From contig OZ244034.1 of NCBI GenBank assembly GCA_965215185.1, forward strand, positions 2,336,001-2,400,000: 64,000 bases of DNA. The letters are read 5' to 3'. The notes under the pieces are model-generated. The model did no database searches. It worked only from the letters and a program-made list of their open reading frames with translations, and was not told the origin of the DNA. A program made the position numbers and the translations under genes. Shown here piece by piece: positions 1 through 64,000 of this stretch. Every line of letters begins with the position of its first letter. Positions within the stretch are counted from its first letter, which is position 1. This DNA comes from Acidimicrobiia bacterium (GTDB lineage: Bacteria; Actinomycetota; Acidimicrobiia; Spongiisociales; ZC4RG35).

Positions 1-2469
1 CTTCAACGAATGGGTGCCGGGTGACTGAACGCGTACGTAGTAGATGCCTGAGGGGACCACGGCATTCACGTATTCCTCGACGTTCGACTCATTTGTGCTC
101 GAGGCGAGAACCGCCAGCGTCGAGTCGGACTGTGGCTGCTCGAGGAACACATCTGCATCACGGGAGATGTCCAACAAGACGGCCGCGACGAATCGTTCTC
201 GTGTCAACGTAAACTTGAAATAGTTCGATCCAGAACTCAGCCAGTCATGCCACACGAGGCTCAGAGCGCCCTGCGTGGTCATATCTCCAAGGTCAAGCGC
301 GCCGACGGGTCCCGCAGCATCGTCATCGGCCACCGTTGCCGACACTTGCGCCGACAGCCCAGCATAGTTCGCGTCAGCCGATGTCGCGGTCGCTGTCACC
401 GACACCGTCTCGAACGCATCGTCGTTGTCGTCGACACCGGCAACCGTGACGGTCTGGGCCGTGCCCCATGTCGCCGAGGTGAAGACCAGCAGCGCCCCGT
501 CGCTCACCCTCAACGCCCCGCTGTCACCCGAGGACACCACAACGACGACATCCGCCGACGGGGCAGTGGAGAGTCTCACCGAGAACTCCCCGGTGCCCAT
601 CTCGCCCACGCGCATCTGCGTGGCGTCCACCACCAACCCGGAATGATCGTCGTCTTCGACATCGACCTCCAACTCCACGCGTGTCTCGTCGTAGGCAGCA
701 TCGGTGGACGAAGCCACCGCTGTGACGGTCACGTTGTCATCGTCAGCATCGTCGTCGTCGACACCGGCAACCGTGACGGTCTGGGCCGTGCCCCATGTCG
801 CCGAGGTGAAGACCAGCAGCGCCCCGTCGCTCACCCTCAACGCCCCGCTGTCACCCGAGGACACCACAACGACGACATCCGCCGACGGGGCAGTGGAGAG
901 TCTCACCGAGAACTCCCCGGTGCCCATCTCGCCCACGCGCATCTGCGTGGCGTCCACCACCAACCCGGAATGATCGTCGTCTTCGACATCGACCTCCAAC
1001 TCCACGCGTGTCTCGTCGTAGGCAGCATCGGTGGACGAAGCCACCGCTGTGACGGTCACGTTGTCATCGTCAGCATCGTCGTCGTCGACACCGGCAACCG
1101 TGACGGTCTGGGCCGTGCCCCATGTCGCCGAGGTGAAGACCAGCAGCGCCCCGTCGCTCACCCTCAACGCCCCGCTGTCACCCGAGGACACCACAACGAC
1201 GACATCCGCCGACGGGGCAGTGGAGAGTCTCACCGAGAACTCCCCGGTGCCCATCTCGCCCACGCGCATCTGCGTGGCGTCCACCACCAACCCGGAATGA
1301 TCGTCGTCTTCGACATCGACCTCCAACTCCACGCGTGTCTCGTCGTAGGCAGCATCGGTGGACGAAGCCACCGCTGTGACGGTCACGTTGTCATCGTCAG
1401 CATCGTCGTCGTCGACACCGGCAACCGTGACGGTCTGGGCCGTGCCCCATGTCGCCGAGGTGAAGACCAGCAGCGCCCCGTCGCTCACCCTCAACGCCCC
1501 GCTGTCACCCGAGGACACCACAACGACGACATCCGCCGACGGGGCAGTGGAGAGTCTCACCGAGAACTCCCCGGTGCCTGCCTCGCCCACGTTCAGGCCG
1601 GTAGGCACGGCAAGGAGTCCCGCAGCTTCCCTGCTGCCTCCGCCGCCTCCTCCGCCTCCTCCTCCGCCGCTTCCGCTTCCGCCGCTTCCGCCGCTTCCGC
1701 CTCCTCCGCCGCTTCCGCTTCCGCCGCTTCCGCCGCTTCCGCCTCCTCCGCTTCCGCCGCTTCCGCTTCCGCCTCCTCCGCCTCCGATGGAGTCGTCGCT
1801 GCCGGGGCTTTCTTCCGAGGGTTCCAATTCCAAGGCGCGTGCGAGGAACGTGGCCATCTCTGCTCTGGTAACAGCTTGGTCCGGGCAGAACATGGTGTCT
1901 TCGCATCCTTTGGTGATACCCGAAGCGGCGAGCTTGGCGACACTTGCCGCGTACCAAGCGTCGGAAGGCACGTCGCTGAAACCAGGGTCGGGTCCTTCAT
2001 CCAGACCGAAAGCCCGCGACAGGAAGGCAGCCATCTCGGCGCGGGTCGTAGTCCGATCGGGGCAGAAGACACTGCCGTCCCCGCATCCCTTGGTGACGCC
2101 AAGTACTGCCAGGCGCTCAACGAAAGCTACGTGAGGATGCGCCGCGTCCACGTCCCCAAAGCGCCTTGACGCAGCCGGCCAGGGGTCCGCTCCGTCCAGG
2201 ACGCGAACAGTCCACACCGCCACCGTCGCGCGATCTATGTCATCCCCGGGGCAGAACCCCTCATCGCACTCAGTGCCCACAAACACCCCGGCGGCGGCAA
2301 GAGTGCTGACCGGCTCCGCGTAGTAGGTGTCCGGGGGAACATCCGAATACGGCGCACCGTCCTGCGCCACGGCCACCGACGTTGCTGCCCCCAGTACCGC
2401 AGCCACCATGGCCACAACAGCCAACCCCCAAACCACCCCAACACGAACGCCACTCAACCACAACCGCAC
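1..2469 (-). CDS. Large secreted surface protein: signal peptide, three SLH-like domains, Gly/Ser linker, about four Calx-beta/Ig-like repeats, PPC-like domain; 3' end lies outside the window
   Basis: Hand-translated minus frame from GTG 2469 is open to position 1 (missing from the ORF track): VRLWLSG...AVAQDGAPYSDVPPDTYYAEPV..., GCGDGSVFCPDRTTTRAEMAAFL (SLH-like), LVFTSATWGTAQTVTVAGVDDDDADD (repeat), YFKFTL...DADVFLE...PSGIYYVRVQ (PPC-like). Confidence 0.85.
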   Translation of the reverse strand, partial: MRLWLSGVRVGVVWGLAVVAMVAAVLGAATSVAVAQDGAPYSDVPPDTYYAEPVSTLAAAGVFVGTECDEGFCPGDDIDRATVAVWTVRVLDGADPWPAASRRFGDVDAAHPHVAFVERLAVLGVTKGCGDGSVFCPDRTTTRAEMAAFLSRAFGLDEGPDPGFSDVPSDAWYAASVAKLAASGITKGCEDTMFCPDQAVTRAEMATFLARALELEPSEESPGSDDSIGGGGGGSGSGGSGGGGSGGSGGSGSGGGGGSGGSGGSGSGGGGGGGGGGGSREAAGLLAVPTGLNVGEAGTGEFSVRLSTAPSADVVVVVSSGDSGALRVSDGALLVFTSATWGTAQTVTVAGVDDDDADDDNVTVTAVASSTDAAYDETRVELEVDVEDDDHSGLVVDATQMRVGEMGTGEFSVRLSTAPSADVVVVVSSGDSGALRVSDGALLVFTSATWGTAQTVTVAGVDDDDADDDNVTVTAVASSTDAAYDETRVELEVDVEDDDHSGLVVDATQMRVGEMGTGEFSVRLSTAPSADVVVVVSSGDSGALRVSDGALLVFTSATWGTAQTVTVAGVDDDDADDDNVTVTAVASSTDAAYDETRVELEVDVEDDDHSGLVVDATQMRVGEMGTGEFSVRLSTAPSADVVVVVSSGDSGALRVSDGALLVFTSATWGTAQTVTVAGVDDNDDAFETVSVTATATSADANYAGLSAQVSATVADDDAAGPVGALDLGDMTTQGALSLVWHDWLSSGSNYFKFTLTRERFVAAVLLDISRDADVFLEQPQSDSTLAVLASSTNESNVEEYVNAVVPSGIYYVRVQSPGTHSLK
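425..1577. repeat. Tandem 327-bp (109-aa) intragenic repeat, about 3.5 essentially identical copies
   Basis: Identical shadow ORFs start at 704, 1031 and 1358 (period 327); copies look identical by eye. Confidence 0.95.
1635..1786. repeat. Low-complexity microsatellite encoding a Gly/Ser linker on the minus strand
   Basis: (ccgctt/ccgcct/cct)n reads GGA GGC GGA AGC on the coding strand. Confidence 0.9.
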
Positions 2470-2656
2470 TAAAACGAACCCCCACCGAGGCCGACACAAT
2501 TACTACAGATACAACTCATTTACAGAGCAGAAGTTAGCACTTTATACTCGGCGCTCTCATTTTTACCTCACAATCGCCTTATAAATATAACACAGCGGGG
2601 CAGCGTCCCATTGACGTGGTGGGAATGATCCTTACCGCAGGATTGGATGGTATCTC

Positions 2657-2980
2657 GTGAGGACCGTCATGCGTCGGCTGGCAAGACTGGTGTGCTGGGT
2701 TCTGCTGTGTTTCGTGTTAGCAGAAGGCGGTGCTGCGGCGGGGACTGCTGTTGGTGCAAGAGTGGCTTTATTCGCGGTTCCTTCAATGAACGTATGCGAT
2801 CGCACACCAGCAGTTCGCGACACGATCGTCGCCGCGGTCGCCGGAATCGACGATTGCCAGGATGTGACCGAGGCGCACCTCTCCGGAATCGGAAGGTCTC
2901 TCATCCTGAGACGCATGGGCATCACGGCTCTTAGGGTTGGAGACTTCGACGGTCTGACCTCTCTGAGGAGATTGACGTTG
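2657..2980 (+). pseudogene. N-terminal fragment of a secreted leucine-rich-repeat protein, truncated by IS3 sequence
   Basis: Signal peptide then VCDRTPAVRDTIVAAVAGIDDCQDVTEAHL...ITALRVGDFDGLTSLRRLTL (LRR cap plus first LRR). Confidence 0.75.
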
Positions 2981-3170
2981 CCCGACCGCTATCGGCCCGT
3001 TCTATTCGCCATGCCTGGCTGACAGACATTATTCATCAGATCCACCAGCGGTCACGGGGCACGTATGGGGCGCTGCGGGTGCATGCCGAACTGCGGTTGG
3101 GTCATGGAATCTCGTAGGACACAACGCGGTGGCGATGCTGATGCCCAGGAGCCGGCCTGGCCGGTCTCAG
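2981..3170 (+). mobile_element. IS3-family OrfB N-terminal fragment
   Basis: Frame reads RPLSARSIRHAWLTDIIHQIHQRSRGTYGALRVHAELRLGHG, typical of IS3 OrfB. Confidence 0.75.
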
Positions 3171-3187
3171 TAGGTGACCGACGGCCC

Positions 3188-3462
3188 ATTGATGATCACC
3201 CCGAAGACGACAGCACCTTCGTAGCTTCTTACATGATCTCCGATCCGGAAGGAACCACCACCGCCACCATGTTGACCGGCACCGACCGAGACGACCTGCA
3301 AATCACCAACACTGGACAGCTCAGTTTCCAGGAAATCCCCGACTATGAAAACCCCACCGATTCCAACCGCGACAACACCTACCAGGTAACAATCGAAACC
3401 ACCGCCGGCAGCCACACCACCCGCCACAACCTCACCGTGAAAGTCACCAACCAAGACGAACC
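3188..3462 (+). pseudogene. Orphan cadherin-domain fragment
   Basis: SDPEG...GQLSFQEIPDYENPTDSNRDNTYQVTIE...VKVTNQDEP cadherin motifs. Confidence 0.8.
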
Positions 3463-3696
3463 TGAGGTTCCCCCGGTTTGGCGGACTGTTTTGGTTGGTG
3501 TTCATGCCACCAGTTGTTGTTGGTGGCGGTAGTTTACGGGGCTTTGTTGGTTGTTGTAGGAGTGTCTCCTTTCGGGGTTGTACCAGCCTTCGATGTACTC
3601 GAAGATTGCCAGGCCCTGCTGGTGGCGGGTCTCCCATTTCTGGCGGTCCAGCAGTTCTGTTTGGAGGGTGGCGAAGAACGATTCCACGACGGCGTT
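3463..3696 (-). mobile_element. IS3-family right end with transposase C-terminus
   Basis: Terminal TGAGGTTCCCCCGGTTTGGCGGAC; minus frame NAVVESFFATLQTELL...AIFEYIEGWYNPERRHS. Confidence 0.85.
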
Positions 3697-4355
3697 GACG
3701 CCCCTATAGTCAAATTTTGGGTTTAGGGGGTGGTGTGTTGTCGGGTTTTGTGGTCGGTCATGACGCGTTGGTAGACCTCGCGGGCGAGGAAGCGTTTCAG
3801 GCAGCGGATGATGTCCTTTTTTGAGAGGCCCTGGGCGGTGCGACGAGCGACGTAGTCGATGGTGGGCTAGTGGAATCGCATTCGTACTATCGCTACTCGG
3901 TACAGCGCCGCGTTGGCTTGACGGTGCCCGCCTCTGTATAGACGATGCCTGTTGGTCTGTGCGGAGGAAGCCGGAATCGGACACGTGCCACAGAGTTTGG
4001 CGAATGCGGCCTCGGAACGGATCCGTTCGGGGTTGTCACCGAACACGATGAGAAGCTCCGCCGCGGAATCGGCTCCGATGCCAAAGCCGTCTCGCAGTGT
4101 TGGGGAGGCTTGGGCGGTGAGGTCGTCGAGCACGGTGTCGTGGGAGCGGATCTCGGTGTCGAGGTGGAGCCAGCGGCGTGCTAGTGCTCTTGAGTGAGTA
4201 CTTGGCGGAGGCTGTGGGGGTGTTGATCACCGAGACCCGAAAGCGTGCGCAACGGTTGATGAGCGCTTTGTTAGAAAGCCCATCGAGGGATTCGCGCAGC
4301 TCGGCCGGGGTGTTGACGATGATTGCCTTGAGGGTGATGATCGCCGAGGTTCGGC
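3697..4355 (-). mobile_element. IS110-family element D: 3' half of recombinase (pseudogene) plus right end
   Basis: FGDNPERIRSEAAFAKLCGTCPIPASS...RHRLYRGGHRQANAAL; in-frame TAG at 3867-3869; right end TTGACTATAGGGGCGTC abuts IS3 codons AAC GCC. Confidence 0.85.
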
Positions 4356-4790
4356 GAGCCTGTATACATGTCTGTGTGAGGTGGGTTCTTTATTGCTGTG
4401 GCTGGTGTGAGAGCCGGTCCGAGAGGAGAGTGTTTTGATGCCTATTGAACATGATGTGACGGAGGCGGCTGTGGTGGCTGCTGGTGTGGTGTCTGATGAG
4501 GTGGTGGAGGCGGTGGTTTCGGACGCTGCTGCTGGTGGTGTGGACCTTCTGGGTCCTGATGGGGTGTTGGCTGAGTTGACGAAGCGGATTCTGGAACGTG
4601 CTTTGGCTGAGGAGATGACCGATCATCTGGGCTATGAGTCCGGTGATCCGATGGGTCATGGTACGGGTAAGAACCGTAACGGGTCCTCTCCCAAACAGGT
4701 GCTGACTAAAGATCGGCGCGGTGGATTTGGACATTCCACGGGACCGTAACGCTACGTTCGAACCGAGGATCGTTCCCAAGGGCGCCCGGC
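4356..4790 (+). mobile_element. IS256-family element: left end and 5' part of transposase (frameshifted)
   Basis: End GAGCCTGTATACATGTCTGTGTGAG; LLGPDGVLAELTKRILERALAEEMTDHLGY...RNG and DIPRDRNATFEPRIVPKG. Confidence 0.9.
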
Positions 4791-5230
4791 GCCGTAGCTG
4801 CCGGTGCCTTCCACCCCAACCCGCACCACACGACCCTGGGATCTCAACCAGCCGCCCAGTTCCTCAAAGCCGGTTGCATCGGCCGGGAACGGAGCGGTTC
4901 CCAGGACTCGACCGGCGGTGTCCACTACCGCCGCGACATGACAATCGCGATGGGTGTCCACCCCGCCAAACACCTCAACCAGGCTCTCTTTTTGTGACAT
5001 GAATGTCTTCTTCTTCCTTGGATAGACTCGCGGGTATCACCGGACCGGAAGCGGTGGACAGAACACTCATGATGGTGTGGAGAAGCAAGGCTCCTATAAG
5101 GTCACATCCGCTCCCGGGTCGGGGAGTGTCCCCAGGCCGAAAGCAGGCCGACAGATCATGATAAGGCACAAACGGCCAGTTTGTCAAGGGGTCAGACCCG
5201 CCCCGACCAGGGACCCCACCATTATCGAGT
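4783..5230 (-). mobile_element. IS110-family element C: left end, bridge-RNA region and recombinase N-terminus
   Basis: ORF from 5000: FGGVDTHRD...GVEGTGSYGAG; left end ACTCGATAAT at 5230; fused to IS256 through the microhomology cccggcgc. Confidence 0.85.
5045..5215 (-). ncRNA. Putative IS110-C bridge RNA (left target guide TTGACAAAC at 5187-5179, right target guide CATG, donor guides ATAGGAGC and GAGTG)
   Basis: Scaffold aligns with the A1 and A2 non-coding ends; variable segments fall at the guide positions; boundaries approximate. Confidence 0.75.
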
Positions 5231-5589
5231 GTTTTGCAAATCGCTTTTCGGGGGTGGGGGTTGTTTGAGCTTTTTGGTGGGGTGGTTTGGGGTTGGGGCG
5301 AGTTCTGGGGGTTTAGTGGGGGGTTTTCCAGTAGCCGGTAGAGGTGGCGGGCGATGTACCGTTTGAGGCAGCGTCGTGCTTCGCGGGTGGTTTTTCCTTG
5401 GCTGATGCGTTTGGCTATGTAGGCCTGGGTTTTGGGACAGTGGCGGGTGCGGGTGATGGCCATGTTGTGGAGCGCGCGGTTGAGTTGGCGGTCACCGCGT
5501 CGGTTGAGTCGGTGGCGGGTGCGTTGCCCTGAGGAGGCTTGGAGGGGTGCTACGCCGGCTAGCCGAGCGAAGGCGGCTTCGTTACGGCA

Positions 5590-5766
5590 GCGGCAGCGTC
5601 CGAAACCACCGCCTCCACCACCTCATCAGACACCACACCAGCAGCCACCACAGCCGCCTCCGTCACATCATGTTCAACAGGCATCACAACACTCTCCTTT
5701 CGGGCCGGCTCTCACACCAGCCACAGCAATAGAGAACCCACCTCACACAGACATGTATACAGGCTC
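5590..5766 (-). mobile_element. Second IS256 left-end fragment, inverted relative to the 4356 copy
   Basis: Reverse complement of roughly 4356-4530 with few differences. Confidence 0.9.
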
Positions 5767-6249
5767 GGTTTGAGCGCCTCGGCGGACGGTTTCCAGTACC
5801 CGCAGGGCTTCTCGGTCTCCCCGAGCGCGGGGAGCCGAAAGCCGGGAGCGTCCCAGCGCCTGGCGGGCGGCTCGTCGAGCGTCCAACGCGTCGGTTTTGG
5901 CGCCGTCGCGGGTCGGGTGGGGATGGCCGAACTCTATTACCCATTCACCAGCCTCAGAAAGGTAGTCGGTGACTCCTGCTCCGTAGCTACCGGTTCCTTC
6001 CACCACCCACGCTCGTTCCGCGGATGTGTGCTGGTTTGTCCACTCCAACAGTTGAGCATATCCCATGCTGGTTGTCCCAAAGCGCGCAGATGTCAACTCT
6101 CCGGTGGTGGCAGTGTCCACTACCGAAGCGGTGATCCAGTCACGGTCAGGGCCTATTCCTATCGTATGTTTTACCATCTCGGCTAGCATCGTATTTGTTC
6201 CTCTTTTCTGGTGTTACCGGTTAGAGCTGGCGTACCCCCGAGGAGCGGC

Positions 6250-6460
6250 AACCGTTACGGCAGACCTGTGATGGGTCACACCCATTTGGGTGGACAGGCT
6301 TCTGATCAGGCCAGCAACGAAGCACCCAGGCGGGCGCAGCGAAGGGTGTCGGACACATCGATTTGAAGACACGGACCGGTCGGTAAAGACAGAAACGGTC
6401 AGGGTTTTGGAGGGTCACGACACCACCGCTGCGCCTAGCCTGGCAGACTCTGAGAGCACC
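6250..6460 (-). ncRNA. Putative IS110-B2 bridge RNA (left target guide CCAAAACCC at 6410-6402, right target guide CAAATCGA at 6365-6358)
   Basis: Scaffold aligns with the B1 left end; donor guides AGAAGC and CACAG conserved; boundaries approximate. Confidence 0.78.
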
Positions 6461-6462
6461 CC

Positions 6463-7686
6463 CTACATACTCACAGGGTTTGGTGCGGTGAGCCATTGGT
6501 GGTATCGGGTGGCGAGTTGGTGGTTGTGGTAGAGGCCTCGTTCGAGTTGTGAGAGGCGGTTTGGGTGGGCGTGGACGGCTGTGGCGGCCTGAGCGAGAGT
6601 GGTCCGGGTTTTTTGGCGTAAACAGCGTAGATCGGCGCCGTTGGGTGTTGAGGGTGGGTCGGTCAACAGTCGGTAGACCTGGCGGGCGATGTGGCGTTTC
6701 AGACAGCGGATGATCTCTCGGCGGGTTTTGCCTTCCGCCCGGCGTTTTTCGACGTATTCGATGGTGGTCTGGTCGCAGCGCATCCGAGTGGTGGCGATCC
6801 GCCACAAAGCGTTGTTGGCTTGGCGGTCGCCACCGCGGTTGAGGCGATGGCGCACAGGTCCTGAGGATGCCTGGACGGGACTGGCGCCGCACAACGCCGC
6901 GAAGGAAGCTTCCGATCTCATGCGTTCGGGGTTGTCACCAGCTGCGACCAATAAGGCGGCGGCGGTGTCCGGGCCGATCCCTGTGGTGGCCAACAGCGCC
7001 GGGTTGGCCCGGGCGCAGAGATCTTTGATCCGGGTGTCGAGTTCTCCGATCTCTGCGGTGAGGGTCTGGTATCTGCGGGCCAAGAGACGGAGGACATGTT
7101 TGGCGTAGGTGATGGTGGTGTCACCATCACCCGGACGAAAACCGGCACAGACCTTCCCGCGGGCTTTGGGGGAGAGCCCCCGAAGTTGGTGTTTGACCTG
7201 GTCGGGAGCAGTGACCACCAGGGCGTGCAGCTGGTTGATGGCCTGGGTACGGGCCTTGATCGCCGAACGGTGGGCCACTGTCAGCATCCGTATTGCTTCT
7301 ACTGGTCCGTTCCCGCTTTTGGGCAACCCGGTGGCCTGCCCGTTCAAAGCAGCCCGCGCCGCTGCCCGGGCGTCTGTGACATCGGTCTTGCCGAAGCGGC
7401 GGCGTAACTGGCGGTTGGGCCGGTTCACTTCCACCACCTCAACACCAATGCTCATAAGGTGGCGGGTCAGGCCGGCGCCGTAGCTGCCGGTGCCCTCCAC
7501 CCCGACCCGCACAACACGACCCAGGGACCCCAACCAGTTGTTCAACCGTTCATAACCGGCGACATCGGCCCGAAACGGCGCCGAGCCAAGGACCCGACCG
7601 GTGGCATCCACCACCGCCGCGACATGGGTATCACGGTGGGTGTCGACCCCACCAAACACAATCCGATCATCCTCTGACATATGCAT
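6463..7686 (-). CDS. IS110 recombinase A1 with C-terminal XRE-type HTH extension
   Basis: DEDD residues (GVDTH, GVEGTG, KTDVTDA), ASSG serine, RHRLNRGGDRQAN; tail DLRCLRQKTRTTLAQAATAVHAHPNRLSQLERG; last codons come from the B2 end. Confidence 0.92.
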   Translation of the reverse strand: MHMSEDDRIVFGGVDTHRDTHVAAVVDATGRVLGSAPFRADVAGYERLNNWLGSLGRVVRVGVEGTGSYGAGLTRHLMSIGVEVVEVNRPNRQLRRRFGKTDVTDARAAARAALNGQATGLPKSGNGPVEAIRMLTVAHRSAIKARTQAINQLHALVVTAPDQVKHQLRGLSPKARGKVCAGFRPGDGDTTITYAKHVLRLLARRYQTLTAEIGELDTRIKDLCARANPALLATTGIGPDTAAALLVAAGDNPERMRSEASFAALCGASPVQASSGPVRHRLNRGGDRQANNALWRIATTRMRCDQTTIEYVEKRRAEGKTRREIIRCLKRHIARQVYRLLTDPPSTPNGADLRCLRQKTRTTLAQAATAVHAHPNRLSQLERGLYHNHQLATRYHQWLTAPNPVSM

Positions 7687-7753
7687 CTTCTCCTTCAAAG
7701 GTAGAATTCGTTTCTGTTCTCTCTGACCCGAAAAAACGGTGGACAGACCACTC

Positions 7754-9153
7754 TGTGAGTATTGGGGGGGCCTTGTAGAGGCTGCCAGGATTGGCGTCAG
7801 CGGTGGTGTCGTGACCCGAGACCACTCTGACCTTTGTGTCTTTGCCGTGATATGTCCGACACCGCCGCGACGCCCCTGGGCGTTCCGTTGCTGGCCTGAT
7901 CAGAAGCTTGTCCACCCATGGGGTGTGACTCATCACAGTCCTGCCGTCACGGTTTGCGCCTTGTGAGGCACTAGCCCAGTTCGCACAAGAAAGAGAAGGT
8001 TTCTTATGTTGGCCACAATGGTAGAGCATGTGATCGGGATCGATCCTGATCGTGACCGGGTCACCGCCGCGGTAGTAGACACTTCCACCACCGGAGAACA
8101 AGCGACTGCGGTGTTCGGAACCACCCGGCTGGGATATGACCGGTTGTTGAAATGGGCAGACCAGCACACTCAGACGGCTGAGCGGGTGTGGTCGGTGGAA
8201 GGCTCGGGCAGTTACGGAGCAGGCGTGACCACCTATCTCGCTGCCCGAGGTGAACTAGTGGTGGAGTTCAACGATCCCACCCCTACCCGCGACGGCGCCA
8301 AAACCGACGCACTGGACGCTCGGCGGGCCGCTCGCCAGGTGCTGGGCCGTCCTTGGCCATCTGTCCCGCGGGCTAGGGGAGACCGCGAAGCCTTGCGAGT
8401 GTTGGAGACCACCCGCCAGGGCGCCCAAGGGGCCAGAGTATCGGCCATCAACCAGCTAAAAGCCCTGGTAGTGACCGCGCCAGTCGATCTTCGGGACCAA
8501 CTCCGAGGTCTGAGCACAACTGCTCTGGTGGCCAAGTGCGCGGCGTTTCGAATCCGACCCGCCTCCGTCAACGAACTGACCGCCACCAAACAAGCCCTAC
8601 GTTCTACAGCCAGACGCATCCGCAACCTCAACAATGAAATAGCAGAGCTGAAAACGCCCATCGCCGAAATGGTCACAGCCGCAGCTCCGCAACTGCTCGA
8701 CCAATTCGGGATTGGTCCGGTCACCGCCGCCCAAGTGTTCATCGCCTGGTCCCACCCAGGCCGATGCCGCAACGAGGCCGCGTTCGCTCGCCTGGCCGGC
8801 GTAGCACCCCTCCAAGCCTCCTCTGGACAACAAACCCGCCACCGGCTAAGCCGCTACGGCGACCGCCAACTCAACCGCGCCCTCCACACCATCGCTATCA
8901 CCCGCGCTCGGGACTGCCCCAAAACCCGGGCCTACATCGCCAAACGCATCAGCCAAGGAAAAACCACCCGAGAAGCCCGCCGCTGCCTCAAACGGTACAT
9001 CGCCCGCCACCTCTACCGACTCCTACAAAACCCGCCCCCAACCCCGGCCGAACCAGCCCCACCGTTCCACTCGGAAACGCCGCAACACCCCCACAAGCTC
9101 AAACATCCTCAAATCCCCGCCAAAAGCCTCGATTTGGAGAACATAGAAGCATC
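7754..9153 (+). mobile_element. IS110-family element B1, apparently complete, TC core at both junctions
   Basis: ...AGACCACTC|TGTGAGTATT...CATAGAAGCATC|ACATGG; removing it restores the A-type non-coding end. Confidence 0.92.
7770..7960 (+). ncRNA. Putative IS110-B1 bridge RNA (left target guide AGACCACTC 7819-7827, right target guide GTGA 7847-7850, donor guides AGAAGC 7902-7907 and CACAG 7934-7938)
   Basis: All four guide segments match the observed target and the reconstructed circle junction; boundaries approximate. Confidence 0.85.
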
Positions 9154-9292
9154 ACATGGCAAGAGCAAGGCTCCTATCAGGTCACAGCCGCCCTGTCGGG
9201 AGAGCACCGCCCCCAGGCCGGAAGCAGGCCGACAGATCACCACAAAGGCACAACAGCCAGGTCGGAGTCGAGTCAGACCCGCCCCGGCCTAG
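8006..9292 (+). CDS. IS110 recombinase B1 (ORF reads through the right end into flanking DNA)
   Basis: GIDPDRD, VEGSGSYG, KTDALDA, APLQASSG, RHRLSRYGDRQLNRAL. Confidence 0.92.
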   Translation: MLATMVEHVIGIDPDRDRVTAAVVDTSTTGEQATAVFGTTRLGYDRLLKWADQHTQTAERVWSVEGSGSYGAGVTTYLAARGELVVEFNDPTPTRDGAKTDALDARRAARQVLGRPWPSVPRARGDREALRVLETTRQGAQGARVSAINQLKALVVTAPVDLRDQLRGLSTTALVAKCAAFRIRPASVNELTATKQALRSTARRIRNLNNEIAELKTPIAEMVTAAAPQLLDQFGIGPVTAAQVFIAWSHPGRCRNEAAFARLAGVAPLQASSGQQTRHRLSRYGDRQLNRALHTIAITRARDCPKTRAYIAKRISQGKTTREARRCLKRYIARHLYRLLQNPPPTPAEPAPPFHSETPQHPHKLKHPQIPAKSLDLENIEASHGKSKAPIRSQPPCRESTAPRPEAGRQITTKAQQPGRSRVRPAPA

Positions 9293-9300
9293 GGGCACCT
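9154..9300 (-). ncRNA. 5' part of the putative A1 bridge RNA (left target guide TCGACTCCGACC at 9271-9260, right target guide GGTG); continues at 7753-7735
   Basis: Near-identical scaffold to 61855-61990 with different guide segments. Confidence 0.8.
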
Positions 9301-9312
9301 ATAAGTATGAGT

Positions 9313-9845
9313 GGTTGGAGTCGACGTGGACGGGCGTAAACATGTGCTGGGGGTATGGCTGGGCGACGGCGGTGAAGGCGCCAAATACTGGTTGTCGGTA
9401 CTTACCGAGATACGCAACCGAGGCCTCGAAGACGCGCTGATCGTGTGCTGTGACGGCCTGAAAGGGCTCCCGGACGCGATCGAGGCGACATGGCCCCAGG
9501 CGCTGGTGCAGACCTGTGTGATCCACCTGCTGCGAGCCTCTATGCGGCTCTGCAGTTGGAAAGACCGAAAAACCATTGTGGCGGGCTTGCGACGCGTTTA
9601 CACCGCGGTAAACGCCGAAGCCGCTGTTGAGGCGTTGGACGAGCTCGAGGAACAATGGGGAAATCACTATCCCGGCGTTATACGAATATGGCGCCAGGCG
9701 TGGGAAGAGTTCACCCCGTTCCTGCGGTTCCCGCCAGAGCTTCGCAAGGTCGTGTACACAACCAACGTCGTCGAAAGCGTCCACTATCAACTACGGAAAG
9801 TCACCAAAACCAGGGGGCATTTCCCCACCGACCAATCCGCCCTCG
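9313..9845 (+). mobile_element. IS256-family transposase middle/C-terminal fragment (continuation of the 4356 element)
   Basis: VGVDVDGRKHVLGVW...CCDGLKGLPDAI...QTCVIHLLR...YTTNVVES...RGHFPTDQSAL. Confidence 0.9.
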
Positions 9846-9989
9846 CACTTGGATCGCGCCTCGCCCAACAGCATCCAAATGCTGGGGCCGAGCGAGTTGA
9901 TATCGGTGGCCTTGAAAGTGATCCACGGGTGGGACTTCAGATAGGAGCGCACAAGTGCCGCTCTACTATCGGTATATTGTTTTGACCAT
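9846..9989 (-). pseudogene. Short N-terminal remnant resembling a Fic-family protein
   Basis: YLKSHPWITF...IWMLLGEARSKCE, recalled as a Fic-family N-terminus; no Fic motif left. Confidence 0.5.
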
Positions 9990-10069
9990 TCTGATGTCCA
10001 ACTTGTTGTCCAGTAAAGAGACAGTGCAGTCAAGAGGTTTGCGGGAGTTCCCCCGCGTTCTAGTCGGGG

Positions 10070-11614
10070 CTAAGCCTCCGTCTGGAACTTGGCTTTCTCT
10101 GCGTCTCGGAGCCATCTTTTCATTACTTTGCCGGAGTCGTTGCGGACTAGGGCATCTACTACTTCGAAGTGTTTGGGGACTTTGAATTTGCCGAGGTTGG
10201 CGCGGCAGTGGGCGGTTAGTTCTTCTTCGGTGACGGTCATGCCGGGGAGGGCCACCACGAAGGCTTTGGGTACTTCGTCCCAACGCTCATCGGGCACTCC
10301 CACCACTGCTGTCTCGCTAACTGCCGGGTGTCTGGCCAGCACCCGCTCAATTTCGGCGCTTGCCACGTTTTCTCCGCCGCTTTTGATCATGTCCTTCTTG
10401 CGGTCCACAAACCACATATAGCCCTCGGCGTCGATGCGGCAGATGTCGCCTGAGTGGAACCATCCGTCGCGGAAGGCGGCGGCGGTCTCGTCAGGATCGT
10501 TCCAGTAACCCGGCGACACTTTGGGTCCACGGGCGACTAACTCTCCGGGCTCCCCGGGCGGCACCGGTCGGCCTTCGTCGTCCACTATCCGAAGATCTAT
10601 GTTGGCAAAGGGCCTTCCCACAGATCCTATTTTCTCGGGAGGGGGGTTGGCCTCCAGGTAGGCGGCGCCGTTGGTGAGTTCGGTCATCCCATACGCCTCT
10701 GACAACCGCACGTGCGGCAGGGTCTCCTGGAAACGGCGATAGACCGGCGCCGGCAGCCCTCCGAAGATGATCCACTTCAGAGAAGACAGGTCGTACTGAT
10801 GGCGGTCTTCCATCCTCATGATGTCGTGGATGATCTGAGCGGCCAGCACCCCTCCCGCCACCTTCTCCTTCGCCACCAGCTTCACGATCTCCCGGCCCGC
10901 ATAGCTGTGGACGATCACCAGCGTCGCTCCTATGTAAAGAGCAGTGAGTCCTGGGACATCCAGTCCGCTGACGTGAAATAGCGGCGCCGAAAGCATGATC
11001 CGGTCACTAGGAACCAGTTCCATTTCCAGAATCTGACCCACCTGATTCCAGATCACGTTTCCGTGGGTGGTGATCACCCCTTTGGGATGGCTGGTGGTAC
11101 CCGACGTGTAAAGAATCCGGGCCAGATCATCCAGCCCCATCTGGGCGTCAGGCACCTCTGCCCCGGCGGCGGCAGCCATCAATTCCTCGTAAACGTGCCA
11201 GCCGGCTGGGCCTTGGCCGGCATGGACGATGACGTGCCGGATGTCTGGAGAAGAAGCGAGCGTCTCTTGGGCTTTGTCGTGGAACCGTTGATCGACCACC
11301 AGTCCCACCGCTCCGGAATGGTTGAGGATGTAGGTCAACTCCCGAGGGTGAAGGCGCCAGTTGAGGGGGATAAAGGCCGCTCCGATCCGGTTGATGGCCA
11401 GGATCTCGATCAGGTAGTGATAGGAGTTGTCGGCCAGGATGGCGATGATGTCTCCCCTCCCATACCCCAGGTCCAAGAGCGCCTGGGCCATTTCGCTGAC
11501 CGCCGCGTCCAGTTGCCGGTAGGTAAGCCGGACCTCTCCATCAACCACGGCCTCCTTGTCTCCGAAGCGGTGCTTGTTGCGTTCCAGCAGGCGGCTCAGA
11601 TTGGCGGTGGGCAT
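10070..11614 (-). CDS. Acyl-CoA synthetase (AMP-binding)
   Basis: YTSGTTSHPKG, YGMTE, GWFHSGD, KKDMIKSGGENV, SGK. Confidence 0.93.
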   Translation of the reverse strand: MPTANLSRLLERNKHRFGDKEAVVDGEVRLTYRQLDAAVSEMAQALLDLGYGRGDIIAILADNSYHYLIEILAINRIGAAFIPLNWRLHPRELTYILNHSGAVGLVVDQRFHDKAQETLASSPDIRHVIVHAGQGPAGWHVYEELMAAAAGAEVPDAQMGLDDLARILYTSGTTSHPKGVITTHGNVIWNQVGQILEMELVPSDRIMLSAPLFHVSGLDVPGLTALYIGATLVIVHSYAGREIVKLVAKEKVAGGVLAAQIIHDIMRMEDRHQYDLSSLKWIIFGGLPAPVYRRFQETLPHVRLSEAYGMTELTNGAAYLEANPPPEKIGSVGRPFANIDLRIVDDEGRPVPPGEPGELVARGPKVSPGYWNDPDETAAAFRDGWFHSGDICRIDAEGYMWFVDRKKDMIKSGGENVASAEIERVLARHPAVSETAVVGVPDERWDEVPKAFVVALPGMTVTEEELTAHCRANLGKFKVPKHFEVVDALVRNDSGKVMKRWLRDAEKAKFQTEA

Positions 11615-11638
11615 GGCTGGTTTGTCCTCTGGTTGGGC

Positions 11639-12145
11639 CTAAGTGTCTTTGGCGTGCTTACTACGGTAGGCCAGAATCTCGGCCCGGGTGGGAAGAGCTA
11701 CGAATTCCAACAGATAACCGTCGGGATCCTTGGCAATAAAGGATCGGATCACCCCGTAGTTCTCGAGTTCCACAGCCAGGGGCTCGCAAAGAAACTCAGC
11801 ACCGGCCTCTTGCGCCCGACGGTACTGATCGTCAATCGTGTCGCCCTCTTTGATTTCAAACGACATGAGAAACCCGCCCAGGTCCTTCATCCCTCCCGGC
11901 CTGGTTCCCGGCGTGAGTCCATCATCCCATTCGATTAGTTCGATCTGGCCCAATTTCGACGGACCTTGCAGGAACACCGAGCGCCCGGTGGTGCCGGGGG
12001 GAAGCGCCAGGAACTTCTCCACGTCTTCTCCCTCCTGTTTCATCCTCAAAGTCGGCCGGTAGCCCAAGACCTGTTGATAGAACGCCACCGAGCGGTCCAA
12101 ATCGGTCACCGGCAAGGCGACATGGTGAATCTCGCTGACGCTCAT
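11639..12145 (-). CDS. VOC/glyoxalase family protein
   Basis: IHHVALPVTDLDRSVAFY, IELIE, KDPDGYLLEFV. Confidence 0.9.
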   Translation of the reverse strand: MSVSEIHHVALPVTDLDRSVAFYQQVLGYRPTLRMKQEGEDVEKFLALPPGTTGRSVFLQGPSKLGQIELIEWDDGLTPGTRPGGMKDLGGFLMSFEIKEGDTIDDQYRRAQEAGAEFLCEPLAVELENYGVIRSFIAKDPDGYLLEFVALPTRAEILAYRSKHAKDT

Positions 12146-13206
12146 ACCAGAGTCAACTGATCAGACATCTGCAATTGGGGTATTACCTCCGAGGCGAAGG
12201 TTTCCATGGCCGTCAGGGCGGCAGATCGATCCAGAGACGGTATCCGAAACCAACCTATGTAATGAGTGACGCCCAACTCTTCGCCCAATAGGCTCAAGGT
12301 GTTGACCACTTGGTCGACCGAGCCGAAGTTTCCTCCGTGGGTGAGAGTCTGCTCCAAGGTGAGAAGCTCGATGTTCTCCCGGACCTTGGCGTAGTAGGCC
12401 GCTTCCGAGGCAAGCGCATCGTCGGATCCGGGGATCACTTTTCCGACTGATTGGTAGTAGCGAAGCGCGGCTTCGGCGGCCTCCCGCAGGCCAGCGGGAT
12501 CGGCGCCCGCCCACACCTGCTGCATGAACGGCAATTCGTAGTCGGCAGGGTTGAAGCCCGCCTCCACCAGAGAATCCCGATACACCTGGAAGTTGTCTTT
12601 CATCTTGCCCAGCGGAGTGAAGTTGGGAGAGGTGATGATGTTGGATCCGTCCAAACCCCTCTTTCTGAAAGAACTGGGGGATACTGCTCCGTGTACCAGT
12701 GGTGGGCCGCCCGCCTGATAGGGCCGGGGATAGGTGGTGAGGTTCTCGTATTGGAAATGTCGCCCCTGATAAGACCAGCCCTCCTCATTCCAGGCCAGAC
12801 TCACAATGTCCATCGCCTCGGCGTAGAGTTCCCGAGACTGGGCCGGATCGACTCCGAATCCTTTGAATTCCTTGGGCTGGTATCCCCGTCCCACTCCCAT
12901 CTGAAACCGTCCCTTGCTGATCACATCCAGCGCCGCTCCCTCTTCGGCCAAACGGATCGGGTCATGGAAGGGAACCACCATCACTGCAGTTCCGACCATG
13001 ATCTTTCGGGTACTGGCGGCGATCGCCGCTCCAAATTGCAGTGGGTTGCCCAATATGCCATAGCGGGAAAAGTGGTGCTCGGCTAGCCACACCGAATCAA
13101 AACCCAGTTGATCGGCGATCTGGATCTCCTCCAAGGTGTCATGGAGCACCTGGTGGTCTTCTTGTTCACCGGCCGATGGGAACAGATTCATGATTCCGAA
13201 TTTCAT
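12142..13206 (-). CDS. LLM-class flavin-dependent oxidoreductase
   Basis: MKFGI, GFDSVWLAEHHF, DPIRLAEE, GRFQMGVGRGY. Confidence 0.93.
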   Translation of the reverse strand: MKFGIMNLFPSAGEQEDHQVLHDTLEEIQIADQLGFDSVWLAEHHFSRYGILGNPLQFGAAIAASTRKIMVGTAVMVVPFHDPIRLAEEGAALDVISKGRFQMGVGRGYQPKEFKGFGVDPAQSRELYAEAMDIVSLAWNEEGWSYQGRHFQYENLTTYPRPYQAGGPPLVHGAVSPSSFRKRGLDGSNIITSPNFTPLGKMKDNFQVYRDSLVEAGFNPADYELPFMQQVWAGADPAGLREAAEAALRYYQSVGKVIPGSDDALASEAAYYAKVRENIELLTLEQTLTHGGNFGSVDQVVNTLSLLGEELGVTHYIGWFRIPSLDRSAALTAMETFASEVIPQLQMSDQLTLV

Positions 13207-13284
13207 ATCCCGAACTCCGCTTCTCTTATCATTCCGACCGGTCAGTATGTTAGCGGATTCTTTCTGAATGTGCCGAGCGAGAAG

Positions 13285-14277
13285 CTAACGGTTGCGAAAA
13301 TGAGGAATGACCTCCTCGGCGAATCGCCTCACCGAATCAGTGGAAACAGAGGCCGGCATCCCGGTCCAGAACGGACGAAAGATCACATGGTTGATGCCCA
13401 GCGCCCGAAGCGATTCGATCCTGGCGATGAGGGTGGCGGGAGAGCCCACGTGAAAGGTGGTGCGGACCAGTTCCTCGATGCGGGACTTCTGCCAGGAAAT
13501 GGCCTCATACTCGGAGTAGATCATGTACTCCCTCTCCATGTACGGCAGAGCCGATTCGACCGCGGTCTTGTCATCGGGACCGCAGAAAAGTTCAACGATC
13601 AGAGGATATTCCCTTCCCTCCCGGGTCTTACCGGCCTCGGCCAACGCCTGGTCGTGCAATGCCAAAGCCTTCACCAGGTATCGGGGACTTGGCGAGTTAC
13701 CCGGAGCGAACCAGGCGTCTCCCATGCGAGCGGCTCGTTTCACCGCCGGTTTGCCTCCCGCTCCGATCCAGATGGGAGGGCCCCCCGGCTGGTGGGGAGG
13801 AACGCTGATGGTGTGGCCGGACACCTGGTAGTGCCGTCCTCGATAATCGACCTCCTCGCCACTCCACATTTGCCTGATGATCTCGATCGATTCGGTGAGC
13901 CGACCGGCCCGCTCCGCCCGGGGGATTCCGAAAGCGTCGAACTCGTTGTCCCGATATCCGGCGCCCAGACCCAGCACCACCCTTCCGCCAGAAATCTGAT
14001 CCAAGGTTGCGAACTCCTCGGCCACATGAACCGGATGAAGAAACGGCGCCAGCAAAATAGCGGTGCCGATGGTCATGGTGTCGGTAATCCCGGCCAGTCG
14101 GGCGGTCATCGAAATGGGCTGGAAGGTGGCGAGGTTGGCCAGATAATGGTGGATGGTCCACATCGAGTCGTATCCGAGTTGTTGGGCGGTCTCAGCCAGA
14201 TCCCACAACTCGGCGAGCCGCTGTTGAAGGTCGTCGGAATGCAGGTATTGATGGGAGGCCAGCAGCCCGAATTTCAT
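13285..14277 (-). CDS. LLM-class flavin-dependent oxidoreductase
   Basis: GYDSMWTIHH, HPVHVAEEFATLDQISGGRVVLGLGAGY, PPIWIGA. Confidence 0.93.
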   Translation of the reverse strand: MKFGLLASHQYLHSDDLQQRLAELWDLAETAQQLGYDSMWTIHHYLANLATFQPISMTARLAGITDTMTIGTAILLAPFLHPVHVAEEFATLDQISGGRVVLGLGAGYRDNEFDAFGIPRAERAGRLTESIEIIRQMWSGEEVDYRGRHYQVSGHTISVPPHQPGGPPIWIGAGGKPAVKRAARMGDAWFAPGNSPSPRYLVKALALHDQALAEAGKTREGREYPLIVELFCGPDDKTAVESALPYMEREYMIYSEYEAISWQKSRIEELVRTTFHVGSPATLIARIESLRALGINHVIFRPFWTGMPASVSTDSVRRFAEEVIPHFRNR

Positions 14278-15263
14278 GTCGAGGATCCACCGGAATCAGT
14301 GTGCTTCATCCTTCCTCCTAACCGGAAGAAGGGCGCCACCGCCTCGTCGCGCTCTCTTAGGGTCCGGGCCAGGCCCTTGTCTCTTCTTTCCCGGAGGAAA
14401 TTGAACTCTCCCTCCTCCAGCACCAGGTTGGTGGCCCAACCGTGGCCCACCCATCCGGTCATCTCACCCACTCCCTTGCCGCGGGCCTCCATCACCATCT
14501 GCATCATGGCCTTGCCCATCATGATTCCATCCAGAGGCATCATGGTGATGGCGGTTGCGTAGTCATCCACCCAGCGATCCAACTCTTCGCGGGGGACCAC
14601 CTTGTTTACGAACCCGATTTGCTCGGCCTCCGACGCCCCCAGAGGCCGCATGGTCAGCATGATCTCCTTCATCTTCTTGAGTCCCAGGTTTTCGATCCAG
14701 GCGTACATGTCCTGGGGAGCGGCGCCCAGGTAACGAAAAGCGGGATGCGTGAACAGGGCGTCGGGAGAAGCGATCACCAAATCGGTGGCCAGAGCGATCT
14801 GCATGTGCCCCCCATAGCAATAGCCGTGCACCTGGGAGATGGTGGCCTTCAGGCAGTTGGTGATGGGAGTGGTGAACGCCCCGAAGATCAGGTTGCGGTC
14901 GGGAAGCATTCGCTGGCGCTGAGCGGGGCGTCGCCGAGTGGCTCGGTCTTTGCCTTTGCCGTACCCGATGTAGTGGCCCAACTCGGAGGCGTCGGCACCG
15001 GTGCCGAAGCAGGGCCCGACGCCGCGGAAGACGATCACCTTGACGCTGTCATCCACCTCCGCCTCCTTCACCAGATCCCCGATCCGCTCCAGGGCGGCGA
15101 TGGGAAGGGCGTTGAGGCGTTCGGGAACATTGAAAGTCACATAGGCGATGGGCTTTTCGGGGTGCTTTTCGTAGAGGACGCTCTCTTCCAGCACGGCCGG
15201 GTCGGTCTGCATCGCCTCGGCGTCCCACTGTTCTCCCAGCAGATCGTATTCACTCTTTTTCAT
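14274..15263 (-). CDS. Enoyl-CoA hydratase/isomerase (crotonase) family protein
   Basis: TFNVPERLNAL, CFGTGAD, QVHGYCYGG, GFVNKVVP. Confidence 0.9.
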   Translation of the reverse strand: MKKSEYDLLGEQWDAEAMQTDPAVLEESVLYEKHPEKPIAYVTFNVPERLNALPIAALERIGDLVKEAEVDDSVKVIVFRGVGPCFGTGADASELGHYIGYGKGKDRATRRRPAQRQRMLPDRNLIFGAFTTPITNCLKATISQVHGYCYGGHMQIALATDLVIASPDALFTHPAFRYLGAAPQDMYAWIENLGLKKMKEIMLTMRPLGASEAEQIGFVNKVVPREELDRWVDDYATAITMMPLDGIMMGKAMMQMVMEARGKGVGEMTGWVGHGWATNLVLEEGEFNFLRERRDKGLARTLRERDEAVAPFFRLGGRMKHTDSGGSST

Positions 15264-16783
15264 GGGGCGGTCTTCTCCAAGTTTGGCTTATCCAACAGAG
15301 CCCGGTTGATCTTGCCGGTCTCGGTGCGGGGTAGGGCGGAGACGAACTCCACCTGTCTGATGGCTTTGAAGTGCGCCAGTCGATCTCTGACGTACTCCTT
15401 CAACTCGGCGCCCATACCCGCAGAAACGATATCGGGCGCCACCACATACGCCTTGGGAACCTCGCCCATCCGTTCATCAGGAACCCCTATTACCGCTACG
15501 TCCGCCACCACCGGGTGGGAACGCAACACCTCTTCCAGTTCGGCAGGCCACACCTGAAACCCCCCGGTCTTGATCATGTCCCGCTTTCGCCCCACCAGGA
15601 ACAACACTCCGTCATCGTCCAGATAACCCACATCACCGGAGTGGACCCATCCGTTGCGGACCAACTCCCCGCTGGCCTCCCGGTCGCCCAGATATCCCTT
15701 GGCCAGGTCACTGCGGACACAGATCTCGCCCACCTCCCGCAACCCGAGCGCCCTGCCCTCTTCATCGCGGATCTCCAAGCTAACCCCCTCATAGACCCGA
15801 CCGGCCGATCCGGGCTTCCAACGGCCCGCCACCAGATCGGCCCGGGTCCATCCCGCCACATGCCCTGTTTCAGTCGAGCCGTAGTTGGTAGCGATGGGGA
15901 TCCCGAAACGCTCTTCGAATCGTCGCCGAAGCTGGGAATCAAGCGCTTGGCCCGCCACCAGCACCGCCCGTACCGTGCTCAAATCCACCGGCTCGTCCAA
16001 CGCGCACAGGTCATAGAGCATGGTCGGCATCAGGAACAGATTGTCGATCCGGTACCGCTCGACCAACTCCACCACCCGGGCCGCGTTGAACTTTTCCATC
16101 AGCAATAGGGGTCTTCCCACATAGAAGGCGAACAGCATGGTCTGCTGACCCCCACTGTGGAACAGGGGCAAAGCCAACAGGTTGGGCGGGACGCCAGGAG
16201 GGGCCATTTGGTAGGGCCCGGGACGCCCTTTGGAGACCGCCGCCAACTTCCTCACCGCCCCGGTCGTTCCCCCGTGGGTGGTGACCACCGGTTTGGGCAA
16301 CCCGGTGGTCCCGCCGGTGAAAACCACCACCGCCTCATCGCTGTCTTGCATCTCCAACGGAGGATCGGAAAGCGCTGAGCTCGAGGTGCTTTCCTCCCAT
16401 TCTTCCATGCTGCCAGCCGCCAGGGTGAGAGTCTCCCATCCGCTCACCAGCGGCGTCTGGGGGGTGATCACTACCAGTCTCGGGCGGGTTTGCTTGAGCG
16501 TCTTGGTCAATTCGTCACGGTTGTAGAGCGATGAGATGGTGACAGGGACCGCCCCCAGCCTCCAGACGCCATACAGCAGGGCCACCACTTCCGGGCGGTT
16601 GGGAACCACAATGGCCACCCGATCGCCTCGGACCACTCCACTGTCCTGCAACAGCCGGGCCACTGCGGCTGAAGTCCGCTCCAGGGCTCCCCAACTCCAG
16701 TTGCGCCCGTCCTCGAAAACCAGGGCAGAGCGATCCGAAGCTTCCTGCGCTCGATCGGAGAGCACCGCGGCGATATTTACCAC
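15260..16783 (-). CDS. Acyl-CoA synthetase (AMP-binding)
   Basis: FTGGTTGLPK, YGSTE, GWVHSGD, RDMIKTGG, TGK. Confidence 0.92.
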   Translation of the reverse strand: MVNIAAVLSDRAQEASDRSALVFEDGRNWSWGALERTSAAVARLLQDSGVVRGDRVAIVVPNRPEVVALLYGVWRLGAVPVTISSLYNRDELTKTLKQTRPRLVVITPQTPLVSGWETLTLAAGSMEEWEESTSSSALSDPPLEMQDSDEAVVVFTGGTTGLPKPVVTTHGGTTGAVRKLAAVSKGRPGPYQMAPPGVPPNLLALPLFHSGGQQTMLFAFYVGRPLLLMEKFNAARVVELVERYRIDNLFLMPTMLYDLCALDEPVDLSTVRAVLVAGQALDSQLRRRFEERFGIPIATNYGSTETGHVAGWTRADLVAGRWKPGSAGRVYEGVSLEIRDEEGRALGLREVGEICVRSDLAKGYLGDREASGELVRNGWVHSGDVGYLDDDGVLFLVGRKRDMIKTGGFQVWPAELEEVLRSHPVVADVAVIGVPDERMGEVPKAYVVAPDIVSAGMGAELKEYVRDRLAHFKAIRQVEFVSALPRTETGKINRALLDKPNLEKTAP

Positions 16784-16786
16784 CGT

Positions 16787-17776
16787 TTACCTACCGCCGG
16801 AATGAAGGGGCGCCCCCTCGGGCTGAATACAACGAGACCCGTGGTCGTGATGAGTCTGTGTCCACCTCACATCGACGTCCGAGCAGGCTTGCACAGCGTG
16901 GGCACATCGGGAAGCGAACCGACAGCCCACGAACGCGGCCGTCACCCGCGGCGGGGTCCCGTCGATTCCCACCAGCGGCGCCTTTTTTGCCCACACCGGC
17001 ACCGACCTCAGAAGACCCAGCGTGTAGGGGTGGTGGGGTGAGTTGACCACAACCGACGTCGGGCCCAGCTCGACGATCTCTCCTCCGTACATCACCGCCA
17101 TCCGGGTGCATACTTCGGCGGCCAAAAGCAGGTCGTGGGTGACATAAATCAGAGAATGCCCCATGTCGGTAGCCAATTCCCTCACCAATTCCATCACCTC
17201 GGCCTGGGTGGTGACGTCGAGCGCCGAAGTGGACTCGTCAGCGATCACGATCTCGGGCTTGGAAACGATGGCGATGGCGATGGCGGCCCGTTGCCGCATC
17301 CCGCCCGACAGTTGGTGGGGATAGGATCGAAGCACCCGTTTGGGATCGTGGAATCCCATTCGTGAGATCACCTCTTCGATTCTCTCTGCCCTTTCGGCCG
17401 AGCTTTGGTCGGGTCGGTTGGCTCGCAGCACCTGCCTTATCTGGGTGTTGATTCGCAGCAACGGGTTGAGGGAACTGGAGGCGTTCTGGAAGACCATCCC
17501 CACATGACGGCCGCGAAGACGCTTCAGATTGTTTTGGCCATCTCCCAGCACTTGCTGGCCCTGGAAATAGATGGATCCCTCGGTGATCCGGACGTTTCGT
17601 TCGGTGAGGCCCAACAAGCTTCGCACGGCGGTGGTCTTTCCGCTTCCCGACTCTCCGATCAGCCCGATCACGTCTCCGGGATAGATATCAAGATCTAACT
17701 TGTCGACCGCCACGATGGTTCCCACGGAACTGGTGGCCTCCACCCTCAACGACCGAACGCTCAGCAGGGGTTCCAT
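16787..17776 (-). CDS. Oligopeptide-type ABC transporter ATP-binding protein (OppD-like)
   Basis: Start MEPLLSV at 17776; [32 protein letters not shown]. Confidence 0.92.
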
Positions 17777-17780
17777 GGCG

Positions 17781-18674
17781 CTACACGTAGGTCCGTTTGC
17801 GAGGGTCGTATCGGGCCCGCAGGGCGTCGCCCAGCAGGTTGATCGACAACACCACGAAGGTGATGGCGATCCCCGGGAAGGCCACCACCCACCAAGCATC
17901 CTGGATGAACTCCCGTCCACCCGCCAGCATCCCTCCCCAACTGATATCGGGAGAGACCACTCCCAGTCCCAGGAAGCTGAGCGCACTTTCGGCCAGAATC
18001 ATGGTGCCCACTTCCAAAGTAGCCAACACCAGCACCGTGCCCCCCACGTTGGGCAAGACGTGCCGGAGAATTATCCGCATGGATGAGGCGCCCGCCGCTC
18101 GCAACCCCAGGATGAAGGGGCGCTCGCGAAGAGAAAGGGCCTCGGCTCGGATGACGCGGGCGTACTGCGCCCAGCTGATGATGGCCAACACCGCCACCAG
18201 CACCGTCAATGACCTGCCCCGGCTGACGATGATGGCGATGGCCAAAAGGATGAAGGGAAGCGCCAGTTGGGCGTCGACTACCCGGGCGATGACGGTGTCC
18301 ATCCACCCCCGGCGATAACCGGCGATCATCCCCAGCAGCGTTCCAAACACCGATCCAAACAGCACCGCCGCGATAGCGATCACGAAGGTCAGCCGACCGC
18401 CATAGATAAGGCGGGCCAGCAGGTCCCGGCCCAGTTGGTCGGTGCCGAGTGGATGCTCCCACGTGCCGCCCTCCAAGAAGATGGGCGGAATCAGCCGGGC
18501 CCGCAAATCCTGGAGCCCCGGATCGACCAGGGGGAGGAGCGGCGCAACCAGTACCACCAGGCCCAACAGCACCAGGGGCAGTCCCATCATCCACAGCGAC
18601 CGGTTGTTGGCCCGGCGTACCCTATTGGCCTGCTTCCCCAACACAGCGCCGGTCAGCATTCTTCCAAACATCAT
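17781..18674 (-). CDS. ABC transporter permease (OppC-like)
   Basis: HPLGTDQLGRDLL, ESALSFLGLG, NLLGDALR. Confidence 0.92.
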   Translation of the reverse strand: MMFGRMLTGAVLGKQANRVRRANNRSLWMMGLPLVLLGLVVLVAPLLPLVDPGLQDLRARLIPPIFLEGGTWEHPLGTDQLGRDLLARLIYGGRLTFVIAIAAVLFGSVFGTLLGMIAGYRRGWMDTVIARVVDAQLALPFILLAIAIIVSRGRSLTVLVAVLAIISWAQYARVIRAEALSLRERPFILGLRAAGASSMRIILRHVLPNVGGTVLVLATLEVGTMILAESALSFLGLGVVSPDISWGGMLAGGREFIQDAWWVVAFPGIAITFVVLSINLLGDALRARYDPRKRTYV

Positions 18675-19600
18675 GATCCCTGCTCCCGGATCCGGGGATC
18701 GATGATCCCATAGACCAGGTCCACGGTCAGGTTGATCAGTACGAAGGTGACGGCCCCCACTATCACTATGGCCTGCACCAAGGAAAAGTCGCGAAATTGG
18801 ACGGCCTGGGTGGCCAGGGTGCCCAGCCCAGGCCAGGCGAACACGAATTCCACGGTCACCGCGCCGGAAAGAAGGGTGCCGGCCTGCAGCCCCATGATGG
18901 TCACCACCGGCAGGGCGGCATTACGAATGGCATGGGCGACAACCACGGTGCGTTCTTTGAGGCCCTGCGCTCGAGCGGAGGTGATGTAGGTCTCCTCCAA
19001 CACTTCGCTCAGACTGGACCGAGCCAGGCGGGCGATCCGGGCCATGGGCAGCACCGACAGAGTCACCGCCGGCAGCACCAGATGCTGCCAGGTACCTGAC
19101 TGCCCGGCCGGCAGCCATCCCCAGGCCACCGCAAACAAGAGGATGAACATCAGACCCAGCCAGAAAAGAGGTATCGACTGGCCCAGCAGCGCCACGAACA
19201 CTGAGATACGATCCCAGATCTTTCCCTCCTTGAGTGCGGCCACCACCCCCAAAGGAAGGCCGATCAGGGTGGCGATCAGCATGGCCGCCAAGGTCAATTG
19301 GATCGAAGAGGGAAAGCGGCCCAGAATCAACTCCCAGTTGGGGCGGCTGTAACGGAGGGATTTCCCCAGGTCGAACGAAGCCAACTGGCCGAGATAGTTC
19401 ACGAACTGAACGGGCAACGGCTTGTCCAACCCGAGTTCGATCTGCTTGTCCAGCACCTGCTCCTCGGTGGCGAATTCTCCCAGGATGTTGCGAGCCGGAT
19501 CGCCGGCGGTGCGGGCCAGGAAGAAGGCCAGGCTGAGAGCGATCAGAAGAGTGATCAGCGCTCCCAGGAGTTTCGGAGCCATGAACCGCACAAAGCTCAC
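18671..19600 (-). CDS. ABC transporter permease (OppB-like)
   Basis: LGLDKPLPVQF, YITSARAQGL, HAIRNA, FAWPGLG, IDPRI. Confidence 0.92.
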   Translation of the reverse strand: MSFVRFMAPKLLGALITLLIALSLAFFLARTAGDPARNILGEFATEEQVLDKQIELGLDKPLPVQFVNYLGQLASFDLGKSLRYSRPNWELILGRFPSSIQLTLAAMLIATLIGLPLGVVAALKEGKIWDRISVFVALLGQSIPLFWLGLMFILLFAVAWGWLPAGQSGTWQHLVLPAVTLSVLPMARIARLARSSLSEVLEETYITSARAQGLKERTVVVAHAIRNAALPVVTIMGLQAGTLLSGAVTVEFVFAWPGLGTLATQAVQFRDFSLVQAIVIVGAVTFVLINLTVDLVYGIIDPRIREQGS

Positions 19601-20433
19601 CGGGTGGCCTCCTCAACATCCTGACCAATGGCCTCCTCCAGAGCCGAGCGATCCCAGTCCTTGCCGGGAATGGCTGCTATCAGTTGACGGGTGTAGGGGT
19701 GGGAAGGTGACGCCAGCAGATCTTCGGTATCGCCGGATTCCACCACCCGGCCGTCTTTCATGACATACACCCGGTCGCACAGGTTTCGGACCACGCTCAG
19801 ATCGTGGCTGATCAAAAGTACCGCGATTTGCTCGTCGGAGCGCAGCTGCAACAGCAGATTCAGAATTTGGGCCTGCACCGATACATCCAGAGCCGAGGTC
19901 GGTTCATCGGCTACCAACAGCGAGGGACGAAGCAGGAGGGCTCGGGCTATCGAGACTCGCTGGGCCTGGCCTCCGCTCAGCTCGTGAGGGAGATGGTCAA
20001 GAAGGTCTTCGGTCAGACCCACCTTGGCCAGCAGTTCCAAGTCGGTTGCCCAACCGGTTCGATCGTGATGAAGAGATCGTAGTTCGGATAGCCCTTGGCG
20101 CACCGTTTGACGGGGATCGAGCGAACCGTGCGGATCCTGGAACACCACCTGGATTTGGGAACGCAAACGACGCATCCGCGAGCGGGAGATGCCGATGATG
20201 GATTCGCCTGCCAGGTTGATCCGGCCTTCAGTGATCTTCCCCAAAAGCGCCGTGGCCAAAGCCAGGGTGGTCTTGCCCGATCCCGATTCTCCCACCAGGC
20301 CGATTATCTCACCCGCCTCGATATACAAGGAGACGCCGTCCACCGCCACCACATCGGGTCTTCTACCGACACCCCGCTCAGAAAAAACCACCCGCAAATC
20401 TTCGATTTCGAGAACGGGTGGGGTGGTAGTCAC
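19597..20433 (-). CDS. ABC transporter ATP-binding protein (OppF-like)
   Basis: [37 protein letters not shown]. Confidence 0.92.
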   Translation of the reverse strand: MTTTPPVLEIEDLRVVFSERGVGRRPDVVAVDGVSLYIEAGEIIGLVGESGSGKTTLALATALLGKITEGRINLAGESIIGISRSRMRRLRSQIQVVFQDPHGSLDPRQTVRQGLSELRSLHHDRTGWATDLELLAKVGLTEDLLDHLPHELSGGQAQRVSIARALLLRPSLLVADEPTSALDVSVQAQILNLLLQLRSDEQIAVLLISHDLSVVRNLCDRVYVMKDGRVVESGDTEDLLASPSHPYTRQLIAAIPGKDWDRSALEEAIGQDVEEATR

Positions 20434-20445
20434 ATTCGGTCCTGG

Positions 20446-21468
20446 TTATCCAGAAAAGCGGGGGACGACTTGCGACCCTATCCCTTCAATGGCCTCCAGC
20501 GTCTCTTCTAGGCTGGGGCCTTGGAAGTGGCGAAGCCGCACGATTATCTCCTCCGGTCCCACCAGTTCGATCCACTTCGGCAGCGTCTCCAGCCAGTGCT
20601 CCAGCGACCCGCACAGCACCCGGTCGATCAGCACATGATCAACGGTCAGATCAGCCGGACCGGAGAGGTCGGCGAACCACGGCTCGTATTTGGGGTGGTA
20701 GCTGTTGCCTCTCTCCATGTATACCCGGTGATAACCGAGCACATATTCTCCGTAGGTGTCCCGAGCTACTTGATCGGTCTCTCCCAGCCAGGCTTCTCGC
20801 AGCATGACGATTCTGGGTTTTCTCCCCACCTTCTCGCATTCCTCCCGGTACACCTTGGCGAGGTCGGCCAGCCAGTGGATGTTGCGGATCGGTCCGGTTA
20901 TCCAACCGTCCGCATATCGGGCGGCTCGTCTAACGCCGCCCGGTGACCAGGCGCCAGCGAAGACTTCCAACTCCACATCTGCTACCGCCTCATCGCGGAT
21001 GGGGGTCCTGCCCTGATACGGGCCGTCCAGGATTAATTCCTTACCGGCCAGATAGGCGTTGATGGCCTCCAAACCCTGCTCCATCCGCGCCGCTCGTTGC
21101 CCGTGATCCACTCCCATTATCTGGAAATCCCCTTCCATGTAACCGGCCCCTACACAAAGCCGGAACCGTCCGGGGTGAAGAGCGGCCAGCATGGTGGCAT
21201 CCTGAACAACTTCCACCGGATGGTGCAGGGGCAGTACCACAAGCCCTGCAGCAAACATGATCCCCTCTACTTTCCCCAAGCCGTAGGCAGAGAGCAGTAT
21301 CGGGTTGTGCGAGTAGGACGTGGCACCGGAACTGCGCCGTTCGCCGGTGTACACGCAGTGGAACCCCGCAGCAGCCGCAGCGGCGGACTCCCGGACGAAA
21401 CCGGACAGGTCATAGATGCGCCGACCCTCTTCGAATACCTGGTTGGGCGGTGCGATACTGAAACGAAT
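20446..21468 (-). CDS. LLM-class oxidoreductase with no canonical start at the homologous N-terminus
   Basis: Frame extends upstream of 21354 to ATT CGT TTC AGT (IRFSIAPP), matching the paralog start MRFSLAVP at 28282; in-frame TAG near 21488. Confidence 0.8.
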   Translation of the reverse strand: MRFSIAPPNQVFEEGRRIYDLSGFVRESAAAAAAGFHCVYTGERRSSGATSYSHNPILLSAYGLGKVEGIMFAAGLVVLPLHHPVEVVQDATMLAALHPGRFRLCVGAGYMEGDFQIMGVDHGQRAARMEQGLEAINAYLAGKELILDGPYQGRTPIRDEAVADVELEVFAGAWSPGGVRRAARYADGWITGPIRNIHWLADLAKVYREECEKVGRKPRIVMLREAWLGETDQVARDTYGEYVLGYHRVYMERGNSYHPKYEPWFADLSGPADLTVDHVLIDRVLCGSLEHWLETLPKWIELVGPEEIIVRLRHFQGPSLEETLEAIEGIGSQVVPRFSG

Positions 21469-21570
21469 AGCTGAATCCGGTGACGACTATAGACAAAGAG
21501 TAGCCCCCTGCCACCATAATCCCGATAGCCTCACCTATCTTGGGACCAAGAGATCGAAAGGAGCTTGAGG

Positions 21571-22986
21571 TTGGAATACCAGGATTACGACGCCATGGGG
21601 CTGGCCGAGTTGGTGCGAGAAGGCGAAACGACACCATCTGAGTTGCTGGAGACGGCCATCGGCGAGATCGAACGGCTGAATCCGGTGCTGAACGCTGTGA
21701 ACCGCAAGATGTACGACGAAGCCCGCTCTGCGATCAACAGCGGTCTGCCCGAAGGGTCCTTCACCGGAGTTCCCTTTCTGCTCAAGGACCTACGGGCGGC
21801 TTACGCCGGGGTTCCCACCGTGGCAGGTAGCGCCTTCTTCGCGGACAGGGTTGCTCCTCACGACAGCGAATTGGTTCGCCGATACAAGGCGGCAGGCCTG
21901 GTGATCGCCGGCAAGACAAACACTCCCGAGTTCGGCGGAGCACCGACCACCGAACCCAGCCTGTACGGACCCACTCGTAATCCTTGGAACCTGAATCACT
22001 CAAGCGGCGGCTCGAGCGGCGGCTCTGCGGCGGCGGTGGCCGCCGGAATGGTGCCGGCCGCCCATGGGAGCGACGGTGGAGGATCGCTTCGCATTCCGGC
22101 GGCATGCTGCGGGGTGTTCAGCATCAAACCCACCCGGGGGAGGACACCGGCCGGGCCCGACTTCGGTGAAGCCTGGAACGGATTGAGCGCCGAGCACGTC
22201 ATCAGCCGCACAGTGCGAGATAGCGCCGCTCTGTTGGACGTCACCACCGGCCCCTCGCCGGGGGATCCATACTCGGTGCCGAGGGCCAAGGAGCCATTCT
22301 TGGATTCAGCCTCTCGGCCACCGGGTCGCCTCCGGGTGGCCTTCACTTCTTCCACTGCGGCCGGACCCGCTCATCCGGACTGCGTGGAAGCAGTGGACAA
22401 GACGGTAAGACTTCTTTCAGAGCTGGGCCACGAGGTCACAGAAGACAGTCCGGAATGGGATCGCCTCACCGTGGGCGCCGCCTTCCGGCTGCTGATCGCC
22501 GCCAACGTGCAGGCGGGAATCGACGAGTATGCCGAGCAGAAGGGTCGGCGCCCCCGAGACGACGAACTGGAGAACGTCATCCGGGTGCTAGGCGGCGAGA
22601 GCTACGACTCCACCTCGATAGACATGGTGAGAGCAACCTGGGCGATGCATCGCAGCGGTCGGGCCGTGGCGCCTTTCTTCGAGAAATACGATGTGTGGTT
22701 GACCCCCACGGTGGCCACACCTCCCCCGCCGCTGGGCCAGATCGACATGACAACCGATGACATCGACGGTTACCTGGTGACGGTGTTCGGGTTCATACCC
22801 TTCACCGCCATCGCCAACATAGCCGGGATCCCGGCCATGTCGGTGCCCCTCCACTGGAACTCGGATGGTTTGCCCATAGGAGTCCACTTCGTAGCCGGCT
22901 ACGCCCGGGATGATCTTTTGTTCAGCCTGGCAGCACAACTGGAGGAAGCCCGGCCTTGGGCCACGCGTCGCCCACTATTGAGGTAG
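21571..22986 (+). CDS. Amidase signature family protein
   Basis: [35 protein letters not shown]. Confidence 0.94.
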
Positions 22987-23151
22987 TCCCGCAGGCCAGC
23001 TAAAATTTGGAAGGCTTCGATCCGGCAGTTGCCGCGAGTCCACTCCCGGAAGGTCAGGATCGTACCGACAGGTTTCCTTTCTTGAATTCCGGAGCGAGCC
23101 AACAATGCCGCAGGTCGCAACCGGTACACAGTCCGGTGACGCAGTGGGCAG

Positions 23152-23951
23152 CATGTTCCTGGCCGCCCAGAGTTGGCCCGATCCCCTCGTTACCTGCCCT
23201 GGTTGTCATCTCCGGCTACCTGGCGTCCGGTGGAGCCAACGCTCTCAATCACGGCTTGGAAGATGACCTGGACCAGAAGATGCGGCGCACCCGCCGTCGC
23301 CCGGTTGCCAGCGGAAGATTATCCAAAACGCAGGCTTTCGTCTTCGGAACAGTTCTCAACCTGGCCGCCTTCACCGTCTTGGCGGCCTTTGTGAACGTCC
23401 TCAGCGGCGTGCTAGCCCTGAGCGGCACCATCATATACATATTCGTTTACACCAAAGGCCTCAAGCGGACCACCCCCCAGAACATCGTGATCGGAGGGGC
23501 GGCGGGTGCGGTTCCGCCGCTGGTCGGGTGGGCCGCCGTAACAGGAACGGTTGAACTGCCGGCCCTCTACCTCTTTGCCATCATTTTTCTGTGGACACCC
23601 CCGCACTTTTGGGCTCTGGCCTTGTTGATCAAGGACGATTACGCCCGCGCCGGGATCCCGATGCTGCCGGTCGTCTCCACTCTGGCAGTTACCAAGCGTC
23701 AGATCCTCATCTACACCGTGGTGCTGGTTGGGCTTTCCATGTCATTAGCGACCACCGGGGCGGTAGGGTGGATCTACCTGGTCGGCGCCTTCACACTGGG
23801 GGCAGGGTTCACAATCCGGGCAATCCGGCTCGCAAGGGGAGAAGGAATAGAGGGCGCCAAGGCTTTGTATCTGTTTTCGCTCTCATATCTTGCCCTGCTG
23901 TTCGTTGTTGTGGCGGCTGATTCGGTGCTGGGCAGGTTCGTCATAGGTTGA
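23152..23951 (+). pseudogene. cyoE: Heme o synthase (protoheme IX farnesyltransferase), 5'-truncated or frameshifted
   Basis: ANALN...DLDQKMRRTRRRP, LKRTTPQNIVIGGAAGA, WTPPHFWAL, DDYARAGIPMLP; the N-terminal helix is missing and MFLAAQSWPDP is out of frame. Confidence 0.75.
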
Positions 23952-24080
23952 GTCAAGACTTAAAGAGCAACACCGGACCGGTGAGCACGGTCCACACCGA
24001 GCTTCGCTTTGGTCGCTACCAAGGAAACGACGGGGCCGACTCATGTCGACCCCGTCGTATTCTCTGTTTGGATTCGGGTT

Positions 24081-25760
24081 CTACTCCTGGAAGTAGATCC
24101 CCTCGTAGTCGATTTGCAAATCGAGGCGATGGTTGAATCCGCCCACCCCGGTGGTGTAGGCGAAATTGTCCACCTGGTCGTACACCGAGACCCAGCAGAC
24201 CAAGTCGATGAGGACGATCCGCTCAACCTCGCTGTAGACCGCGTTGCGCTTCGCCTCGGTCTCTGCCGTTGCACCCAGCACTGCCAGTTTGTCCAGCCTC
24301 TCGTCGGTGCAGGCCTTCACCAATCCGGCGGAGGTGAAGGTTGTGCGCATAAAGACGTCCTCATGCGGATACCGCACATCGAAAGGAAGCTGGTGACTGC
24401 CGGCCAACTGGTTGGTAAACAGCGCAACAATGAACTCACCCGGTTCCAGACCGCGGGCATCCAGTGGCAACCCGACCGCCTCCAGCATGCCGACCACGGC
24501 TTCGCCGATGTCCCTGTCACTTATGTAGCGGCCGATCGTGTAGTTGATCGGAATGGGCGGGATGTCGCCCTCCGCCTGCACTTCGGCAATCAACTCCCTC
24601 GCCTTGTCCGGATCGTACGGGTAGTAGTCGTCAGCATGCGCCCCGGTGCTGGCGAAGAAATTGTGATAGGCGTTGGGGTTGGCGATACCACCCCGACCCA
24701 ATAGCACTCCTTCTACCAAGGCTTCCCGATCAATGGCATGGGCGATTGCCTTGCGGAGACGGACGTCTTCCAACTGCGGAGAGTTGATGTTCATGCCTAT
24801 GAAGAACTTGTTCCCGCCGGGCGCGGCGGAGAGGACCAGACTGTCATCCTCTTCAACTTCATCGAAGAGCTGGGGAGACAGGGTCACGATCATGTCGGCG
24901 TCGCCGGTTTGCAGAAGAGCCAAACGGGTGTTGGCGTCTGCCGCCCAGGTCCATTCGACACCGTCCAGGTTGGGAGCGCCGTTCCAGTAGTTCTCGTTGG
25001 CGGAGGCCCTGATCATCTCACCGGGAATCCACTCCTCAAGAACCAACGGGCCGGTGCCCACCGGCGCCAAACCGAATTGTTCGGCGCCCACTTCCGCCAT
25101 GTAGGCGGGCGGAAACACGAATGTCTCGGTGAGGAGAGCGGGGAGCAGTCCGATCCCCGTCCTGGTGGTGGTGGTGATCTCAAAGGTCGTGTCATCGATG
25201 GCCTGAGCGTCAGCGATCAGCGTGAAGTAGACCCGCAGTCCGCCGGTATCCCGATTGGCGCGCACGGAGGCAGCCGCAGCTTCGGCGTTGAAAGGCTCGC
25301 CGTTGTGGAAGGACACACCTTCGCGCACGGTAAACCTCCAGGTCAGATCATCGACCTGCTCGTAGGCGGTGATCAGGCCGCTGGGCTCGGGATGGTTGTC
25401 GGCGTTCTTTTCCATGAGAACGTCGATGATTCCCCGCGAGACCTGCTGGGCGAAGCGAGAAGTGGCTATTGAGGGGTTGAGAGAACGAGGCTCGGTGCCG
25501 ATCACCATCCGCAGGACGCCGCCGTCCACCTTGGTGGGCCCGGCCGCGGTGGTCTCGGTCATCTCCTCGTCATCCTCCATCTCTGCTGCCGTGGTAGTGG
25601 TGGCGGTCGTGGTGGCGGTCGTGGTCTCGGGGGTGGGCTCGGGCGCCGCAGTGGGGGCGGTTTCCTCATCGTCAGCGCCACAGGCGGCTACCAATAAGGC
25701 CAGCGTCGCCAAGACTGCAATCAGCTTGACGCCCAAAACCTGGCGGTTTCTCAGTCGCAT
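24081..25760 (-). CDS. ABC substrate-binding lipoprotein, family 5 (OppA/DppA-like)
   Basis: Lipobox LVAAC, Thr-rich linker, REGVSFHNGEPFNA, PVGTGP, RLRKAIAHAIDR. Confidence 0.93.
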   Translation of the reverse strand: MRLRNRQVLGVKLIAVLATLALLVAACGADDEETAPTAAPEPTPETTTATTTATTTTAAEMEDDEEMTETTAAGPTKVDGGVLRMVIGTEPRSLNPSIATSRFAQQVSRGIIDVLMEKNADNHPEPSGLITAYEQVDDLTWRFTVREGVSFHNGEPFNAEAAAASVRANRDTGGLRVYFTLIADAQAIDDTTFEITTTTRTGIGLLPALLTETFVFPPAYMAEVGAEQFGLAPVGTGPLVLEEWIPGEMIRASANENYWNGAPNLDGVEWTWAADANTRLALLQTGDADMIVTLSPQLFDEVEEDDSLVLSAAPGGNKFFIGMNINSPQLEDVRLRKAIAHAIDREALVEGVLLGRGGIANPNAYHNFFASTGAHADDYYPYDPDKARELIAEVQAEGDIPPIPINYTIGRYISDRDIGEAVVGMLEAVGLPLDARGLEPGEFIVALFTNQLAGSHQLPFDVRYPHEDVFMRTTFTSAGLVKACTDERLDKLAVLGATAETEAKRNAVYSEVERIVLIDLVCWVSVYDQVDNFAYTTGVGGFNHRLDLQIDYEGIYFQE

Positions 25761-25878
25761 CGTTCTTCTCCTTTTTGATTAGCTGCGAATCCGGTGTAGC
25801 GGATCTCTTTACACACCAATCGGTATCAAAACAATATTTAGCATAAAGCCCTTCAGGCCGTGATGGGGAATGCAGCGA

Positions 25879-26886
25879 CTATTGCCTTCGAGGTGTGGGA
25901 ATCATTTTGCCGGGCCATCCCACCCCGTAGGTGAACTCTCCGGGTTGGACCATGGCTGGCCGAGCAGGCGCCAACATGAGGAATGGCTTTTCTGTGACGG
26001 TGAACTCCCTCATCGGCCCCGGACCCCACAACTCGAACCCCGGACCCATGCCGGCCTGCGATCCGATTTCGTCAACAATGAACTCTTCGACACGCTCTCC
26101 CGTCACAAGATCTGTTATCCATCCCACCGGACCAGTCTCTGCCCTGATACCTACTTGAGACGGTCCGTACCGCCCGTCGAGTGCCCCGGCATGAGAAGCC
26201 AGGAACACTTTCACCTGATCCAGGATCGCAACCCGGTCGGGCCCGGTGGGATCTGAGTCAAGGTGACCGCGGTAGCGCAAGGTGTTGAGACACCCCTCCA
26301 CTCCCAGCGTCGGGTCGTTTGACTCTCCACCACCGAACTCGGCGAGGAAGGAGGACCCCCCGGCGGCGGTTACCGCTTGACTGAGTTGTCCGGGGACATG
26401 GCGGTTGATCACCACCGGGAGGTAACCGAACGAAGCGCTGAGATCCAGGTCACCGTAGTCGTAGGTGTAGTGCAATCCCCGCCCGGGAGTCCCGGAATGG
26501 AGGTCAACGACGCAATCAGTCTCGTCCAATAGAGCGGATAGCAGAGCATGCGCCAGCTGATCGCTCAAGAATCCGGCCTGCCGACCTGGAAAACGGCGGT
26601 TCAACTGGAAGCCATCGGGGTTGTCCCGGGTGCCGACGGTGAGCCCGAACAGATTGGAGGCTGGTACCAGTATGACCTTTCCGGCCAGATCGGAGTTGAG
26701 CAATCTCTTGCGCAATTCGTGGACCGCCAACGCTGCCAAGGGCTTGTCTCCTATGATCCCCGCCACGATGGCGGTGGCCGGACCGGACCGGGCGCCCACC
26801 AGGCGGTGAAACCTGATCTTCCAGGTTCCACCATCCACCCGGCGGGATCCGGCTTCAACCTCGTAAATCGCCTCTGTCACACCCAT
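25879..26886 (-). CDS. Succinylglutamate desuccinylase/aspartoacylase (M14-like) family protein
   Basis: Start MGVTEAI at 26886; LNRRFPG, VVDLHSG, LAEFGGG; HxxE replaced by IGDK. Confidence 0.8.
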   Translation of the reverse strand: MGVTEAIYEVEAGSRRVDGGTWKIRFHRLVGARSGPATAIVAGIIGDKPLAALAVHELRKRLLNSDLAGKVILVPASNLFGLTVGTRDNPDGFQLNRRFPGRQAGFLSDQLAHALLSALLDETDCVVDLHSGTPGRGLHYTYDYGDLDLSASFGYLPVVINRHVPGQLSQAVTAAGGSSFLAEFGGGESNDPTLGVEGCLNTLRYRGHLDSDPTGPDRVAILDQVKVFLASHAGALDGRYGPSQVGIRAETGPVGWITDLVTGERVEEFIVDEIGSQAGMGPGFELWGPGPMREFTVTEKPFLMLAPARPAMVQPGEFTYGVGWPGKMIPTPRRQ

Positions 26887-27235
26887 GTTTTGCTCCTTGC
26901 TTCTGATTTGTCGCCGTATTACGTGAAACCCCACTCTGCTCAGCCAACAATTTCCAACCGCCGTTCTTGAAATTGTCCCATGACCCGCCCATATTGATAG
27001 CAGCCACAAACACCTCCCGGACCACCCCGACGTCAGCGGTCCGCATGCAGGTCACATTTCCGAACCGACCCCCCGGTCTCACCGGGTCTCCCGCGCTCGG
27101 ACCTCGGCGGCGGGGGTGGGGGTGGGGCCCAATCGGAGAGGGGTCTGTCCGGGGATTTCGCGAGATAGTGATGGTATTGGAGGTCTGATGTCATGGTCGT
27201 TTTTGACCACGGCGGGTACGACAATACGGTAGCTC

Positions 27236-28282
27236 TCAATTGAACCGCGGGATAATCTCACGGCCGATGCGTTCGATTACCCGCAAAGTGTCATGGGGAG
27301 GAGGTCCGCTTTGGAAACGCAGCCGCAGCACGAACTCCTCGGGTTGAATGGTTTCTACCCATCCTTCGAGAAGCTCTATCCAGGTATCGACTGATCCCAC
27401 CATGAACCGATCCTCCAGCAGGTGGTGGAGGGCCAGTTCCTCCTTCCGGTCGATCTCCCGCAACCACGGATCCACCCCCACGTCATAGGGTTTGCCCTCC
27501 CCGGTCTCTTCACTCTTCCACCCTCCCTGCATGCGGGGGAAGTACTCCGCATGAGCATGAACAACATGCGGGCCGTATTCGGCGCGGGCCTGTTCGTCGG
27601 TGTCGGCCAGCCAGGCTTCCCGCAACAACCCGATGCGGGGCGCCTTGCCGTGCGCACGGCACTCCTCCCGGTAAACCTCGGCCAGTTCGGCCACGACCTT
27701 TCCGGTGCGCATCGGGTCGGGCAACCACCCGTCGGCCAGGCGAGCGGTCCGTCGCACCCCTGCCTCGGCCCATGAACCCACCCACACTTCCGGCATGTGA
27801 GGTCCCATAGCCGGATCGAGAGCCGGTACCGGTCCTCTTCCCACGTCGATACTGATCTCCCCATTGCGGAAAGCGTTGATGATCTCAAGCCCCTCCTCCA
27901 TGTCCCTGCCACGCCGGGACAATTCCTTCCCGAACATCTCGAAGGCGTGCTCGTTGTACCCCGCTCCCACTCCCAGCCGGAACCTTCCCGGATAAAGGGA
28001 GTTCAACACCGTGGCGTCCTGAATCACCTGGTACGGATCCCGCAGCGGCAACTGCACCACGGTCACCGCGAAATTCAAACGGGTGGTGGCTTGCAGCGCC
28101 GAAGCGGCCAGAACGTGGGGACTGGTGGTGTAGGCGGTCACGCCGATCCGTCGCTCCCCCACCACCACCGAGTAGAAACCGGCTCGCTCGGCAGCCTGGC
28201 ACTCGGCTATGAAGGCGTCAAAATCGAACTCGTAACGTCCGTTGACGATTCGCTGCAGGGGTACGGCCAGGCTGAAACGCAA
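27236..28282 (-). CDS. LLM-class flavin-dependent oxidoreductase
   Basis: AERAGFYSVVVGERR, GRFRLGVGAGY, RTARLADGW. Confidence 0.9.
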   Translation of the reverse strand: MRFSLAVPLQRIVNGRYEFDFDAFIAECQAAERAGFYSVVVGERRIGVTAYTTSPHVLAASALQATTRLNFAVTVVQLPLRDPYQVIQDATVLNSLYPGRFRLGVGAGYNEHAFEMFGKELSRRGRDMEEGLEIINAFRNGEISIDVGRGPVPALDPAMGPHMPEVWVGSWAEAGVRRTARLADGWLPDPMRTGKVVAELAEVYREECRAHGKAPRIGLLREAWLADTDEQARAEYGPHVVHAHAEYFPRMQGGWKSEETGEGKPYDVGVDPWLREIDRKEELALHHLLEDRFMVGSVDTWIELLEGWVETIQPEEFVLRLRFQSGPPPHDTLRVIERIGREIIPRFN

Positions 28283-28293
28283 CTTGCTTCTCC

Positions 28294-29034
28294 TCAGGCG
28301 ACCCAGGATTCGGGGTGCCGTAGGGTGTATTCATGTCTGACCACGTGGTAGCTGGGGCGAGTCAAACCCGATCCCATCGCTTCTTGGTGCCGAGCAATGA
28401 CAGTCTCCGTGTCCCCTTCTTCCAGGGAATGAGAAACCCTTCCCCACTCCAGCATCACCATGATCTCCGGCTCGGCGCCGGGATAGACGGTGTGTTTTCC
28501 ATCCTCAAAACATACCCTGCCGCGAAAAAACCCCGGCAAGCTCCGCAGACGGAAGAATTCCTCGGTTCGATACCACTCCAAGAGCCTGGGACGATCCGGA
28601 TCCGGCAGATCGAAGCGAATGGTGGTCACCGCCGGGCCGATCAGGGCGCCGGCCAAGCTGGGACGGTGCGGATCGTCATGAACCGAATCGGGAATGCCCT
28701 CGGTGAGCACCTGGTCGTAGATCATTAGAGAATGATTGGAGATCTTCTCGGCGATTATCAAATCCAGTTGCGGGTCGGAAGCCCTCATCTCGTCGTAGAT
28801 CTTGCCGAAGATCTCGATGCCCGGTATTTCGTAGAAGTTGCATATCCACGGCGACCCCACAACCGCCTGGTAGCCGTGAGCGCTGTACTGGCCCACCGAG
28901 ACCGCGTCGGGACCATGCCGACGTTTGTACCCATCGGTGAATTCCGGAATGTAGTCAGGGTCCACATCCATGCGGGAGTTGTACATCCTAGGCAGCAAGT
29001 AATGCTCCTCTCCTGGGGCTGAACAGGTCGGCAA
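28294..29034 (-). CDS. Hypothetical protein, possible dimeric alpha/beta barrel (EthD-like); tandem paralog 2, start uncertain
   Basis: RMDVDPDYIPEFTDGYKRRHGPD, two repeated half-domains. Confidence 0.7.
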   Translation of the reverse strand: MPTCSAPGEEHYLLPRMYNSRMDVDPDYIPEFTDGYKRRHGPDAVSVGQYSAHGYQAVVGSPWICNFYEIPGIEIFGKIYDEMRASDPQLDLIIAEKISNHSLMIYDQVLTEGIPDSVHDDPHRPSLAGALIGPAVTTIRFDLPDPDRPRLLEWYRTEEFFRLRSLPGFFRGRVCFEDGKHTVYPGAEPEIMVMLEWGRVSHSLEEGDTETVIARHQEAMGSGLTRPSYHVVRHEYTLRHPESWVA

Positions 29035-29186
29035 GATACTTGCTTCCAGCCTAATGCTTCCGGTTGGTCTCCTCCTTGGTCACCCTTCCCCAATACTGCC
29101 GGAGAGCAGGAACTTTCTCGACCAGTCGGAACCCCGTAGTCAGGACCGGCAGCGAACTCGGGGCAGTTCCGACCGCGGGCCTGGTT

Positions 29187-29891
29187 TCAAGCCACCCATG
29201 ATTCTGGGTGTCGCAGGGAGTACTCGTGTCGGACCACGTGATAGCTGGGACGGGTCAACCCCGCGCCCATCGAATCCTGGTGACGACCGATGACACTCTC
29301 GGTGTCCCCTAATTCCAGGGCGTGAGCGACGCTTCCCCACTCGAGCATCACCATGATCTCGGCTTCGCGTCCCGGGTACACCGTGTGCTTTCCCTCTTCG
29401 AAACAAACCCTGCCCCGAACGAACCCCTCCATACCCCGCAGGCGGGGGAATTCCTCGGCGCCGTACCACTCCAAGAGCCGGGGTCGCTGGGCGACGGGCA
29501 GGTCGAAACGGATAGTGGTGACCGCCGGGCCGATTACGGTGCCTGCCAAGCTGGGCCGGTGCGGATCGTCATGAACAGAATCGGCGATGCCCTCGGTGAG
29601 CACTTGATCGTAAATCATCAGTGAGTGGTTGAATATCTTTTCCGCAACGATCACATCCAACTGCTGGTCGGCCATCCTGGTGCGGTCGTAGGTCTCACTG
29701 AATATGTGCACTCCCGGGATCTCATAGAAGTTGCATATCCACGGCGACCCGACCACCGCCTGGTAGCCATGAGCGCTGTACATACCAACCGACACCACAT
29801 CTGGACCATGCCGACGCTTGTACCAGTCGGTGAACTCCGGCACATAATCGGGATCAACATCCATTCGGGAGTTGTACATCTTCGGCAGCAT
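29187..29891 (-). CDS. Hypothetical protein, possible dimeric alpha/beta barrel (EthD-like); tandem paralog 1
   Basis: RMDVDPDYVPEFTDWYKRRHGPD...LLEWYGAEEFPRLRGMEGF; colinear with its neighbour. Confidence 0.75.
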   Translation of the reverse strand: MLPKMYNSRMDVDPDYVPEFTDWYKRRHGPDVVSVGMYSAHGYQAVVGSPWICNFYEIPGVHIFSETYDRTRMADQQLDVIVAEKIFNHSLMIYDQVLTEGIADSVHDDPHRPSLAGTVIGPAVTTIRFDLPVAQRPRLLEWYGAEEFPRLRGMEGFVRGRVCFEEGKHTVYPGREAEIMVMLEWGSVAHALELGDTESVIGRHQDSMGAGLTRPSYHVVRHEYSLRHPESWVA

Positions 29892-29969
29892 CTGCGCTCC
29901 TGTCTTGCGGTAAAAAGGGCGGGAAAAGACGCCTCTCAGCCTAGTGCTCAGGGACGATCTCCTCCCGGG

Positions 29970-31223
29970 TCACCTCTCCTTTTTTGCGATCCCGAAGGTG
30001 ATGGGAAGAGTCTCCAACAGCCGGAATTGAAAGTGGGGGCGGCGGCGGAACTCGGTGGCCGCCAACCGGATGGGATCAAAGCGTTGGAGCAACTCCCTGA
30101 TCGCAACCTGCGCCTCCATGCGAGCCAGGGGCGCTCCCAGGCAAAGGTGCCTACCCCCGCCGAAAGAGAGGTGCTTGATGTCCGGACGGTGGATATCTAT
30201 TTGGTCAGGATGATCGTAGAGATCTGGGTCGCGGTTGGCGGCGGCGATCAGAGCCAGGACCCGCTCTCCCGGAAACATGCGCTCCCCGTCCACCTCCCAA
30301 TCGGTGGTCAGATAGCGATAGTGGGCATGCAGCGGCGCTTCCCAGCGCAGGAACTCCTCCACCGCGTTGGACACCAACTCTGGGGAGGACCGCAGGAGGT
30401 CCATCTGCTCGGGGTTCTGGAGGAGGCCCAGCACCATCGAGCCGATCAGGCCCATGGTGGTCTCGAACCCGGCAGTGAGCAGACCGCGAAGCGTGGCGAT
30501 CAGTTCGTCACGCGACAGCCGGTCTCCAACCTCTTCCAACGCCACCAGACGGGAAGTGAGATTGTCGGAGGGAAACTCTCGATGGCGGTCTACCAAAGCG
30601 CCCAGATACTCGATGAAATTGCCACAGGATCGATGGCACAACTCGATGCCCTCCTCGTCGTTGGCGTCGGGCACGAACATGCGGAGCAGATCGGGAGTCC
30701 AATCCATCAGCATCTGCCAATCCTGGTCGGGGATTCCCAGAAGGCCACAGATCACCCGCATGGGCACCACCATGGCGAAATCCGACATCACTTCCATCTC
30801 TCCCCGCGGCTCTACCGCATCCAACGCCTCGGTGACGATTCGCTCAACCATGGGGCGGTATCCCTCGGTAGCGCGAGGGGTGAAGGCCGGACTCAGCAGG
30901 CGGCGCAGTCGAGTGTGGTCGGGCGGGTCGGACATGGAGATGCTGTGCGCCCACATCCGGGCCGCCGGACCTCCGCGCAGGGCCTTGGGAATCTCTCCTC
31001 CGGGCGGGCGCATCCGAGAAGCCGAACTTCCCAACACCGATGCGGCGTCTGGGAACCGGCTCACCACCCGGGCGCCGCCGTCGCCCAAGGCCGCCTGGCC
31101 GACCGGGCATTGCTGGCGAAGCCGCTCGTACACCGGGTAGGGGTCGGCCAGTAACTCCGGGTCGGTGGGATCGTAGACGATCCTCGTCCCCTCATCCCCT
31201 TTTGGCGATGGCGCTGTGTTCAT
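29970..31223 (-). CDS. Cytochrome P450
   Basis: DPPDHTRLR, LLTAGFETT, EEFLR, FGGGRHLCLG. Confidence 0.96.
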   Translation of the reverse strand: MNTAPSPKGDEGTRIVYDPTDPELLADPYPVYERLRQQCPVGQAALGDGGARVVSRFPDAASVLGSSASRMRPPGGEIPKALRGGPAARMWAHSISMSDPPDHTRLRRLLSPAFTPRATEGYRPMVERIVTEALDAVEPRGEMEVMSDFAMVVPMRVICGLLGIPDQDWQMLMDWTPDLLRMFVPDANDEEGIELCHRSCGNFIEYLGALVDRHREFPSDNLTSRLVALEEVGDRLSRDELIATLRGLLTAGFETTMGLIGSMVLGLLQNPEQMDLLRSSPELVSNAVEEFLRWEAPLHAHYRYLTTDWEVDGERMFPGERVLALIAAANRDPDLYDHPDQIDIHRPDIKHLSFGGGRHLCLGAPLARMEAQVAIRELLQRFDPIRLAATEFRRRPHFQFRLLETLPITFGIAKKER

Positions 31224-31240
31224 GTGACTGCTTTTCGTGT

Positions 31241-32839
31241 CTAGGCCCCGCTCATCGCCCGCAGTTCCCGCTTGAGGATCTTGCCCTGGGTGTCGATCGG
31301 GAGGCTCTCCACCACGTGAACCGCCTTGGGGACCTTGTAACCGGCCAAGGATTGCTTGCAGTGGACGATCACCGCCGCCGGATCAACCTCAGCGCCGGGC
31401 GCGATCACCGCGAAAGCCGTCACCGCTTCCGACCAGTAGTCGTCGGGGACCCCCACCACCGCCACCTGCATGATTCCCGGATATCCGTACAGCACTCGCT
31501 CCACCTCTTGGCTGGAGACGTTCATGCCGCCGCTTTTGATCATGTCCTTTTTGCGGTCGAAGAAGAACAGGTTGCCATCGTCGTCGATTCTCACCAGGTC
31601 ACCGGTGCGCAGCCACCCATCCCGGAACACCTCGGCGGTCTTCTCCGGATCGCGGTAGTAGCCGACCATGGCGGAAGGAGACCGGCAAGCCAACTCACCG
31701 ATTTCGGCATGTTGGTCGTCGTCGTCGAACACCGCTACCTCCAGTTGCGGCACAGCCTTGCCGATCCAGGTGGGATCGCCGCCCGGGATCTCGTCCAGGC
31801 TGCTGAACCACCCGACCGAACCCAACTGGGTGAGTTCCGACTGCCCCCAATAGGTGGCCCACAGTACTTCGGGATTGGCCTTGGCCCATCCTTCCAACAT
31901 GGCCCGGGGAACCGTGCCACCGTAGGTGATGCATCGGCGCAGGCTCGAGAAGTCGTAGTCCTCGAACCCCTCCACCTGGGTCATCGCCAAATAGAAGGTG
32001 GGCGTCTGAGCCATGATGGTCACCTTCTCGTCAGCCATCATCTTGGCCGCCTTCGGCGGATCCACCGCATGAACCAGCACCAAGGTGGCGCCCAACAGGG
32101 TGAGAGTGGTCATGCTGCCCAAACCGGCGATGGTGAAAAAGGGCATCAGGAACAGCCAAACCTCGTCGGGAGCGATCCCCAGCGCCGACTGCCAGGCGGG
32201 CGTGGTGGAGATCAGGTAATTGCGATGGGGGATCATCACCCCCTTGGGATAGGCCTCGGTGCCACTCGTGTACTGGATGATGGCCAGATCGTTCTCGCCC
32301 ACGTCGGCCTCCGGTTCAGAATCGTCTCGGTCCTCACCGACCAATGTCGAGATCCGAGTCCAACCGGCCGGCCCGGCGTCTGAGACAACATCGGAAACTA
32401 AGAAGTGTTCCACGGCCGCCAATTGTTCGGCGATCGGCTCGAAGCGATCGACAAACACCGATTCCACCACTACCACCTTGGGCTGGCAGTGATCCACCTG
32501 ATAGGTGATCTCTCGGGCGGTGAAAGTAAAGTTGATACCGGTCAGCGCGGCGCCGAGCTTGAGGGTGGCGTAATAGATCGCCACATAGTCGGGGCTGTTG
32601 CGGGACATGATCGCCACCACATCGCCCCGGCCCACTCCTCGCTCGGAAAGGGCATGAGCCATACGGTTGACCATCCGGTTCAACGACCCGTAGGTGTGCA
32701 CCTCCCGTTCGCCTTCGGTGGTATAAAAGATAAGGGCGGGTTTGTGGGGCTGCAGGCTGGCGTTGCGCCGCAACTGGTCCCCAATGGTCGCCCTGCCTAT
32801 GACAGTGTCCCGCTGGTGCATTCCGGTATCGACGATCAT
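31241..32839 (-). CDS. Acyl-CoA synthetase (AMP-binding)
   Basis: YTSGTEAYPKG, WGQSE, GWLRTGD, KKDMIKSGG, QGK. Confidence 0.93.
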   Translation of the reverse strand: MIVDTGMHQRDTVIGRATIGDQLRRNASLQPHKPALIFYTTEGEREVHTYGSLNRMVNRMAHALSERGVGRGDVVAIMSRNSPDYVAIYYATLKLGAALTGINFTFTAREITYQVDHCQPKVVVVESVFVDRFEPIAEQLAAVEHFLVSDVVSDAGPAGWTRISTLVGEDRDDSEPEADVGENDLAIIQYTSGTEAYPKGVMIPHRNYLISTTPAWQSALGIAPDEVWLFLMPFFTIAGLGSMTTLTLLGATLVLVHAVDPPKAAKMMADEKVTIMAQTPTFYLAMTQVEGFEDYDFSSLRRCITYGGTVPRAMLEGWAKANPEVLWATYWGQSELTQLGSVGWFSSLDEIPGGDPTWIGKAVPQLEVAVFDDDDQHAEIGELACRSPSAMVGYYRDPEKTAEVFRDGWLRTGDLVRIDDDGNLFFFDRKKDMIKSGGMNVSSQEVERVLYGYPGIMQVAVVGVPDDYWSEAVTAFAVIAPGAEVDPAAVIVHCKQSLAGYKVPKAVHVVESLPIDTQGKILKRELRAMSGA

Positions 32840-32875
32840 ATAGGCGTCCTCCTTACGTTTTCTTTCGTGCCGATG

Positions 32876-33286
32876 TCATATCTGTTGCGCGCCTCGACGT
32901 CTGACTTCCACCAGTCGCCGCGCCTCTTCAACAATGTCCGCAAACATTGATCCGGGCGGAAAGGTGGAGGCTCCTCGGTCCTGCAAGACCGATCGGTGCT
33001 GTGGCTGGATGGTTCCACCCACCATCACCCCGGCGTCGGGAGCACAACTCTCCAGTTCATCAAGGATCCGCATCACCACCGGCAGACTACCCCCCACGTT
33101 CAGACCTACCACGTCCGCGTCTTCCTGAACGGCGGCCGCCGCTATCTCTTGGGCCGTGGCCATCCCCAGGTATATCACCTCGAACCCGGCGTCACGCAGC
33201 ACATGCACCACCACCGCCGGACCTCGCCAGTGGCCGTCTAGGGCAGTCTTGGCAAACAACACCTTGCCCGGCCGGTCAACGCTCAA
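32876..33286 (-). CDS. Cobalamin-binding small subunit of an acyl-CoA mutase
   Basis: TTG start overlapping the upstream stop; AKTALDGHWRG (DxHxxG), GFEVIYLG, QEDADVVGL, VGGTI. Confidence 0.9.
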   Translation of the reverse strand: MSVDRPGKVLFAKTALDGHWRGPAVVVHVLRDAGFEVIYLGMATAQEIAAAAVQEDADVVGLNVGGSLPVVMRILDELESCAPDAGVMVGGTIQPQHRSVLQDRGASTFPPGSMFADIVEEARRLVEVRRRGAQQI

Positions 33287-34917
33287 AATGAGATCGGCAC
33301 CTTCCAGTCCCCGAAAACCTCGCTGAACACATCTCCGAATTCTCCCAGAGTGGCCTGTGCGGCCACCGCTTCCATCACGGCGGGCATGATGTTGTCGTCC
33401 CCTCGACACGCCGTCTCCAAGTCGCGCAGAGCGGCCACCGCCGCTCGACCGTCCCGTTCCCGCCGGACCAGGCTCAATCTCTCCATGGAGCTCTCCCAGA
33501 CTCCCTCCACCGGCTCGAACCCGGTCATCTCCCAAGGCGCCACATCCTCGGTGAAGGCATTGACGCCCACCATCGTGGCGTTCCCCCAGTTGACCGCGCC
33601 CGCCAGGTCCAGTTGATTGACCGCGGCCAGCGAATGAAGCCACCCCTCGTCCAGCACCGCCGCGAAACCGCCCCGACTCTCGATTTCTTCGAACATCTCC
33701 CAGGCCCGGGCCTCCAATTCGGCGGTCAGCGCCTCCACATAGTGCGATCCACCCAATGGGTCGGCCACCGCCGGGATGTTGGTCTCATGATGGATGATCT
33801 GCTGGATGCGTAGCGACATCTGGTGAGCGTGCTCGGAAGGAACCGACATGGCCTCGTCATAAGTGGACACCCCCAGAGACTGGGTGCCGCCCAGCACCGA
33901 GGCCATGGCCATGATGGTTCCCCGGGCGATGTTGTTGAGAGGTTGCTGGTAGGCAAGAGCCGATCCGGCGGTCACAATGTGAATGCGCAGTCGGGTGGCC
34001 CGCGGGTCGGTTATCCCGTAGCGGCGTCTCAGCAGATCAACCCACATTTTGCGGGCCGCTCGCATCTTGCAGATGTCCTCGAAGAAGTCCATCGCCACCC
34101 GCAGGTTGATCCCTCCCACCATATAGGCCAGCCGGGCCAGGTTCTCCGGCGCCCGACGTTTGATCTCGTCCAGATACACCACCGCGTTGGCGAACAGCGC
34201 GGCCAACTCCTGATAGGCGTTCAAACCAGTGTCGGCCGCGTTGTATGCAGCGATCGAGACCGGGACCCAACGGGGCAGATGACGTCCGCAGAACTCGATG
34301 ATGTCGGTGTTGAGCCGGATCCCCGCTTCGGTGGGAACCTGACGTTTGGGAATGCACCCCAGGTAGGTGAGGAAGAAGTCGCTCTGCCCGGTGCCCGAGA
34401 GCCGGGATAGATCCAAGCCGCGCCGCTGCGCCACCGTCCAATAGCACCCCAGCGCAAAGGGGGCATGCTGGACCACCGCTCCCCCGGGGTGGGCGTAATA
34501 GCGACCCATGTCGATGCCGTCCAGCACCGTCTCGTAGTCCCGGACGCTTTGGATCACCGCCCCGGTCTGTCCCACATCTTCACGGCGGGCCACCACTTCG
34601 GGGTGATCCACGTTGTAGAGATGGTCGGCGGTGTTGCGGTCGTGCTCCATTATGAAGCCCGTCTCTCCCTGGCTCAGCAGGAACTTGATCCGCTCCCGCT
34701 CATCCTCGGGGTTGCCATGTCCGCTGAGCTGGAACACCCGCCAAGGCTTGGTCCGGTACATGCCGGGATAGGCACCGCGGAGATAAGGTGGGGCCCCCGG
34801 CGGACCAGCGGCGGCTTCCCGAGCCTCGTCGGGCACATCGTCGGGGCCGTACCAGCCCTGTACCGGTATCCCGGACGCTGTGAAAAACTGATCAGATGTG
34901 ACCTGGTCAGAACTCAT
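33283..34917 (-). CDS. B12-dependent acyl-CoA mutase large subunit (methylmalonyl-CoA mutase family, atypical specificity residues)
   Basis: PGAPPYLRGAYPGMY, EDICKMRAAR, QQPLNNIAR, LGGTQSL, DPLGGS, ATLGE. Confidence 0.92.
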   Translation of the reverse strand: MSSDQVTSDQFFTASGIPVQGWYGPDDVPDEAREAAAGPPGAPPYLRGAYPGMYRTKPWRVFQLSGHGNPEDERERIKFLLSQGETGFIMEHDRNTADHLYNVDHPEVVARREDVGQTGAVIQSVRDYETVLDGIDMGRYYAHPGGAVVQHAPFALGCYWTVAQRRGLDLSRLSGTGQSDFFLTYLGCIPKRQVPTEAGIRLNTDIIEFCGRHLPRWVPVSIAAYNAADTGLNAYQELAALFANAVVYLDEIKRRAPENLARLAYMVGGINLRVAMDFFEDICKMRAARKMWVDLLRRRYGITDPRATRLRIHIVTAGSALAYQQPLNNIARGTIMAMASVLGGTQSLGVSTYDEAMSVPSEHAHQMSLRIQQIIHHETNIPAVADPLGGSHYVEALTAELEARAWEMFEEIESRGGFAAVLDEGWLHSLAAVNQLDLAGAVNWGNATMVGVNAFTEDVAPWEMTGFEPVEGVWESSMERLSLVRRERDGRAAVAALRDLETACRGDDNIMPAVMEAVAAQATLGEFGDVFSEVFGDWKVPISF

Positions 34918-34953
34918 GTGCGGGAATTGCGGAAAAACACAACTCTCATCATC

Positions 34954-35853
34954 TTAGAAGCCAGGGCTCTTTCGGATACTCAAATGAACCACCGCAATTC
35001 CCAGGGCTGTCAGCGCCACTCCGGTCACTTCGAGAGAAGAAAGAGTCTGGCCCAAGACCATCCAGGCCGTCAAAACTCCCACAATCGGCTCGGAAGTGGC
35101 GGCAACCCCCGCCGGGCCGGGACTGATGTAGCGGAGGGCGCTCATCAGCAGCAGATACGCGAGCGCCATACCCATCACCGAGACCCAAGCCACTCCCACC
35201 CAGCCTCCCAGCGACAGTTGGGGCACTTCCACCGGAAGCACCACCAGCCAGATCAACGCGGCAATGGTCAGGCTGTAAGAACCGTAGGTGAGAGGATGCA
35301 GGGTCCTGCCCAGCTTTTCGGCCACGATGGTGAGGGCGGCGTAGGAGAAAGCCGATGCCAGGCCCGCCAGCACCCCCACCGCGTCCGCGTAGTCGGCGGT
35401 GAAGGCGCCGGTAACCAGTCCGATTCCCAACACCGCCCCCGCCGCTCCCAGCCAACCGGTGATCGGAACCTGCAAACGCTGGACGAAGCGTCTCCACATC
35501 AGCATCAGAATCGGTCCCAGGTACTGAATGGTGATTCCCGGGCCCACTCCCAGCCGTTCAACCGCTACATAGAAGACAAAGGTGATCACCGCGGTGATGG
35601 CGCCGAGCAGCATCAGCCAGCCCAGTTGTCCTCCATGATGCATCAGGCCCTTGCGAGCAGCCAACGCCGAGAGGACGACCGCCGCCACCACCAAGCGGTA
35701 TTGATTGAGTTCGGCCGGACCGATCGATGAGAACAGACCGGCGGCCACCGTGTCCGAGATTCCGAACAGGATTCCTCCGCTCAAAGCCATGGCAAAACCG
35801 AGACCGGGGCGCCGCGACAAGGAGGCCGGCTGGGGGGATGACGTCATTCCCAT
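34954..35853 (-). CDS. EamA/DMT family transporter
   Basis: About ten hydrophobic helices, IQYLGP, TSEPI. Confidence 0.88.
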   Translation of the reverse strand: MGMTSSPQPASLSRRPGLGFAMALSGGILFGISDTVAAGLFSSIGPAELNQYRLVVAAVVLSALAARKGLMHHGGQLGWLMLLGAITAVITFVFYVAVERLGVGPGITIQYLGPILMLMWRRFVQRLQVPITGWLGAAGAVLGIGLVTGAFTADYADAVGVLAGLASAFSYAALTIVAEKLGRTLHPLTYGSYSLTIAALIWLVVLPVEVPQLSLGGWVGVAWVSVMGMALAYLLLMSALRYISPGPAGVAATSEPIVGVLTAWMVLGQTLSSLEVTGVALTALGIAVVHLSIRKSPGF

Positions 35854-35987
35854 TTCAGACTATGCCCGGCGCTCCCCCTCCCCCATCCGCAAGTCACCTC
35901 TATCAAGCTGATACCTGGGTCTGGCTGGGTTTCCTACCGGTAATCTGGACTTTGTCAATGCCACTAGCCGATAGGTCTGTACGTTCC

Positions 35988-38108
35988 ATGAAAACTCCCG
36001 GCTCTCCAGTGGCCACCTATCGAATCGGGGTTGATATTGGAGGCACCTTTACCGATCTGCTGCTGATCGACGACCGGTCGGGAAAGACGGTGGTGGGAAA
36101 GGTGTTGACCACTGCCGACGATCCTTCCCGGGGGGTGGAAGACGTGCTTCTGCACGCCTTGGAGGGCTGCGGCATCACTGCGGCACAAATCAGACACCTA
36201 GTGCATGGAACCACTCTGGTGACTAACACCATCATCGAACGTAAAGGGGCTCGTACCGCCTTGCTGGCCACCCAGGGTTTTCGAGACTCGGTCGAGATAG
36301 GTCGGGAGCACCGCTATGAGCTCTATGACCTGTTTCTGGAGTTGCCGCGCCCCCTGACTCCTCGCCATCTTCGTTTTGATGTGCCCGAACGGACTTTGGC
36401 GGGTGGGGAAACACTTCAGGAGGTGGATGAGGAGTTGGTGGAGATTCTCGCCGCCGAGTTGGCGGAGCGGGGAATCGAGGCGGTGGCGATCAGCTTCTTG
36501 CACAGCTTCGCCAATCCAGCCAACGAACAGGCTGCTCGCCGGGCGGTTAACCGCGCCGCACCGGGGTTGCGGGTCTCCATCTCCTCGGAGGTGGCGCCCG
36601 AGATTCGAGAGTACGAACGCGTTTGCACCACCATCGCCAATGTTTATGTCCAGCCGCTGGCCGAGCAATACCTGCAGGACTTGGAGGGCCGGCTTGCCGA
36701 CCTGGGATTTCAAGGATCGTTTTTTGTGATGTTGTCCTCGGGAGGGATCGCCACGGTGGAGACCGCCACCCGCTTTCCGATCCGCCTGCTCGAATCCGGC
36801 CCGGCGGCCGGCGCTCTGGCCGCCGCCACCCTGGGCGCAGACGCCGGGGTGGATGACCTGCTGTCATTTGACATGGGTGGCACCACCGCCAAGCTGTGCG
36901 TCATCGCGGAGCGGCGCCCAGAAGTCACTTATGACTTCGAAGTCGACCGACGTTACCGGTTTCGCAAGGGCTCGGGGCTTCCGGTGAAAGCGCCGGTGAT
37001 TGAGATGATCGAGATTGGGGCGGGAGGAGGTTCCATCGCTCGGATAAACCAGCTTGGACTGCTCAAGATCGGACCGGATTCGGCCGGCTCGGATCCCGGA
37101 CCGGCGTGTTATGGGCTGGGCGGCGCCCAACCCACTGTCACCGACGCCGACCTGACGCTGGGCTATCTCGACCCCGACTATTTCCTGGGGGGTCGGATGC
37201 CCCTAGACGCCGAGTCGGCCCGCCGGGCCATCGAATCCCAGATCGCGGAGCCACTGGGACTGCCGGTCGCCGACGCCGCCTGGGGCATCCACCAATTGGT
37301 GAACGAAAACATGGCTAACGCCGCCCGGGTCCATGTGGTGGAGCGGGGCAAGAACCCCCGCTCGCTACCCGTGATCGCTTTTGGAGGGGCAGGTCCGATG
37401 CACGGGTACCGGGTTGCCGAGTTGACCGGCTGTCCCGGCTTGATTCTTCCCCCTGCCGCCGGGGTCACCTCGGCTCTGGGGTTCCTGGTCGCCCCGCTGG
37501 CTTTTGATTTCGTCCAGTCCTATTACGCGCAACTGGACGATCTGGACTGGAATTACCTCAACCGGATTTTTTCGGACCTCGAAGAGCATGGGACCGCGTT
37601 GCTGACCGATTCGGGCGCGGTACCCGATGACATCACCCACACTCGAAGCGTCGACATCCGCTACATAGGACAGGGCCACGAGGTGCGAGTTCCGGTTCCG
37701 GGGGGCCTGCTGAGCGAGAAGGACCAGCAAGCCCTGCAGCAGGATTTCGATCAGGTCTACAGAAGTCTCTATGGCCGGTCCGGCCCGGATGTGGGGCTGG
37801 AGGCCCTCACCTGGAGAGTGGTCAGCGCCGGACCGAAGCCGCTGATCCATCGGCAGCCACGTGAGGTGAGGTCCCTCGACCGTACGGCTCTCAAGGGACG
37901 TAGACCCGCCTATTTTTCCGAGTACGCCGCCTTTGCGGACACCCCCGTCTACGACCGTTACCGACTGCGGGAAGGAGACCAAATCAAAGGTCCAGCCATC
38001 ATCGAGGAGCGGGAGTCGACCGCCGTTATCGGCCCGGGTGGCGACATCCGGGTGGACTCCGGGTTCAATCTGGTGGTGTCGCTTCCTGGAAGGAATGGAG
38101 GAGGTTGA
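35988..38108 (+). CDS. Hydantoinase/oxoprolinase subunit A
   Basis: IGVDIGGTFTD, HGTTLVTN, ESGPAAG, DMGGTT, IGAGGGS, PTVTDA. Confidence 0.94.
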   Translation: MKTPGSPVATYRIGVDIGGTFTDLLLIDDRSGKTVVGKVLTTADDPSRGVEDVLLHALEGCGITAAQIRHLVHGTTLVTNTIIERKGARTALLATQGFRDSVEIGREHRYELYDLFLELPRPLTPRHLRFDVPERTLAGGETLQEVDEELVEILAAELAERGIEAVAISFLHSFANPANEQAARRAVNRAAPGLRVSISSEVAPEIREYERVCTTIANVYVQPLAEQYLQDLEGRLADLGFQGSFFVMLSSGGIATVETATRFPIRLLESGPAAGALAAATLGADAGVDDLLSFDMGGTTAKLCVIAERRPEVTYDFEVDRRYRFRKGSGLPVKAPVIEMIEIGAGGGSIARINQLGLLKIGPDSAGSDPGPACYGLGGAQPTVTDADLTLGYLDPDYFLGGRMPLDAESARRAIESQIAEPLGLPVADAAWGIHQLVNENMANAARVHVVERGKNPRSLPVIAFGGAGPMHGYRVAELTGCPGLILPPAAGVTSALGFLVAPLAFDFVQSYYAQLDDLDWNYLNRIFSDLEEHGTALLTDSGAVPDDITHTRSVDIRYIGQGHEVRVPVPGGLLSEKDQQALQQDFDQVYRSLYGRSGPDVGLEALTWRVVSAGPKPLIHRQPREVRSLDRTALKGRRPAYFSEYAAFADTPVYDRYRLREGDQIKGPAIIEERESTAVIGPGGDIRVDSGFNLVVSLPGRNGGG

Positions 38109-38113
38109 GCGGG

Positions 38114-39841
38114 ATGGATCCCATCATCTTGGAGGTGCTGTGGAACCGCCTCTTATCGGTGGTGAACGAACAGCAGGTGGCTCTGATGCGCACCGCTTTC
38201 AGCACCATCGTCAGAGAGACGCAGGATCTGGCCTGTGGGGTGTTCAACACCGAAGGCGCCATGGTCGCCCAGTCCCTGACCGGCACTCCCGGCCACATCA
38301 ATGCCATGGCCACCGGAATGCGTCACCTACTGGCCGAGTATCCGCCCGAGAGACTGTCGGAAGGTGACGTGCTGCTCACCAACGACCCGTGGATGACCGC
38401 CGGCCAAATCAATGACATCACCGTCGCCACTCCGGTGTTCCGGGCGGGACGGATCGTTGGCTATTTTGCCAACACCTGCCACGCGGCTGATATCGGCGGC
38501 AGAATTCTCTCCGCCGAAGCGCGGGAGGTCTACGAGGAGGGTCTGCGGTTGCCCATCATGAAGCTCTTCCGAGAAGGGGAGATCAACCGGGACCTCATCA
38601 AGCTGATCCGAGCCAATGTGCGTACCCCCGACGAGACGGTGGGCGACCTTTACGCGCAGACCACCAGCAACGAGGTGGGCACCCGCGCCCTCCTCAAATT
38701 CATGGACGAATTCAACCTCGACTCCATCGATCCGGTCGCCCAGGAGATAATGGACCGATCCGAGGAAGCCATGCGTCAGTCGATCGGCGCCATTCCCAAC
38801 GGCCGGTACGAGCATGAGACCTGGAGCGACGGGTTCGAGGAACCCATCAAGATCAAAGTGGCAGTCACCGTTGGAGACCGGGATATCCACATCGACTTCG
38901 CTGGGTCCTCGCCGCAGAGCCAAAGGGGGATCAACGTGGTCTTCAACTACACCCACGCCTATGCCTCCTTCGCCATGAAAGCCGCGGTCAGCCCCGAGGT
39001 TCCTCACAACGAGGGAGCCTTCCGGCCGGTGCATGTCTCCGCTCCTGCCGGCTCCATTCTCAACTGCCTCCCTCCGGCGGCGGTTGCCTCTCGGCACATC
39101 CTGGGGCATTTTCTCCCCGGGGTCATCTTCGGGGCCCTGGCTGAAGCGCTGCCCCTGATGGCGGCCGGATCAGACCCGATCTGGATCAGCGTTTGGCGGG
39201 GGCGGCCCCCTGGAAGCAAGCGCCTATTCACCTTCAGCCTCTTCCAGTGCGGAGGAGGGGGCGCCCGGGCCGGAAAGGATGGATTGAGCGCCACGGGCTT
39301 TCCGAGCGGGGTGGCGGGGGTGCCCGCCGAGGTGGTTGAAACCTTGTCTTCCCTTATCCAGCACCGCCGGGCACTTCGCCCCGACTCTGGTGGTCCGGGG
39401 CTCTACCGGGGGGGCCTGGGTCAATACACAGAGATGGGCTGCCGCACCGACGAGGTCTGGACAGTCTCGGCCATGGTCGACCGGATCAAATATCCCCCCG
39501 AGGGAATCTTGGGGGGCCTCACCGGCGCCCGGGGCGAATTGCTCCTCGACGGCCAGCAAAAGGGCCAGCCCAAAGCTCTGCTCACCCTGCAACCGGAGCA
39601 ACGGGTACAGCTCAATCTCCCCGGCGGCGGAGGGGTCGGAGATCCGCTTGAGCGCGATCCGCAGATGGTGATGGCCGATGTTGTGGAGGGCTATGTCTCG
39701 ATAGCTGGAGCAAAAAGGGATTACGGGGTTATCGTCCGGTACACCGGAGAGCCCGATCAGATGGTTCGTCTGCCTGAGGACTACCAACTGGACCAGGAAG
39801 CCACCGCAGCGCTGCGAACGCAACGCCGCAGTCTCGTATAG
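38114..39841 (+). CDS. Hydantoinase B/oxoprolinase family protein
   Basis: RTAFSTIVRE, TNDPW, HAADIGG, EEGLRLP, SGGPGLYRGG, PGGGGVGDP. Confidence 0.94.
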   Translation: MDPIILEVLWNRLLSVVNEQQVALMRTAFSTIVRETQDLACGVFNTEGAMVAQSLTGTPGHINAMATGMRHLLAEYPPERLSEGDVLLTNDPWMTAGQINDITVATPVFRAGRIVGYFANTCHAADIGGRILSAEAREVYEEGLRLPIMKLFREGEINRDLIKLIRANVRTPDETVGDLYAQTTSNEVGTRALLKFMDEFNLDSIDPVAQEIMDRSEEAMRQSIGAIPNGRYEHETWSDGFEEPIKIKVAVTVGDRDIHIDFAGSSPQSQRGINVVFNYTHAYASFAMKAAVSPEVPHNEGAFRPVHVSAPAGSILNCLPPAAVASRHILGHFLPGVIFGALAEALPLMAAGSDPIWISVWRGRPPGSKRLFTFSLFQCGGGGARAGKDGLSATGFPSGVAGVPAEVVETLSSLIQHRRALRPDSGGPGLYRGGLGQYTEMGCRTDEVWTVSAMVDRIKYPPEGILGGLTGARGELLLDGQQKGQPKALLTLQPEQRVQLNLPGGGGVGDPLERDPQMVMADVVEGYVSIAGAKRDYGVIVRYTGEPDQMVRLPEDYQLDQEATAALRTQRRSLV

Positions 39842-39895
39842 TCGTTACGGTCGACTCTTGGTCGACAGCGCCGAAAAAGTGGAAAGGGTGAATGA

Positions 39896-41008
39896 ATGAG
39901 CAATAACGATCCGGTACGAGTGGGAGTGGTGGGGGCCAGCCCGCCGGGGTTCGGCGACCGTGCTCATTTGCCGGCGGTGCAATCCGCCCCGGGACTTACC
40001 TTGGAGGCCGTCTGCACCACCCGTCCGGAGACGGCCAGGGCAGCTGCCGACCGGTGGGGCGCTCGTAAGTGGTATGCGGGCATAGAGGACCTGTGCAATG
40101 ATCCCGAAGTGGACCTGGTTACGGTGGCGGTGCGACCCCGGCTTCACTATCCGCTGGCCATGGAGGCACTTCGGGCCGGCAAACCAGTGTTCTGCGAATG
40201 GCCCTTGGCGCTCGACACCTCCCAAGCCTTGGAAATGGCCTCAACCGCGGCACAGGCGGGTATCCCCACCGCGGTGGGACTGCAGGGCAGGTTTGCGCCT
40301 GCCGTCGCCTGGGCGCGACAACTGCTGGCCCAGGGGGCGGTCGGACGGCCCTTGTCGTTCGTGGTCTCCCAAATGCTCTCCAAATTCGAAGTGGATTCCG
40401 ACCGATCCTGGTTGGTACGCCATGAAGAAGCAAGCGGCGCTCTATTCGTGGCTTTCGCCCATGTGATTGACTCGGTCCGTTTCATCCTGGGAGATGTGGA
40501 AAACATCTCGGCCCGCCAGTTGACCCTATCGCCGGAAGGGAAATACGCGGAGGGCGGGACCTTTGAGTGGAAGACCGCCGACACAGTGATGGCCATTGCC
40601 GAGTTAGCCGGGGCAATAGTGGGAACGGCCTATGTCTCCAACACCACATCGCCTCCCCAGGGATACTCTTTGCGAATCCTCGGAGAGGAGGGGCAGATCC
40701 TCTTGGGCGCCCCCTCCTACTACCAGTTCAGCCCTGTCAAGCTGTCCGTGGGTCCTATCAAGGTCTCGGTAGGCCGAAGGGAGACGGACAGACTGGAAGA
40801 GGCGGAAATTCCCACCGAGTATTTTTCTGACATGCCGGTAACCGAAGGCCACTCCGCCTACAACGTGGCCAGGGCCTTGACCGACTTCACAGACTCCATC
40901 CGGGAAGGGCGGCGTTTTAGGCCCGACTTCCAAGACGGCGTGGCCCTTCATCGGATCCTCGACGCGGCCATGACCTCCAGCGGGGAAGGCCGGATGGTGA
41001 CTGTCTAG
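39896..41008 (+). CDS. Gfo/Idh/MocA family oxidoreductase
   Basis: RVGVVGA, AGKPVFCEWP, PDFQDG. Confidence 0.9.
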   Translation: MSNNDPVRVGVVGASPPGFGDRAHLPAVQSAPGLTLEAVCTTRPETARAAADRWGARKWYAGIEDLCNDPEVDLVTVAVRPRLHYPLAMEALRAGKPVFCEWPLALDTSQALEMASTAAQAGIPTAVGLQGRFAPAVAWARQLLAQGAVGRPLSFVVSQMLSKFEVDSDRSWLVRHEEASGALFVAFAHVIDSVRFILGDVENISARQLTLSPEGKYAEGGTFEWKTADTVMAIAELAGAIVGTAYVSNTTSPPQGYSLRILGEEGQILLGAPSYYQFSPVKLSVGPIKVSVGRRETDRLEEAEIPTEYFSDMPVTEGHSAYNVARALTDFTDSIREGRRFRPDFQDGVALHRILDAAMTSSGEGRMVTV

Positions 41009-41084
41009 ACGGCCCGCTCCAAGACGAGATCTCGCCACCCGGCGCTTGTCGGCTTCCTTCTAGACTGAAGATTCAATACTCTCA

Positions 41085-41158
41085 GCGGGTGTAGTTCAAT
41101 GGTAGAACACGAGCTTCCCAAGCTCGGAGTGGGGGTTCGATTCCCCTCACCCGCTCCA
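41085..41158 (+). tRNA. tRNA-Gly (CCC)
   Basis: GCGGGTG acceptor stem, anticodon arm CGAGC-TTCCCAA-GCTCG, GGTTCGATTCC T-arm, encoded CCA. Confidence 0.96.
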
Positions 41159-41283
41159 GTTAGAAGAATAAAGATCTCCTGAGGATAGTCCGTGGGTAGG
41201 GAGGGTCGGAGGGAACCGATAACACATCCAGACCATTACTCTTTGGTATTGATATTTTCTCACCATTCTTCCGGAGATTCGTT

Positions 41284-44200
41284 GTGACTCTTAAGTCGTC
41301 CCCATTTATGACCGTACTCGTCGCCCTGGCGCTGCTTGCAGCACTTGTGGTCAGCCCTGCGGCGGCTGCCGACGGTGGTGGTGTTTACGAAGATGTCCCC
41401 ACCGATAACACTCATGCCCCGGCTATTGAGGCTCTGCAGATGGTGGGACTTCTGTTGGACACGGATTGCGCAGAGGGGAGCTTTTGTCCCAGCGAGCCCG
41501 TGCAGCGTTGGGTGGTGGCCGTGTGGCTGGCCAGGGCAGTTTACGGCTTCACACCAATGCAGGAGGCGCCGTCAACACAGTTCGCCGACTTGGACGACGA
41601 AATACAATGGGCTGCCCCCCATATAGAACGGATTGTCGATCTGGGCATCATCGAGGGATGCGGCGTCGATCCGCTCCGGTTCTGCCCTGAGGAAGCCCTG
41701 ACCCGTGCGGAGGTTGCGACTGTCCTGACCCGTGCCTTCAAACTCCCACCCGCAGGCTATGTGGGATTCGCAGATCTGGCGGGCGTCGAAAACGCTGGGG
41801 ACATCAATGCTCTCGCCGCCGCTCGGCTGACCGCCGGTTGTTCCGCCGACCCTTTCCTTTACTGCCCCTCTTTGGTGGTGACACGAGCCGAGATGGCGTC
41901 GTTCCTGGCGCGTGCCGTGGGCCTGATCCCCAAGCCCGGTTACCAGCCGGCGATGGACTCGACTTCGCTGTCCACCGATCCGGCGGTGCGTATCGGAACT
42001 CTGGACAACGGTTTCACCTACTACTTGCGACACAATGAAAGGCCTGGGAAGAGCGTAACTCTTCGACTGGTCGTGAAGGCGGGGTCGATCAATGAACCCG
42101 AACCGGGCCGGGGTATCGCTCACTTCCTGGAGCACATTCTTTTTGAGGGAACCGAGGCGTACACGGCCGAATCTTTCAACGCCACCATTCGTTCCTTGGG
42201 CGCCGAACTTGGTCCGGACATCAATGCCGGCGTCTGGTACGACCAGACCGTCTACGAATTGACAGTGACGGCCGATCCGATAGAAAATGTGAGCACGGCG
42301 CTGCATGTCCTGTCGCAGATGGCCCATGCCGCCCTTATTGACCCGGACGGGGTAATCGCAGAGCGAGGGGTGGTTCTGGACGAGTTGCGTTTCCGGACCG
42401 AGACCAGTGGTGGTCAGATCGGCGCCGAGTTCGATCGTATCTACACCCAGGGCACGCCTTATGAGGGGTATTACCCGGGCGGTACGGCGCCGTCTCTGGA
42501 GTCGATGACCGCTGAGGACCTGAGGGATTTCTATGAGACCTGGTACGTCCCGTCCAACATGGCCATCGTGGCGGTGGGTGACGTACCAGAAGACGACCTC
42601 TTTGCCCTGGTGGAGGAACACTTCGGACCGATAGAACCAGGTACCCCTCCAGCATTCTCGCTTCTCGAGGTGACACCTGACCCGGCGCCGTCCTATCACG
42701 TGGTCACCAACGAAGCGCAAGGCTACACATTCATTTCCCTCGACATCCCCATTCCGTCGTTTAATGCCGGCACGTTTGGCGGAGAGCGCCTCCTGCTATT
42801 GGACAGCCTGGTGGAATTGATGATCGCCAATCGGCTGGAAGACGCCTTCTACCGCGGTGAACTGGCACAGGTGGATCGCCCTCGCTTCCAAACCTTCAAC
42901 CACAACCGGGGATTGCGCTACTACGGCACCAACTGGCAGGGCGAGAATCTCGACACGGCTTCCAGCAACTACTTGTCGGTGTTGCAGACCGCACAGAGGT
43001 ACGGCTTCACCGATGCCGACCTGGTCCGCGCCAGAGAAGCAGTCGCCACCGCATTGGAGCACCGGCTTGAAACGGCCACTACTTCCACGGACCCCCAGTA
43101 CACGGGAAACTACGTAGACCACTACCTGTACGGCGCTGACATCAGTGCCCCTGAGGATCGGCACGACCGGATCTCGGCCCTTCTCGAAGAGGTGACGCCC
43201 GAGGAGTTGACCGATCACTACCGGTGGCAGATGAACCAGGCCGGGCCGATTGTGGTCGCAGTCGGTCCCAACGCCGCCAGCCTCCCTTCCACCGCTGATC
43301 TGGAAGCTGCGGTGGCGGCCGCAACGCCGCGCAGCGAGCCTCCACCAGTCGAGCCGGAGATCGATCAGTTGATGGCGGTTCCCGAGCCGGCGGAGCCGGT
43401 TTCCAGTGGCCCCTTCGCCCTACTGGAAGGCACCCAGTGGGAGTTCGCCAACGGGGCCCGGGTGGTGTTCGTGTACTCCGACATCGCCGAAGCGACTGTG
43501 CACCTGCGAACCCGGTCGCTGGGGGGATGGTCCCAACTGGAACCGGGCGCGCGGGCGCTCGCTCCCCGAGCGGTAGAAGCGGTGGTGCGCAGCGGCTTCG
43601 GTGACCTGACGCAATTGCAGATCAACCGTTTCCTCGGGGATAGCACCGCCTCCTTGAGCGCGTCGATCGGAGAGACCACCGAAGGTTTCGATGGCGGCGC
43701 CAACAGCCACGACCTGGAAACGCTGTTCCAACTCCTGCACCTGCTCATCACCGCTCCCCGGGTGGACGACATCGCCTTCGAACAGGCACTGAACAGTGCC
43801 ACCATCCGCACTCAACTGGCCGAGGTAAATCCTGGCTGGCAGGCATGGGTGGCCTATAACGAAGCCCGTTTCGATCCCGCCTGGCACCGACCGGTGGCGA
43901 CCTGGGAACAACTCGCCACGATGAGCGCCGAATCGCTACTCGATCTCTACCAGCGCCGACTGGGTGACGTGGACGACATGGTGGTGGCGGTGGTGGGTGA
44001 CACCGACGCCGAGGTCATCGAACGACTGGCTCGTCATTACATCGGGACTCTCCCCGCTGGCGAGTCCGACACCTTCGCCAACCGCCATCCGGCGCCACCC
44101 GATGGCCTGGTGCGGCGAGAGATACCGATCGGCGAGAATATGAGCGCCGTTCTGCAGATGTACCACGAAGCCGAGGGCACTGTTACCCCGTCAACAAGAG

Positions 44201-44667
44201 TCAACGCTCACATCCTTCGAGTGATTCTGGATGATCGTCTCACCCAGTTGGTGCGTGAGGAGTTGGGCGCCTCCTACATTGCGGGAGTCTCGATCCAACC
44301 GGCCCTCACGCCCAAACCCACGATCTACTCGGACCTGTTCTTCACCGTCGATGCCGACGGCTACCAGGACGCCTACAACCGGGTCCTTGCGATTCTGGCC
44401 GATATGGTGGCCAACGGACCCACGAGCGAGGAACTCGAACAGGCCAAGGCCGTTGCCCGGGCCGACTTCGACAAAGTCAACAACGACGGGTTGCTCAATG
44501 TCATCACGAGTCAATTGCATCTTGACGACGAAGACCTCTTCACGTCGGGACGTTCTCTGGAAGAACTCCAAAAGGTCACTGCCGCCACTGTGCAGGCTCT
44601 CGCCGCCCGGCTTTACGACAAGGAAACTCGGGTCGAGGTAATCCGGGTGCCCACCCCCAGGCAGTAA
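41284..44667 (+). CDS. Secreted SLH-domain plus M16 (PqqL-like) zinc peptidase
   Basis: Signal peptide, three SLH-like repeats (FCP...TRAEMA), GTLDNGFTYY, AHFLEH (HxxEH), ERGVVLDE, second half ANGARV. Confidence 0.9.
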   Translation: MTLKSSPFMTVLVALALLAALVVSPAAAADGGGVYEDVPTDNTHAPAIEALQMVGLLLDTDCAEGSFCPSEPVQRWVVAVWLARAVYGFTPMQEAPSTQFADLDDEIQWAAPHIERIVDLGIIEGCGVDPLRFCPEEALTRAEVATVLTRAFKLPPAGYVGFADLAGVENAGDINALAAARLTAGCSADPFLYCPSLVVTRAEMASFLARAVGLIPKPGYQPAMDSTSLSTDPAVRIGTLDNGFTYYLRHNERPGKSVTLRLVVKAGSINEPEPGRGIAHFLEHILFEGTEAYTAESFNATIRSLGAELGPDINAGVWYDQTVYELTVTADPIENVSTALHVLSQMAHAALIDPDGVIAERGVVLDELRFRTETSGGQIGAEFDRIYTQGTPYEGYYPGGTAPSLESMTAEDLRDFYETWYVPSNMAIVAVGDVPEDDLFALVEEHFGPIEPGTPPAFSLLEVTPDPAPSYHVVTNEAQGYTFISLDIPIPSFNAGTFGGERLLLLDSLVELMIANRLEDAFYRGELAQVDRPRFQTFNHNRGLRYYGTNWQGENLDTASSNYLSVLQTAQRYGFTDADLVRAREAVATALEHRLETATTSTDPQYTGNYVDHYLYGADISAPEDRHDRISALLEEVTPEELTDHYRWQMNQAGPIVVAVGPNAASLPSTADLEAAVAAATPRSEPPPVEPEIDQLMAVPEPAEPVSSGPFALLEGTQWEFANGARVVFVYSDIAEATVHLRTRSLGGWSQLEPGARALAPRAVEAVVRSGFGDLTQLQINRFLGDSTASLSASIGETTEGFDGGANSHDLETLFQLLHLLITAPRVDDIAFEQALNSATIRTQLAEVNPGWQAWVAYNEARFDPAWHRPVATWEQLATMSAESLLDLYQRRLGDVDDMVVAVVGDTDAEVIERLARHYIGTLPAGESDTFANRHPAPPDGLVRREIPIGENMSAVLQMYHEAEGTVTPSTRVNAHILRVILDDRLTQLVREELGASYIAGVSIQPALTPKPTIYSDLFFTVDADGYQDAYNRVLAILADMVANGPTSEELEQAKAVARADFDKVNNDGLLNVITSQLHLDDEDLFTSGRSLEELQKVTAATVQALAARLYDKETRVEVIRVPTPRQ

Positions 44668-44746
44668 CGTTTGTGCAGTTACAGTGATAGCGGAAGAGAC
44701 CTGTACCCCAAAGGCGGAAGCGGTATTTGCTTGAGACGAGGACACC

Positions 44747-45307
44747 ATGATTTTCTCTGACCGATCGATAAAGGAAGCCTTGGCGGAGGGTCGGCTGGAG
44801 ATCGATCCCTTTGAAGAGTCGAATGTCCAGCCATCCAGCGTAGATCTGCGAGTGTCATCCACCTTCCGGGTCTTCGCCAATCACCTCTATCCCTACATTG
44901 ATCCCCGCCAGCACCAGGAGAACCTCACCTCAATCCACGAAGTGGAGCCCGACAATCACTTCATTCTCCACCCTGGCGAATTCGCGTTGGGGGCCACCTT
45001 GGAACGGGTCCGGTTGGGAGATGACGTGGTCGCCCGACTGGAAGGCAAATCCAGTCTGGGACGCTTGGGTCTGATGATCCACTCAACAGCCGGGTTCGTC
45101 GATCCGGGGTTCAACGGCCACCTCACACTGGAACTCTCCAACGTGGCTCAACTCCCCATCGCCATCTACCCGGGGATGCAGATCGGGCAAATCAGCTTCT
45201 ACCAGATGACCACCCGGGCCGACCACCCGTATGGAAGCGGAGTCACCGGTTCCAAATACCAAGATCAGATGGGACCAACCGCCAGCCGGAGTCATCAGAA
45301 CTTCTAG
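44747..45307 (+). CDS. dcd: dCTP deaminase
   Basis: [38 protein letters not shown]. Confidence 0.96.
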
Positions 45308-45345
45308 ACCCGGCAATAGCCCTCGTTTATCCCAGCAGGGCAACC

Positions 45346-46353
45346 TCAGTACTCGTGGTCGGCGCGGCGCTGGCGGGAGGGCTGCACCCGGGGAGGCTCC
45401 CCCGGTTGCTTGGGGTAGTGGGGTGGCCAAGGGGCATCTCCCAAGCCATATTCTTCTTCGTCACGCACCACCCACTCCAAAAGAGTGTGAATTTCCCCCG
45501 CCGACTGGTCGATGCCGTCCGTCAAATCACCCACCACCCGGTAGCGATCGGCGAACCGGTCCATCGGGAAATCCTCGATCTGGACATCCGGCAGTTCGTC
45601 CCAGGTCAGGGGCGCCGAGACATATCCGGTGGGCCGAACCCCATAGGCGGATGAGACGGTTTTGTCTCGGGCGTTCTGGTTGTAGTCAACAAAGATTCCC
45701 GTGCGTTCTTCCTTCCACCACTTTGTGGTGACCAGACCAGGCAGGCGCCGCTCCAACTCCCGGGCGAAAGCCAGCACCGCCCGACGGGTGTGGTGGAAGT
45801 CGTACTCACGTGCGACCCGGACGTACACATGGATACCACGACTTCCTGAAGTCTTGGGCCACCCCCTAAGCCCCACCTCCGTCAGCAGACCACCGGCTGC
45901 CAGAGCAACTTCTTTCACGTGCGCAAACCCAAAGCCGGGGGTGGGATCAAAGTCGAACCGCAGTTCGTCGGGGTGATCGATGTCGTCAGCCCGGACCGGC
46001 CAGGGATGGAAGTCGAGACACCCCAACTGCGCCAGCCGCACGATATCCGCCGGATGGGTGGGAACATTCATCACCCCCGGCCGTTGGGAGGGAAAACGAA
46101 TATCGACGGTCTGGAAAGGCGTGCCCCGCTGGGCGCGCTTCTGATAGATGGGCGGCTTATCCACCCCCTTCATATAGCGCTTCAGCATGGTGGGGCGGTT
46201 GGCCACTCCCCGCAGAGCCCCCTCCGCGCAGACCATAAAGTGGTTGATGACGTCCAACTTGGTCCATCCCCGCTTCGCAAAGACCACCCGGGAGGGACTG
46301 GATATCCGCACCGTTTCGCCGGCTACCTCGACAGTGGTGACTTCTTGGGCCAT
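45346..46353 (-). CDS. Stand-alone LigD polymerase (primase-polymerase) domain protein
   Basis: Start MAQEV at 46353; PDELRFDFDP, KTSGSRGIH, WWKEER..FVDYNQN. Confidence 0.9.
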   Translation of the reverse strand: MAQEVTTVEVAGETVRISSPSRVVFAKRGWTKLDVINHFMVCAEGALRGVANRPTMLKRYMKGVDKPPIYQKRAQRGTPFQTVDIRFPSQRPGVMNVPTHPADIVRLAQLGCLDFHPWPVRADDIDHPDELRFDFDPTPGFGFAHVKEVALAAGGLLTEVGLRGWPKTSGSRGIHVYVRVAREYDFHHTRRAVLAFARELERRLPGLVTTKWWKEERTGIFVDYNQNARDKTVSSAYGVRPTGYVSAPLTWDELPDVQIEDFPMDRFADRYRVVGDLTDGIDQSAGEIHTLLEWVVRDEEEYGLGDAPWPPHYPKQPGEPPRVQPSRQRRADHEY

Positions 46354-46479
46354 CACCGAATCACGGTACCTTATCTGAGAGAGTGATTCATCATTTCTTG
46401 CCACCATCGATCCCGCACCGCCGAAGAAATCCAAGCCTGAGCGCAACGCAACGGGACGGTTGCGGGTTCTTATAAACAG

Positions 46480-47025
46480 ATGGAAAACTTGGCAAGGGCT
46501 TTGGCATCCGATTTGGACAAGGCATTTGCGGAGTTGGTGTGTGAGCTGCAGCACGGTGTGTTCAGCGGGATTCTTCAACTCACCGGAGACCATCACCGGG
46601 CGCAAGACCTGACACAAGAGGCTTTCATCCGGGCCTACCTGGCCCTTCGGACCTATCCGAGCGAACGCATCCGTAGCATGCGGCTGCGGGGATGGGTGTG
46701 GACCATCGCCCTCAATCTCCTCCGCAATCAGATCCGCTCCCAGACTCTAAGACCTGTCCCGGTGAGACTGGAGGACGTCGGGTACATCCCGACGGAACCC
46801 CCCGACTCCTGCGCCTGGCAACGCAGGTGGGCGCTCCTGCCTTCCACCCAGCGGCAGGCAGTGATCCTGCGACATGTGGCGGGACTCTCCTATCAGGAGA
46901 TATCGGAAGCCACCGCCCGTCCCCGCAGCACTGCCAGAAGCGATGTCCATCGTGGTTTGAACCGACTACGTGCCATCATCGAACAAGAACACTTCGAGGA
47001 GGAAAGAAATGAAACTGGAAAGTGA
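46480..47025 (+). CDS. ECF RNA polymerase sigma factor
   Basis: AQDLTQEAFIRAY, WVWTIALN, GLSYQEIS...TARSDVHRG. Confidence 0.9.
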   Translation: MENLARALASDLDKAFAELVCELQHGVFSGILQLTGDHHRAQDLTQEAFIRAYLALRTYPSERIRSMRLRGWVWTIALNLLRNQIRSQTLRPVPVRLEDVGYIPTEPPDSCAWQRRWALLPSTQRQAVILRHVAGLSYQEISEATARPRSTARSDVHRGLNRLRAIIEQEHFEEERNETGK

Positions 47026-47581
47026 TTTGCAGCGATTGTCGACCATCGCACCCCGAGGCATGGTTGAGGGGGTGGAGTTGGGAACCGGTCTGGCTGACGG
47101 ATTCTCGGTGTTCGAATCCCCGCTGGGACCGGTGGTGGTGGCTTTCAATCCCGTGGGCGTGTCAGCGGTGGACCTATTCAATGATGGGTTCAAGGAGCGT
47201 TTCGAACAACGGTTCCGAAGACGGCTGTTGGAGGCTCGTCCGCCCCGGAGTTGGAACGATCTGATCCTTCAGGCCCTGGCGAAGGGTACGCCCGGCACTC
47301 TGCCGGTCGACTTTCGCTCGGTCACCGACTTCCAGAGGCAGGTGCTGAGAGAGACTTCCGCTATTCCCCGCGGCGAGACGCGCTCCTACGGATGGCTTGC
47401 CCATCGGGCCGGGCGCCCCAAGGCTGCCCGAGCAGTAGGACAGACCATGGCCCGTAACCCGGTTCCTTTGGTGATCCCCTGCCACCGGGTGGTCCGTTCC
47501 GACGGCCGCGTCGGACACTACGGCCTGGGGGGGGTCGAGCGCAAACGCACATTGCTCCAAGTCGAAGGCGCCATCAGGTAA
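47009..47581 (+). CDS. ogt: Methylated-DNA--protein-cysteine methyltransferase
   Basis: IPRGETRSYG, AARAVG, NPVPLVIPCHRV; RBS GAGGAGG upstream of ATG 47009. Confidence 0.92.
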   Translation: MKLESDLQRLSTIAPRGMVEGVELGTGLADGFSVFESPLGPVVVAFNPVGVSAVDLFNDGFKERFEQRFRRRLLEARPPRSWNDLILQALAKGTPGTLPVDFRSVTDFQRQVLRETSAIPRGETRSYGWLAHRAGRPKAARAVGQTMARNPVPLVIPCHRVVRSDGRVGHYGLGGVERKRTLLQVEGAIR

Positions 47582-47637
47582 TCCCCAGATCCCAACCTCC
47601 CCGGTCACAGACATCCGGGGCGAGTTAGGCTGGCCAC

Positions 47638-50034
47638 ATGGCTTGCCGTTTCCCTGAAATAGTTAGCCGTTGTGGTGGGGTTTCTCGAGTGGTTGCGGGA
47701 GTCTTGGCGGTGCTCGTGATACTGGCCCCATCCGGATCAGCACTCGCCGAAGGGGAGGCGGTTGCCGACGATACACCCCCACCGGGCATTGTTTTTGCCA
47801 GCGATGTCGGAGACACGATTTGGGCGATGGACGCCAACGGCGACAACCAACGGCAGCTCACCACCGACCGCAGCGGTGATCCGGCTTGGTCACCCAACGG
47901 GACCCGGATCGCCTACACCCGTTACAACGGGTCCACCTATGACGGTGTCTGGGTGATGGATACGGACGGGCGAAATCAGAGAAGACTCACCAACGGGTTC
48001 ACCGGTGGACCGTCATGGTCACCCGACAGCACTCACCTCACGTACAGCGGCCCGGTGGGGATCGGGGTAGTGAATGCCGATAGCGCCGTTTCACACCAAA
48101 TCACCATCAACTCCGACTGGGGCCCCGCATGGTCACCCAACGGAACCCGGATCGTCTATACCAGCCGCCAGCTCGATGAAATCTGGGTTATGGATACCAA
48201 TGGCGGCGACCAAAAGCAACTCACCACCCACGGCGCCCACCCGGTGTGGTCACCCGACGGAACCCGCATTCTCTATACCAGCTCTCATCTCGACGGCATT
48301 TACATAGTGGAAGGCAAAGAGAACCTTCAGAGACAACTAACCAGCGACGGGTCTGACCCGACCTGGTCACCCAACGGCGCCCACATCGCCTACACAGGCA
48401 CAGGAAACGACTTTTTCCTGTGGACGGCAGACACCATTGGGGGGATTCTCGTGGTGGACGCAGGCGGCGGAAACCAACAACAACTCGCCCCAGACGGGTC
48501 TGACCCAACCTGGTCACCCAACGGCGCCCACATCGCCTACGTGGGCACGGCTGGGGGCATCTATGTGATGGACGCAGACGCGGCTAACCAACGGTCGATA
48601 ACCCTTGAGAGGGGCCTGCGACCACAGTGGTCGACCGACAGTCAACGCCTTGCCTATTACACCCCGGGCGGGATCTTTGTAGTGGAGATCGACGGCGCCC
48701 CGCCACAGCAATTGACCGGCTACGGGGTGACTCCGGCGTGGTCACCGACAACAACCCTGACAGCAGCCACAGAACCCACAACTGCGGATACGCCAGCCTG
48801 TCCGGCGACTACCAACATGCACGCCCCCAGATTCCTCCCACTCACGGTGAGGATAACCTCCTCGGCGCCGCAGACCGTGAAAGGGCCCTTTGAGATCTCG
48901 ATCGAGTTCTCCCGTCCGGTGACCGGCTTTTCTGCAGATGAGGCGTCAGTTGTCAACGGCCATGTAACGACCCTAGTGGACTGCGGCTCTACTTATCGAG
49001 TGCGAATCTCACCGGCCTCGGTGGGGACCGTGGTAGTGCGGATACCACGGAACGTGGCTCGCGATATAACCAACCAAGGCAACTTCGCCTCACTACCTCT
49101 GTTGAGAACCGGCGTTTCAACGCAGGATCTAGCAGTTGCGGGTATCGATACGTGGGACCGCATCGAGGTGCTAAGGGCATACAGGGTGGAATTTAATCGA
49201 AGCCAGCCGGTGGGGGAATACACCAGCCGGGTTGAAAGATGTCTGGCGGGATCGACTAGCCAGGAGTTCCGTGACAGCGTAATCCAGCGTGTCAACTGGT
49301 ATCGCCGGATGGCCGGGTTGGAGGTGGTGGCGGAACGACCGGAATACTCCCAATGGGCGCAGGAAACCGCCATGATGATGTCCGCTGCAGGCGCCCTCTC
49401 ACACCGCCCGGGCAGCGATTGGGCTTGCTACACCAGCGTGGGCGGAGCCACCGCCAACCAAAGCAATCTCCTATTGGGGGCCGTGGGGATCCTTGCCATC
49501 GACGGATACATGAGAAACCATGGCCCTCCAAACCTTCATGTAGACCATCGACGCCTCCTCCTTTACCCGCAACTCCTCGAGATTGGTACCGGTGACGTTC
49601 CAGGCGACCAGGGCAGACGGTCGGCCAATGCTCTCTACATACGGGGGGAGGATGTCCCGCAATCTCGCTTGAGGGTTCGGGAGCAACGGAGATTTGTAGC
49701 ATGGCCTCCGCCGGGCTACGTACCTGCCGAAACCGTGTGGGGCCGCTGGTCGTTTTCGGTGCCCGGCGCTGACTTTTCCCATGCCGAGGTCACCGTCACC
49801 GACGATCAGGGCCGGGTCCCGGTGGAAGTCCTGGTCAGAAACCCGGCCTCTTCCGGTTCGCGAAATATCCCGGAAACAGCCTTCGTGTGGGCCGTAGCCG
49901 GGGATACAGACTCGAACCGGCTGCCGCCCCCCACCGATGGCGACCATTGCTATTCAGTCGTGATCAGCAACGTGCGGATCGAAGGCAACACCCAACCACC
50001 CTACGAATATGCCACCTGCGTTATCGACTCCTAA
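47638..50034 (+). CDS. Secreted TolB/PD40-repeat beta-propeller plus Ig-like plus CAP-like domain protein
   Basis: Repeated QLT...PAWSPNG.RIAY; FEISIEFSRPVTGF; RVNWYRRMAGL, LSH, HRRLLL. Confidence 0.85.
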   Translation: MACRFPEIVSRCGGVSRVVAGVLAVLVILAPSGSALAEGEAVADDTPPPGIVFASDVGDTIWAMDANGDNQRQLTTDRSGDPAWSPNGTRIAYTRYNGSTYDGVWVMDTDGRNQRRLTNGFTGGPSWSPDSTHLTYSGPVGIGVVNADSAVSHQITINSDWGPAWSPNGTRIVYTSRQLDEIWVMDTNGGDQKQLTTHGAHPVWSPDGTRILYTSSHLDGIYIVEGKENLQRQLTSDGSDPTWSPNGAHIAYTGTGNDFFLWTADTIGGILVVDAGGGNQQQLAPDGSDPTWSPNGAHIAYVGTAGGIYVMDADAANQRSITLERGLRPQWSTDSQRLAYYTPGGIFVVEIDGAPPQQLTGYGVTPAWSPTTTLTAATEPTTADTPACPATTNMHAPRFLPLTVRITSSAPQTVKGPFEISIEFSRPVTGFSADEASVVNGHVTTLVDCGSTYRVRISPASVGTVVVRIPRNVARDITNQGNFASLPLLRTGVSTQDLAVAGIDTWDRIEVLRAYRVEFNRSQPVGEYTSRVERCLAGSTSQEFRDSVIQRVNWYRRMAGLEVVAERPEYSQWAQETAMMMSAAGALSHRPGSDWACYTSVGGATANQSNLLLGAVGILAIDGYMRNHGPPNLHVDHRRLLLYPQLLEIGTGDVPGDQGRRSANALYIRGEDVPQSRLRVREQRRFVAWPPPGYVPAETVWGRWSFSVPGADFSHAEVTVTDDQGRVPVEVLVRNPASSGSRNIPETAFVWAVAGDTDSNRLPPPTDGDHCYSVVISNVRIEGNTQPPYEYATCVIDS

Positions 50035-50110
50035 AAACGACGCCATATCAATCTCGGCGCATCTCTACCCAACGTTTGGCGACGATGATCCTGATCAAGC
50101 TCTAGGTGAC

Positions 50111-51577
50111 GTGTTGAGCAACGATCAACCCAAGAACCATCTTCCCATCACCAACGGACTGGTAGTGGTAGTCAAAGACGATTGCGAAACCTGCCACCTG
50201 GTGATACCCGTTCTCGCCGAGTTGGCTCGGGGTGAACAAGCTCTGGTGGTGGTGTCCCAGGACCGAGCCGATTTTCCCCGGGGATTCGCGGTCACTCACG
50301 ACCGGGAGTTGGATATCTCCTGGCGCCTTCAAACCGAGACCACCCCCACCATATACCGAATTGAGAGCGGCAAGGTGGTGGATCAGCAGCCAGGGTGGCT
50401 GAGAGGCGGTTGGGAGCGGGTCGCCGGGACTCAAGACCTGGGTGCGGGTCTTCCCGACCAACGCCCCGGCTGCGGGTCTGACACCATGCTGCCCGACGTC
50501 TACCAACGTCTGTTCCGACGACACTCCCCTAACCACTTGACATCTCGCCGAATCGAATTGGGAAGCTCCGAAGATCCCATGGAAGCAGCCTTCGCCCGCG
50601 GATGGACAGATGGCCTTCCCGTTACTCCCCCCACCGAGGAGCGGGTGGCGAGGATGCTGGGAGGCACCGCCCTTTCTCCTAACGAGGTGGTCTGTGCGCT
50701 GCCCCCCGACTTAGCCGAATGCACGGTAGAGAAGGTGGCGATCAACGCCGTGATGGCGGGATGTCTACCCGAATACCTGCCGGTGGTGTTGGCGGCGGTG
50801 AAGGCAGCTGCCGGAAGGCGCTTCAACATCCATGGGATCTCGGCCACCACCTACTTCACGGGACCCGTGATGGTAGTGAACGGTCCGATCCGCCACAGGA
50901 TCGGAATGAACGCGGGGATAAACGCGCTCGGGCCGGGCAACCGGGCCAATATGACCATCGGGCGGGCTCTCAACCTGGTGGTCCGCAATGTGGGCGGCGC
51001 CCGGCCCGGTGGGGTGGACCGGGCCGCGCTGGGCAGCCCCGGAAAGCTGTCCTTTTGTTTTCCCGAGGACGAGGAAGGATCCCCATGGGAGTCTTTGTCA
51101 GTAGAGCGGGGCTACTCCTCCCAGGATTCCACCATCACCCTCTTCGCCGGACACGGGCCGATCGAGATAGTTGATCAGAGATCCCGCCACCCCGAATCCC
51201 TGGCCCGCACTTTCGCATTGCAGCTGCGCATGATCGGTCATCCCAAGATTGCCGGATTGTCCGACGCCATAGTGGTGGTTTCTCCCGAGCATGCCCGAGT
51301 CTTCCGGGAAGCGGGTTGGTCCAAGACCCGGCTTCGCCAAGAGATCTTTGCCCTTCTCACGCTCCCCACCGACGAGATGGTGGCCGGCGCTGGTGGAGTG
51401 GCGGAGGGCCTGCCGCCGGCCGTGGCTGCCACGAAGAAGAAAGTATTGAAGTTCACTCCCGAGGGCCTTTGGTTTGTTCACGCCGGCGGGGACGCCGGAA
51501 TGTTCTCCGCGATAATCTCAGGTTGGATCGGGGGATCATCCAGTTCGCAAATGACCACCATCGCTATCGACTACTAA
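50111..51577 (+). CDS. Thioredoxin-like (CxxC) domain fused to a conserved domain found beside UGSC proteins
   Basis: KDDCETC, RPGCGS, GWTDGLPVTPPTEERV, NAVMAGC, NRANMTIGRA. Confidence 0.8.
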   Translation: MLSNDQPKNHLPITNGLVVVVKDDCETCHLVIPVLAELARGEQALVVVSQDRADFPRGFAVTHDRELDISWRLQTETTPTIYRIESGKVVDQQPGWLRGGWERVAGTQDLGAGLPDQRPGCGSDTMLPDVYQRLFRRHSPNHLTSRRIELGSSEDPMEAAFARGWTDGLPVTPPTEERVARMLGGTALSPNEVVCALPPDLAECTVEKVAINAVMAGCLPEYLPVVLAAVKAAAGRRFNIHGISATTYFTGPVMVVNGPIRHRIGMNAGINALGPGNRANMTIGRALNLVVRNVGGARPGGVDRAALGSPGKLSFCFPEDEEGSPWESLSVERGYSSQDSTITLFAGHGPIEIVDQRSRHPESLARTFALQLRMIGHPKIAGLSDAIVVVSPEHARVFREAGWSKTRLRQEIFALLTLPTDEMVAGAGGVAEGLPPAVAATKKKVLKFTPEGLWFVHAGGDAGMFSAIISGWIGGSSSSQMTTIAIDY

Positions 51578-51591
51578 AAAGGGGGCGCCAG

Positions 51592-52104
51592 ATGACTGCC
51601 TTGTTGGACCCGACCAGCGAAAGAACCACCCATAAGCGGCCTCTCAGTCCTCGAATCGCCGATCTTGCCGGACGGACCGTTGCCCTGCTGGACATTTCCA
51701 AACCGCGCGGCGATGTCTTCATAAAGAGACTGGAAGAGCTGTTCTCGCAAAGGGGGGTGTCGGTAAGGCACTACCGCAAGCCCACTTTCTCCAAACCGGC
51801 GCCAATCGATCTGCGCCAGCGGATCGCTGCCGAGTGCACGGCGGTGGTGGAAGCCTTAGCTGACTGAGGATCATGCGCGTCGTGCAGTGTGCACGATCTC
51901 GTTGATCTCGAAGAACGTGGCGTGGCTGGCGTGTTCGTGGCGTCGGACCGTTTCGCCCAGGCAGCCGATACCCAGGGGGAGGCACTGGGAATGCATCCCC
52001 GTCGGGTGTTGACTGCCCATCCCATCCAAGATCGAAGCGACGACGAGATGCGTACCCTCGCCGAAGCTGCCTTTCCCGAGATCCTCGCCGCCCTCTCCCG
52101 CTGA
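51592..52104 (+). CDS. UGSC-family selenoprotein (Sec at TGA 51865-51867)
   Basis: ALAD-TGA-GSCASC in one continuous frame joining two track ORFs; hairpin directly downstream. Confidence 0.88.
51868..51899 (+). promoter_or_regulatory. Putative bacterial SECIS hairpin
   Basis: TCGTGCA-GTG-TGCACGA (51880-51896), 12 nt after the UGA, with G in the apical loop. Confidence 0.7.
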
Positions 52105-52111
52105 AACGGGG

Positions 52112-52862
52112 GTGCGCGGCATCGTCCGGTTGGTAACGTCCGGGGCTACCGGACCTGACAGCATCCTGGAATTGGTGGAAAGAGCCACGAGAGGCTCCGA
52201 CATCAGCATGGCCGCCGGTGGAGTGGGCGAGGGCAACTACAACGAGGTGTTGTTGGAACAGATCGCCGACCAGGCCCAGGGCTGGTATCAGTACATATAC
52301 GACTACCGAAGCGGCGTTCGGTTCCTAGACAAGGTCCTGTCGGGAATCGTGGGTTGGGAAGCAAAAGCCCAGGTGGAGTTCAATCCCGACTCGGTCGAAC
52401 TGTGGCGTCTGATCGGCTACGAAAACCGTAAGATCGACTCGGAGTTGTTCCGAGAGGACGAGTTGGTGAAGAGTCAATCCGCTCCGCTGCTTGGCGGAGT
52501 TGCCACTGCTGCCTTCTTCGAGGTGAAACTGGCTGGTGTCGGCCACCGTGCGTTACCGACCCTGCCTGGACTGCTTCTTCAAGGAGTTGAACATCCGCAC
52601 CCCGGTGGGAGCCGTGGATCTGCCATTCAGCGACGGCGCCTGCGACTATCGGGGCCAGTCCTACGTGATGCAATATGCCGAGTTCGCTCGGAACAGCTTC
52701 TACGCCTGGGACCGCAACACCCCCGACGCGTTGGTGGACGCCCTTTACCGAGATCTGGACACCCTGTATCGGGACGAGCGGGGATCTTGCGAACAGGACT
52801 TGGAGACGGTAGCGCGAACCGTACGCAAGTACCGCAACGCCTCCCCCCTGGAAACCAGATAG
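52112..52862 (+). pseudogene. C-terminal remnant of a vWA/YfbK-like protein, frameshifted near 52540
   Basis: GNYNEVLLEQIAD, KAQVEFNP...WRLIGYENR; continues in another frame (ATVRYRP...QYAEFAR); no N-terminus. Confidence 0.7.
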
Positions 52863-52878
52863 GACCATCCGACCAAGA

Positions 52879-52907
52879 GGAAGGGGGCGGGACACCCACC
52901 CCCTTCC
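52879..52907. terminator. GC-rich stem-loop after the vWA remnant
   Basis: GGAAGGGGGCGGG...CCCACCCCCTTCC; no strong U-tract. Confidence 0.45.
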
Positions 52908-52974
52908 TTACCGACGGCCGGGTGCCCCATGCAAGACGGTAATTTCATGGTAAGTCCCGTTGGCGGAAGGAAAC

Positions 52975-53670
52975 ATGGTCTTAGAACACCCACGCGCAGA
53001 TGACTACCGAGTGCTTACCTTTGACTGCTACGGGACACTGGTGGATTGGGGTTCAGGAATAACCGGCTATCTACTACCACTGCTTGAGAGCCACAGAGTT
53101 AAGATTTCAGGCGATGTCCTGCTGAAATTGTTCGCAGAGTTGGAGCCGCAAGTTCAGTCCGAAGGCGGTCGCTATGTGCAGGTGTTGCGAGAAGTGCTCA
53201 GGCGCATGGGCGCTCGCCTAGGATTCACCCCGTCCGAAAACGATCTCCAAGGATTCGCGCAGAGCGTCGGCGACTGGGAGCCGTTTCCTGACACCGTGGA
53301 TGCTTTATCGCGACTGGCAGAGCGATTCGATCTGGCCATCATCTCCAATGTGGACAACGACCTCTTCGCCCGCACCAACCGGCTGTTGGAAGTCTCGTTC
53401 AGTCACATCATCACGGCCCAGGACGTGGGCCTTTACAAACCCGACCGCGCCATGTTCGATGCCGCCTTTTCCACTCTGGGTGAGCGGAGCCGAGTCTTGC
53501 ACGTTGCTCAGAGCCTATTTCATGACATCGCCCCGGCCAGCGCTCTGGGCATCAAAACGGTGTGGATCCGGCGCGATCACAACGCAGCAAGGGTGGTAGA
53601 CGCCCGACCCACTTGGAGTTACGCCACTCTCGGGGACTTCACTGACGCCATCTTGGGGGATGCGTCATGA
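52975..53670 (+). CDS. HAD hydrolase, haloacid dehalogenase type II-like
   Basis: LTFDCYGTLVDW, IISNVD, YKP, HVAQSLFHD. Confidence 0.9.
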   Translation: MVLEHPRADDYRVLTFDCYGTLVDWGSGITGYLLPLLESHRVKISGDVLLKLFAELEPQVQSEGGRYVQVLREVLRRMGARLGFTPSENDLQGFAQSVGDWEPFPDTVDALSRLAERFDLAIISNVDNDLFARTNRLLEVSFSHIITAQDVGLYKPDRAMFDAAFSTLGERSRVLHVAQSLFHDIAPASALGIKTVWIRRDHNAARVVDARPTWSYATLGDFTDAILGDAS

Positions 53671-53713
53671 CCGTGGTCACTACTTGTTTTTCACCGAATG
53701 GCGAGTCTTGACT

Positions 53714-54178
53714 ATGGCCCCCCGAGCCAGTGCAGGATTGCTGATCTATCGCCGCCGTGCATCCGGGGCTCTGGAAGTGCTGCTCGGCCATTACGGTGGG
53801 CCGTTCTGGGCTCGCCGGGACCAGGGCGCGTGGACGGTGTTCAAGGGAGCGCCGCATCAAGACGAAACTGTTTTGGAGACTGCTACCCGCGAGTTCGAGG
53901 AGGAAACGGGTTGGAAGGCGCCATCGGATCCGTGGCTACCGCTCCCCCAGGTCAAGGCCGCCAACCAGATCATGAACATCTGGGCGGTGGAAGCCGATTT
54001 CAATACGGCCGCACTTGCCCCAGGGCTCTTCTCAATGGAATGGCCGCCCCGCTCCGGAAAGACCCAGGAGTTTCCTGAAATCGACCGGGCCGAGTGGTTT
54101 TCCATTTCCGAAGCCCGGGGCAAGCTGTCCTCCAGCCAGACAGTGCTGTTGGATCACCTGATCTGTCTCCTTCAATAA
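53714..54178 (+). CDS. NUDIX domain protein
   Basis: SAGLL, GGPFW, ATREFEEETG, MEWPPRSG...FPEIDRAEW. Confidence 0.9.
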   Translation: MAPRASAGLLIYRRRASGALEVLLGHYGGPFWARRDQGAWTVFKGAPHQDETVLETATREFEEETGWKAPSDPWLPLPQVKAANQIMNIWAVEADFNTAALAPGLFSMEWPPRSGKTQEFPEIDRAEWFSISEARGKLSSSQTVLLDHLICLLQ

Positions 54179-54293
54179 TGCTCTTTGTATCCGAAACGCT
54201 GCCAGACCATGTTCGCTAGGACCGGCAACACCCCCTAAGACTGTCCGACATACCCAAATGTGATTGCGGTGGTGGGTCGGTTTCGGCCAGGCG

Positions 54294-55283
54294 TTATCGC
54301 TGCACCCGTCCCGGGGTGGGGCGGTTCTCCAGCAAGGCCGCGATCTCGTCTTTGTCCACAACTGCCATGTCTCCGGGGGTGGCGTACTTCAGGCTGGCGG
54401 CGGCCACGCCCCAGTCCAGGCAGCGTCCCAACTTGTCGGGACCCGGAGGGAACTGCAGCCAGCCGTACAGAAAACCGGCGTTGAAGGCGTCGCCGCCGCC
54501 CAGCCGGCCGATGGGCGTGGTGGGAATGGCCGGACGATACACCATTTCGCTCCCCGGGAGGCAGGCGATCGCCCCCTCGGCCCCCCGGGTGACCACGCAT
54601 ACCTGGTCGGGCAACCGCCGCCGGAGCCATTCCAGGGCGCCTTCGGGGTCCGACCCGGTCGAGAACACCGTCATCAGGTCGCTGGCCGAGGAAATGACAA
54701 TCGACGCCCGCTGCATGTGGTGCAACAGTTCGCCGCGGGCTTCTCTTGGCGACCACAGGCCGGCCCGGTAGTTGGTGTCGAAGCTGATCGGCCGCCCGGC
54801 GGCGCGGGCCACTTCCATGACATGGCGCGTGGTCAGTCGAGCTGACTCGCCGATGGCCGGAGTGATACCGGTGAGGTGCACCAGCCGGCAACGCTCAGAG
54901 GAGAACAGCCCGGGGTCGATGTCGGTGGGACTGAGGCCACTGGCGGCGCTGGCCGCCCGGTCGTAGACCACCCGCTGGCGCCGGGCCGGTGGGCCATCCT
55001 CGTAGAAGTAGAGGCCGAGGCGTTCGCCGGGGCGTCGCACCACATGGGAGACATCCACCCCGTGGCGGGAAAGCTCGGCGCATACCAGGTCCCCCAGCGG
55101 CGACCTGGGAAGGCGCGAAATCCACGCGCAGCGTAACCCCATCCGGGCCAGTCCCACCGCCGTGTTCGATTCGGTGCCGCCTACCTCCACCTCGAAGCGA
55201 CGAGCTTGGTCCAGCCGGCCCGCCCCAGGCGGGGTCAGGCGCAGCATCGTCTCACCCAGGGTCACGACATCATAAAAGGTCAT
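54294..55283 (-). CDS. PfkB-family sugar kinase (KdgK-like)
   Basis: LGETMLRL, GGTESNTA, SFDTNYR, GGGDAFNAGF. Confidence 0.9.
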   Translation of the reverse strand: MTFYDVVTLGETMLRLTPPGAGRLDQARRFEVEVGGTESNTAVGLARMGLRCAWISRLPRSPLGDLVCAELSRHGVDVSHVVRRPGERLGLYFYEDGPPARRQRVVYDRAASAASGLSPTDIDPGLFSSERCRLVHLTGITPAIGESARLTTRHVMEVARAAGRPISFDTNYRAGLWSPREARGELLHHMQRASIVISSASDLMTVFSTGSDPEGALEWLRRRLPDQVCVVTRGAEGAIACLPGSEMVYRPAIPTTPIGRLGGGDAFNAGFLYGWLQFPPGPDKLGRCLDWGVAAASLKYATPGDMAVVDKDEIAALLENRPTPGRVQR

Positions 55284-55485
55284 TTTCTTCCTTGGGCCTC
55301 TCGCCGCGGCGGCCTCTTCAATCATATCGAAGGAGGGGAACTGCCCTTGGCCTGCCACCCACCGAGGCACGGATACAAGAAAGGTTCACTGCATCCGCCG
55401 CCCGACCGAACGGGGCAACACCTGGTCGCAAAAGCAACTGCAACCACCGGAACAACCGAAACCTCTTTCTGTAAAGTTCATGGAT

Positions 55486-55890
55486 ATGAGCGAAAAGACT
55501 GCCCTACCCCAATCCGACGGCGAGTGGCGGGAGCGCCTTGACCCGATGCAATACCGCGTGCTGCGGGAAGGCGACACCGAGCACCCCTTCACTGGCACTT
55601 ACTGGAACACCAAGGACCCCGGAATCTACGCCTGCGCGGGATGCGGAATGGAACTGTTCGATTCCAACACCAAATTTGATTCGGGCACCGGGTGGCCCTC
55701 CTTCTGGGAAGCCATGGATCCGCAACGAATTGAAACCCGTATCGACACTGCACACGGCATGGTCCGCACCGAAGTGCTGTGCAAGGCGTGCGGGGGTCAC
55801 CTCGGACATGTGTTCCCGGACGGCCCCGGCCCTGCCGGGATGCGTTATTGCCTCAACTCCTGCTCACTGGACTTGAAGCCCTCCGACTAA
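55486..55890 (+). CDS. msrB: Peptide-methionine (R)-S-oxide reductase
   Basis: KFDSGTGWPSF, CxxC pairs, HLGHVFPDGP, RYCLNS. Confidence 0.96.
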   Translation: MSEKTALPQSDGEWRERLDPMQYRVLREGDTEHPFTGTYWNTKDPGIYACAGCGMELFDSNTKFDSGTGWPSFWEAMDPQRIETRIDTAHGMVRTEVLCKACGGHLGHVFPDGPGPAGMRYCLNSCSLDLKPSD

Positions 55891-55918
55891 GCACATCGGC
55901 TCCAGCAGAAAAGTCGAT

Positions 55919-55947
55919 TTGACAATTAGCGATTGCGGAAATATGAT
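55919..55947 (+). promoter_or_regulatory. Housekeeping-sigma promoter of the dnaK operon
   Basis: TTGACA-N17-TATGAT. Confidence 0.8.
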
Positions 55948-56050
55948 AGCCCCTTTGTTAGGTTGTAATAGATAGAACAGCCAATACGGACCCTTCACCG
56001 ACTGGTGCGGGGACCGTGCCTCAAATCGAAACAACGGAGGAGCAATCAAT

Positions 56051-57877
56051 ATGGCATCCGCAGTCGGAATTGACCTCGGAACCACTAACAGCGTGATCGC
56101 CGCCTTGGACGGCGCCGATCCGGTTATCATCGCCAACGCCGAGGGGTCGCGTACCACGCCCTCGGTGGTGGCTTTCAAGGACGGAGAGATCCTAGTGGGA
56201 GAGGTAGCCAAGCGGCAGGCCATCACCAATCCCGACTTCACCGTCCGCTCGGTGAAGAGAGAAATGGGCACCAACTGGTCCATCGAGGTCGACCAAAAGA
56301 CCTATCGGGCGCAGGAGATCGCGGCCCGGGTACTGCTCAAACTCAAGCGCGACGCCGAAGCCTATCTGGGGGAGCCCATCACCGACGCGGTGGTCACCGT
56401 CCCCGCCTACTTCAACGACGCGCAGCGTCAGGCCACCAAGGAGGCCGGAGTCATCGCCGGGCTGAACGTGCTGCGCATTATCAACGAGCCGACCGCGGCT
56501 TCACTTGCTTATGGCCTCGACAAGGAGGACGATCAGACCATCCTGGTATTCGACTTGGGTGGCGGAACTTTCGATGTCTCCATCCTGGAGATCGGCGAAG
56601 GCGTCTTTGAGGTAAAGTCGACCAGCGGTGACACCAATCTGGGTGGCGACGACTGGGACCAGGCCATCATCAACTGGCTGAACAAGCGTTTCCGCGATGA
56701 ACACGGAGTTGACCTCGCCGCCGATCGGATGGCCGTCCAGCGACTCCGGGAAGCCGCCGAGAAAGCCAAGATAGAGCTTTCCTCCGTGGCCGAGACCGAA
56801 GTCAACCTTCCCTTCGTGACAGCTACCTCGGCCGGACCGCTGCACCTGCAGTACAAACTGACCCGCTCGGAGTTCCTAAGGCTTTCCGAGCCTCTCCTCA
56901 AGCGTTTGGAAAGGCCCTTCCTCTCCGCCGTGAAGGACGCGGGTGTCAAGACGTCGGACATCGACCATGTCGTGATGGTGGGAGGGTCCACCCGCATGCC
57001 CGCCGTGCAGGAGTTGGTGGAAAGGCTGTCCGGACGCAAGCCCCACCGGGGAGTCAACCCGGACGAGGTGGTGGCAGCCGGAGCTGCTATCCAGGCCGGT
57101 GTGCTCAAGGGCGAGGTGAAAGATGTCCTGCTGCTGGACGTCACTCCGCTGACCCTGGGGGTGGAAACCAAGGGAGCGGTGATGACCAAGATGATCGAGC
57201 GCAACACCACCATCCCCACCCGCCGCTCGGAGATCTTTACCACCGCGGACAGTAACCAACCGTCGGTGGAGATCCATGTGCTGCAGGGAGAGCGCGCCAT
57301 GGCCATGGATAACAAGAGCCTGGGCAAGTTCCTTCTGACCGGGATTCCCCCCGCCCCCATGGGGGTGCCCCAAATCGAGGTCACCTTCGACATCGACGCC
57401 AACGGGATAGTGAACGTCTCCGCCAAGGATTTGGCCACCGGCAAGCAGCAGGCCATGACCATCACGGGCGGAACTGCCCTGGGCCGGGACGCGATCGACG
57501 AAATGGTCCGTAACGCCGAGCAGTACGAGGAAGAGGACCGCAAGAAGCGAGAGGCCGTCGAGACCCGCAACCAAGCTGAGCAACTGGTGCATCAAACCGA
57601 GCAACTCATGTCGGAACAGAGCGAACAGTTGACCGACGAAGAGAAGAGTGCCTTGGAAACGGCGCTATCCGACCTGCGGGCGGTACTGGAGGATCAAAAC
57701 GCCGACTCCGCGGCGGTGCGCGAGAAAATGGAAGCGATGATCGCGGCCAGCCAGCAGATGGCTACCCGCCTCTACCAAGAGGCAGCCGCCCAAGCCCAGC
57801 AGAGCGAAGCCACCAGCGGCGAAGACCATGATGACGATGTGGTGGAGGCCGAGATCATCGAAGACGAGGACGAATAG
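56051..57877 (+). CDS. dnaK: Chaperone DnaK
   Basis: [33 protein letters not shown]. Confidence 0.98.
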
Positions 57878-57880
57878 ACA

Positions 57881-58516
57881 GTGGACGACTCCCAACACAC
57901 CCTTGACGCGGTGGGCTCCGATCTCACATTGGAGCACGTTCCTGCCCAAGAGGTGGAGATAGTCGCGGAGCAGGACGAGGCGGGACCGGATGCCGACCTT
58001 CCCGAAGGGACGGAAGAGCCTTCCCAGGATCCCGCCGAGACCCTGACCATCGTTATGGCGGCCCTTCATGAGGCGGAGCAGAGAGCCGAGCAAGCTCATC
58101 AGTCCTACCTGCGGGCGGTGGCCGACCTGGACAATTACCGCAAGCGAATGCGCCGGGAACAGTCAACCATCGCCTCCCGAGCGGAGGGGCGGGCCGTGAC
58201 GTCTATGCTGCCCGTCCTGGACAGCTTCGATGCGGCACTGGGGATAGAGGTGTCCTCCGACCAGGAACAGAACGTCCTGTCGGGGATAAGGGCCACCTAC
58301 GAGTTGATGCTGAGCACCCTGCAGAACCATGGCCTGGAGATCGTCCCCACCGCCGGCCAAGACTTTTCCCCCGACATACACCAACCGATCAACGCCCCAC
58401 CGGAGGGAGACGGAGCGGTGATTGTGTCGAACGAGGTGCGCCGCGGGTATCAGCTTAAGGGACAACTCCTACGGCCCGCCTTGGTCCTGGTTACCAGAAG
58501 GGGTGAATCTGAGTAG
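57881..58516 (+). CDS. grpE: Nucleotide exchange factor GrpE
   Basis: ADLDNYRKR, LPVLDSF, GYQL...LLRPALV; operon position. Confidence 0.95.
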   Translation: MDDSQHTLDAVGSDLTLEHVPAQEVEIVAEQDEAGPDADLPEGTEEPSQDPAETLTIVMAALHEAEQRAEQAHQSYLRAVADLDNYRKRMRREQSTIASRAEGRAVTSMLPVLDSFDAALGIEVSSDQEQNVLSGIRATYELMLSTLQNHGLEIVPTAGQDFSPDIHQPINAPPEGDGAVIVSNEVRRGYQLKGQLLRPALVLVTRRGESE

Positions 58517-59638
58517 ATGAATCGCGACTGGGTAGATAAGGACTTCTATCAGACCCTGGGGGTCAGCAGATCCAACAGCGCCGAGGAGATCAAGCGCGCT
58601 TATCGTAAGCTCGCCCGGCTCCACCACCCCGACGCCAACCCCGGTGACGACAGCAAAGCGGAGAGGTTCAAGGAGATCTCTGAGGCCTACTCGGTTCTCT
58701 CGGATGCCGAGCGGCGCAAGGAATACGACGAGGTCCGCCGCCTGGTCGAGTCGGGAGGGTATCGACACTTCCCAGGTGTAGGTGGCGGCGGTTCTCCGTT
58801 CGGGGGACAGGTCAATCTGGAAGACCTACTGGGGGGCCTGGGAGGCTTCGGGGATCTGTTCGGACGGGCGGGACGGCAGACGAGGACCGCCAAAGGTGCA
58901 GACCTCACCGCTGAGTTGCAAATCGCCTTCGAAGAATCCCTGGAGGGCCTCACCAGATCCATTGCGGTGAAGGGCCAGGCCACCTGTCCCGACTGTCGGG
59001 GTACGGGAGCTCGGGCAGGCACCATACCCGACATCTGTCCGGCCTGCTCGGGACAGGGCACGAGCGTCCAGAACCAGGGAATGTTTTCGTTCAGCCGACC
59101 CTGCCGCCAGTGCCAAGGCTCGGGAAGGATGATCAAAGACCCCTGTCCGGGGTGTCGGGGAAGAGGAGCCCGCCACCGCACCCGCAAGGTACACGTCAAG
59201 ATTCCCGCCGGCGTCAAGGACGGGAGCCGCTTAAGGATCAGAGGGAAGGGCGCGGCGGGCCAATCCGGTGGACCACCGGGTGATCTGATATTGAAGGTGG
59301 AAGTCGAACGCCACCCACTATTCGAGCGGCGCGGCAACCATCTCAATTTGGTGCTGCCCCTTACCTACAGCGAAGCCGCCCTGGGCGCCACCTTGGAGAT
59401 TCCCACCCTCAACGGGGCCGTCAAGCTGCGGGTTCCACCCGGTACCCCCAACGGCAAGACCTTTCGAATCAGAGGGCGAGGAGTGCCCACCCGCAAGGGC
59501 AAAGCCGGTGACCTACTGGTGGAAGCCAGAGTCCAGATCCCCAAACGTGTCACCACACAGCAGCGGAAACTGCTGGAAAACCTCGCCGAGTTGGATGGCA
59601 ACGATATACGCTCCCATTTTGTGTTGAACAATGAGTAG
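58517..59638 (+). CDS. dnaJ: Chaperone DnaJ
   Basis: HPD motif and four CxxCxGxG repeats. Confidence 0.97.
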   Translation: MNRDWVDKDFYQTLGVSRSNSAEEIKRAYRKLARLHHPDANPGDDSKAERFKEISEAYSVLSDAERRKEYDEVRRLVESGGYRHFPGVGGGGSPFGGQVNLEDLLGGLGGFGDLFGRAGRQTRTAKGADLTAELQIAFEESLEGLTRSIAVKGQATCPDCRGTGARAGTIPDICPACSGQGTSVQNQGMFSFSRPCRQCQGSGRMIKDPCPGCRGRGARHRTRKVHVKIPAGVKDGSRLRIRGKGAAGQSGGPPGDLILKVEVERHPLFERRGNHLNLVLPLTYSEAALGATLEIPTLNGAVKLRVPPGTPNGKTFRIRGRGVPTRKGKAGDLLVEARVQIPKRVTTQQRKLLENLAELDGNDIRSHFVLNNE

Positions 59639-60089
59639 CCGACAGGAAGCCGTGTTCGTGATATCGGTGGCGGCCCGGTTATCGGGCATGCATCCTCAGA
59701 CCTTGCGCATCTACGAACGGCGCGGCCTGTTGTCGCCCTACCGCACCGAGGGAGGCACCCGCCGCTACTCCCAGCAGGACATCGACAGGCTGCTACTCAT
59801 CAGTGAACTCACCTCGGCCGGGCTCAATCTGGAGGGGGCGAAGATGGTGATGGAACTACAGGACCAACTTCTAGAGATACAAAGAGAGAGGCGAAGCCGA
59901 CGACGGCACCGGGAAATATTGGCCAGCACCGCCGGGCGGGCAGTCCAACTGGAAGCAGAAAACAAGCGGCTGCGGGCCAAGATCCGCGAACTCGACGACC
60001 GCTTGGGTGCCGTCTCCGGAGAATTGGAGGGCCTGCGCCGCATCTACTACCAGAACCTGTCGAGCCAAGGCGCGCATGAGCATGGCTAA
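59631..60089 (+). CDS. hspR: Heat-shock repressor HspR (MerR family)
   Basis: ISVAARLSGMHPQTLRIYERRGL, GGTRRYS, GLNLEG; follows dnaJ. Confidence 0.93.
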   Translation: MSSRQEAVFVISVAARLSGMHPQTLRIYERRGLLSPYRTEGGTRRYSQQDIDRLLLISELTSAGLNLEGAKMVMELQDQLLEIQRERRSRRRHREILASTAGRAVQLEAENKRLRAKIRELDDRLGAVSGELEGLRRIYYQNLSSQGAHEHG

Positions 60090-60101
60090 TCTGATAAACC
60101 C

Positions 60102-60383
60102 GTGAGCGACTCCTACCAAGGCATCCTGAGAGTGATGGACCCTAACGGGTTCCTGCTGGACATTGGGTCGGCCGGACTGCAGATCATCAATTCGGCGCGA
60201 AGGACTTGGGGCGGCGAACTCACCGTTTCAAGAGGTTCGTGTCTGGACAGAAAGAGCTTGACCACTTTGGTGGAGACGACCGACGGAACCCGATCACTGG
60301 CTCAGATAGGCCCGACAGACAGATCCGATCCGGGCCGCTTCGTCAAGATGGACGTGGTTGGTCTGGGAGAGGCGCCCTTTTAA
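60102..60383 (+). CDS. Small hypothetical protein
   Basis: Plausible coding frame directly after hspR, ends GLGEAPF. Confidence 0.6.
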   Translation: MSDSYQGILRVMDPNGFLLDIGSAGLQIINSARRTWGGELTVSRGSCLDRKSLTTLVETTDGTRSLAQIGPTDRSDPGRFVKMDVVGLGEAPF

Positions 60384-60510
60384 CCCCGCACCCAAACTGG
60401 GCACCGCCCGCCCACCAACAGCCGGACCGTCGATCAACGCTCGTTCCTAGCGGCCCGGCATCCAGGCCGGGGCTTGATCGGCGTAGTCGTTGTCGATGCT
60501 CCTATGGTTG

Positions 60511-61772
60511 TCAAATCGAGTTTTGGTGGGGTGTGAGGGCGGTGAGCCATTGGTGGTATTGGGTGGCGAGTTGATGGTTGTGGTAGATGCCTCGCTCGAG
60601 TTGTGAGAGGCGTACTGGGTAGGTTTGTAGGGCTGTGGCGGCGTGGGTGAGGGTTGTTAGCGCGTTTTTGCGTAGACAGCGAAGATGGGCGCCGTTGGGA
60701 GTTTCGGGTGGATTGGTGAGCAGGTGGTAGATCTGGCGGGCGATGTGGCGTTTCAGGCAGCGGATGATCTCCCGGCGGTTTTTGCCTTCTGTTTGTCTTT
60801 TTTGGGCGTAGGCGATGGTGGTCTGGTCGTAGCGCATGCGGGTGATGGCGATCCGCCACAGGGCATTGTTGGCTTGGCGGTTGCCGCCCCGGTTGAGACG
60901 GTGGCGTATGGTCCGTCCCGACGACGCCTGGACGGGACTGGCGCCGCACAATGCTGCGAAGGACGCTTCCGATTGCATGCGTTCGGGGTTGTCACCAGCG
61001 GTGACCAACAGGGCAGCGGCGGTGTCGGCGCCGACTCCGGAGGCGGCTAACAGCGCCGGTGTCGGCGCCGACTCCGGAGGCGGCTAACAGCGCCTGGGCG
61101 CAGAGATGGTTGATCTGGGTGGTGAGCTCTTCGATCTCGGCGGTGAGCGCCTGATATCGGCGGGCCAGGGAACGCAGCGCCTTTTTGGCGTAGGTGACGG
61201 TGATGGTGGCTGTTCGGGGACGGAAACCGGCGCAGGCCTTGACGCGGGCTTTGGCCGGCAGTCCCCCCAGTTGGTGTTTGACCTGGTCGGGGGCGGTTAC
61301 CACCAAAGCGTGCAGCTGGTTTATGGCCTGGGTGCGGGCTTTGGTCGCCGAACGGCGGGCCACCGAAAGCATCCGTATTGCTTCCACCCGACCGTTGCCG
61401 CTTTTGGGCACCGCAGTGGCCTGTCCGTTGAGAACCGCCCGTGCCGCTCCTTGGGCGTCGGTGGCGTCGGTCTTGCCCAACCGGCGGCGCAACTGCCGGT
61501 TGGGACGGTTCACCTCTGTCACCTCGACACCGGCCTCGGTTAGATAACGGGCCAGGCCGGCGCCGTAACTGCCCGTGCCCTCTATACCGACCCGGACCAC
61601 TCGACCGTGTGACCCCAACCAGTCGCCCAGTTGCTGATAACCGGCCTGCATCGGCCACGAAGGAGGCTGTTCCCAAGACCCGACCGGTGCTGTCCACCAC
61701 CACCGCCATATGAACATCCCGGTGGGTGTCCACCCCACCAAACACAATCCGATCATCCTTTGACATATGCAT
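60511..61772 (-). pseudogene. IS110 recombinase A2 with C-terminal HTH; frameshift near 61650 and a 37-bp duplication
   Basis: Three frames homologous to A1; tandem 37-mer at 61021-61057 and 61058-61094. Confidence 0.9.
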
Positions 61773-61809
61773 CTTCTCCTCTCAAAGGTAGAATTCGTTT
61801 CTGTTCTCC

Positions 61810-61990
61810 ACTGACCCGAAAAAGCGGTGGACAGACCACTCAGAATGAGGGAGAAGCAAAGCTCCTATCAGGTCACAGCCGCTCTGTCGGGAGAGCACCG
61901 CCCCCAGACCGAAGGCGGGCCGACAGATCGACTCAAAGGCACAATCGGCCAGGTAGCTGTCGGGTCAGACCCGCCCCGGCCTGGGGGCAC
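61810..61990 (-). ncRNA. Putative IS110-A2 bridge RNA (left target guide GACAGCTACC at 61961-61952, right target guide GTCG, donor guides ATAGGAGC and TGAGTG)
   Basis: Guides match the flanks GACAGCTAACC|GAC and the circle junction ATAGGAGCATC|ACTCA; boundaries approximate. Confidence 0.82.
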
Positions 61991-64000
61991 CTATAAGTAT
62001 GAGTGGTTAGCTGTCTCAGGTTGCTGCCATCCGCATACATGACAAAGATCTCATCATCACCGTTAAGATCACTGGTGAAGGCAATTGCATAGCCATCCGG
62101 GGACCACACAGGACCACGGTCATCAGCGTCGTTGTCGGTGAGTCGCTGCTTGTTGGACCCGTCCGCGTCCATCACATAGATCTCATCATCACCGTCACGG
62201 TTACTGGTAAAGGCCACGCGGGTCCGATCCGGTGACCACACCATCCCATCTGCCGGGCTGTAGTTGTTGTCGGCCAAGGCTTGCGGCTCGCCCCCCTCCA
62301 CATTCACTGCGAATAGCCCGAAGTTACGACCGCGGGCATTGGCTACATACAACTGCCCACCATCCAGAAACCAGACAAATCCTTCCACCGAAGTGGTGTC
62401 GTCGGTGAGCTGCCGAACATATCGGCCTTGGTCTCCCACCACAAATACCTCCAGGTCGAAGCCGGAACCCCGACTGGTGAAAGCAATTGTGGCACTGTCG
62501 GGCGCCCAAGTTGGATCCCACACCTGATAGTCACTGTCGGTCATTTGGTACAGGTTGCCGCCAACCGGATCCACCACAAAGATCTCACTGTCCCGGCCCC
62601 GGCTGCCCAGAAAAGCTATCCACATGCCGTTGGGAGACCACACCGGCCCAGTGTCATTGTCGTTGTTGTAGGTGAGTTGCTGCTGATTGGCGCCGTCATC
62701 ATCCATCAGGAGAATCTCGCTTCGGTAGGAGCGGGTGAAGGCGATGGTCTTGCCGTCAGGCGACCAGGCCTGTTCGCTTTCAGCAATGTGGTTGCTGGTG
62801 AGTTGTCGACGCGTCCCACCTTCGGCCTCTACCACGAAGATCTCGGTGTCACTGCCCAAAACGCCCTGATAGGCCACATACTTGCCGTCGGGGGACCATT
62901 CGGGATGGCTGTCCTGGATAGAGTCATCGGTGATTTGCTGTAGGTTGCCACCATCAGAATCCACTACAAAGATGTCTCCATGCAGGGAGAAGGTAATCCG
63001 CTTGCTGTCAGGCGACCACGCCGGATAGGCACCGTGTACAAGGAGGCGCGGGTTTCCGCCGTCCGAATCCATCAGAAAAATATTTGAATGGCTATAGAAG
63101 GCGATGGTTGTGCCGTCAGGCGACCACGCCAACGCCCAATCGCTGTAATCGTTGTCGGTGAGTTGTCGATCGTTAGTACCGTCCGAATCTATCAAGTAGA
63201 TCTCGGCGTTGGGATCTCCCTGAGGGTGACTGTGGTAGGCGATTCGCTTACCATCCGGTGACCAAATCAGGTCATCGATGGAAGCCCTTGGGACAGTTGG
63301 CGCAGATCCCCGCCATCGGCATTAACCACGAAGAGATCCCCCGAAGAGACAAAAGCGACTTGGGTGCCGTCAGGCGACCACGCCGGAAGCCGACCACTGG
63401 CAAGATATTGCTTGCCTTCCCCATCCGCATCAATAGCGAAGATCTCACCCCGGCTGTGGAATACAATTCGAGAACCGTCAGGCGACCACGCCGGGTCGTC
63501 TCCGTGAGTCAGGATTCGGTGATTGCTGCCGTCAGCATCCATTACCACTGCGTCATCATCCTGTCCGCGGGTGTCGTACCTGGTGAAAGCGATCCGCATC
63601 TTGGCTTGTTCAGCAACCGCGTAATCCGCAACCGGCAGGGCAACCAGACCCAGAGAACGGGCCAGGAATGTGGCCATCTCCCCTCGGGTCACCGGAACCT
63701 CGGGACAGAATCTCGCCGGGTCAGTGGCACACCCTCGCGTAACATTGGCGGCCGCCAAAGAGTCGATGCTCCCCGCGTGAGTGTTGCCCACGGTGTCAAC
63801 AAACCGGCGGAAGCAGCGGGGCGCAGACCCATGGCGCGGACGAGGAATGTTGCCATCTGCCCACGACTCACGAAAGCATCGGGACAGAACTTCTCCGGAT
63901 CGGCGCTGCGACCTTTGGTTAGACCCAACTCGGCCAGCCTTTCCACATACGGTGCCCACCACTGTCCGGCGTCCACATCCGCGAATCGCGAGGAAATCAC

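Follow-up and report, generated by a model that had tools for sequence, protein, structure and literature searches.

The 64,000-nt stretch of an Acidimicrobiia bacterium genome analysed here (the window) carries, at positions 4786-9312 and within an IS256 transposase gene, a nest of IS110 elements. We read it with considerable confidence as a stack of successive bridge-RNA-guided insertions, in which three lineages of one IS110 clade entered an IS256 copy and each other and were later eroded by deletions. In this chain of hosts, A1 lies in IS256, both B(+) and B(-) lie in A1, and C lies in B(-). The window contains five IS110 left ends of the form TGAC-[12 nt]-TG(G/A)C...CTT-[5-6 nt]-GATnTGTC and no others. 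Their scaffolds are of two types, one (A-like) seen in A1, A2 and C and one (B-like) in B(+) and B(-), as a preliminary description of this DNA had proposed. Its borders for the nest were also accurate, 4783-4793 being a deletion junction and 9312 the left-end tip of A1. The features are given below with the target loop (TBL), its left and right guides (LTG, RTG) and the left and right donor guides (LDG, RDG).

4355-4793, plus strand: left part of the host IS256-family element (left tip and N-terminal part of the transposase gene; Pfam Transposase_mut)
4783-4793: deletion junction between IS256 and truncated C, with microhomology CCGGCGCC common to both (comparison with the intact IS256 paralogue)
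4786-5230, minus strand: element C (A-like), truncated, an N-terminal transposase-gene remnant plus a complete left end with TBL 5150-5194, LTG 5179-5190 (CCCTTGACAAAC) and RTG 5158-5162 (alignment)
5231-6475, minus strand: element B(-), broken, its right end cut by C just past GATTTGCAAAAC; transposase pieces 5294-5594 and 5770-6189; left end 6190-6475 with TBL 6352-6417, LTG 6402-6413 (CCTCCAAAACCC), RTG 6360-6365, LDG 6296-6307 and RDG 6266-6277
5588-5767, minus strand: inverted 180-nt copy of an IS256 left tip inside the B(-) transposase gene, 97% complementary to 4355-4534
6476-7753, minus strand: proximal part of A1 (right-end stump, transposase gene and inner left end; Pfam DEDD_Tnp_IS110 and Transposase_20, alignment with A2)
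7741-7753, minus strand: RDG block of A1 (alignment with A2)
7754-9153, plus strand: element B(+), complete, 1400 bp, with TBL 7812-7856, LTG 7816-7827 (CCGAGACCACTC), RTG 7843-7848, LDG 7898-7909 and RDG 7927-7938
9154-9312, minus strand: distal left end of A1, tip at 9312, with LDG 9169-9180, TBL 9231-9275, LTG 9260-9271 (TCGACTCCGACC) and RTG 9239-9244
9313-9985, plus strand: right part of the host IS256 transposase gene, from motif VGVDVDG (Pfam Transposase_mut, 1.5e-54; NF033543, IS256 family)
60495-62004, minus strand: element A2 (A-like), transposase gene split into several frames, ends uninterrupted; left end with TBL 61922-61967 and LTG CCGACAGCTACC

The left part of the host IS256 has an intact genomic paralogue at 94.8% identity; the deletion at 4783-4793 removed 258 bp of IS256 together with the 3′ portion of C and what was left of the B(-) and A1 right ends. 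The inverted IS256 tip stands in place of ~330 bp of B(-). Reading frames run across element borders: the final codons of the A1 ORF (6463-7698, 411 aa) extend into B(-), and the B(+) transposase ORF (8006-9292) continues past its right end into A1. C is 98.5% identical to a full copy at genome positions 1097038-1097496 and B(+) 98.6% identical to a copy at 1665806-1667211; most copies are old and broken. The region as a whole is decayed: it bears two microhomology deletions and a stray tip of IS256, and more IS fragments lie to its left.

Both recombinases scored above the cut-off of 140 for NCBIfam NF033542, ‘IS110 family RNA-guided transposase’ (A1, 193.5 bits; B(+), 172.1 bits), and contained the N-terminal DEDD RuvC-like domain and the C-terminal Tnp domain (Pfam PF01548 and PF02371); their PDB relatives are ISCro4 (9t56) and IS621 (8wt6). 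The left ends, ~208 nt in A and ~252 nt in B, lie upstream of the gene, and consensus folds of eight A and eight B left ends showed two stem/internal-loop modules, with few compensatory changes at eight pairs per alignment; a single fold of the B(+) left end gave z = -2.53, 3 of 200 shuffles being equally stable. In the alignments inspected, in which the donor-loop sequences are constant, the LDG of the A type (..ATAGGAGC..) equals the right-end tip ATAGGAGCATC and the reverse complement of its RDG (CC+ACTCAT) the left-end tip; in the B type the corresponding pairs are ..AGAAGC.. with ATAGAAGCATC and CTGTGA with the left-end tip. Together these comparisons of sequence support ends that would encode bridge RNAs like that of IS621, each with one loop for the target and one for the donor. 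In the target loop, a 12-nt left guide would read the same as the target top strand, the 2-nt YC core included, and a right guide would be complementary to the 3-6 nt that follow; the donor loop would match the tips of the element itself, ATAG(G/A)AGCATC at the right end and the tip of the left end. The A right end holds TTGACA; judged by eye, joining of the ends would place a CATACT hexamer 17 nt further on, a putative junction promoter. The A gene stops inside the right end, and the B gene continues through it. Rfam gave no match for the scaffold sequence. Membership of the IS1111 group was rejected, the guides lying upstream of the gene and not in a long non-coding downstream region.

As described in the available parts of Durrant et al. 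2024 (PMC11208160), IS621 and the IS110 group share with these elements a recombinase built of DEDD and Tnp domains, a left end that precedes the gene and encodes the bridge RNA, the identity of the LTG to the top strand and complementarity of the RTG, a donor loop equal to the right- and left-end tips, the duplicated 2-nt core and the −35 box in the right end. The core is CT in IS621 but YC (TC or CC) here, the scaffold sequence differs, and the natural targets of IS621 are REP elements, whereas here they are parts of other insertion sequences.

Evidence for guided insertion came from the flanks. Scored at the 8 variable positions of the 12-nt block, the LTGs of 20 left ends genome-wide (15 distinct guides) matched their own left flank at a mean of 6.53/8, compared to 3.1/8 in 198 cross pairs, and none of 100,000 permutations reached the observed mean. 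The proposal that each left guide in the window fits its own flank held for all five (C and B(-), 5/8 each; B(+) and A1, 7/8 each; A2, 8/8). RTGs were complementary to the right flank at 3.78/6 versus 1.34/6 (9 non-redundant pairs; 1 of 100,000 permutations), and the predicted right target of A1, ACCACA, is close to the ACCACG of an intact IS256 paralogue. Thus, both target guides covary with their flanks, and guide-programmed nesting is supported. Weak left matches occurred at A1005 (4/8) and, in addition to C and B(-), at B860 and B1324 (5/8 each); among relatives, one site scored 3/8 and one 4/8, and 4 of 35 rows had no score. The right half was weak at A374 (1/6) and at B(+) (2/6), so that B(+) seems to have entered on a left-half match and not at a fully programmed site.

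In a different explanation, donor half-match recombination, incoming circles recombine at sites resembling their own or a resident's donor arms (LD or RD), by donor-loop and not target-loop recognition. The Hu et al. 2026 and Xie et al. 2026 preprints on expanded or tandem IS110 loci, in the parts available, report off-target insertion through the LD or the RD alone, tolerance of one-arm matches (B(+) in A1 likewise relies mainly on the left arm) and, as in the nest, repeated insertion into occupied loci with no target immunity. Within our data, the right-end insertion site lies 11 nt ahead of the resident LD, the ATAG right guide of C equals the LD start, and 24-nt B-type left-tip remnants at genome positions 971233 and 1095994 resemble products of recombination at LD-like sites. 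Nevertheless, we consider this explanation highly improbable and rejected it for the nest: all four nest junctions match the target-loop left guide of the invader and neither its donor guides nor the resident LD or RD, the crossover of C falls before the resident LD and not at its core (the resident LD is touched only by C's right side), and constant donor arms cannot yield covariation over 15 different guides. The loci in those same parts of the preprints (Hu et al. 2026; Xie et al. 2026) grow through resident donor-arm matches and tandem duplication, whereas here the invader's target-loop guides match conserved sequences of another IS110 lineage; the portions available contain no statement on IS110 guides aimed at other IS110 elements.

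Sites lacking individual insertions were found in other samples, although the short-read contigs leave some nest junctions unbridged. The form free of B(+) is represented by contigs from runs X1 and X2 in which 7751 connects to 9152, with 1400 bases absent and two letters fitting both sides; intact A1-like right ends in other samples represent the form free of B(-); and a contig from another sample with an intact B(-)-like right end (loose end at 5230) represents the form free of C. Insertion was scarless with a duplicated 2-nt core, as judged from the B(+)-free contigs and from A979, which lies in a B gene with the frame kept. These data make it barely credible that an unguided IS graveyard, or chimeras arising from homologous recombination or misassembly, only mimics nesting. 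The decay of the region, with its deletions, stray tip and IS fragments, would fit such an origin, but host sequence resumes exactly past the invaders, another C-like copy sits within the A1098 right end, the genome assembly is one 3.12-Mb contig, and the permutation tests were strongly significant.

The nest as a guided stack would have been built in five steps, the second to fourth in an order that we infer. A1 would have inserted first, at the conserved VGVDVDG motif in the transposase gene of IS256, where target reconstruction places a copy of the core at 9313-9314 on the A1/IS256 border. A B-type element, B(-), would then have entered the A1 right end just upstream of its −35 box; C would have entered the right end of that element just past a −35-like box; and a second B-type element, B(+), would have entered the DNA coding the right donor guide of A1. 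Finally, another IS256 insertion and two microhomology deletions would have broken B(-) and C. The preliminary description had correctly placed the target of B(+) in the donor-loop DNA of A1, whose right-donor-guide block is split between 7753 and 9154, and that of B(-) in the A1 right end, immediately before the GATTTGACA box. For C, it was right about a right end, immediately after the −35-like box GATTTGCAAAAC, but mistaken about its owner, which is B(-) and not an A-type element. Such insertions would presumably have cost the host element its junction promoter or bridge RNA.

Immobilisation of the victim, claimed for every insertion, is only partly justified: the donor guides and end tips are common to all A-type copies, so that a victim is probably immobilised no more than in part. 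According to published work, excision requires donor-arm recognition and may act in trans.

Insertion at these sites recurs. C-like copies (98.5% identity) occupy three different host right ends, in the window, at genome position 1097 kb and in an X2 contig. A sister species (G003) carries two B copies with a single difference over 1352 bases; an A-type donor loop houses one of them, non-IS DNA the other, and the host A element matches its own flank. This B insertion into an A-type donor loop is independent and recent. Genome-wide, 9 of the 20 left flanks lay in A- or B-type IS110 DNA, which makes up 0.99% of the genome, and of 418 predicted unoccupied target matches, 34 fell in IS110 DNA (40 shuffles: mean 5.5, maximum 19). 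The notion of an IS110-versus-IS110 chain stood as far as recurrent insertion of IS110 into IS110 at a few conserved functional sites is concerned, but the targets are not IS110-specific. Other copies of these families occupy conserved transposase-gene motifs (IS256, IS3 OrfA and ISL3) or a PD40 repeat. Strikes of IS110 on IS110 therefore form a subset of guides aimed at conserved multicopy DNA; three B copies in unique DNA, one of them within a UvrD-like gene, show that some targets are not repeats. Survivorship is a confounding factor, since an insertion into a dead IS escapes purging and the share seen in IS DNA is thereby inflated. Taken together, the IS110 elements of this bacterium aim mostly at conserved parts of other mobile elements. 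Guides of these lineages appear, in this genus, to fall mainly on functional parts of mobile elements, which are for that reason conserved and multicopy: right ends of IS110, DNA of the donor loop, and motifs in the transposases of IS110, IS256, ISL3 and IS3. Such sites are abundant and do the host no harm, enough to account for the persistence of lineages with guides of this kind.

A stronger reading, which we regard as rather unlikely, holds that guides were selected to disable rival IS110s through their bridge RNA, junction promoter or recombinase gene, with mismatches sparing self. The strikes fall precisely on functional sites (DNA of the RDG, the −35 region, the GDRQxN motif), and they are reciprocal: lineages A and B hit each other at homologous GDRQxN codons, with A374 and A979 in B genes, and B373 and an element ending at 1613045 in A genes. 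The C-like elements have ...ACAAAA in their own right end and target ...ACAAAC, the difference lying at the core; the A909 guide tracks the TTTGCAAA variant of its host end; and B entered an A-type donor loop independently in two species. However, the IS256, IS3 and ISL3 genes and the PD40 repeat are also targeted, as conservation and copy number alone predict, so that aiming at conserved multicopy DNA accounts for the pattern as well as competition does. A self-targeting element destroys itself, and self-sparing is therefore expected without warfare; with donor guides shared, victims may still move in trans. A broader version, tentative and only slightly less doubtful, envisages a guild of RNA-guided parasites, a diversified IS110 clade whose guides track rivals' functional sequences (donor-guide DNA, the right-end −35 and stop-codon region, and catalytic or structural motifs of IS110, IS256, ISL3 and IS3 transposase genes) and spare self by mismatches at or near the core. 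Any selective purpose may be presumed at most. If the pattern is selected and not incidental, it would represent a natural RNA-programmed arms race among insertion sequences, one in which resident ISs would become less active and chimeric or piggy-backing elements would arise.

IS4321, IS5075 and attC-targeting IS1111 members have Tn21-family inverted repeats or attC as targets, and were reportedly described by Partridge & Hall (2003) and by Post & Hall. These too are DEDD-transposase elements aimed at a functional end or site of another mobile element, but they belong to the IS1111 group, with a downstream guide RNA and subterminal inverted repeats, whereas ours belong to the IS110 group. Unlike IS4321 and IS5075, the present elements strike one another within their own family, and the DNA affected is that of the bridge RNA, the junction-promoter region and the recombinase gene. 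The REP-targeting IS110 members IS621, ISPpu9 and ISPpu10, as far as the available accounts describe them, show the same specific insertion into conserved, multicopy, harmless sequence, with REP in place of the transposable elements and one repeated coding motif found here. Work by Choi et al. in 2003 is said to belong with these REP-targeting members.

Bridge recombinases are under development as programmable genome editors, but apart from REP elements and a few transposon ends little is known of what natural guides target. Here a single genome provides 15 naturally occurring guide/target pairs that share one scaffold, among them full matches, one left-half match, and polymorphic insertions together with their empty sites. 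These pairs suggest a rule by which guides in nature come to settle on the best-conserved stretches of other mobile elements, the RNA-coding and promoter DNA of relatives among them. The evolution of guide repertoires, the mutual limitation of ISs and the movement of nested IS110s as composites, or their generation of hybrids, become testable as a result. The target of A2 in the window is a PD40-repeat motif, ...NLRQLT|DND, in its host gene.

ORF, repeat and BLAST maps together with end alignments showed that window positions 4355–9985 are a single element of the IS256 family; stacked IS110-family elements split its transposase gene (Pfam Transposase_mut; NCBIfam NF033543). Three of the five IS110 elements in the window are A-like (A1, A2 and C) and two B-like (B(+) and B(−)).

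Layout of the nest and of the fifth IS110 element (window coordinates)
4355–4793, plus strand: left part of the IS256 element
4786–5230, minus strand: element C, truncated
5231–6475, minus strand: element B(−), broken
5588–5767: stray IS256 tip of 180 nt inside B(−)
6476–7753 and 9154–9312, minus strand: element A1, interrupted, 411-aa ORF intact
7754–9153, plus strand: element B(+), complete, within the A1 left end
from 9313: right part of the IS256 element
60495–62004: element A2, the fifth IS110 element

At the 4783–4793 junction, IS256 is joined to mid-gene C via a common CCGGCGCC, with 258 bp of IS256, the 3′ part of C and the right-end remainders missing, and ~330 bp of B(−) is replaced by the second IS256 tip. 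An rve-type integrase fragment (3502–3680) and an IS110 transposase remnant (~3753–4377, minus strand, 45–56% identical to A and B) lie to the left of the IS256 tip, indicating that the IS256 host itself sits in older IS debris.

The A and B recombinases scored 193.5 and 172.1 bits, respectively, above the cut-off of 140 for the NCBIfam model "IS110 family RNA-guided transposase", and both contained the two Pfam IS110 domains; their closest solved relatives were the ISCro4 and IS621 transposases. On every feature that could be tested, the elements belong to the IS110 group. Two modules were predicted both by consensus folding of left ends (eight A-type, eight B-type) and by folding the B(+) left end singly (z = −2.53); in each, a stem closes a large internal loop, inside which is a small hairpin. 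The loop of the first module carries the left guide on its 5′ side and the right guide on its 3′ side. In the second module, both sides correspond to the element itself: the 5′ side reads like its right-end tip (ATAGGAGC for A, AGAAGC for B), and the 3′ side can pair with its left-end tip (for A, ACTCAT following CC; for B, CTGTGA). This is the arrangement of target loop and donor loop set out for IS621 by Durrant et al. 2024 (PMC11208160). RNAalifold also paired the left-end tip with the right donor guide (RDG) in the A-type alignment, which we read as designed complementarity rather than RNA structure. No Rfam family matched the IS110 ends, either at the gathering threshold or at E up to 1; the sole Rfam match in the window was a tRNA gene at 41085–41155. 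By eye, the A-type transposase ORF stops at a TGA inside GATTTGACA (for example, at window 60495–60530), so that the stop codon overlaps the −35 box; the B-type ORF meets no stop up to the right-end tip, and in the circle it would terminate within the left end.

Scanning with the pattern TGAC-[12]-TG(G/A)(C/T)...(C/T)T(T/G)-[4-9]-GATnTGTC gave five hits and no more in the window, one at each left end (C, B(−), B(+), A1 and A2), in agreement with the five scaffolds of the preliminary description. The whole 3.12-Mb genome contained 20 sites with a recognisable left-end tip; matches at genome 2004449 and 2834471 had no left-tip motif and were discarded as chance. The 12-nt block corresponds to the DNA immediately left of the element; of eight variable positions, 5 match in C, 5 in B(−), 7 in B(+), 7 in A1 and 8 in A2. 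The left guide matched its own flank at 6.53/8 on average across the 15 distinct guides, versus 3.1 for 198 mismatched pairs, and none of 100,000 shuffles reached the observed mean, confirming the earlier claim that each left guide matches the flank of its own element. The second variable block predicts the sequence on the right side of the element when its reverse complement is placed behind a TC: across nine non-redundant pairs, 3.78/6 positions matched, versus 1.34 for cross pairs, and one of 100,000 shuffles was as good. The right flank of A1 is deleted; its predicted ACCACA compares with ACCACG in an intact IS256 paralogue. For B(+) in A1, nine left bases fit and only 2/6 on the right, versus 5/6 for B1667, a 98.6%-identical sibling elsewhere in the genome. 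The A1 insertion thus resembles the one-arm matches reported for IS621 by Xie et al. 2026, although the cases classed there were donor-arm ones.

The three IS110-in-IS110 insertions of the nest each fell in a functional part of the element hit, as had been claimed from the sequence. B(+), flanked by ...ACCACTC and ACATGG..., lies in the A-type donor loop and splits the RDG block of A1 (RDG 7741–7753; left donor guide 9169–9180). B(−), with the guides CCAAAACCC and TC+GATTTG, sits in the right end of A1 after ...CACCAAACCC, at the point where intact A-type right ends go on with GATTTGACAA..ATAGGAGCATC. C is inserted after GATTTGCAAAAC, which is the −35-like box of B(−) itself because B-type right ends read GATTTGnnnnnnATAGAAGCATC; the right end struck by C is therefore that of B(−). 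The C guide CTTGACAAAC has two mismatches at the B(−) site and is perfect over nine bases at an A-type right end at genome 1097 kb, where a 98.5%-identical C copy is cleanly inserted with the remaining CTAGGAGCATC on its far side.

Logan contigs from four public runs were aligned to window 4300–9800; these contigs are too short to bridge every nest junction, and uncovered parts say nothing. A contig in runs X1 and X2 joined 7751 to 9152, skipping 1400 bases with two letters that fit both sides, and is an A1-like left end without B(+) that shows the 2-nt core. In both runs, loose ends at 6476 went on with the reverse complement of GATTTGACAAACATAGGAGCATC and represent an A1-like right end lacking B(−). 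One X2 contig, which ended at 5225, led from a C-like left end directly into an A1-like right end, and another carried an intact B(−)-like right end without C. The two runs come from different studies (X2 is labelled sponge metagenome), and since the run with the fullest cover of the region may be the source sample itself, X2 alone is clearly independent. These empty sites show that the insertions are real, separate and polymorphic events. The alternative that C marks a tandem junction at the right-end tip of A1 was ruled out by the right-end alignments and by the intact B(−)-like end in X2, placing C inside the right end of B(−).

In the mechanism that we propose, element circles guided by their own bridge RNA would recombine with a target of ~8–10 bases, a YC core and 3–6 further bases, and lineages whose guides match conserved, multicopy and harmless sequences would persist; in this IS-rich genome such sequences would be functional parts of transposable elements, relatives included. 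An insert in the RDG would break the bridge RNA in cis and part the gene from the junction promoter, and an insert on either side of the −35 box would put 1.4 kb between box and tip. Immobilisation of the victim is probably incomplete, because all A-type copies have common donor guides and tips, and because excision is reported to require only donor-arm recognition (Xie et al. 2026 preprint), with action in trans left open in a 2026 Nature paper. B(−) and C lie downstream of the A1 transposase gene (6463–7698) in the same orientation; as an idea only, transcription running on from A1 could produce their bridge RNAs, and the same Nature paper describes such read-through as driving excision.

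Genome-wide, A/B-type IS110 DNA amounts to 30,871 bases, or 0.99% of the genome, and contained 9/20 left flanks; a tenth (copy A909) lay, by eye, in a short right-end-like fragment. Four kinds of site recurred among the targets.

Targets of A- and B-type copies (genome coordinates unless marked as window)
Recurrent site (i), right end just before GATTTGACA: window, 370984, 978243
Recurrent site (ii), right end just after the −35 box: window, 1095994, 1612692, 1621752, 1656975, A909
Recurrent site (iii), donor-loop DNA, opposite strand: window, 1324 kb, 909304
Recurrent site (iv), GDRQxN codons of the recombinase gene: A374 and A979 in B genes; B373 and the element ending at 1613045 in A genes
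A1: IS256 VGVDVDG motif
A1005: IS3-type OrfA, ~17 copies
A3012 and A3102: ISL3 transposase gene
A2: PD40 repeat motif
B1667: UvrD-like gene
B375 and B860: unique DNA

Hits at site (iv) in both A and B genes indicated that GDRQxN targeting is reciprocal; the right flank of A374 is rearranged. Predicted 14-nt targets of the 15 guides, searched genome-wide with at most two mismatches, gave 418 matches, 34 of them in IS110 DNA versus a mean of 5.5 (maximum 19) over 40 guide shuffles. The extra matches came chiefly from C (11), B373 (8) and B(−) (5). The copies lying in IS256, IS3, ISL3, PD40, UvrD-like and unique DNA have targets outside IS110. Because purging is weaker in IS DNA, the proportion of insertions observed there is an overestimate. 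Most A/B copies are old and broken.

B981 (genome 978220–981105) is bordered on either side by the 8 nt of its left guide (AATTTGAC) instead of a 2-nt core alone, and left of it stands a complete B-type right-end tip followed by the same 8 nt. At site (i), the A-type right ends at 971233 and 1095994 carry no more than 22–24 nt from the start of a B(−)-like left end (TGTGAGTATGTAGGGGGTGCTCTC at one, a diverged version at the other), and GATTTGACA follows without a gap; these remnants could reflect deletion between the true tip of the right end and an LD-like (donor-arm) word within the left end. At 971233, 978220, 1095983 and 1283655, A-type right-end tips are followed by a similar flank, GG(T/C)(G/A)CG(G/A)TTCA, which suggests another recurrent target. 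Three copies, equal in score, represent a third IS110 family with 35% identity to A (984078–985106, 1647211–1648239 and 2652789–2653817); each copy has one in-frame TGA, as does a homologue in a relative's genome (G002), and this may reflect recoding, a frameshift or inactivity of the element.

IS1111-group members are known for specific insertion into other mobile elements, such as Tn21 inverted repeats and attC. Repeated insertion into occupied IS110 loci via donor half-matches is described in a preprint (Hu et al. 2026). In the literature on natural targets, nested insertion and hyperparasitism of IS110, as far as its accessible parts extend, we came upon no account of IS110 guides directed at IS110 elements; the supplementary tables of Durrant 2024, Siddiquee 2024 and Hu 2026 may list such targets. 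Within that scope, target-loop guides directed against the donor-loop DNA, right-end promoter region and recombinase motif of other IS110 lineages, reciprocal and with natural empty sites, are apparently undescribed.

The A/B families were present in 15/16 other genomes of the genus and in 26/41 genomes searched, the only tally in which one unpublished genome (G027) is counted; related genomes are non-independent samples. The scaffold pattern gave 48 matches in five relatives and none in the reversed control. Thirty loci fetched from relatives yielded 35 rows, some being one site seen twice, of which 31 were scorable and four had no recognised tip. Left guides matched at 5/8 or better in 28/31 scored rows; one row scored 3, and one site seen twice, the G002 locus L042/L047, scored 4/8 between B flank and guide. 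A complete B element of G003 has entered an A-type donor loop at GGACAGACCACTC|, and the host A matches its own flank, which is a different one. Another B copy of G003, in non-IS DNA, has one difference in 1352 bases; the G003 B is 82% identical to B(+) and its host A 77% identical to A1. This combination of near-identical copies and divergence from B(+) and A1 indicated an independent and recent donor-loop hit in another species. By eye, A-types in relatives also occupy an ISL3 motif. Multicopy B-types at L018, L021, L026, L038 and L043 (genomes G008 and G012) have the left guide CCAC(A/G)ATTTGAC and adjoin sequence resembling the IS256 terminal repeat (...CCTCACACAGA(C/G)(G/A)ATTTGAC), and this lineage may be specialised on IS256 ends.

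Follow-up and report, generated by a model that had tools for sequence, protein, structure and literature searches.

Among the closest described systems to the element examined here, which we call C, are the bridge recombinases of the IS621/IS110 group. As portrayed in the available parts of PMC11208160 (Durrant et al. 2024), these recombinases combine a DEDD with a Tnp domain, as C does, and IS621 carries at its left end a non-coding RNA, to which C appears to have a counterpart, whose first loop reads the target and whose second loop reads the element's own tips. According to the same parts of that source, the left guide of IS621 reads like the top strand of its target and the right guide is complementary to that strand, and a promoter is rebuilt across the joined right and left ends (RE-LE), with its −35 box located in the right end. 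A junction promoter of the same kind is reported for ISEc11 and ISEc21 in the available parts of PMC11208160 and PMC11187229 (Siddiquee et al. 2024), the latter of which also describes ISEc21, a member of the IS110 family, as targeting a conserved stretch of IS3-family transposase genes. Bridge RNAs have been studied mainly as programmable tools, and the aims of their natural guides are little known. The inverted repeats of IS1384 are reported to be the target of IS1383, and IS4321 and IS5075 are said to target the terminal repeats of Tn21-family transposons. Here, we describe a natural guide that appears to be aimed at a stretch that the siblings of its element cannot easily change, namely, the junction-promoter box beside the donor tip. 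Specifically, we consider it likely that C is an IS110-family element with a bridge RNA in its left end and a target loop set for TTGACAAAC^ATAG(A/G) in the right ends of its siblings, 11 bp from the tip.

C lies on the minus strand at positions 4786-5230 of the window, by which we mean the whole stretch of 64,000 nucleotides that was analysed and that belongs to a 3.12-Mb single-contig genome. Positions 3000-9300 of the window are a pile of insertion-sequence pieces, and rearranged pieces are abundant around C. The copy of C in the window is a truncated member of the IS110 family, and its 5' non-coding end is laid out like a bridge RNA. Its transposase is reduced to an N-terminal fragment of about 72 codons (4786-5000, minus strand), recognized by PF01548 and by alignment to a full-length copy: the open reading frame at 4752-5000 matches PF01548 (DEDD_Tnp_IS110) in Pfam with an E value of 8e-10, and the blastn homology to the full-length copy ends at query position 475, which corresponds to window position 4786. 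At this point, C is cut off by a fragment of an IS256-like element of the Mutator family (4360-4785, plus strand; PF00872, E 3.5e-7, ORF at 4435-4749), the first ~140 bases of which recur as an inverted copy at 5590-5765. The left non-coding end of C, presumably a bridge RNA gene, occupies positions 5001-5230 of the minus strand, with the first bases ACTCGATAATGG at 5230. It matches the family in nhmmer (E 7e-48), shares 98.5-98.6% identity with its counterpart in the full-length copy (genome positions 1097483-1097268), and takes part in a consensus fold with a supported stem that encloses the guide loop. The two strands of this stem (helix 1), which would close the target-binding loop, lie at 5191-5212 (5' strand) and 5131-5153 (3' strand) of the minus strand.

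Inside the loop, the left target guide cTTGACAAAC (5179-5188, minus strand) consists of the 10 bases preceding TGG and contains the loop word TTGACAAAC at 5187-5179. The right target guide (5156-5161, minus strand) is damaged and reads TCATGA, where the intact copy has TCTATGA, which is complementary to (T)CATAGA. Three 1-base indels separate the left end of the window copy from that of the full-length copy, one of them being the loss of a T from the right guide. The CATG at 5157-5160, which the earlier note had taken for the right guide, therefore results from a 1-base deletion that turned TCTATGA into TCATGA; the intact copy and the relatives E and L055, described below, all read TCTATGA, that is, a CTAT that would pair with ATAG. 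With its truncation after ~72 codons and its three 1-base indels, one of which is in the right guide, the window copy is, judging from its sequence, a dead remnant. In its general build, C fits the IS110 group and not IS1111, with a long non-coding region of 216-230 bases upstream of the ATG, a right end of ~25-55 bases past the gene, and no long terminal inverted repeats. An Rfam scan of window positions 1-14000 with E values up to 1 returned no family, the sole match being a chance hit to mir-981, and the C transposase had no match at an E value of 0.001 among the PDB sequences, which include the solved IS621 chains.

Directly upstream of C lie the remains of B2, an IS110 element of the B subfamily (5231-6475, minus strand), which extends from its left end at 6475 and was recognized by tblastn and by Pfam (5743-6189); its transposase is preserved in two pieces on the minus strand, 5743-6189 and about 5245-5583. 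C starts directly after the last C of the subterminal right end of B2, cgatTTGCAAAAC (5231-5243, minus strand), a segment homologous to positions 9130-9142 of the element B1 and the putative left half of C's target. The flank word TTGCAAAAC, which is the minus strand of 5231-5239, matches C's guide in only 7/9 positions. The right end of B1 is intact (cgatTTGGAGAAC + ATAGAAGCATC, 9130-9153, plus strand), as is that of the element A2 (cgatTTGACAACC + ATAGGAGCATC, 60495-60518, minus strand). The latter is indeed the near match that the earlier note saw in it, with 8/9 positions in the left half and ATAG as the right half, and it is unoccupied. B2 itself sits in the right end of the element A1, and the landings in parts of sibling IS110 elements within this nest include that of B2 just upstream of cgatttg and that of B1 in the donor-guide segment of A1. 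As an alternative assignment, ATAGAAGCATC after B1 was considered as left-end sequence of A1; this was rejected, since the comparison of right ends across elements shows it to be an IS tip. All letters that the earlier note had quoted were found in place (TTGACAAAC at 5179-5187 and TTGCAAAAC at 5231-5239, both on the minus strand, CATG at 5157-5160, the end of B1 at 9130-9153, and that of A2 at 60518-60495).

A second copy of C in the same genome (1097496-1097038, blastn) is full-length and 98.5% identical to the window copy, with an open 413-codon gene whose product (413 aa) matches both PF01548 (E 4e-23) and PF02371 (E 3e-20). Its left flank reads cgatTTGACAAAC/ACTCATAATGG, with C beginning at ACTCAT, and belongs to the right end of D, a different IS110 element. 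The flanks of a full-length C had been proposed beforehand as the test of its guide, and here loop word and left flank agree in 9/9 positions, the flank being exactly TTGACAAAC and part of an IS110 right end. The right end of C carries TTGACAAAA + ATAGGAGCATC, a module that lies 11 bp ahead of the tip of the victim, and past C's own tip follow the 11 bases that D is missing, cTAGGAGCATC, and then GGCAC. Since GGCAC is the half-site predicted by D's own right guide, GTGCC, we conclude that D is truly split by C. The right half-site of this copy, CTAGGA, matches the predicted ATAGA(T) in 3/6 positions, and one base at the junction between C and D (a C for an A) is not explained by a clean exchange. 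A third copy of C, a 3' fragment at 1613046-1612692, ends with ATAGGAGCATC/ATAGGAGCGTC/flank. Contigs of two runs from other studies (X5 and X8) join position 240 of the locus L015 to position 1731, omitting exactly the 1490-bp C and giving an intact right end, ...GACAAACATAGGAGCATCGG..., followed by D's flank. This empty site is a hint and no more, given that the joint is seen in contigs only, the shorter of its sides measuring just 21 and 18 letters, and that repeats could produce such a joint. The remaining contig joints link homologous places of C and D and are uninformative.

The relation between loop word and flank extends to the whole family. Left ends were gathered from this genome and 40 relatives, with matches in 14 of the 41 genomes, including 12 of the 16 congeners; out of 61 left-end hits in nhmmer, 39 were parsed and 22 dropped (20 were not parsed by the pattern, and two ran off the edge of the locus). 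In each of the 39 parsed left ends, the loop consists of 12 bases between GGTCTGAC and TGG. Among 32 distinct pairs of loop word and left flank, 23 match in at least 8/9 positions, with a mean of 7.78, and none of 2000 flank shuffles came near this value (mean 4.68, highest mean 5.59), which bears out the earlier proposal that TTGACAAAC is C's left guide. The right guide, taken as the six bases before GATCTGTC, is complementary to the start of the right flank in a mean of 3.77/6 positions over 13 distinct pairs, compared to a shuffled mean of 2.05; 0/2000 shuffles reach the observed mean. In the closing stem of the target loop, which comprises 21 pairs, 97% of the cells are paired and six pairs are compensatory, and slid controls are 37-60% paired. 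These comparisons indicate that C's loop word is its left target guide, and, by analogy, C's left end is laid out like the target-binding loop of IS621, down to the strand that each of the guides would read.

Candidate donor guides are located in a second, paralogous loop. The left one, ATAGGAGCC (5089-5097, minus strand), reads like the family right tip ATAGGAGCATC and is invariant in 19/19 aligned left ends. The right one, CATCATGAGTG (5064-5074, minus strand), complements the left tip of the element itself, (C)ACTCAT; the complementarity of TGAGT and ACTCA is seen in 19/19 sequences, and RNAalifold pairs positions 1-6 with 179-183. The words that this loop carries in correspondence to the right and left tips, ATAGGAGCC and CATGAGTG, are both invariant and therefore show no covariation, and the stem drawn for it is weakly supported, being 86.8% paired with 0 compensatory changes.

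Turning to the targeted right ends, the flanks of ~30 elements diverge only past ATAG[G/A]AGCATC. It follows that the right end of the family is ...cgatTTGACAxxC + ATAGGAGCATC, and the claim that ATAGAAGCATC is part of an IS right end is upheld by the same divergence. The right-end pattern ATTTG-N3-A-N2-ATAGRAGCATC has 105 occurrences, spread over 15 of the 17 genomes of the genus, and its reversed control has 0. Of 15 family members tested, 3 have recognizable empty sites, which show insertion directly after a C without duplication and give the extent of the element as ACTCAT...GCATC; a 2-base core (TC, CA, or AC) could not be fixed from the junctions, the empty sites showing only the insertion after C. 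In every case seen, the insertion point lies between hexamer and tip.

The word TTGACAAAC has 20 sites in the genome, which are made up of two guides, the right end of D (occupied), and 17 sites elsewhere, all unoccupied. Furthermore, 13 intact right ends with at most two mismatches to the 14-mer target are unoccupied, one of which, TTGGCAAACATAGA, has a single mismatch. One genome holds 9/9, 8/9, and 7/9 sites. C is a rare and specific element, and the earlier description of it as a generalist is not supported in view of the 13 unoccupied ends.

Guides like that of C are carried by relatives as well. The left end of E is 81% identical to that of C and has the guide TTTTGCAAAC and the right guide TCTATGA; E is located behind cgatTTGCAAAAC. 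L055, from another genome, has a left end with the guide ATTGACAAAC and again the right guide TCTATGA, and this element is located behind GATTTGACAACC, the end of an upstream IS110 gene. A scan for the loop pattern in one genome per species returned nine stretches, two of which are true left ends (L055 and L051, the latter a decayed left-end remnant without a readable flank) and seven of which are unrelated. A C-like guide was not found in the 16 congeners, and a metagenome pattern scan gave 0 true left ends among nine stretches, so that the case is built on two genomes and one decayed remnant in a third. In a transposase tree of residues 21-310 from 30 distinct rows, in which most A-type rows form a polytomy, the C transposase and that of the L055 element do not come out as sisters, and this implies that the right-end guide was either gained twice or moved between elements. 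The clade of C also has members that are inserted in transposase genes, one of the ISL3 family (PF01610, E 1e-20) and one of the IS110 family.

To characterize the hexamer within the target word, the right and left ends of each element were abutted in silico and inspected for a −35-like hexamer 16-18 bases from a −10-like hexamer. The resulting circle junctions contain TTGACA-17-CATACT/CATAAT, with a score of 10 or 11 of 12, in 13 of 19 distinct elements, and C's own junction scores 11. This promoter-like site is lost once the left end is displaced by at least two bases, and 0/19 integrated left junctions have one. The other six of the 19 junctions fail the promoter rule, with the hexamers TTGCAA, TTGTAA, or TTTCCA. 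By hand count, the ATAGGAGCATC type has 53 tips, 29 of which carry TTGACA, and TTGGAG/TTGGAA are the usual hexamers among 52 tips of the ATAGAAGCATC (B) subfamily; the latter hexamers also occur in G003, G007, G008, and G012, genomes in which the search for a C-like guide found none. On the basis of these sequence arrangements, it is plausible but unproven that the right-end hexamer acts as the −35 box of a promoter formed at the circle junction. The earlier note had C target the −35/donor segment; as to position, this stands, with the site between a −35-like hexamer and the tip and the promoter geometry present in 13/19 junctions, and as to function, promoter activity is what we infer from this geometry.

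In the mechanism that we propose by analogy to IS621, the top strand of CATAGA would be bound by the right guide, UCUAUGA, and the tips of C itself, ATAGGAGCATC and ACTCAT, would be held in the second loop (AUAGGAGCC ... CAUGAGUG). Recombination would place C, in the same orientation as the victim, directly behind the last base of ...AAAC, and no target bases would be duplicated. The 9-mer read by the guide would include the hexamer that becomes the −35 box once excision as a circle has brought the right and left ends together, and this box would be hit because it is conserved, the right end of kin being one conserved word present in multiple copies. More generally, the clade may choose conserved multi-copy words within other insertion sequences as harmless landing sites, and we regard this as the simplest account. 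D's donor loop could use the tip of C, in which case the composite would keep a junction promoter, and the probable outcome for the host element is to travel along with C, not to be killed.

A more antagonistic interpretation would make C an adaptive weapon, a generalist that parts the −35 box of its competitors from the donor tip, with variants such as B1's TTGGAGAAC as escape mutants. The constant position of the insertion point between hexamer and tip would suit such a role, and the right-end guides that accompany two non-sister transposases (C and L055) and also occur in E hint at repeated gain; moreover, the landing sites of B2 and B1, other lineages of this nest, are parts of sibling IS110 elements as well. 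However, the TTGACAAAA + ATAGGAGCATC that C brings along would leave a composite of victim plus C with a working module. With the −35 and tip module of C lying 11 bp before its own tip, the victim is perhaps not disabled, and to say that C "attacks" it, as was first proposed, probably goes too far. The 13 near-match right ends are unoccupied. Nor does B1 look like an escape variant, since TTGGAG/TTGGAA are the norm in the ATAGAAGCATC subfamily, including the tips in G003, G007, G008, and G012, congeners where no C-like guide was found. The ISL3 and IS110 genes targeted by the relatives, finally, fit harmless landing sites equally well, and altogether we hold it to be unlikely that C evolved as a weapon. 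A broader idea, which we put forward tentatively and would not bet on, is that, in this group of bacteria, RNA-guided IS110 elements have time and again turned their guides, by reprogramming, against functional parts of one another, with C, E, and L055 inserting between −35 box and tip, B2-type elements just upstream of the box, and B1-type elements in the donor-guide segment of a sibling's bridge RNA gene. If true, the nests in the window would record guide-based competition or piggy-backing, and right-end guides would have arisen more than once.

It is also conceivable that no guide is involved at all. The word TTGACAAAC in C's left end could be the −35 box of an internal transposase promoter with TATCAT 18 bases on, and TTGACA-18-TATCAT does score 11/12 at 5187-5158 (minus strand), against an expectation of 0.1 such sites in a shuffled version of the 500-base region. 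This promoter is nevertheless scarcely credible: the site is missing from the intact full-length copy, the second hexamer being a by-product of the lost T, and the word occupies a loop position that varies among relatives and tracks their flanks. Very improbable, too, is an origin of the right-end/left-end adjacencies by homologous recombination, tandem duplication, or a "half-match" recombination of the donor loop with a sibling tip. For such events, the region offers many rearranged IS pieces and a tip, ATAGGAGCATC, that is common to all siblings, and half-match recombination is reported for IS621 in the available part of 10.64898/2026.08.31.748434. Yet, the joint is found 11 bp inside the tip and not at the tip, the victim's 11-mer returns after C's tip in two copies, in the case of D with the predicted right half-site next to it, the loop word matches in 9/9 positions, and the same joint recurs in another genome with different neighbours. 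Our preferred reading remains that C's target loop is set for the right ends of its siblings.

In the literature on nested, tandem, or self-targeting IS110 elements, we found no targeting of IS110 by IS110, and the supplementary natural-target tables of PMC11208160 and PMC11187229 may list such cases. C brings an interchangeable copy of the very module that it hits and thereby offers a simple, testable system, which opens the questions of how many mismatches a natural guide tolerates, whether a host element stays mobile with an invader inside, and whether elements compete through guide reprogramming. The stacks of IS110 pieces in these assemblies, which are liable to be mis-called in annotation, would be explained at the same time. 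Among the known systems, IS1383 and IS4321/IS5075 resemble C as members of the IS110/IS1111 group that are reported to insert into the termini of other mobile elements, but their victims come from other transposon families, whereas here invader and victim are siblings with interchangeable right ends. IS621, as described in the available parts of PMC11208160, targets a REP sequence and has a CT dinucleotide at the crossover, whereas C targets the right end of a sibling element and seemingly crosses over at a single C. A further comparison is with ISEc21, an RNA-guided IS110 relative whose natural target, according to the available parts of PMC11187229, is likewise a conserved word inside another insertion sequence; unlike that coding motif of another family, the word of C is part of a non-coding segment, the right end of C's own family, and takes in a likely junction-promoter box. 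The targeting of other mobile elements by the IS110 family and the mechanism behind it are already known, and what C adds to them is a new variation, a guide aimed at the promoter/donor joint of a sibling.

The A-type element A1 (about window 6476-9310, - strand) contains an IS110-family element of the B subfamily, B1 (window 7754-9153, + strand), which is inserted in inverted orientation within its left end, so that the outer part of that end lies at 9154-9310. The segment of A1 into which B1 is inserted is read as the right donor guide of A1, that is, as sequence that reads the element's own tip. The loop word of B1 (the left target guide in its presumed bridge RNA), GAGACCACTC (window 7818-7827), agrees with the left flank of B1, gaccactc. 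The same inverted layout, with gatgcttctat following an A-type left end, also occurs at L031 (genome G003), at L055, a locus of another genome with a C-like guide, and beside element E (genome 909300).

At the other end of A1, the target predicted from the loop words in the left end of B2, TCCAAAACCC and CAAATCGA (window 6358-6365 and 6402-6411, - strand), is ...CCAAAACC / TCGATTTG, which corresponds to the A-type right end immediately upstream of the TTGACA box. The actual site of B2 is, as predicted, the right end of A1 (junction at window 6475/6476), and similar joints, with a B tip followed by aatttgacaaaaataggagcatc, are present at genome 978253 and 370994. In A-type elements the gene itself seems to end inside or beside this hexamer (...tcg att tga caa...; genome 1097492, window 60511-60513), in which case its putative stop codon would overlap the -35 box.

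In the full-length copy of element C, about 25 additional bases that are missing from the third C copy precede cgatttg (L015 241-283, - strand; genome about 1095993-1096035). They include ctaggatgctc, whose reverse complement, gagcatcctag, lies across the junction of the C tip with the D tip; together, the two form an 11-base inverted repeat flanking the -35 box. Within the window, the first ~140 bases of an IS256-like element occur twice, in opposite orientations (4360-4500, + strand; 5590-5765, - strand), on either side of the C and B2 remnants, an arrangement suggesting that inversion or deletion between these copies truncated both C and B2. The window opens with a long open frame (1-2499, - strand) containing a tandem array of near-identical repeats, each about 327 bases long (at about 250-1600), and a Gly/Ser-rich stretch (1620-1790), which looks like a putative large repetitive surface protein.

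Related elements were also found in transposase genes. The element at L002 is sited within an IS110 transposase gene, at ...IIRCLK, and its empty sites are present in three other loci. For copies of one A-type element (L022, L035, L036, L039 and L045; genomes G015 and G007), the site is the motif ...NGPLEGINNLI of ISL3-family transposase genes, and the L035 flank matches PF01610 (E 1e-20).

What the first reader, a model, noticed from the sequence alone, without database searches (positions are those of the whole stretch)
6358..6484. IS110-B2 guide spells the right end of A-type elements, and an unoccupied near-perfect site exists 54 kb away
Seen: B2 left guide CCAAAACCC plus right guide CAAATCGA predict a target CCAAAAC(C/T)CGATTTG. 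The intact A2 right end reads CCAAAACTCGATTTGACA (minus strand 60526-60509): 8/9 on the left and 8/8 on the right. B2 is inserted at the homologous point of A1 (ACCAAACCC|), just before the stop codon and -35 box. The right-guide match extends well past four nucleotides. B2's target loop also has an insert of about 25 nt that B1 lacks. Same scaffold as B1, different guide, same victim family.
Basis: partly seen in the sequence, partly recalled or inferred. Interest (0 to 1): 0.85.

Follow-up and report, generated by a model that had tools for sequence, protein, structure and literature searches.

The report
Bridge RNA aimed at sibling IS110 tails
A broken IS110 insertion sequence still carries a guide RNA whose two guide segments spell a site in the right-end tail of a sister IS110 family, the place where it sits; this is the known bridge-RNA mechanism pointed at another mobile element.

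Summary
B2 (window 5768-6475, minus strand) is the 5' part of a B-type IS110 element. It lies inside the right end of an A-type IS110 element, A1.

Its leader folds as a two-loop bridge RNA. The left target guide is CCAAAACCC (6402-6410). The right target guide is CAAAUCGA (6358-6365).

In 36 B-type copies from this genome and its relatives, the guides track the flanks:
- The left guide matches its own left flank at 7.6 of 9 bases, against 3.85 of 9 for other copies' flanks.
- The bases 5' of a fixed GA predict the right flank in 18 of 27 copies.

So B2 should insert at CCAAAAC(C/T)C|GATTTG. The exact 15-mer occurs three times in the 3.1-Mb genome, always in A-type right-end tails. One of these is window 60512-60526.

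B2's own right junction is lost. Support for it comes from two short B2-like left-end remnants elsewhere, which sit at the homologous point and are followed by GATTTGACA.

Caveats:
- B2 is truncated and is the only copy found with this guide.
- A2's recombinase gene is broken.
- The free sites carry TC where the guide and all occupied sites carry CC.
- The extra loop segment is 21 nt, not 25.

Verdict: the mechanism is known and the target class is new. Interest is moderate.

The parts
6258..6445 (-). B2 bridge RNA: target-binding loop followed by donor-binding loop
   Evidence: Covariance model R1 scores it at 148.6 bits, E 9e-40.
6402..6410 (-). Left target guide CCAAAACCC (7 nt plus 2 core-position nt), on the 5' side of the target-binding loop
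   Evidence: The homologous columns match the left flank in 36 copies, mean 7.61 of 9.
6358..6366 (-). Right target guide UCAAAUCGA, on the 3' side of the loop. It ends in the family-invariant GA and is complementary to TCGATTTGA.
   Evidence: The homologous columns predict the right flank in 18 of 27 copies.
6376..6396 (-). B2-specific 21-nt extra segment in the cap hairpin between the two target guides
   Evidence: Alignments. The distance from the TGACC motif after the left guide to the GAT anchor (cap plus right guide) is 37 nt in B2 and 16-22 nt in the other 35 copies.
6296..6303 (-). Left donor guide AGAAGCCU. It matches the B-type right-end terminus AGAAGCAT(C).
   Evidence: these columns are conserved.
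6265..6273 (-). Right donor guide CAUCACAG. Its TCACAG is complementary to C+TGTGA at the left-end start.
6446..6475 (-). B2 left-end terminus (TGTGAGTATG...). The first 24 nt recur exactly at genome position 971187-971210.
6476..6484 (-). Occupied left target: A1 right-end bases ACCAAACCC next to B2
   Evidence: They match the left guide at 7 of 9 without gaps.
5768..6189 (-). B2 recombinase remnant: 148-aa ORF at 5743-6189, RuvC-like DEDD domain only
   Evidence: It is 72% identical to B1 and 80% to Bd.
5588..5767 (-). Inverted 180-nt copy of the left end of an IS256-like element. It cuts the B2 gene.
   Evidence: inverted repeat with 4355-4534, 97% complementary.
5235..5587 (-). B-type 3' fragment, probably B2's own 3' part. 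Its tail is cut after GATTTGCA by the A3 left end (junction known to within 2 nt).
   Evidence: It has the same orientation and order as the B2 5' part, and Bd is the closest relative of both.
4786..5234 (-). A3: 5' part of an A-type IS110. Its left guide, CUUGACAAAC, spells the -35 region of right-end tails.
6476..7753 (-). A1, an A-type IS110 body. The 411-aa ORF at 6463-7698 runs 4 codons into B2.
9154..9316 (-). Outer part of A1's left end, separated from the rest by B1
7754..9153 (+). B1, a full-length B-type IS110. Its 428-aa ORF at 8006-9292 reads past the element's end.
60512..60526 (-). Free predicted B2 site CCAAAACTCGATTTG in the A2 right-end tail
60495..62008 (-). A2, an A-type IS110 with intact ends and a broken ORF

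Best explanation
**What B2 is.** B2 is a decayed B-type IS110-family element. [quoted passage not shown] **How the site is read.** The left guide has the sense of the top strand left of the crossover. The right guide is antisense to the core plus GATTTGA. The donor-binding loop recognises B's own ends (right end ...AGAAGCATC, left end TGTGAG...).

**What follows from the crossover point.**
- Recombination puts B2 six bases before A's stop codon and before A's TTGACA -35 box.
- B2 lands in the same orientation as A's gene.
- A's terminal 23 nt stay intact.

**What was shown.** The fold, the guide positions, the family-wide agreement of guides with flanks, the left junction, and the site's restriction to IS tails.

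**What is inferred.**
- A1 carried GATTTG at the junction. This rests on homology with the 11 other right-end tails aligned.
- The B2 RNA could still act with a B-type recombinase supplied in trans.
- Sitting in another IS is advantageous: a harmless multi-copy site, read-through transcription, and hitch-hiking.
For: 1. **Proteins.** B1 and A1 carry DEDD_Tnp_IS110 plus Transposase_20. B2 keeps only the DEDD domain.
2. **Structure.** Single folds and alignment folds give two stem-enclosed internal loops.
   - With 8 sequences, 9 of 62 pairs show compensatory changes.
   - With 27 sequences, 16 of 35 pairs do.
   - The guide columns of the first loop vary. Those of the second loop are conserved and match the element's ends.
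3. **Rule across 36 copies.** These are 8 copies in this genome and 28 from relatives.
   - The 9-nt left guide matches its own left flank at a mean of 7.61 of 9. Against flanks of copies with a different guide the mean is 3.85.
   - The right flank predicted from the 6 nt before the fixed GA matches 3 or more contiguous bases in 18 of 27 copies. In cross-pairs the figure is 6.3%.
4. **B2's left junction.** ACCAAACCC|TGTGAG lies at the point homologous to ...CCAAAACTC|GATTTG of other A-type tails.
5. **The predicted 15-mer.** It has 3 exact and 6 one-mismatch places in 3.1 Mb, and all 9 are in A- or B-type right-end tails.
6. **Independent occupancy of the same point.**
   - Genome position 971187: the 24 nt identical to B2's left end are followed by GATTTGACAACCATAGG.
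   - The right end of the full-length A3-type copy: CAACAAAACCC, then a 22-nt diverged B2-like left end, then GATTTGACA. A close relative at 1612714 lacks the insert.
   - Genome position 370983: a B-type right end ...ATAGAAGCATC is joined to GATTTGACAACC.
   - Genome G002: a B-type right end is joined to AATTTGCAAAGAATAGGAGCATCG.
7. **Weak hint of RNA.** Two metatranscriptome runs from one study hold short contigs (209 and 170 nt) lying on 6250-6452 and 6290-6460, with the guide bases unchanged. They give almost no cover elsewhere in 5500-6800.
Against: - **Right junction lost.** B2's gene is cut by an IS256-like end at 5767/5768, and the probable 3' part is cut by A3. The right-guide pairing is therefore not seen for B2 itself.
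- **Imperfect left match.** The left guide matches the actual flank at only 7 of 9 without gaps. A1 has one A fewer.
- **Core mismatch at the free sites.**
  - The three exact free sites read TC at the core, where the left guide reads CC.
  - All three occupied or remnant sites read CC.
  - The last two bases of the left guide equal those of the flank in 29 of 36 copies (my count from the table).
  - The free sites may therefore be second-best targets.
- **Guide-less support.** The remnants and the B right ends next to GATTTG have lost their guides, so assigning them to a B2-type guide is indirect.
- **No second copy with this guide**.
- **Unexplained remnants.** How the 22-24-nt remnants arose is not known.
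- **Limits of the RNA evidence.** RNA contigs do not prove transcription, strand or ends, and both runs come from one study.
- **No curated RNA family.** No Rfam family matched at gathering score. The only hit in the window was a tRNA.
Confidence: 0.8

Rival explanations
1. B2 reached A1 through an off-target or donor-arm-only ('half-match') event, and the right guide's match to GATTTG in A-type tails is coincidence.
For: - The left guide matches the real flank at only 7 of 9.
- A preprint reports that half-match recombination accounts for about half of non-target insertions of IS621 (10.64898/2026.08.31.748434, abstract read).
- Stacked right-end tails in this genome resemble the left-donor-only tandem units described in 10.64898/2026.08.14.744561 (passages read).
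Against: - An 8-9-nt antisense match sits exactly next to a 7-8-nt sense match, at the homologous point of the very element B2 sits in.
- All 3 exact and 6 one-mismatch genome hits lie in IS tails, against about 0.01 exact hits expected by my arithmetic for a 15-mer with one two-fold position on both strands of 3.1 Mb.
- The family rule places the right guide in exactly these columns.
Confidence: 0.07
2. The working right guide of B2 is the inner UUUACCGA (6387-6380). CAAAUCGA would then be part of a disabled, duplicated loop, and B2's true target would lie elsewhere.
For: - The loop holds two similar units, GACCGTTTCTGTCTTTACC and GACCGGTCCGTGTCTTCAAATC.
- Each unit is followed by GA, which looks like a duplication of the cap plus right guide.
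Against: - CAAAUCGA occupies the position next to the closing stem, directly before the conserved U-N-UGUCCGAC. All 35 other copies carry their flank-matching guide there.
- A target built from the inner unit has 0 exact genome hits. Its 3 one-mismatch hits are not in IS tails.
- Tandem Repeats Finder does not call a repeat here, so the duplication itself is uncertain.
Confidence: 0.05
3. The many junctions between B right ends and A tails, and the tail-on-tail stacks, come mainly from local expansion of occupied IS110 loci (donor-arm recombination, tandem duplication). They are not guide-directed insertions, so they do not support the B2 reading.
For: - Tails are stacked directly on tails, for example ...ATAGGAGCATC|CTAGGAGCATCGG and ...GCATC|ATAGGAGC.
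- The copy Be is flanked by an 8-bp repeat, AATTTGAC, which a simple guided insertion does not predict.
- Preprint 10.64898/2026.08.14.744561 describes recurrent insertion into occupied IS110 loci and left-donor-retaining tandem units.
Against: - The two remnants keep a precise B left-end boundary next to a left flank resembling the guide (CAACAAAACCC| and CTCCAAACACGCC|).
- This rival does not touch B2's own guide-to-site match. It only weakens the guide-less supporting cases.
Confidence: 0.15

Closest known systems
IS621 and other IS110-group elements with a bridge RNA (Durrant et al. 2024, PMC11208160; passages read)
   Same: - A DEDD/RuvC-like domain plus a Tnp domain in the recombinase.
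- A non-coding RNA in the left end, upstream of the gene.
- A first internal loop with a 9-nt left target guide in the sense of the target and a right target guide antisense to it, overlapping at the core.
- A second loop matching the element's own ends.
- A -35-like box in the right-end tail.
- Right guides longer than 4 nt are reported for some orthologues.
   Different: - **Core.** The donor end is ...GCATC in 26 of 27 copies. The target-side first core base follows the left guide (AC, TC or CC), so the target core and the donor core often differ at the first position.
- **Right-guide length.** It is 5-8 nt here and 8-9 nt for B2.
- **Cap hairpin.** B2 has a 21-nt extra segment.
- **Target.** The target is the tail of a sister IS110 family, not a REP sequence.
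- **Curated family.** No Rfam family matched.
IS1383, which targets the inverted repeats of IS1384, and IS4321/IS5075, which target the terminal repeats of Tn21-family transposons. I saw only the titles, in the reference list of PMC11208160.
   Same: IS110/IS1111-family elements whose specific target is the end of another mobile element.
   Different: - Those victims belong to unrelated families. Here the victim is a sister IS110 lineage with a homologous right-end tail.
- The targeting here appears mutual: the left guide of A3-type elements spells the TTGACA region of A and B tails.
- I did not read those papers.
Expanded or recurrently occupied IS110 loci (bioRxiv 10.64898/2026.08.14.744561; passages read)
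   Same: Repeated insertion into already occupied IS110 loci, tandem tail units, and no target immunity.
   Different: In the passages I read, that work explains expansion by local and half-matched donor-arm events. Here a target-loop guide pair spells the sister element's tail.

Membership tests
IS110 family (IS110 group) insertion sequence | Recombinase with an N-terminal DEDD RuvC-like domain and a C-terminal Tnp (Transposase_20) domain | tested here: met
   B1 scores PF01548 at 7e-13 and PF02371 at 1e-18, and A1 carries both. B2 retains only PF01548 (1e-10) because it is truncated.
IS110 family (IS110 group) insertion sequence | Ends without terminal inverted repeats, and insertion without a target duplication other than the shared core | tested here: inconclusive
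   For Bd, removing TGTGAG...GCATC restores the uninterrupted A-type gene sequence. However, Be is flanked by an 8-bp repeat, AATTTGAC. I ran no formal search for inverted repeats at the B ends.
Bridge RNA (IS110-type guide RNA) | A structured RNA upstream of the recombinase gene, with two stem-enclosed internal loops | tested here: met
   In one search, 27 sequences give 16 of 35 pairs with compensatory changes. B2 scores 148.6 bits against model R1.
Bridge RNA (IS110-type guide RNA) | First loop: the left guide matches the sense of the left flank | tested here: met
   mean 7.61 of 9 over 36 copies, against 3.85 in cross-pairs. B2 scores 7 of 9 against its own flank and 8 of 9 against the A2 tail.
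Bridge RNA (IS110-type guide RNA) | First loop: the right guide is antisense to the core plus the right flank | tested here: inconclusive
   Met for the family: 18 of 27 copies match 3 or more contiguous bases, against 6.3% in cross-pairs. For B2 itself the right junction is lost. Two remnants and one B right end show GATTTGACA at that point.
Bridge RNA (IS110-type guide RNA) | Second loop: the guides match the element's own right-end and left-end termini | tested here: met
   The left donor guide AGAAGC(C/U)U matches the right end AGAAGCAT. The right donor guide UCACAG matches C+TGTGA of the left end. These columns are conserved in 27 sequences.
Bridge RNA (IS110-type guide RNA) | The RNA binds the recombinase and directs recombination | not testable with these tools
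   This needs biochemistry. The only data are RNA-library contigs over 6250-6460.
Any curated Rfam family | A match at the family's gathering score | tested here: not met
   the only hit in the 64-kb window is a tRNA at 41085-41155.

The most novel reading that the evidence does not exclude
The A and B lineages of IS110 in this genome and genus form a mutual hyperparasitic network. Their bridge RNAs have been re-aimed at each other's conserved functional ends:
- B1-type guides aim at the donor-loop region in A's left end.
- B2-type guides aim 6 nt before A's stop codon and -35 box.
- A3-type guides aim at the TTGACA box of A and B tails.
- Many B cousins have a left guide ending in ATTTGAC.

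Under this reading, new specificities arise by duplication of the cap-plus-right-guide module inside the target loop. Orphan bridge RNAs such as B2's stay expressed and are used in trans by the one remaining intact recombinase, B1.
Probability: 0.25. Interest if true: 0.6.

Novelty: new member of a known kind. Interest (0 to 1): 0.4.

Why it matters
This is a clean natural example of bridge-RNA reprogramming between paralogues in one genome. The scaffold and the donor loop are the same, and the target guides differ. The outcome can be read at single-base resolution.

It shows three things:
- RNA-guided IS110 elements can use the conserved tail of a sister family as a multi-copy, harmless landing site.
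- A target core need not equal the donor core at its first base in this lineage.
- A target loop tolerates a 21-nt extra hairpin segment.

For people engineering bridge recombinases, the family offers a set of natural guide and target pairs with 6-9-nt right guides. It also offers a possible orphan guide RNA that outlived its recombinase. It does not reveal a new mechanism.

Tried and rejected
**Searches for a second element with the B2 guide**
- Pattern GTGACCCNNCAAAACNCTGAC at up to 1 mismatch in 201 genomes of the family: only this genome.
- A similar pattern in genome contigs: 2 hits (inspected). Both lie in unrelated coding DNA.
- The same pattern in metagenome contigs: 1 hit (inspected), also unrelated.
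- B2's 24-nt left end at up to 3 mismatches in 17 genomes of the genus: only this genome, at 2 places.

**Search for the right-junction string**
- ATAGAAGCATCGATTTG at up to 1 mismatch in 201 genomes gave hits in 4 genomes.
- The G088 and G248 hits show no IS context in the flanking sequence printed. I set them aside as chance or unclear.

**Other checks**
- Inner right guide (UUUACCGA): no exact target in the genome. Two one-mismatch hits lie inside a two-copy coding repeat. Inconclusive, and not pursued.
- Tandem Repeats Finder on 6300-6500: no repeat called. The idea that the loop insert is a duplication rests only on my reading of two similar units.
- Sigma-70 scan of 6100-7900: no promoter-like site. 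This is consistent with IS110 promoters forming only at the circle junction, but it proves nothing.
- Reads: DNA contigs of two further studies carry the same truncated B2, including the junction at 5767/5768. They gave no intact B2. Parts without RNA cover are not evidence of silence.
- I did not test occupancy of the A2 site in other samples, because the A-type repeats break short-read contigs.
- I did not resolve how the 22-24-nt left-end remnants arose, why Be has an 8-bp flanking repeat, or whether 5235-5587 is really B2's own 3' part.

**Rows left out**
- In some searches, 5 of 41 sources (L013, L016, L023, L024, L060) did not match my anchor expressions and were dropped.
- Of the 36 copies kept, 9 lacked a recognisable right end.

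**Papers and prior notes**
Supplementary Data 2 of PMC11208160 and the tables of 10.64898/2026.08.14.744561 may list related elements or IS-in-IS targets.
- In two literature searches (listings and abstract starts only) I found no description of bridge-RNA guides aimed at sister IS110 tails. This was not an exhaustive search.
- Genome G093 is flagged as unpublished. No claim here rests on it.
Full report
**Anatomy of the region**

Window 4355-9985 is a nest of insertion sequences built inside an IS256-like transposase gene. Its 5' part is at 4355-4786 and its 3' part starts at about 9317. Two IS110-family lineages are involved.

| Element | Position and strand | Notes |
|---|---|---|
| A1 | 6476-7753 plus 9154-9316, minus | Inserted in the IS256-like gene |
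| B1 | 7754-9153, plus | Splits A1's left end |
| B2 | 5768-6475, minus | Sits in A1's right end |

- B2's gene is cut at 5767/5768 by an inverted 180-nt copy of the IS256-like left end.
- A B-type 3' fragment at 5235-5587 follows in the same orientation. It is probably B2's own 3' part. Its tail is cut after GATTTGCA by the left end of a third A-type element, A3 (4786-5234).
- A2 (60495-62008, minus) is a separate A-type copy 54 kb away. It has intact ends, but its gene is broken by a 37-nt tandem duplication.
- The genome is 3.12 Mb in one contig and holds many more A and B copies, often nested.

**The observation**

- The loop insert is 21 nt, not about 25.
- The A2 tail matches the left guide at 8 of 9 and the right guide at 8 of 8, extending to 9.
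- The pattern CCAAAACYCGATTTG has one exact hit in the window. At up to two mismatches, 0.14 hits are expected.

**Is it a bridge RNA, and are these the target guides?**

- The B1 and B2 leaders each fold into two stem-enclosed internal loops.
- An alignment of the 8 genomic copies gives the same consensus.
- A covariance model built from them finds the motif in 33 of 151 related genomes, including 12 of 16 in the same genus.
- A 27-sequence model alignment has compensatory changes in 16 of 35 pairs.
- The columns on the two sides of the first loop are hypervariable. Those of the second loop are conserved:
  - AGAAGC(C/U)U matches the B right end, ...AGAAGCATC.
  - UCACAG matches C+TGTGA at the left end.

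This is the published architecture (PMC11208160, passages read). There, a 9-nt left target guide includes the core. The right target guide is 4 nt in IS621 and longer in some orthologues.

I then tested the rule directly on 36 copies (8 here and 28 from relatives; 5 further loci failed my anchors).
- The left guide matches its own left flank at a mean of 7.61 of 9, against 3.85 for other copies' flanks.
- The 6 nt before an invariant GA predict 3 or more contiguous bases of the right flank in 18 of 27 copies, against 6.3% of cross-pairs.

B2's CCAAAACCC and CAAAUCGA lie in exactly these columns. The predicted target is therefore CCAAAAC-(C/T)C-GATTTG(A).

**Does the prediction fit where B2-type elements sit?**

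- B2's left junction is ACCAAACCC|TGTGAG. In an alignment of 12 right-end tails, A1 leaves the alignment at the point where the other 11 rows carry GATTTG.
- The exact 15-mer occurs 3 times in the genome, and 6 more places have one mismatch. All 9 are in A- or B-type right-end tails.
- B2's right junction is gone, and no other element with its guide was found.
- Three other loci in this genome show the same point occupied:
  - At 971187, 24 nt identical to B2's left end are followed directly by GATTTGACAACCATAGG.
  - In the right end of the full-length A3-type copy, CAACAAAACCC is followed by a diverged 22-nt B2-like left end and then GATTTGACA. A close relative lacks these 22 nt.
  - At 370983, a B-type right end is joined to GATTTGACAACC.
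  - Sources for all three.
- A similar junction between a B right end and an A tail exists in genome G002.
- These cases have lost their guides, so the support is indirect. How the short remnants arose is unexplained.

**Limits**

- All three occupied or remnant sites have CC at the core, as B2's left guide does. The three exact free sites have TC.
- The left guide's last two bases equal the flank's in 29 of 36 copies (my count). The donor end is ...GCATC in 26 of 27 copies. In this lineage the first core base therefore follows the left guide, and the A2 site is probably a one-mismatch target, not a perfect one.
- B2 cannot move on its own. Of the 8 B copies with a leader in this genome, only B1 has a long ORF (428 aa); the others have 101-295 aa.
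- No promoter-like site lies upstream of B2 in its present context.
- Two metatranscriptome runs from one study nevertheless hold whole short contigs (209 and 170 nt) on 6250-6452 and 6290-6460. This is almost exactly the modelled RNA, and the guide bases are unchanged. There is almost no cover elsewhere in 5500-6800. This is a weak hint of a stable RNA and no more.

**The extra loop segment**

- The 21 nt (6396-6376) lie in the cap hairpin between the guides. The conserved GAC/GUC cap pair and both guides stay in place.
- B2 is the only one of 36 copies with a long TGACC-to-GAT distance (cap plus right guide), and the only one of 27 aligned sequences with the insert.
- The loop can be read as two similar units, each followed by GA. 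This suggests a duplication of the cap plus right guide. Tandem Repeats Finder does not call it, and the inner unit gives no credible target.

**Comparison with what is known**

- The mechanism is the IS110 bridge-RNA mechanism.
- IS110-family members that target the ends of other mobile elements are in print: IS1383 into IS1384 repeats, and IS4321/IS5075 into Tn21 repeats. I saw only their titles.
- Recurrent insertion into occupied IS110 loci and half-match events have been described in 2026 preprints.
- The new points here are these:
  - The target loop spells the tail of a sister IS110 family.
  - Different paralogues hit different conserved points of that family. B1-type guides hit the left end, in three independent insertions.
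  - A3-type guides in turn spell the TTGACA region of A and B tails.
- I file this as a new member of a known kind, of moderate interest.

Noticed in passing
window 7738-7753 / 7754; genome 1324072; locus L041 (G003): B1-type guides (AGACCACUC) hit the same site, GGTGGACAGACC(A/G)CTC, in the left end of A-type elements in three separate insertions: B1 and Bg in this genome, and one copy in G003. The site lies in the part of A's leader that corresponds to the donor-loop cap, so the insertion should disable A's own guide RNA.
   Followed up: partly
window 5226-5242; genome 1097487-1097504: A3-type elements carry a left guide, CUUGACAAAC. They sit directly after GATTTG(A)CA in the tail of a B-type element (in the window) and of an A-type element (the full copy). 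So A-type elements also target the -35 region of sister tails.
   Followed up: partly
genome 971187-971210 and about 1096017-1096038 (locus L009): Remnants of a B2-like left end, 24 nt and 22 nt long and ending in GCTCTC, are fused directly to GATTTGACA of an A tail. The rest of the B element is gone. How they arose is unexplained; aberrant excision or a microhomology deletion are possibilities.
   Followed up: partly
genome 978237-981130 (locus L008): The B-type copy Be is flanked on both sides by AATTTGAC and is preceded by another B right end. A simple guided insertion does not predict this 8-bp direct repeat.
   Followed up: no
window 4355-4534 and 5588-5767: A 180-nt inverted repeat, 97% complementary, formed by two copies of the left end of an IS256-like element. 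One copy cuts the B2 recombinase gene. About 330 nt of B sequence is missing between 5768 and 5587.
   Followed up: partly
window 61014-61094: A 37-nt tandem duplication (2.2 copies, 97% matches) frameshifts the A2 recombinase gene.
   Followed up: yes
genome-wide; for example 1096016, 1612714, 1621774, 1656997 and 1000641-1000682: Right-end tails are stacked on tails (...GCATC|ATAGGAGC......GCATC|CTAGGAGCATCGG). A-type tails also repeatedly abut G(T/C)(A/G)CGGTTCA. In one case the related sequence GTGCGATTCA after the tail runs on into what looks like an IS256-like end. IS ends seem to be the main landing sites for both lineages.
   Followed up: no
window 8006-9292: The B1 ORF has no stop codon inside the element. 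It reads through the right end at 9153 into A1's left end and stops at 9292. The proline-rich tail after the Tnp domain may be variable or non-functional.
   Followed up: no
loci L047-L055 (G012); L022 and L057-L059 (G008): In two relatives, B-type copies with left guides ending in GAUUUGAC or AAUUUGAC sit repeatedly after ACACAGA(C/G)(G/A)ATTTGAC and before A(G/A)GCCC. This is a recurrent host repeat of unknown nature. In G012, 2 of 9 copies instead sit in IS-tail-like CCAAA(A)C(G)CGATTTGAC|AAACA.
   Followed up: no
window 41085-41155: A tRNA gene, the only Rfam match in the window at gathering score.
   Followed up: no

What the first reader, a model, noticed from the sequence alone, without database searches (positions are those of the whole stretch)
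7745..9160. IS110-B1 guide perfectly matches the donor-binding loop of the IS110-A bridge RNA it sits in
Seen: the flanks are AGACCACTC (7745-7753) and TC|AC (9152-9155). B1 carries AGACCACTC at 7819-7827 (9/9) and GTGA at 7847-7850 (reverse complement TCAC, 4/4). On the other strand the target is GTGAGTGGTCT, which is A1's right donor guide plus conserved scaffold. Inference: A cannot easily mutate this site without co-mutating its own left end, so it is a constrained target. B1 is the only element here with both ends, RNA and DEDD/Ser recombinase all apparently intact, so it is a candidate new programmable recombinase.
Basis: partly seen in the sequence, partly recalled or inferred. Interest (0 to 1): 0.9.

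Follow-up and report, generated by a model that had tools for sequence, protein, structure and literature searches.

The report
RNA-guided jumping gene nested in another
A small RNA-guided mobile element (IS110 type) has inserted exactly where its own guide RNA points, and that spot is the stretch of a second IS110 element that encodes the second element's own guide, a pattern that recurs in related bacteria.

Summary
B1 (window 7754-9153, +) is an IS110-group element with an apparently intact DEDD/Ser recombinase gene and a 5' bridge RNA of the IS621 layout. Its 9-nt left target guide (7819-7827) equals its left flank 9 of 9, and its 4-nt right target guide (7847-7850) matches core plus 2 nt on the right. 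Across 28 distinct insertions of the B family, the guide column matches the left flank at a mean of 7.18 of 9 positions, against 2.51 in mismatched pairings. The insertion point lies, antisense, in the 3' side of the donor-binding loop of a second IS110 (A1, minus strand), in the right donor guide plus 3 nt. This recurs: 6 of 13 junctions of the same guide clade, in 4 genomes of 3 genera, sit at this A site. One genome has two 99.6%-identical B copies in A hosts only 61-66% identical. All four perfect guide matches are in A left ends; the sites outside IS110 are imperfect. Expression and activity are untested. It is a new target class for a known kind of element, not a new mechanism.

The parts
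7745..7753 (+). Left target of B1 (7 nt plus core TC). On the minus strand it is the 3' part of A1's right donor guide plus 3 nt that abut the closing stem of A1's donor-binding loop.
   Evidence: Sequence; position in the A alignments.
7754..9153 (+). IS110-group element B1, 1400 nt. The left end starts TGTGAG. The right end finishes with the second copy of the core TC (9152-9153).
   Evidence: Ends defined by the 99% copy at genome 1665808-1667204 and by 8 further right ends.
7793..7874 (+). Target-binding loop of the B1 bridge RNA. Closing stem 7793-7815 with 7854-7874; small top hairpin 7829-7840.
   Evidence: MFE and consensus folds. Counts on 23 sequences: 97.2% of cells paired, 33 double-change cells against 10.6 in shuffles (0 of 500 reach it), slid controls 36-53%.
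7819..7827 (+). Left target guide (9 nt, includes the core).
   Evidence: 9 of 9 identical to 7745-7753; the column covaries with left flanks.
7844..7850 (+). Right target guide. The last 4 nt (7847-7850) pair with TCAC at 9152-9155. The 7-nt extended form would prefer 3 more bases that the A1 site lacks.
   Evidence: The twin copy's site matches 6 of 7.
7893..7945 (+). Donor-binding loop of B1. Left donor guide 7901-7909 (6 contiguous nt plus 1 identical to the right end). Top hairpin 7910-7929. Right donor guide 7930-7937 (complementary to the first 5-6 nt of the left end).
   Evidence: RNAalifold even pairs the guide with the element's first 5 nt in 23 of 23 sequences. These columns do not vary, so there is no covariation test.
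8006..9292 (+). Recombinase ORF, 428 aa. It reads through the right end and stops 139 nt into A1.
   Evidence: Pfam PF01548 and PF02371. NCBIfam NF033542 scores 172.1 bits, cut-off 140. Aligns to ISCro4 (9t56, E 1e-10) and IS621 (8wt6, E 3.9e-9), with D13, E65, D101, D104 and S273 in the conserved blocks.
9152..9155 (+). Right junction: core copy TC plus the first 2 nt of the right target.
9154..9312 (-). Distal part of A1's left end. Element start at 9312, target-binding loop with left guide 9260-9269, left donor guide 9170-9177.
   Evidence: The flank beyond 9312 is a piece of an IS256 transposase gene.
6463..7753 (-). Rest of A1: the proximal 55 nt of the left end (7699-7753) and the recombinase ORF (6463-7698, 411 aa).
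6187..6475 (-). Left end of a degraded B-family element (B_2342), inserted in A1's 3' end. A1's right end is therefore displaced.
61833..61843 (+). Unoccupied homologous site in A2. It is a perfect 9-nt match to B1's left guide, but only core plus 1 nt for the right guide.

Best explanation
B1 is an IS110-group insertion sequence that works like IS621. Its 252-nt left end encodes a bridge RNA with two internal loops. [quoted passage not shown] The second loop carries guides for the element's own joined ends. The DEDD/Ser recombinase exchanges strands at the core TC.

B1 entered the site its guides specify. That site is the DNA, read antisense, encoding the 3' side of the donor-binding loop of an unrelated IS110 lineage (A): A's right donor guide plus 3 nt. 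The insertion splits A1's bridge RNA.

This site is the cognate target of the whole B clade whose guides end in CACTC. The clade's insertions outside IS110 elements are near-cognate off-targets.

Shown here: the anatomy, the guide-flank matches, family-wide covariation, and recurrence at the A site, including independent events. Inferred: that the RNA is made, that the recombinase is active, and that choosing A's guide-coding DNA is an evolved habit. Such a habit would offer a neutral landing site that A must partly conserve.
For: Protein: family models pass and the catalytic residues align.

RNA: the 9-mer and GTGA lie on the two sides of an internal loop closed by a stem with compensatory changes.

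Guide-target covariation:
- Left guide against left flank, 28 junctions: mean 7.18 of 9 against 2.51 of 9.
- Right guide: 11 of 18 right junctions match 3 or more nt beyond the core.
- The three sites used by B1-type copies (99-100% identical) share the last 6 nt.

A's loop:
- Its left donor guide equals A's right end.
- Its right donor guide complements A's start in 19 of 19 sequences.
- The following bases track the junction bases.

Recurrence:
- 6 of 13 junctions of the CACTC-guide clade are at this A position, always antisense. They lie in G000 (two), G003, G045 and G208 (two).
- In G208 the two B copies share 1375 of 1380 columns, while their A hosts share 61-66%.
- The guide variant ending AACACTC sits in A hosts whose guide reads the matching variant.
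- All four 9 of 9 matches in the clade lie in A left ends.

Metagenome contigs: one contig in each of 3 runs from 3 studies joins 7751 to 9152, skipping exactly the 1400 nt.
Against: - No RNA run was listed and no promoter-like site was found, so expression is untested.
- No circle or tandem junction was seen in the genome or the loci.
- B1's right guide matches only 4 of its 7 nt at this site.
- 6 of 13 clade junctions lie outside IS110 sequence, including B1's own twin in a unique gene. The A site is therefore not obligatory.
- The structure of A's second loop rests on conservation: 94.5% of cells pair, but only 3 pairs show double changes, and 143 of 500 shuffles reach that count.
- The empty-site contigs have only 24-28 nt on the shorter side and come from metagenomes, so they may derive from paralogues or other strains.
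Confidence: 0.88

Rival explanations
1. The insertion is guide-directed, but the link to A's bridge RNA is incidental. B's guide happens to match a short word that is present in a multi-copy element, and there is no adaptation to A.
For: Half of the clade's junctions (6 of 13) lie outside IS110 elements. The 9-mer has 39 copies in the genome, of which only 3 are A-loop sites. The right guide fits the A1 site poorly.
Against: The same A position is hit in 4 genomes of 3 genera, in A hosts of different sublineages. Guide variants match the host variants. All four perfect matches lie in A left ends. In G000, about 10 of 21 junctions of the A and B families lie inside other IS110 elements, which make up a few percent of the genome at most (my tally).
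Confidence: 0.3
2. The B-in-A arrangement arose once and spread as a composite element. The repeated junctions are then copies, not repeated targeting.
For: A composite with intact A ends could be moved in trans by another A copy. B_1324 and A_1324 in G000 belong to the same sublineages as B1 and A1, with similar divergence (about 85%) in both parts.
Against: In G208 the B copies are 99.6% identical while their A hosts are 61-66% identical. B1 against the G003 copy is 78.5% identical, in A hosts of different sublineages that are 67% identical. Both A sublineages also occur without B.
Confidence: 0.07
3. The identity between 7819-7827 and the flank is not a guide-target relation. It is a copy of flank sequence picked up by the element, or a chance repeat.
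For: A single 9-nt repeat within 75 nt can arise by chance or by slippage.
Against: The same column matches different flanks in 22 of 28 junctions at 7 or more of 9 positions. It lies in a conserved internal loop. The right-side guide shows the reverse-complement relation expected of a bridge RNA.
Confidence: 0.02

Closest known systems
IS621 (E. coli) and its bridge RNA; also ISCro4/IS622
   Same: DEDD plus Ser recombinase. The non-coding RNA lies in the left end and has a target-binding and a donor-binding internal loop. The left guide is 9 nt including the core, the right guide 4 nt (longer in some orthologues), and a core dinucleotide stands on both sides (PMC11208160, passages read; PDB matches).
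   Different: Protein similarity is low (E 1e-10 and 3.9e-9 for parts of the protein). The core is TC, not CT. There is no Rfam family to compare the RNA with. The natural target is another IS110's guide-coding DNA rather than REP sequences (the REP target of IS621 is recalled, not taken from a call). Activity is untested.
[quoted passage not shown]
   Same: Members of the wider IS110 family whose specific target is a conserved functional sequence of another mobile element. I saw these only as titles in the reference list of PMC11208160; the rest is recalled.
   Different: Those elements are of the IS1111 group, with the RNA in the right end and long subterminal repeats. Their targets are transposon ends or attC sites. 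Here the target is the bridge-RNA gene of a sister IS110.
Expanded IS110 loci with repeated insertions and half-match recombination (bioRxiv 10.64898/2026.08.14.744561, abstract, section 8 and passages read; 10.64898/2026.08.31.748434, abstract read)
   Same: Repeated insertion into already occupied IS110 loci, no target immunity, and tandem units.
   Different: In the parts I read, those papers describe growth of a locus through the resident element's own donor half-matches. They do not describe one IS110 lineage whose target guide is aimed at another lineage's donor guide.

Membership tests
IS110 family, IS110 group (bridge-RNA-guided recombinase element) | Recombinase with an N-terminal DEDD RuvC-like domain and a C-terminal Tnp domain with a catalytic Ser | tested here: met
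   PF01548 (E 7.2e-13) and PF02371 (E 1.1e-18). NF033542 scores 172.1 bits, above the cut-off of 140. D13, E65, D101, D104 and S273 sit in the blocks aligned with ISCro4. That these are the catalytic positions is recalled, not tested.
IS110 family, IS110 group (bridge-RNA-guided recombinase element) | Long non-coding left end upstream of the recombinase gene, folding into two internal loops | tested here: met
   The left end is 252 nt. Folds. Pair counts on 23 sequences: 97.2% paired, 8 pairs with compensatory change, slid controls 36-53%.
IS110 family, IS110 group (bridge-RNA-guided recombinase element) | First-loop guides match the target. The left guide is identical to the left flank plus core; the right guide is the reverse complement of core plus right flank. 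Both covary across relatives. | tested here: met
   B1 matches 9 of 9 and 4 of 4. Family: 7.18 of 9 against 2.51 of 9. 11 of 18 right junctions match 3 or more nt beyond the core.
IS110 family, IS110 group (bridge-RNA-guided recombinase element) | Second-loop guides match the element's own right and left ends | tested here: met
   7901-7909 shares 6 contiguous nt plus 1 with the right end. 7930-7937 complements the first 5-6 nt of the left end. These columns are invariant, so this rests on identity only, without covariation.
IS110 family, IS110 group (bridge-RNA-guided recombinase element) | Core dinucleotide present on both sides of the inserted element | tested here: met
   TC at 7752-7753 and at 9152-9153. 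In relatives the left copy follows the target, while the right copy is TC in 17 of the 18 right ends found and TT in one.
IS110 family, IS110 group (bridge-RNA-guided recombinase element) | Circular intermediate with abutted ends; RNA expressed and needed for transposition | not testable with these tools
   No RNA holder was listed. No junction was found in assemblies. Only contigs could be laid.
IS1111 group | Guide RNA in a long right end downstream of the gene; long subterminal inverted repeats | tested here: not met
   The recombinase ORF runs through the right end, so no non-coding right end exists. The guides lie in the left end.
Right donor guide of the A-lineage bridge RNA (identity of the target) | Lies on the 3' side of the second internal loop, is complementary to the start of A's left end, and tracks it | tested here: met
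   GAGTG is invariant in 19 of 19 sequences and lies 4 nt before the closing stem. ACTC at the element start is invariant in 19 of 19. The next 2 nt follow the junction bases: the AC type in A_1097, A_2341 and L097, the CC type in most others, with two exceptions (A_1098 and L077). The loop's stem pairs in 94.5% of cells, but covariation is weak.

The most novel reading that the evidence does not exclude
The CACTC-guide B clade is a specialised parasite of A-type IS110 elements. Its target guide is aimed at, and co-evolves with, the DNA that encodes A's right donor guide. A cannot lose that sequence without also changing its own left end. More broadly, the IS110 lineages of this bacterial order form a network that targets one another's conserved functional sequences: the donor guide, the codons of the GDRQ-N motif about 11 residues after the catalytic Ser, and the right end. 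RNA-guided transposons would then use sister elements as renewable safe landing sites and disable rivals in passing.
Probability: 0.45. Interest if true: 0.75.

Novelty: new variant of a known kind. Interest (0 to 1): 0.6.

Why it matters
- It is a natural case of one RNA-guided transposon programmed against the guide-RNA gene of another, with independent repeat events and matching guide variants. That bears on how bridge-RNA elements choose harmless targets and compete inside IS-rich genomes.
- The family offers about 30 natural guide-target pairs with several reprogrammed guides. This is a ready data set for the pairing rules of a bridge system from a GC-rich (60.7% G+C) genome that is far from IS621 in sequence.
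- B1 is an apparently intact candidate for testing as a programmable recombinase.
- I found nothing on IS110 elements that target other IS110 bridge RNAs in four full-text searches. Supplements were closed, so target tables in the supplements of PMC11208160 may hold such cases.

Tried and rejected
- **Rfam.** No family matched the left end at gathering scores (tRNA only) or at E up to 1. This only says that no such family is curated.
- **Promoter and terminator scan.** Nothing found in 7600-9400. The consensus may not fit this organism.
- **Sequencing runs.** No RNA holder was listed, so expression stays open. Only contigs could be laid, and they cannot show starts, ends or circles.
- **Circle or tandem junction and exact empty A1 site.** Not present in the genome or in any fetched locus.
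- **A-lineage structure.**
  - RNAalifold's hairpin that would sequester A's left donor guide was not adopted. It shows no compensatory change and would hide a guide.
  - In the 23-sequence run RNAalifold paired the element start with the right donor guide. I read that as guide-donor complementarity, not RNA structure.
  - Covariation for the closing stem of A's second loop is weak.
- **A's core dinucleotide.** I could not settle it. The left junction reads CC or AC, and the right end always ends in TC.
- **Flank typing.** One search used only six reference elements of G000, so 9 of 28 is a lower bound. A tenth hit (L069) lies 115 nt from the junction and was not counted.
- **Low left-guide scores.** Two low scores (L059, L064) look like 1-nt register shifts. 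They were kept in the means.
- **Steps not taken.** I did not run the search for homologous proteins, structure prediction or complex prediction; the family assignment did not need them.
Full report
**What is at the coordinates.**
- 7745-7753 and 7819-7827 carry the same 9-mer.
- 7847-7850 is GTGA.
- 9152-9155 is TCAC.
- The A2 site is at 61833-61843.

A second copy of the inserted element, 99% identical, lies at genome 1665808-1667204 in unrelated unique sequence. Homology between the two copies stops at window 7754 and 9153, apart from the few flank bases that the shared target motif explains. B1 is therefore 7754-9153 (1400 nt), with TC on both sides. The 9-mer occurs 39 times in the genome, and the 11-mer target occurs nowhere else.

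**The element.**
- The ORF 8006-9292 (428 aa) carries PF01548 and PF02371.
- It passes NCBIfam NF033542, 'IS110 family RNA-guided transposase' (172.1 bits, cut-off 140).
- It aligns with the solved ISCro4 and IS621 transposases. D13, E65, D101, D104 and S273 fall in the conserved blocks.
- The ORF runs through the right end and stops in the flank.
- The twin copy has a 1-nt deletion at element position 1030 that shifts the frame before the Ser motif. B1 is therefore the only intact member of its subfamily in this genome.

**The RNA.**
- The 252-nt left end folds better than shuffles (-108.4 kcal/mol, z -2.69). The 9-mer lies in a large loop closed by a long stem.
- Eight copies from this genome and 23 distinct left ends from this and other genomes give the same picture.
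- A stem (7793-7815 with 7854-7874) closes an internal loop. The loop's 5' side holds the 9-mer and its 3' side holds GTGA, with a 3-bp hairpin on top.
- A second loop holds 7901-7909, identical to the right end over 6 contiguous nt plus 1. It also holds 7930-7937, complementary to the first bases of the left end. A conserved hairpin lies between them.
- For my structure on the 23 sequences, 97.2% of cells pair. 33 cells show changes on both sides, against 10.6 in shuffles (0 of 500 reach it). Sliding the partners drops pairing to 36-53%.
- The geometry equals that described for IS621: a 9-nt left guide and a 4-nt right guide, both including the core, and an 11-nt target (passages of PMC11208160). 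Rfam holds no matching family.

**Is the match a guide-target relation?**
- B-family left ends occur in 11 of 16 other genomes of the genus, and in one genome of another family among the 60 relatives searched.
- At order level they occur in 18 of 401 genomes, G000 included.
- For 28 distinct left junctions, the 9 nt in the guide column match the 9 nt of left flank at a mean of 7.18 positions. The figure is 2.51 in 556 pairings of guides with other elements' flanks. 22 of 28 junctions reach 7 or more, against 0.18% of mismatched pairings.
- Guides as different as those ending ATTTGAC, CAACAACG and CCCACTC each sit beside the corresponding flank.
- On the right, 11 of 18 junctions match the reverse complement of the guide for 3-6 contiguous nt beyond the core.
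- B1's own guide would prefer three more bases than its site offers (4 of 7). The twin's site offers 6 of 7, with 8 of 9 on the left.
- A 65-nt fragment, 100% identical to B1's left end over those 65 nt, marks a third site with a 7 of 9 match.
- B1-type copies therefore insert where the guide points, with tolerance for one or two mismatches.

**What the target is.**
- The minus strand carries a second IS110 lineage, A1. Its recombinase is at 6463-7698 (NF033542, 193.5 bits). Its left end runs from 9312 down to 7699 and is interrupted by B1. Its outer flank is an IS256 transposase fragment.
- Alignments of 8 A left ends and 19 A left ends show the same two-loop plan.
- The left guide near the 5' end tracks the left flank. 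For 24 junctions the mean is 6.1 of 9 against 4.0, and 11 of 24 reach 7 or more against 1.3%. Several low scores are 1-nt register shifts.
- A's left donor guide is identical to A's right end.
- On the 3' side of the second loop, GAGTG is invariant in 19 of 19 sequences and complements the invariant element start. The next two bases follow the bases that precede the element start, with two exceptions (A_1098, L077).
- The loop's closing stem pairs in 94.5% of cells (slid controls 44-53%) but hardly varies, so covariation support is weak.
- B1's left target is the antisense of this guide plus the 3 nt that abut the stem. The crossover splits the guide.

**Recurrence.** Six of the 13 distinct junctions of the B clade whose guides end in CACTC lie at this same A position, always antisense:

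| Junction | Genome | Left-guide match |
|---|---|---|
| B1 | G000 | 9 of 9 |
| B_1324 | G000 | 7 of 9 |
| L046 | G003 | 9 of 9 |
| L048 | G045 (another family) | 7 of 9 |
| L107 | G208 | 8 of 9 |
| L121 | G208 | 9 of 9 |

- A seventh junction (L047, G016, 9 of 9) lies elsewhere in an A left end.
- Six are outside IS110 sequence (B_1667, B_375, B_860, B_2697, L058, L045). All six are imperfect, at 5 to 8 of 9.
- In G208 the two B copies share 1375 of 1380 columns, while their A hosts share 61% and 66% in the flanks. These are two recent, separate insertions into homologous sites of diverged hosts.
- The G208 and G045 guides carry AA where B1 has AC. Their hosts' donor guides carry the matching change, exactly in L121.
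- The G003 host belongs to a different A sublineage from A1.
- One contig in each of three runs from three studies joins 7751 to 9152, skipping exactly 1400 nt. Other contigs bridge the left junction with about 7% differences. The sides are short (24-28 nt), so these may be paralogues or other strains. They show that the uninterrupted form of this site exists, not that B1 excises.

**The constraint idea.** Five of the nine positions read by B's left guide are fixed in all A copies, as is A's first tetranucleotide. This fits the argument that A must keep them. The other four vary: the version perfect for B1 occurs in 8 of 20 intact A loops that I listed. A can therefore drift, and the B guides seem to follow. 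I rate an evolved preference for A's guide-coding DNA at about 0.45 to 0.55. The incidental alternative remains open because half of the clade's junctions are elsewhere.

**Wider pattern.**
- A-type elements sit in B-type recombinase genes at the codons of the GDRQLN motif (A_979, A_373). B1 carries an unoccupied perfect left-guide match for that A type at 8868-8876.
- B-type elements sit at the equivalent motif of A genes (B_373, L049).
- Both lineages sit in each other's right ends (A_1097, A_2341, B_2342, and the ATTTGAC-guide clade).
- By my tally from those calls, about 10 of 21 junctions of the A and B families in this genome lie in other IS110 elements.

**Comparison and novelty.** Mechanistically this is the IS621 kind, and all sequence-testable defining features are met. 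Activity is untested.
- Targeting a conserved part of another mobile element is known in the wider family: IS4321/IS5075 and the IS1111-attC group (seen as reference titles, otherwise recalled).
- Repeated insertion into occupied IS110 loci has been described (bioRxiv 10.64898/2026.08.14.744561, section 8 read).
- I found no report of an IS110 whose target guide is aimed at another IS110's donor guide in four full-text searches. Supplements were closed.

Noticed in passing
window 4700-6475 (minus strand): A chain of nested IS110 pieces. A degraded B-family element (left end 6187-6475) sits in A1's 3' end about 23 nt before where A's right end should be. Its own right end is in turn interrupted by another A-type element (left end near 5212), followed by more fragments.
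   Followed up: partly
window 8868-8876; genome 978458-981097 and 373074-375225: A-type elements A_979 and A_373 are inserted in B-type recombinase genes at the codons of the conserved GDRQLN motif. Their left guide matches that site 9 of 9. B1 carries the same site unoccupied.
   Followed up: partly
window 6809-6819 (homologous site in A1); genome 371769-373084; L049: B-family elements B_373 and L049 (G007) are inserted in A-type recombinase genes at the equivalent GDRQANNA motif, with guides that match (7 and 8 of 9).
   Followed up: partly
genome 978243-981110; L051-L068: A B-family clade with guides ending ATTTGAC sits in or beside IS110 right ends. At B_981 the 8-nt word is present on both sides of the element and follows another element's right end. 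This looks like a tandem unit rather than a simple insertion.
   Followed up: no
all junctions: The core copy at the left junction follows the target and left guide (TC, AC, CC or GC). The copy at the right end is TC in all but one of the right ends found, and the right guide always reads TC. The first core position therefore need not agree between donor and target in these lineages. For the A lineage the core could not be settled.
   Followed up: partly
window about 61021-61094: A2's recombinase gene holds a direct tandem duplication of about 37 nt and is split into three frames, so A2 is dead although its bridge-RNA region is whole.
   Followed up: no
window 9311-9985: A fragment of an IS256-family transposase gene (profile positions 147-333 of 338) is the site into which A1 inserted. 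This gives three layers of nesting: IS256, then A1, then B1.
   Followed up: partly
L111-L118, L123-L126 (other families of the order): More distant elements share only the 60-70 nt of the donor-binding loop scaffold with B1 (80-89% identity) and lack the B-type target-loop motif. This suggests that the loop modules evolve at different rates or are exchanged.
   Followed up: no
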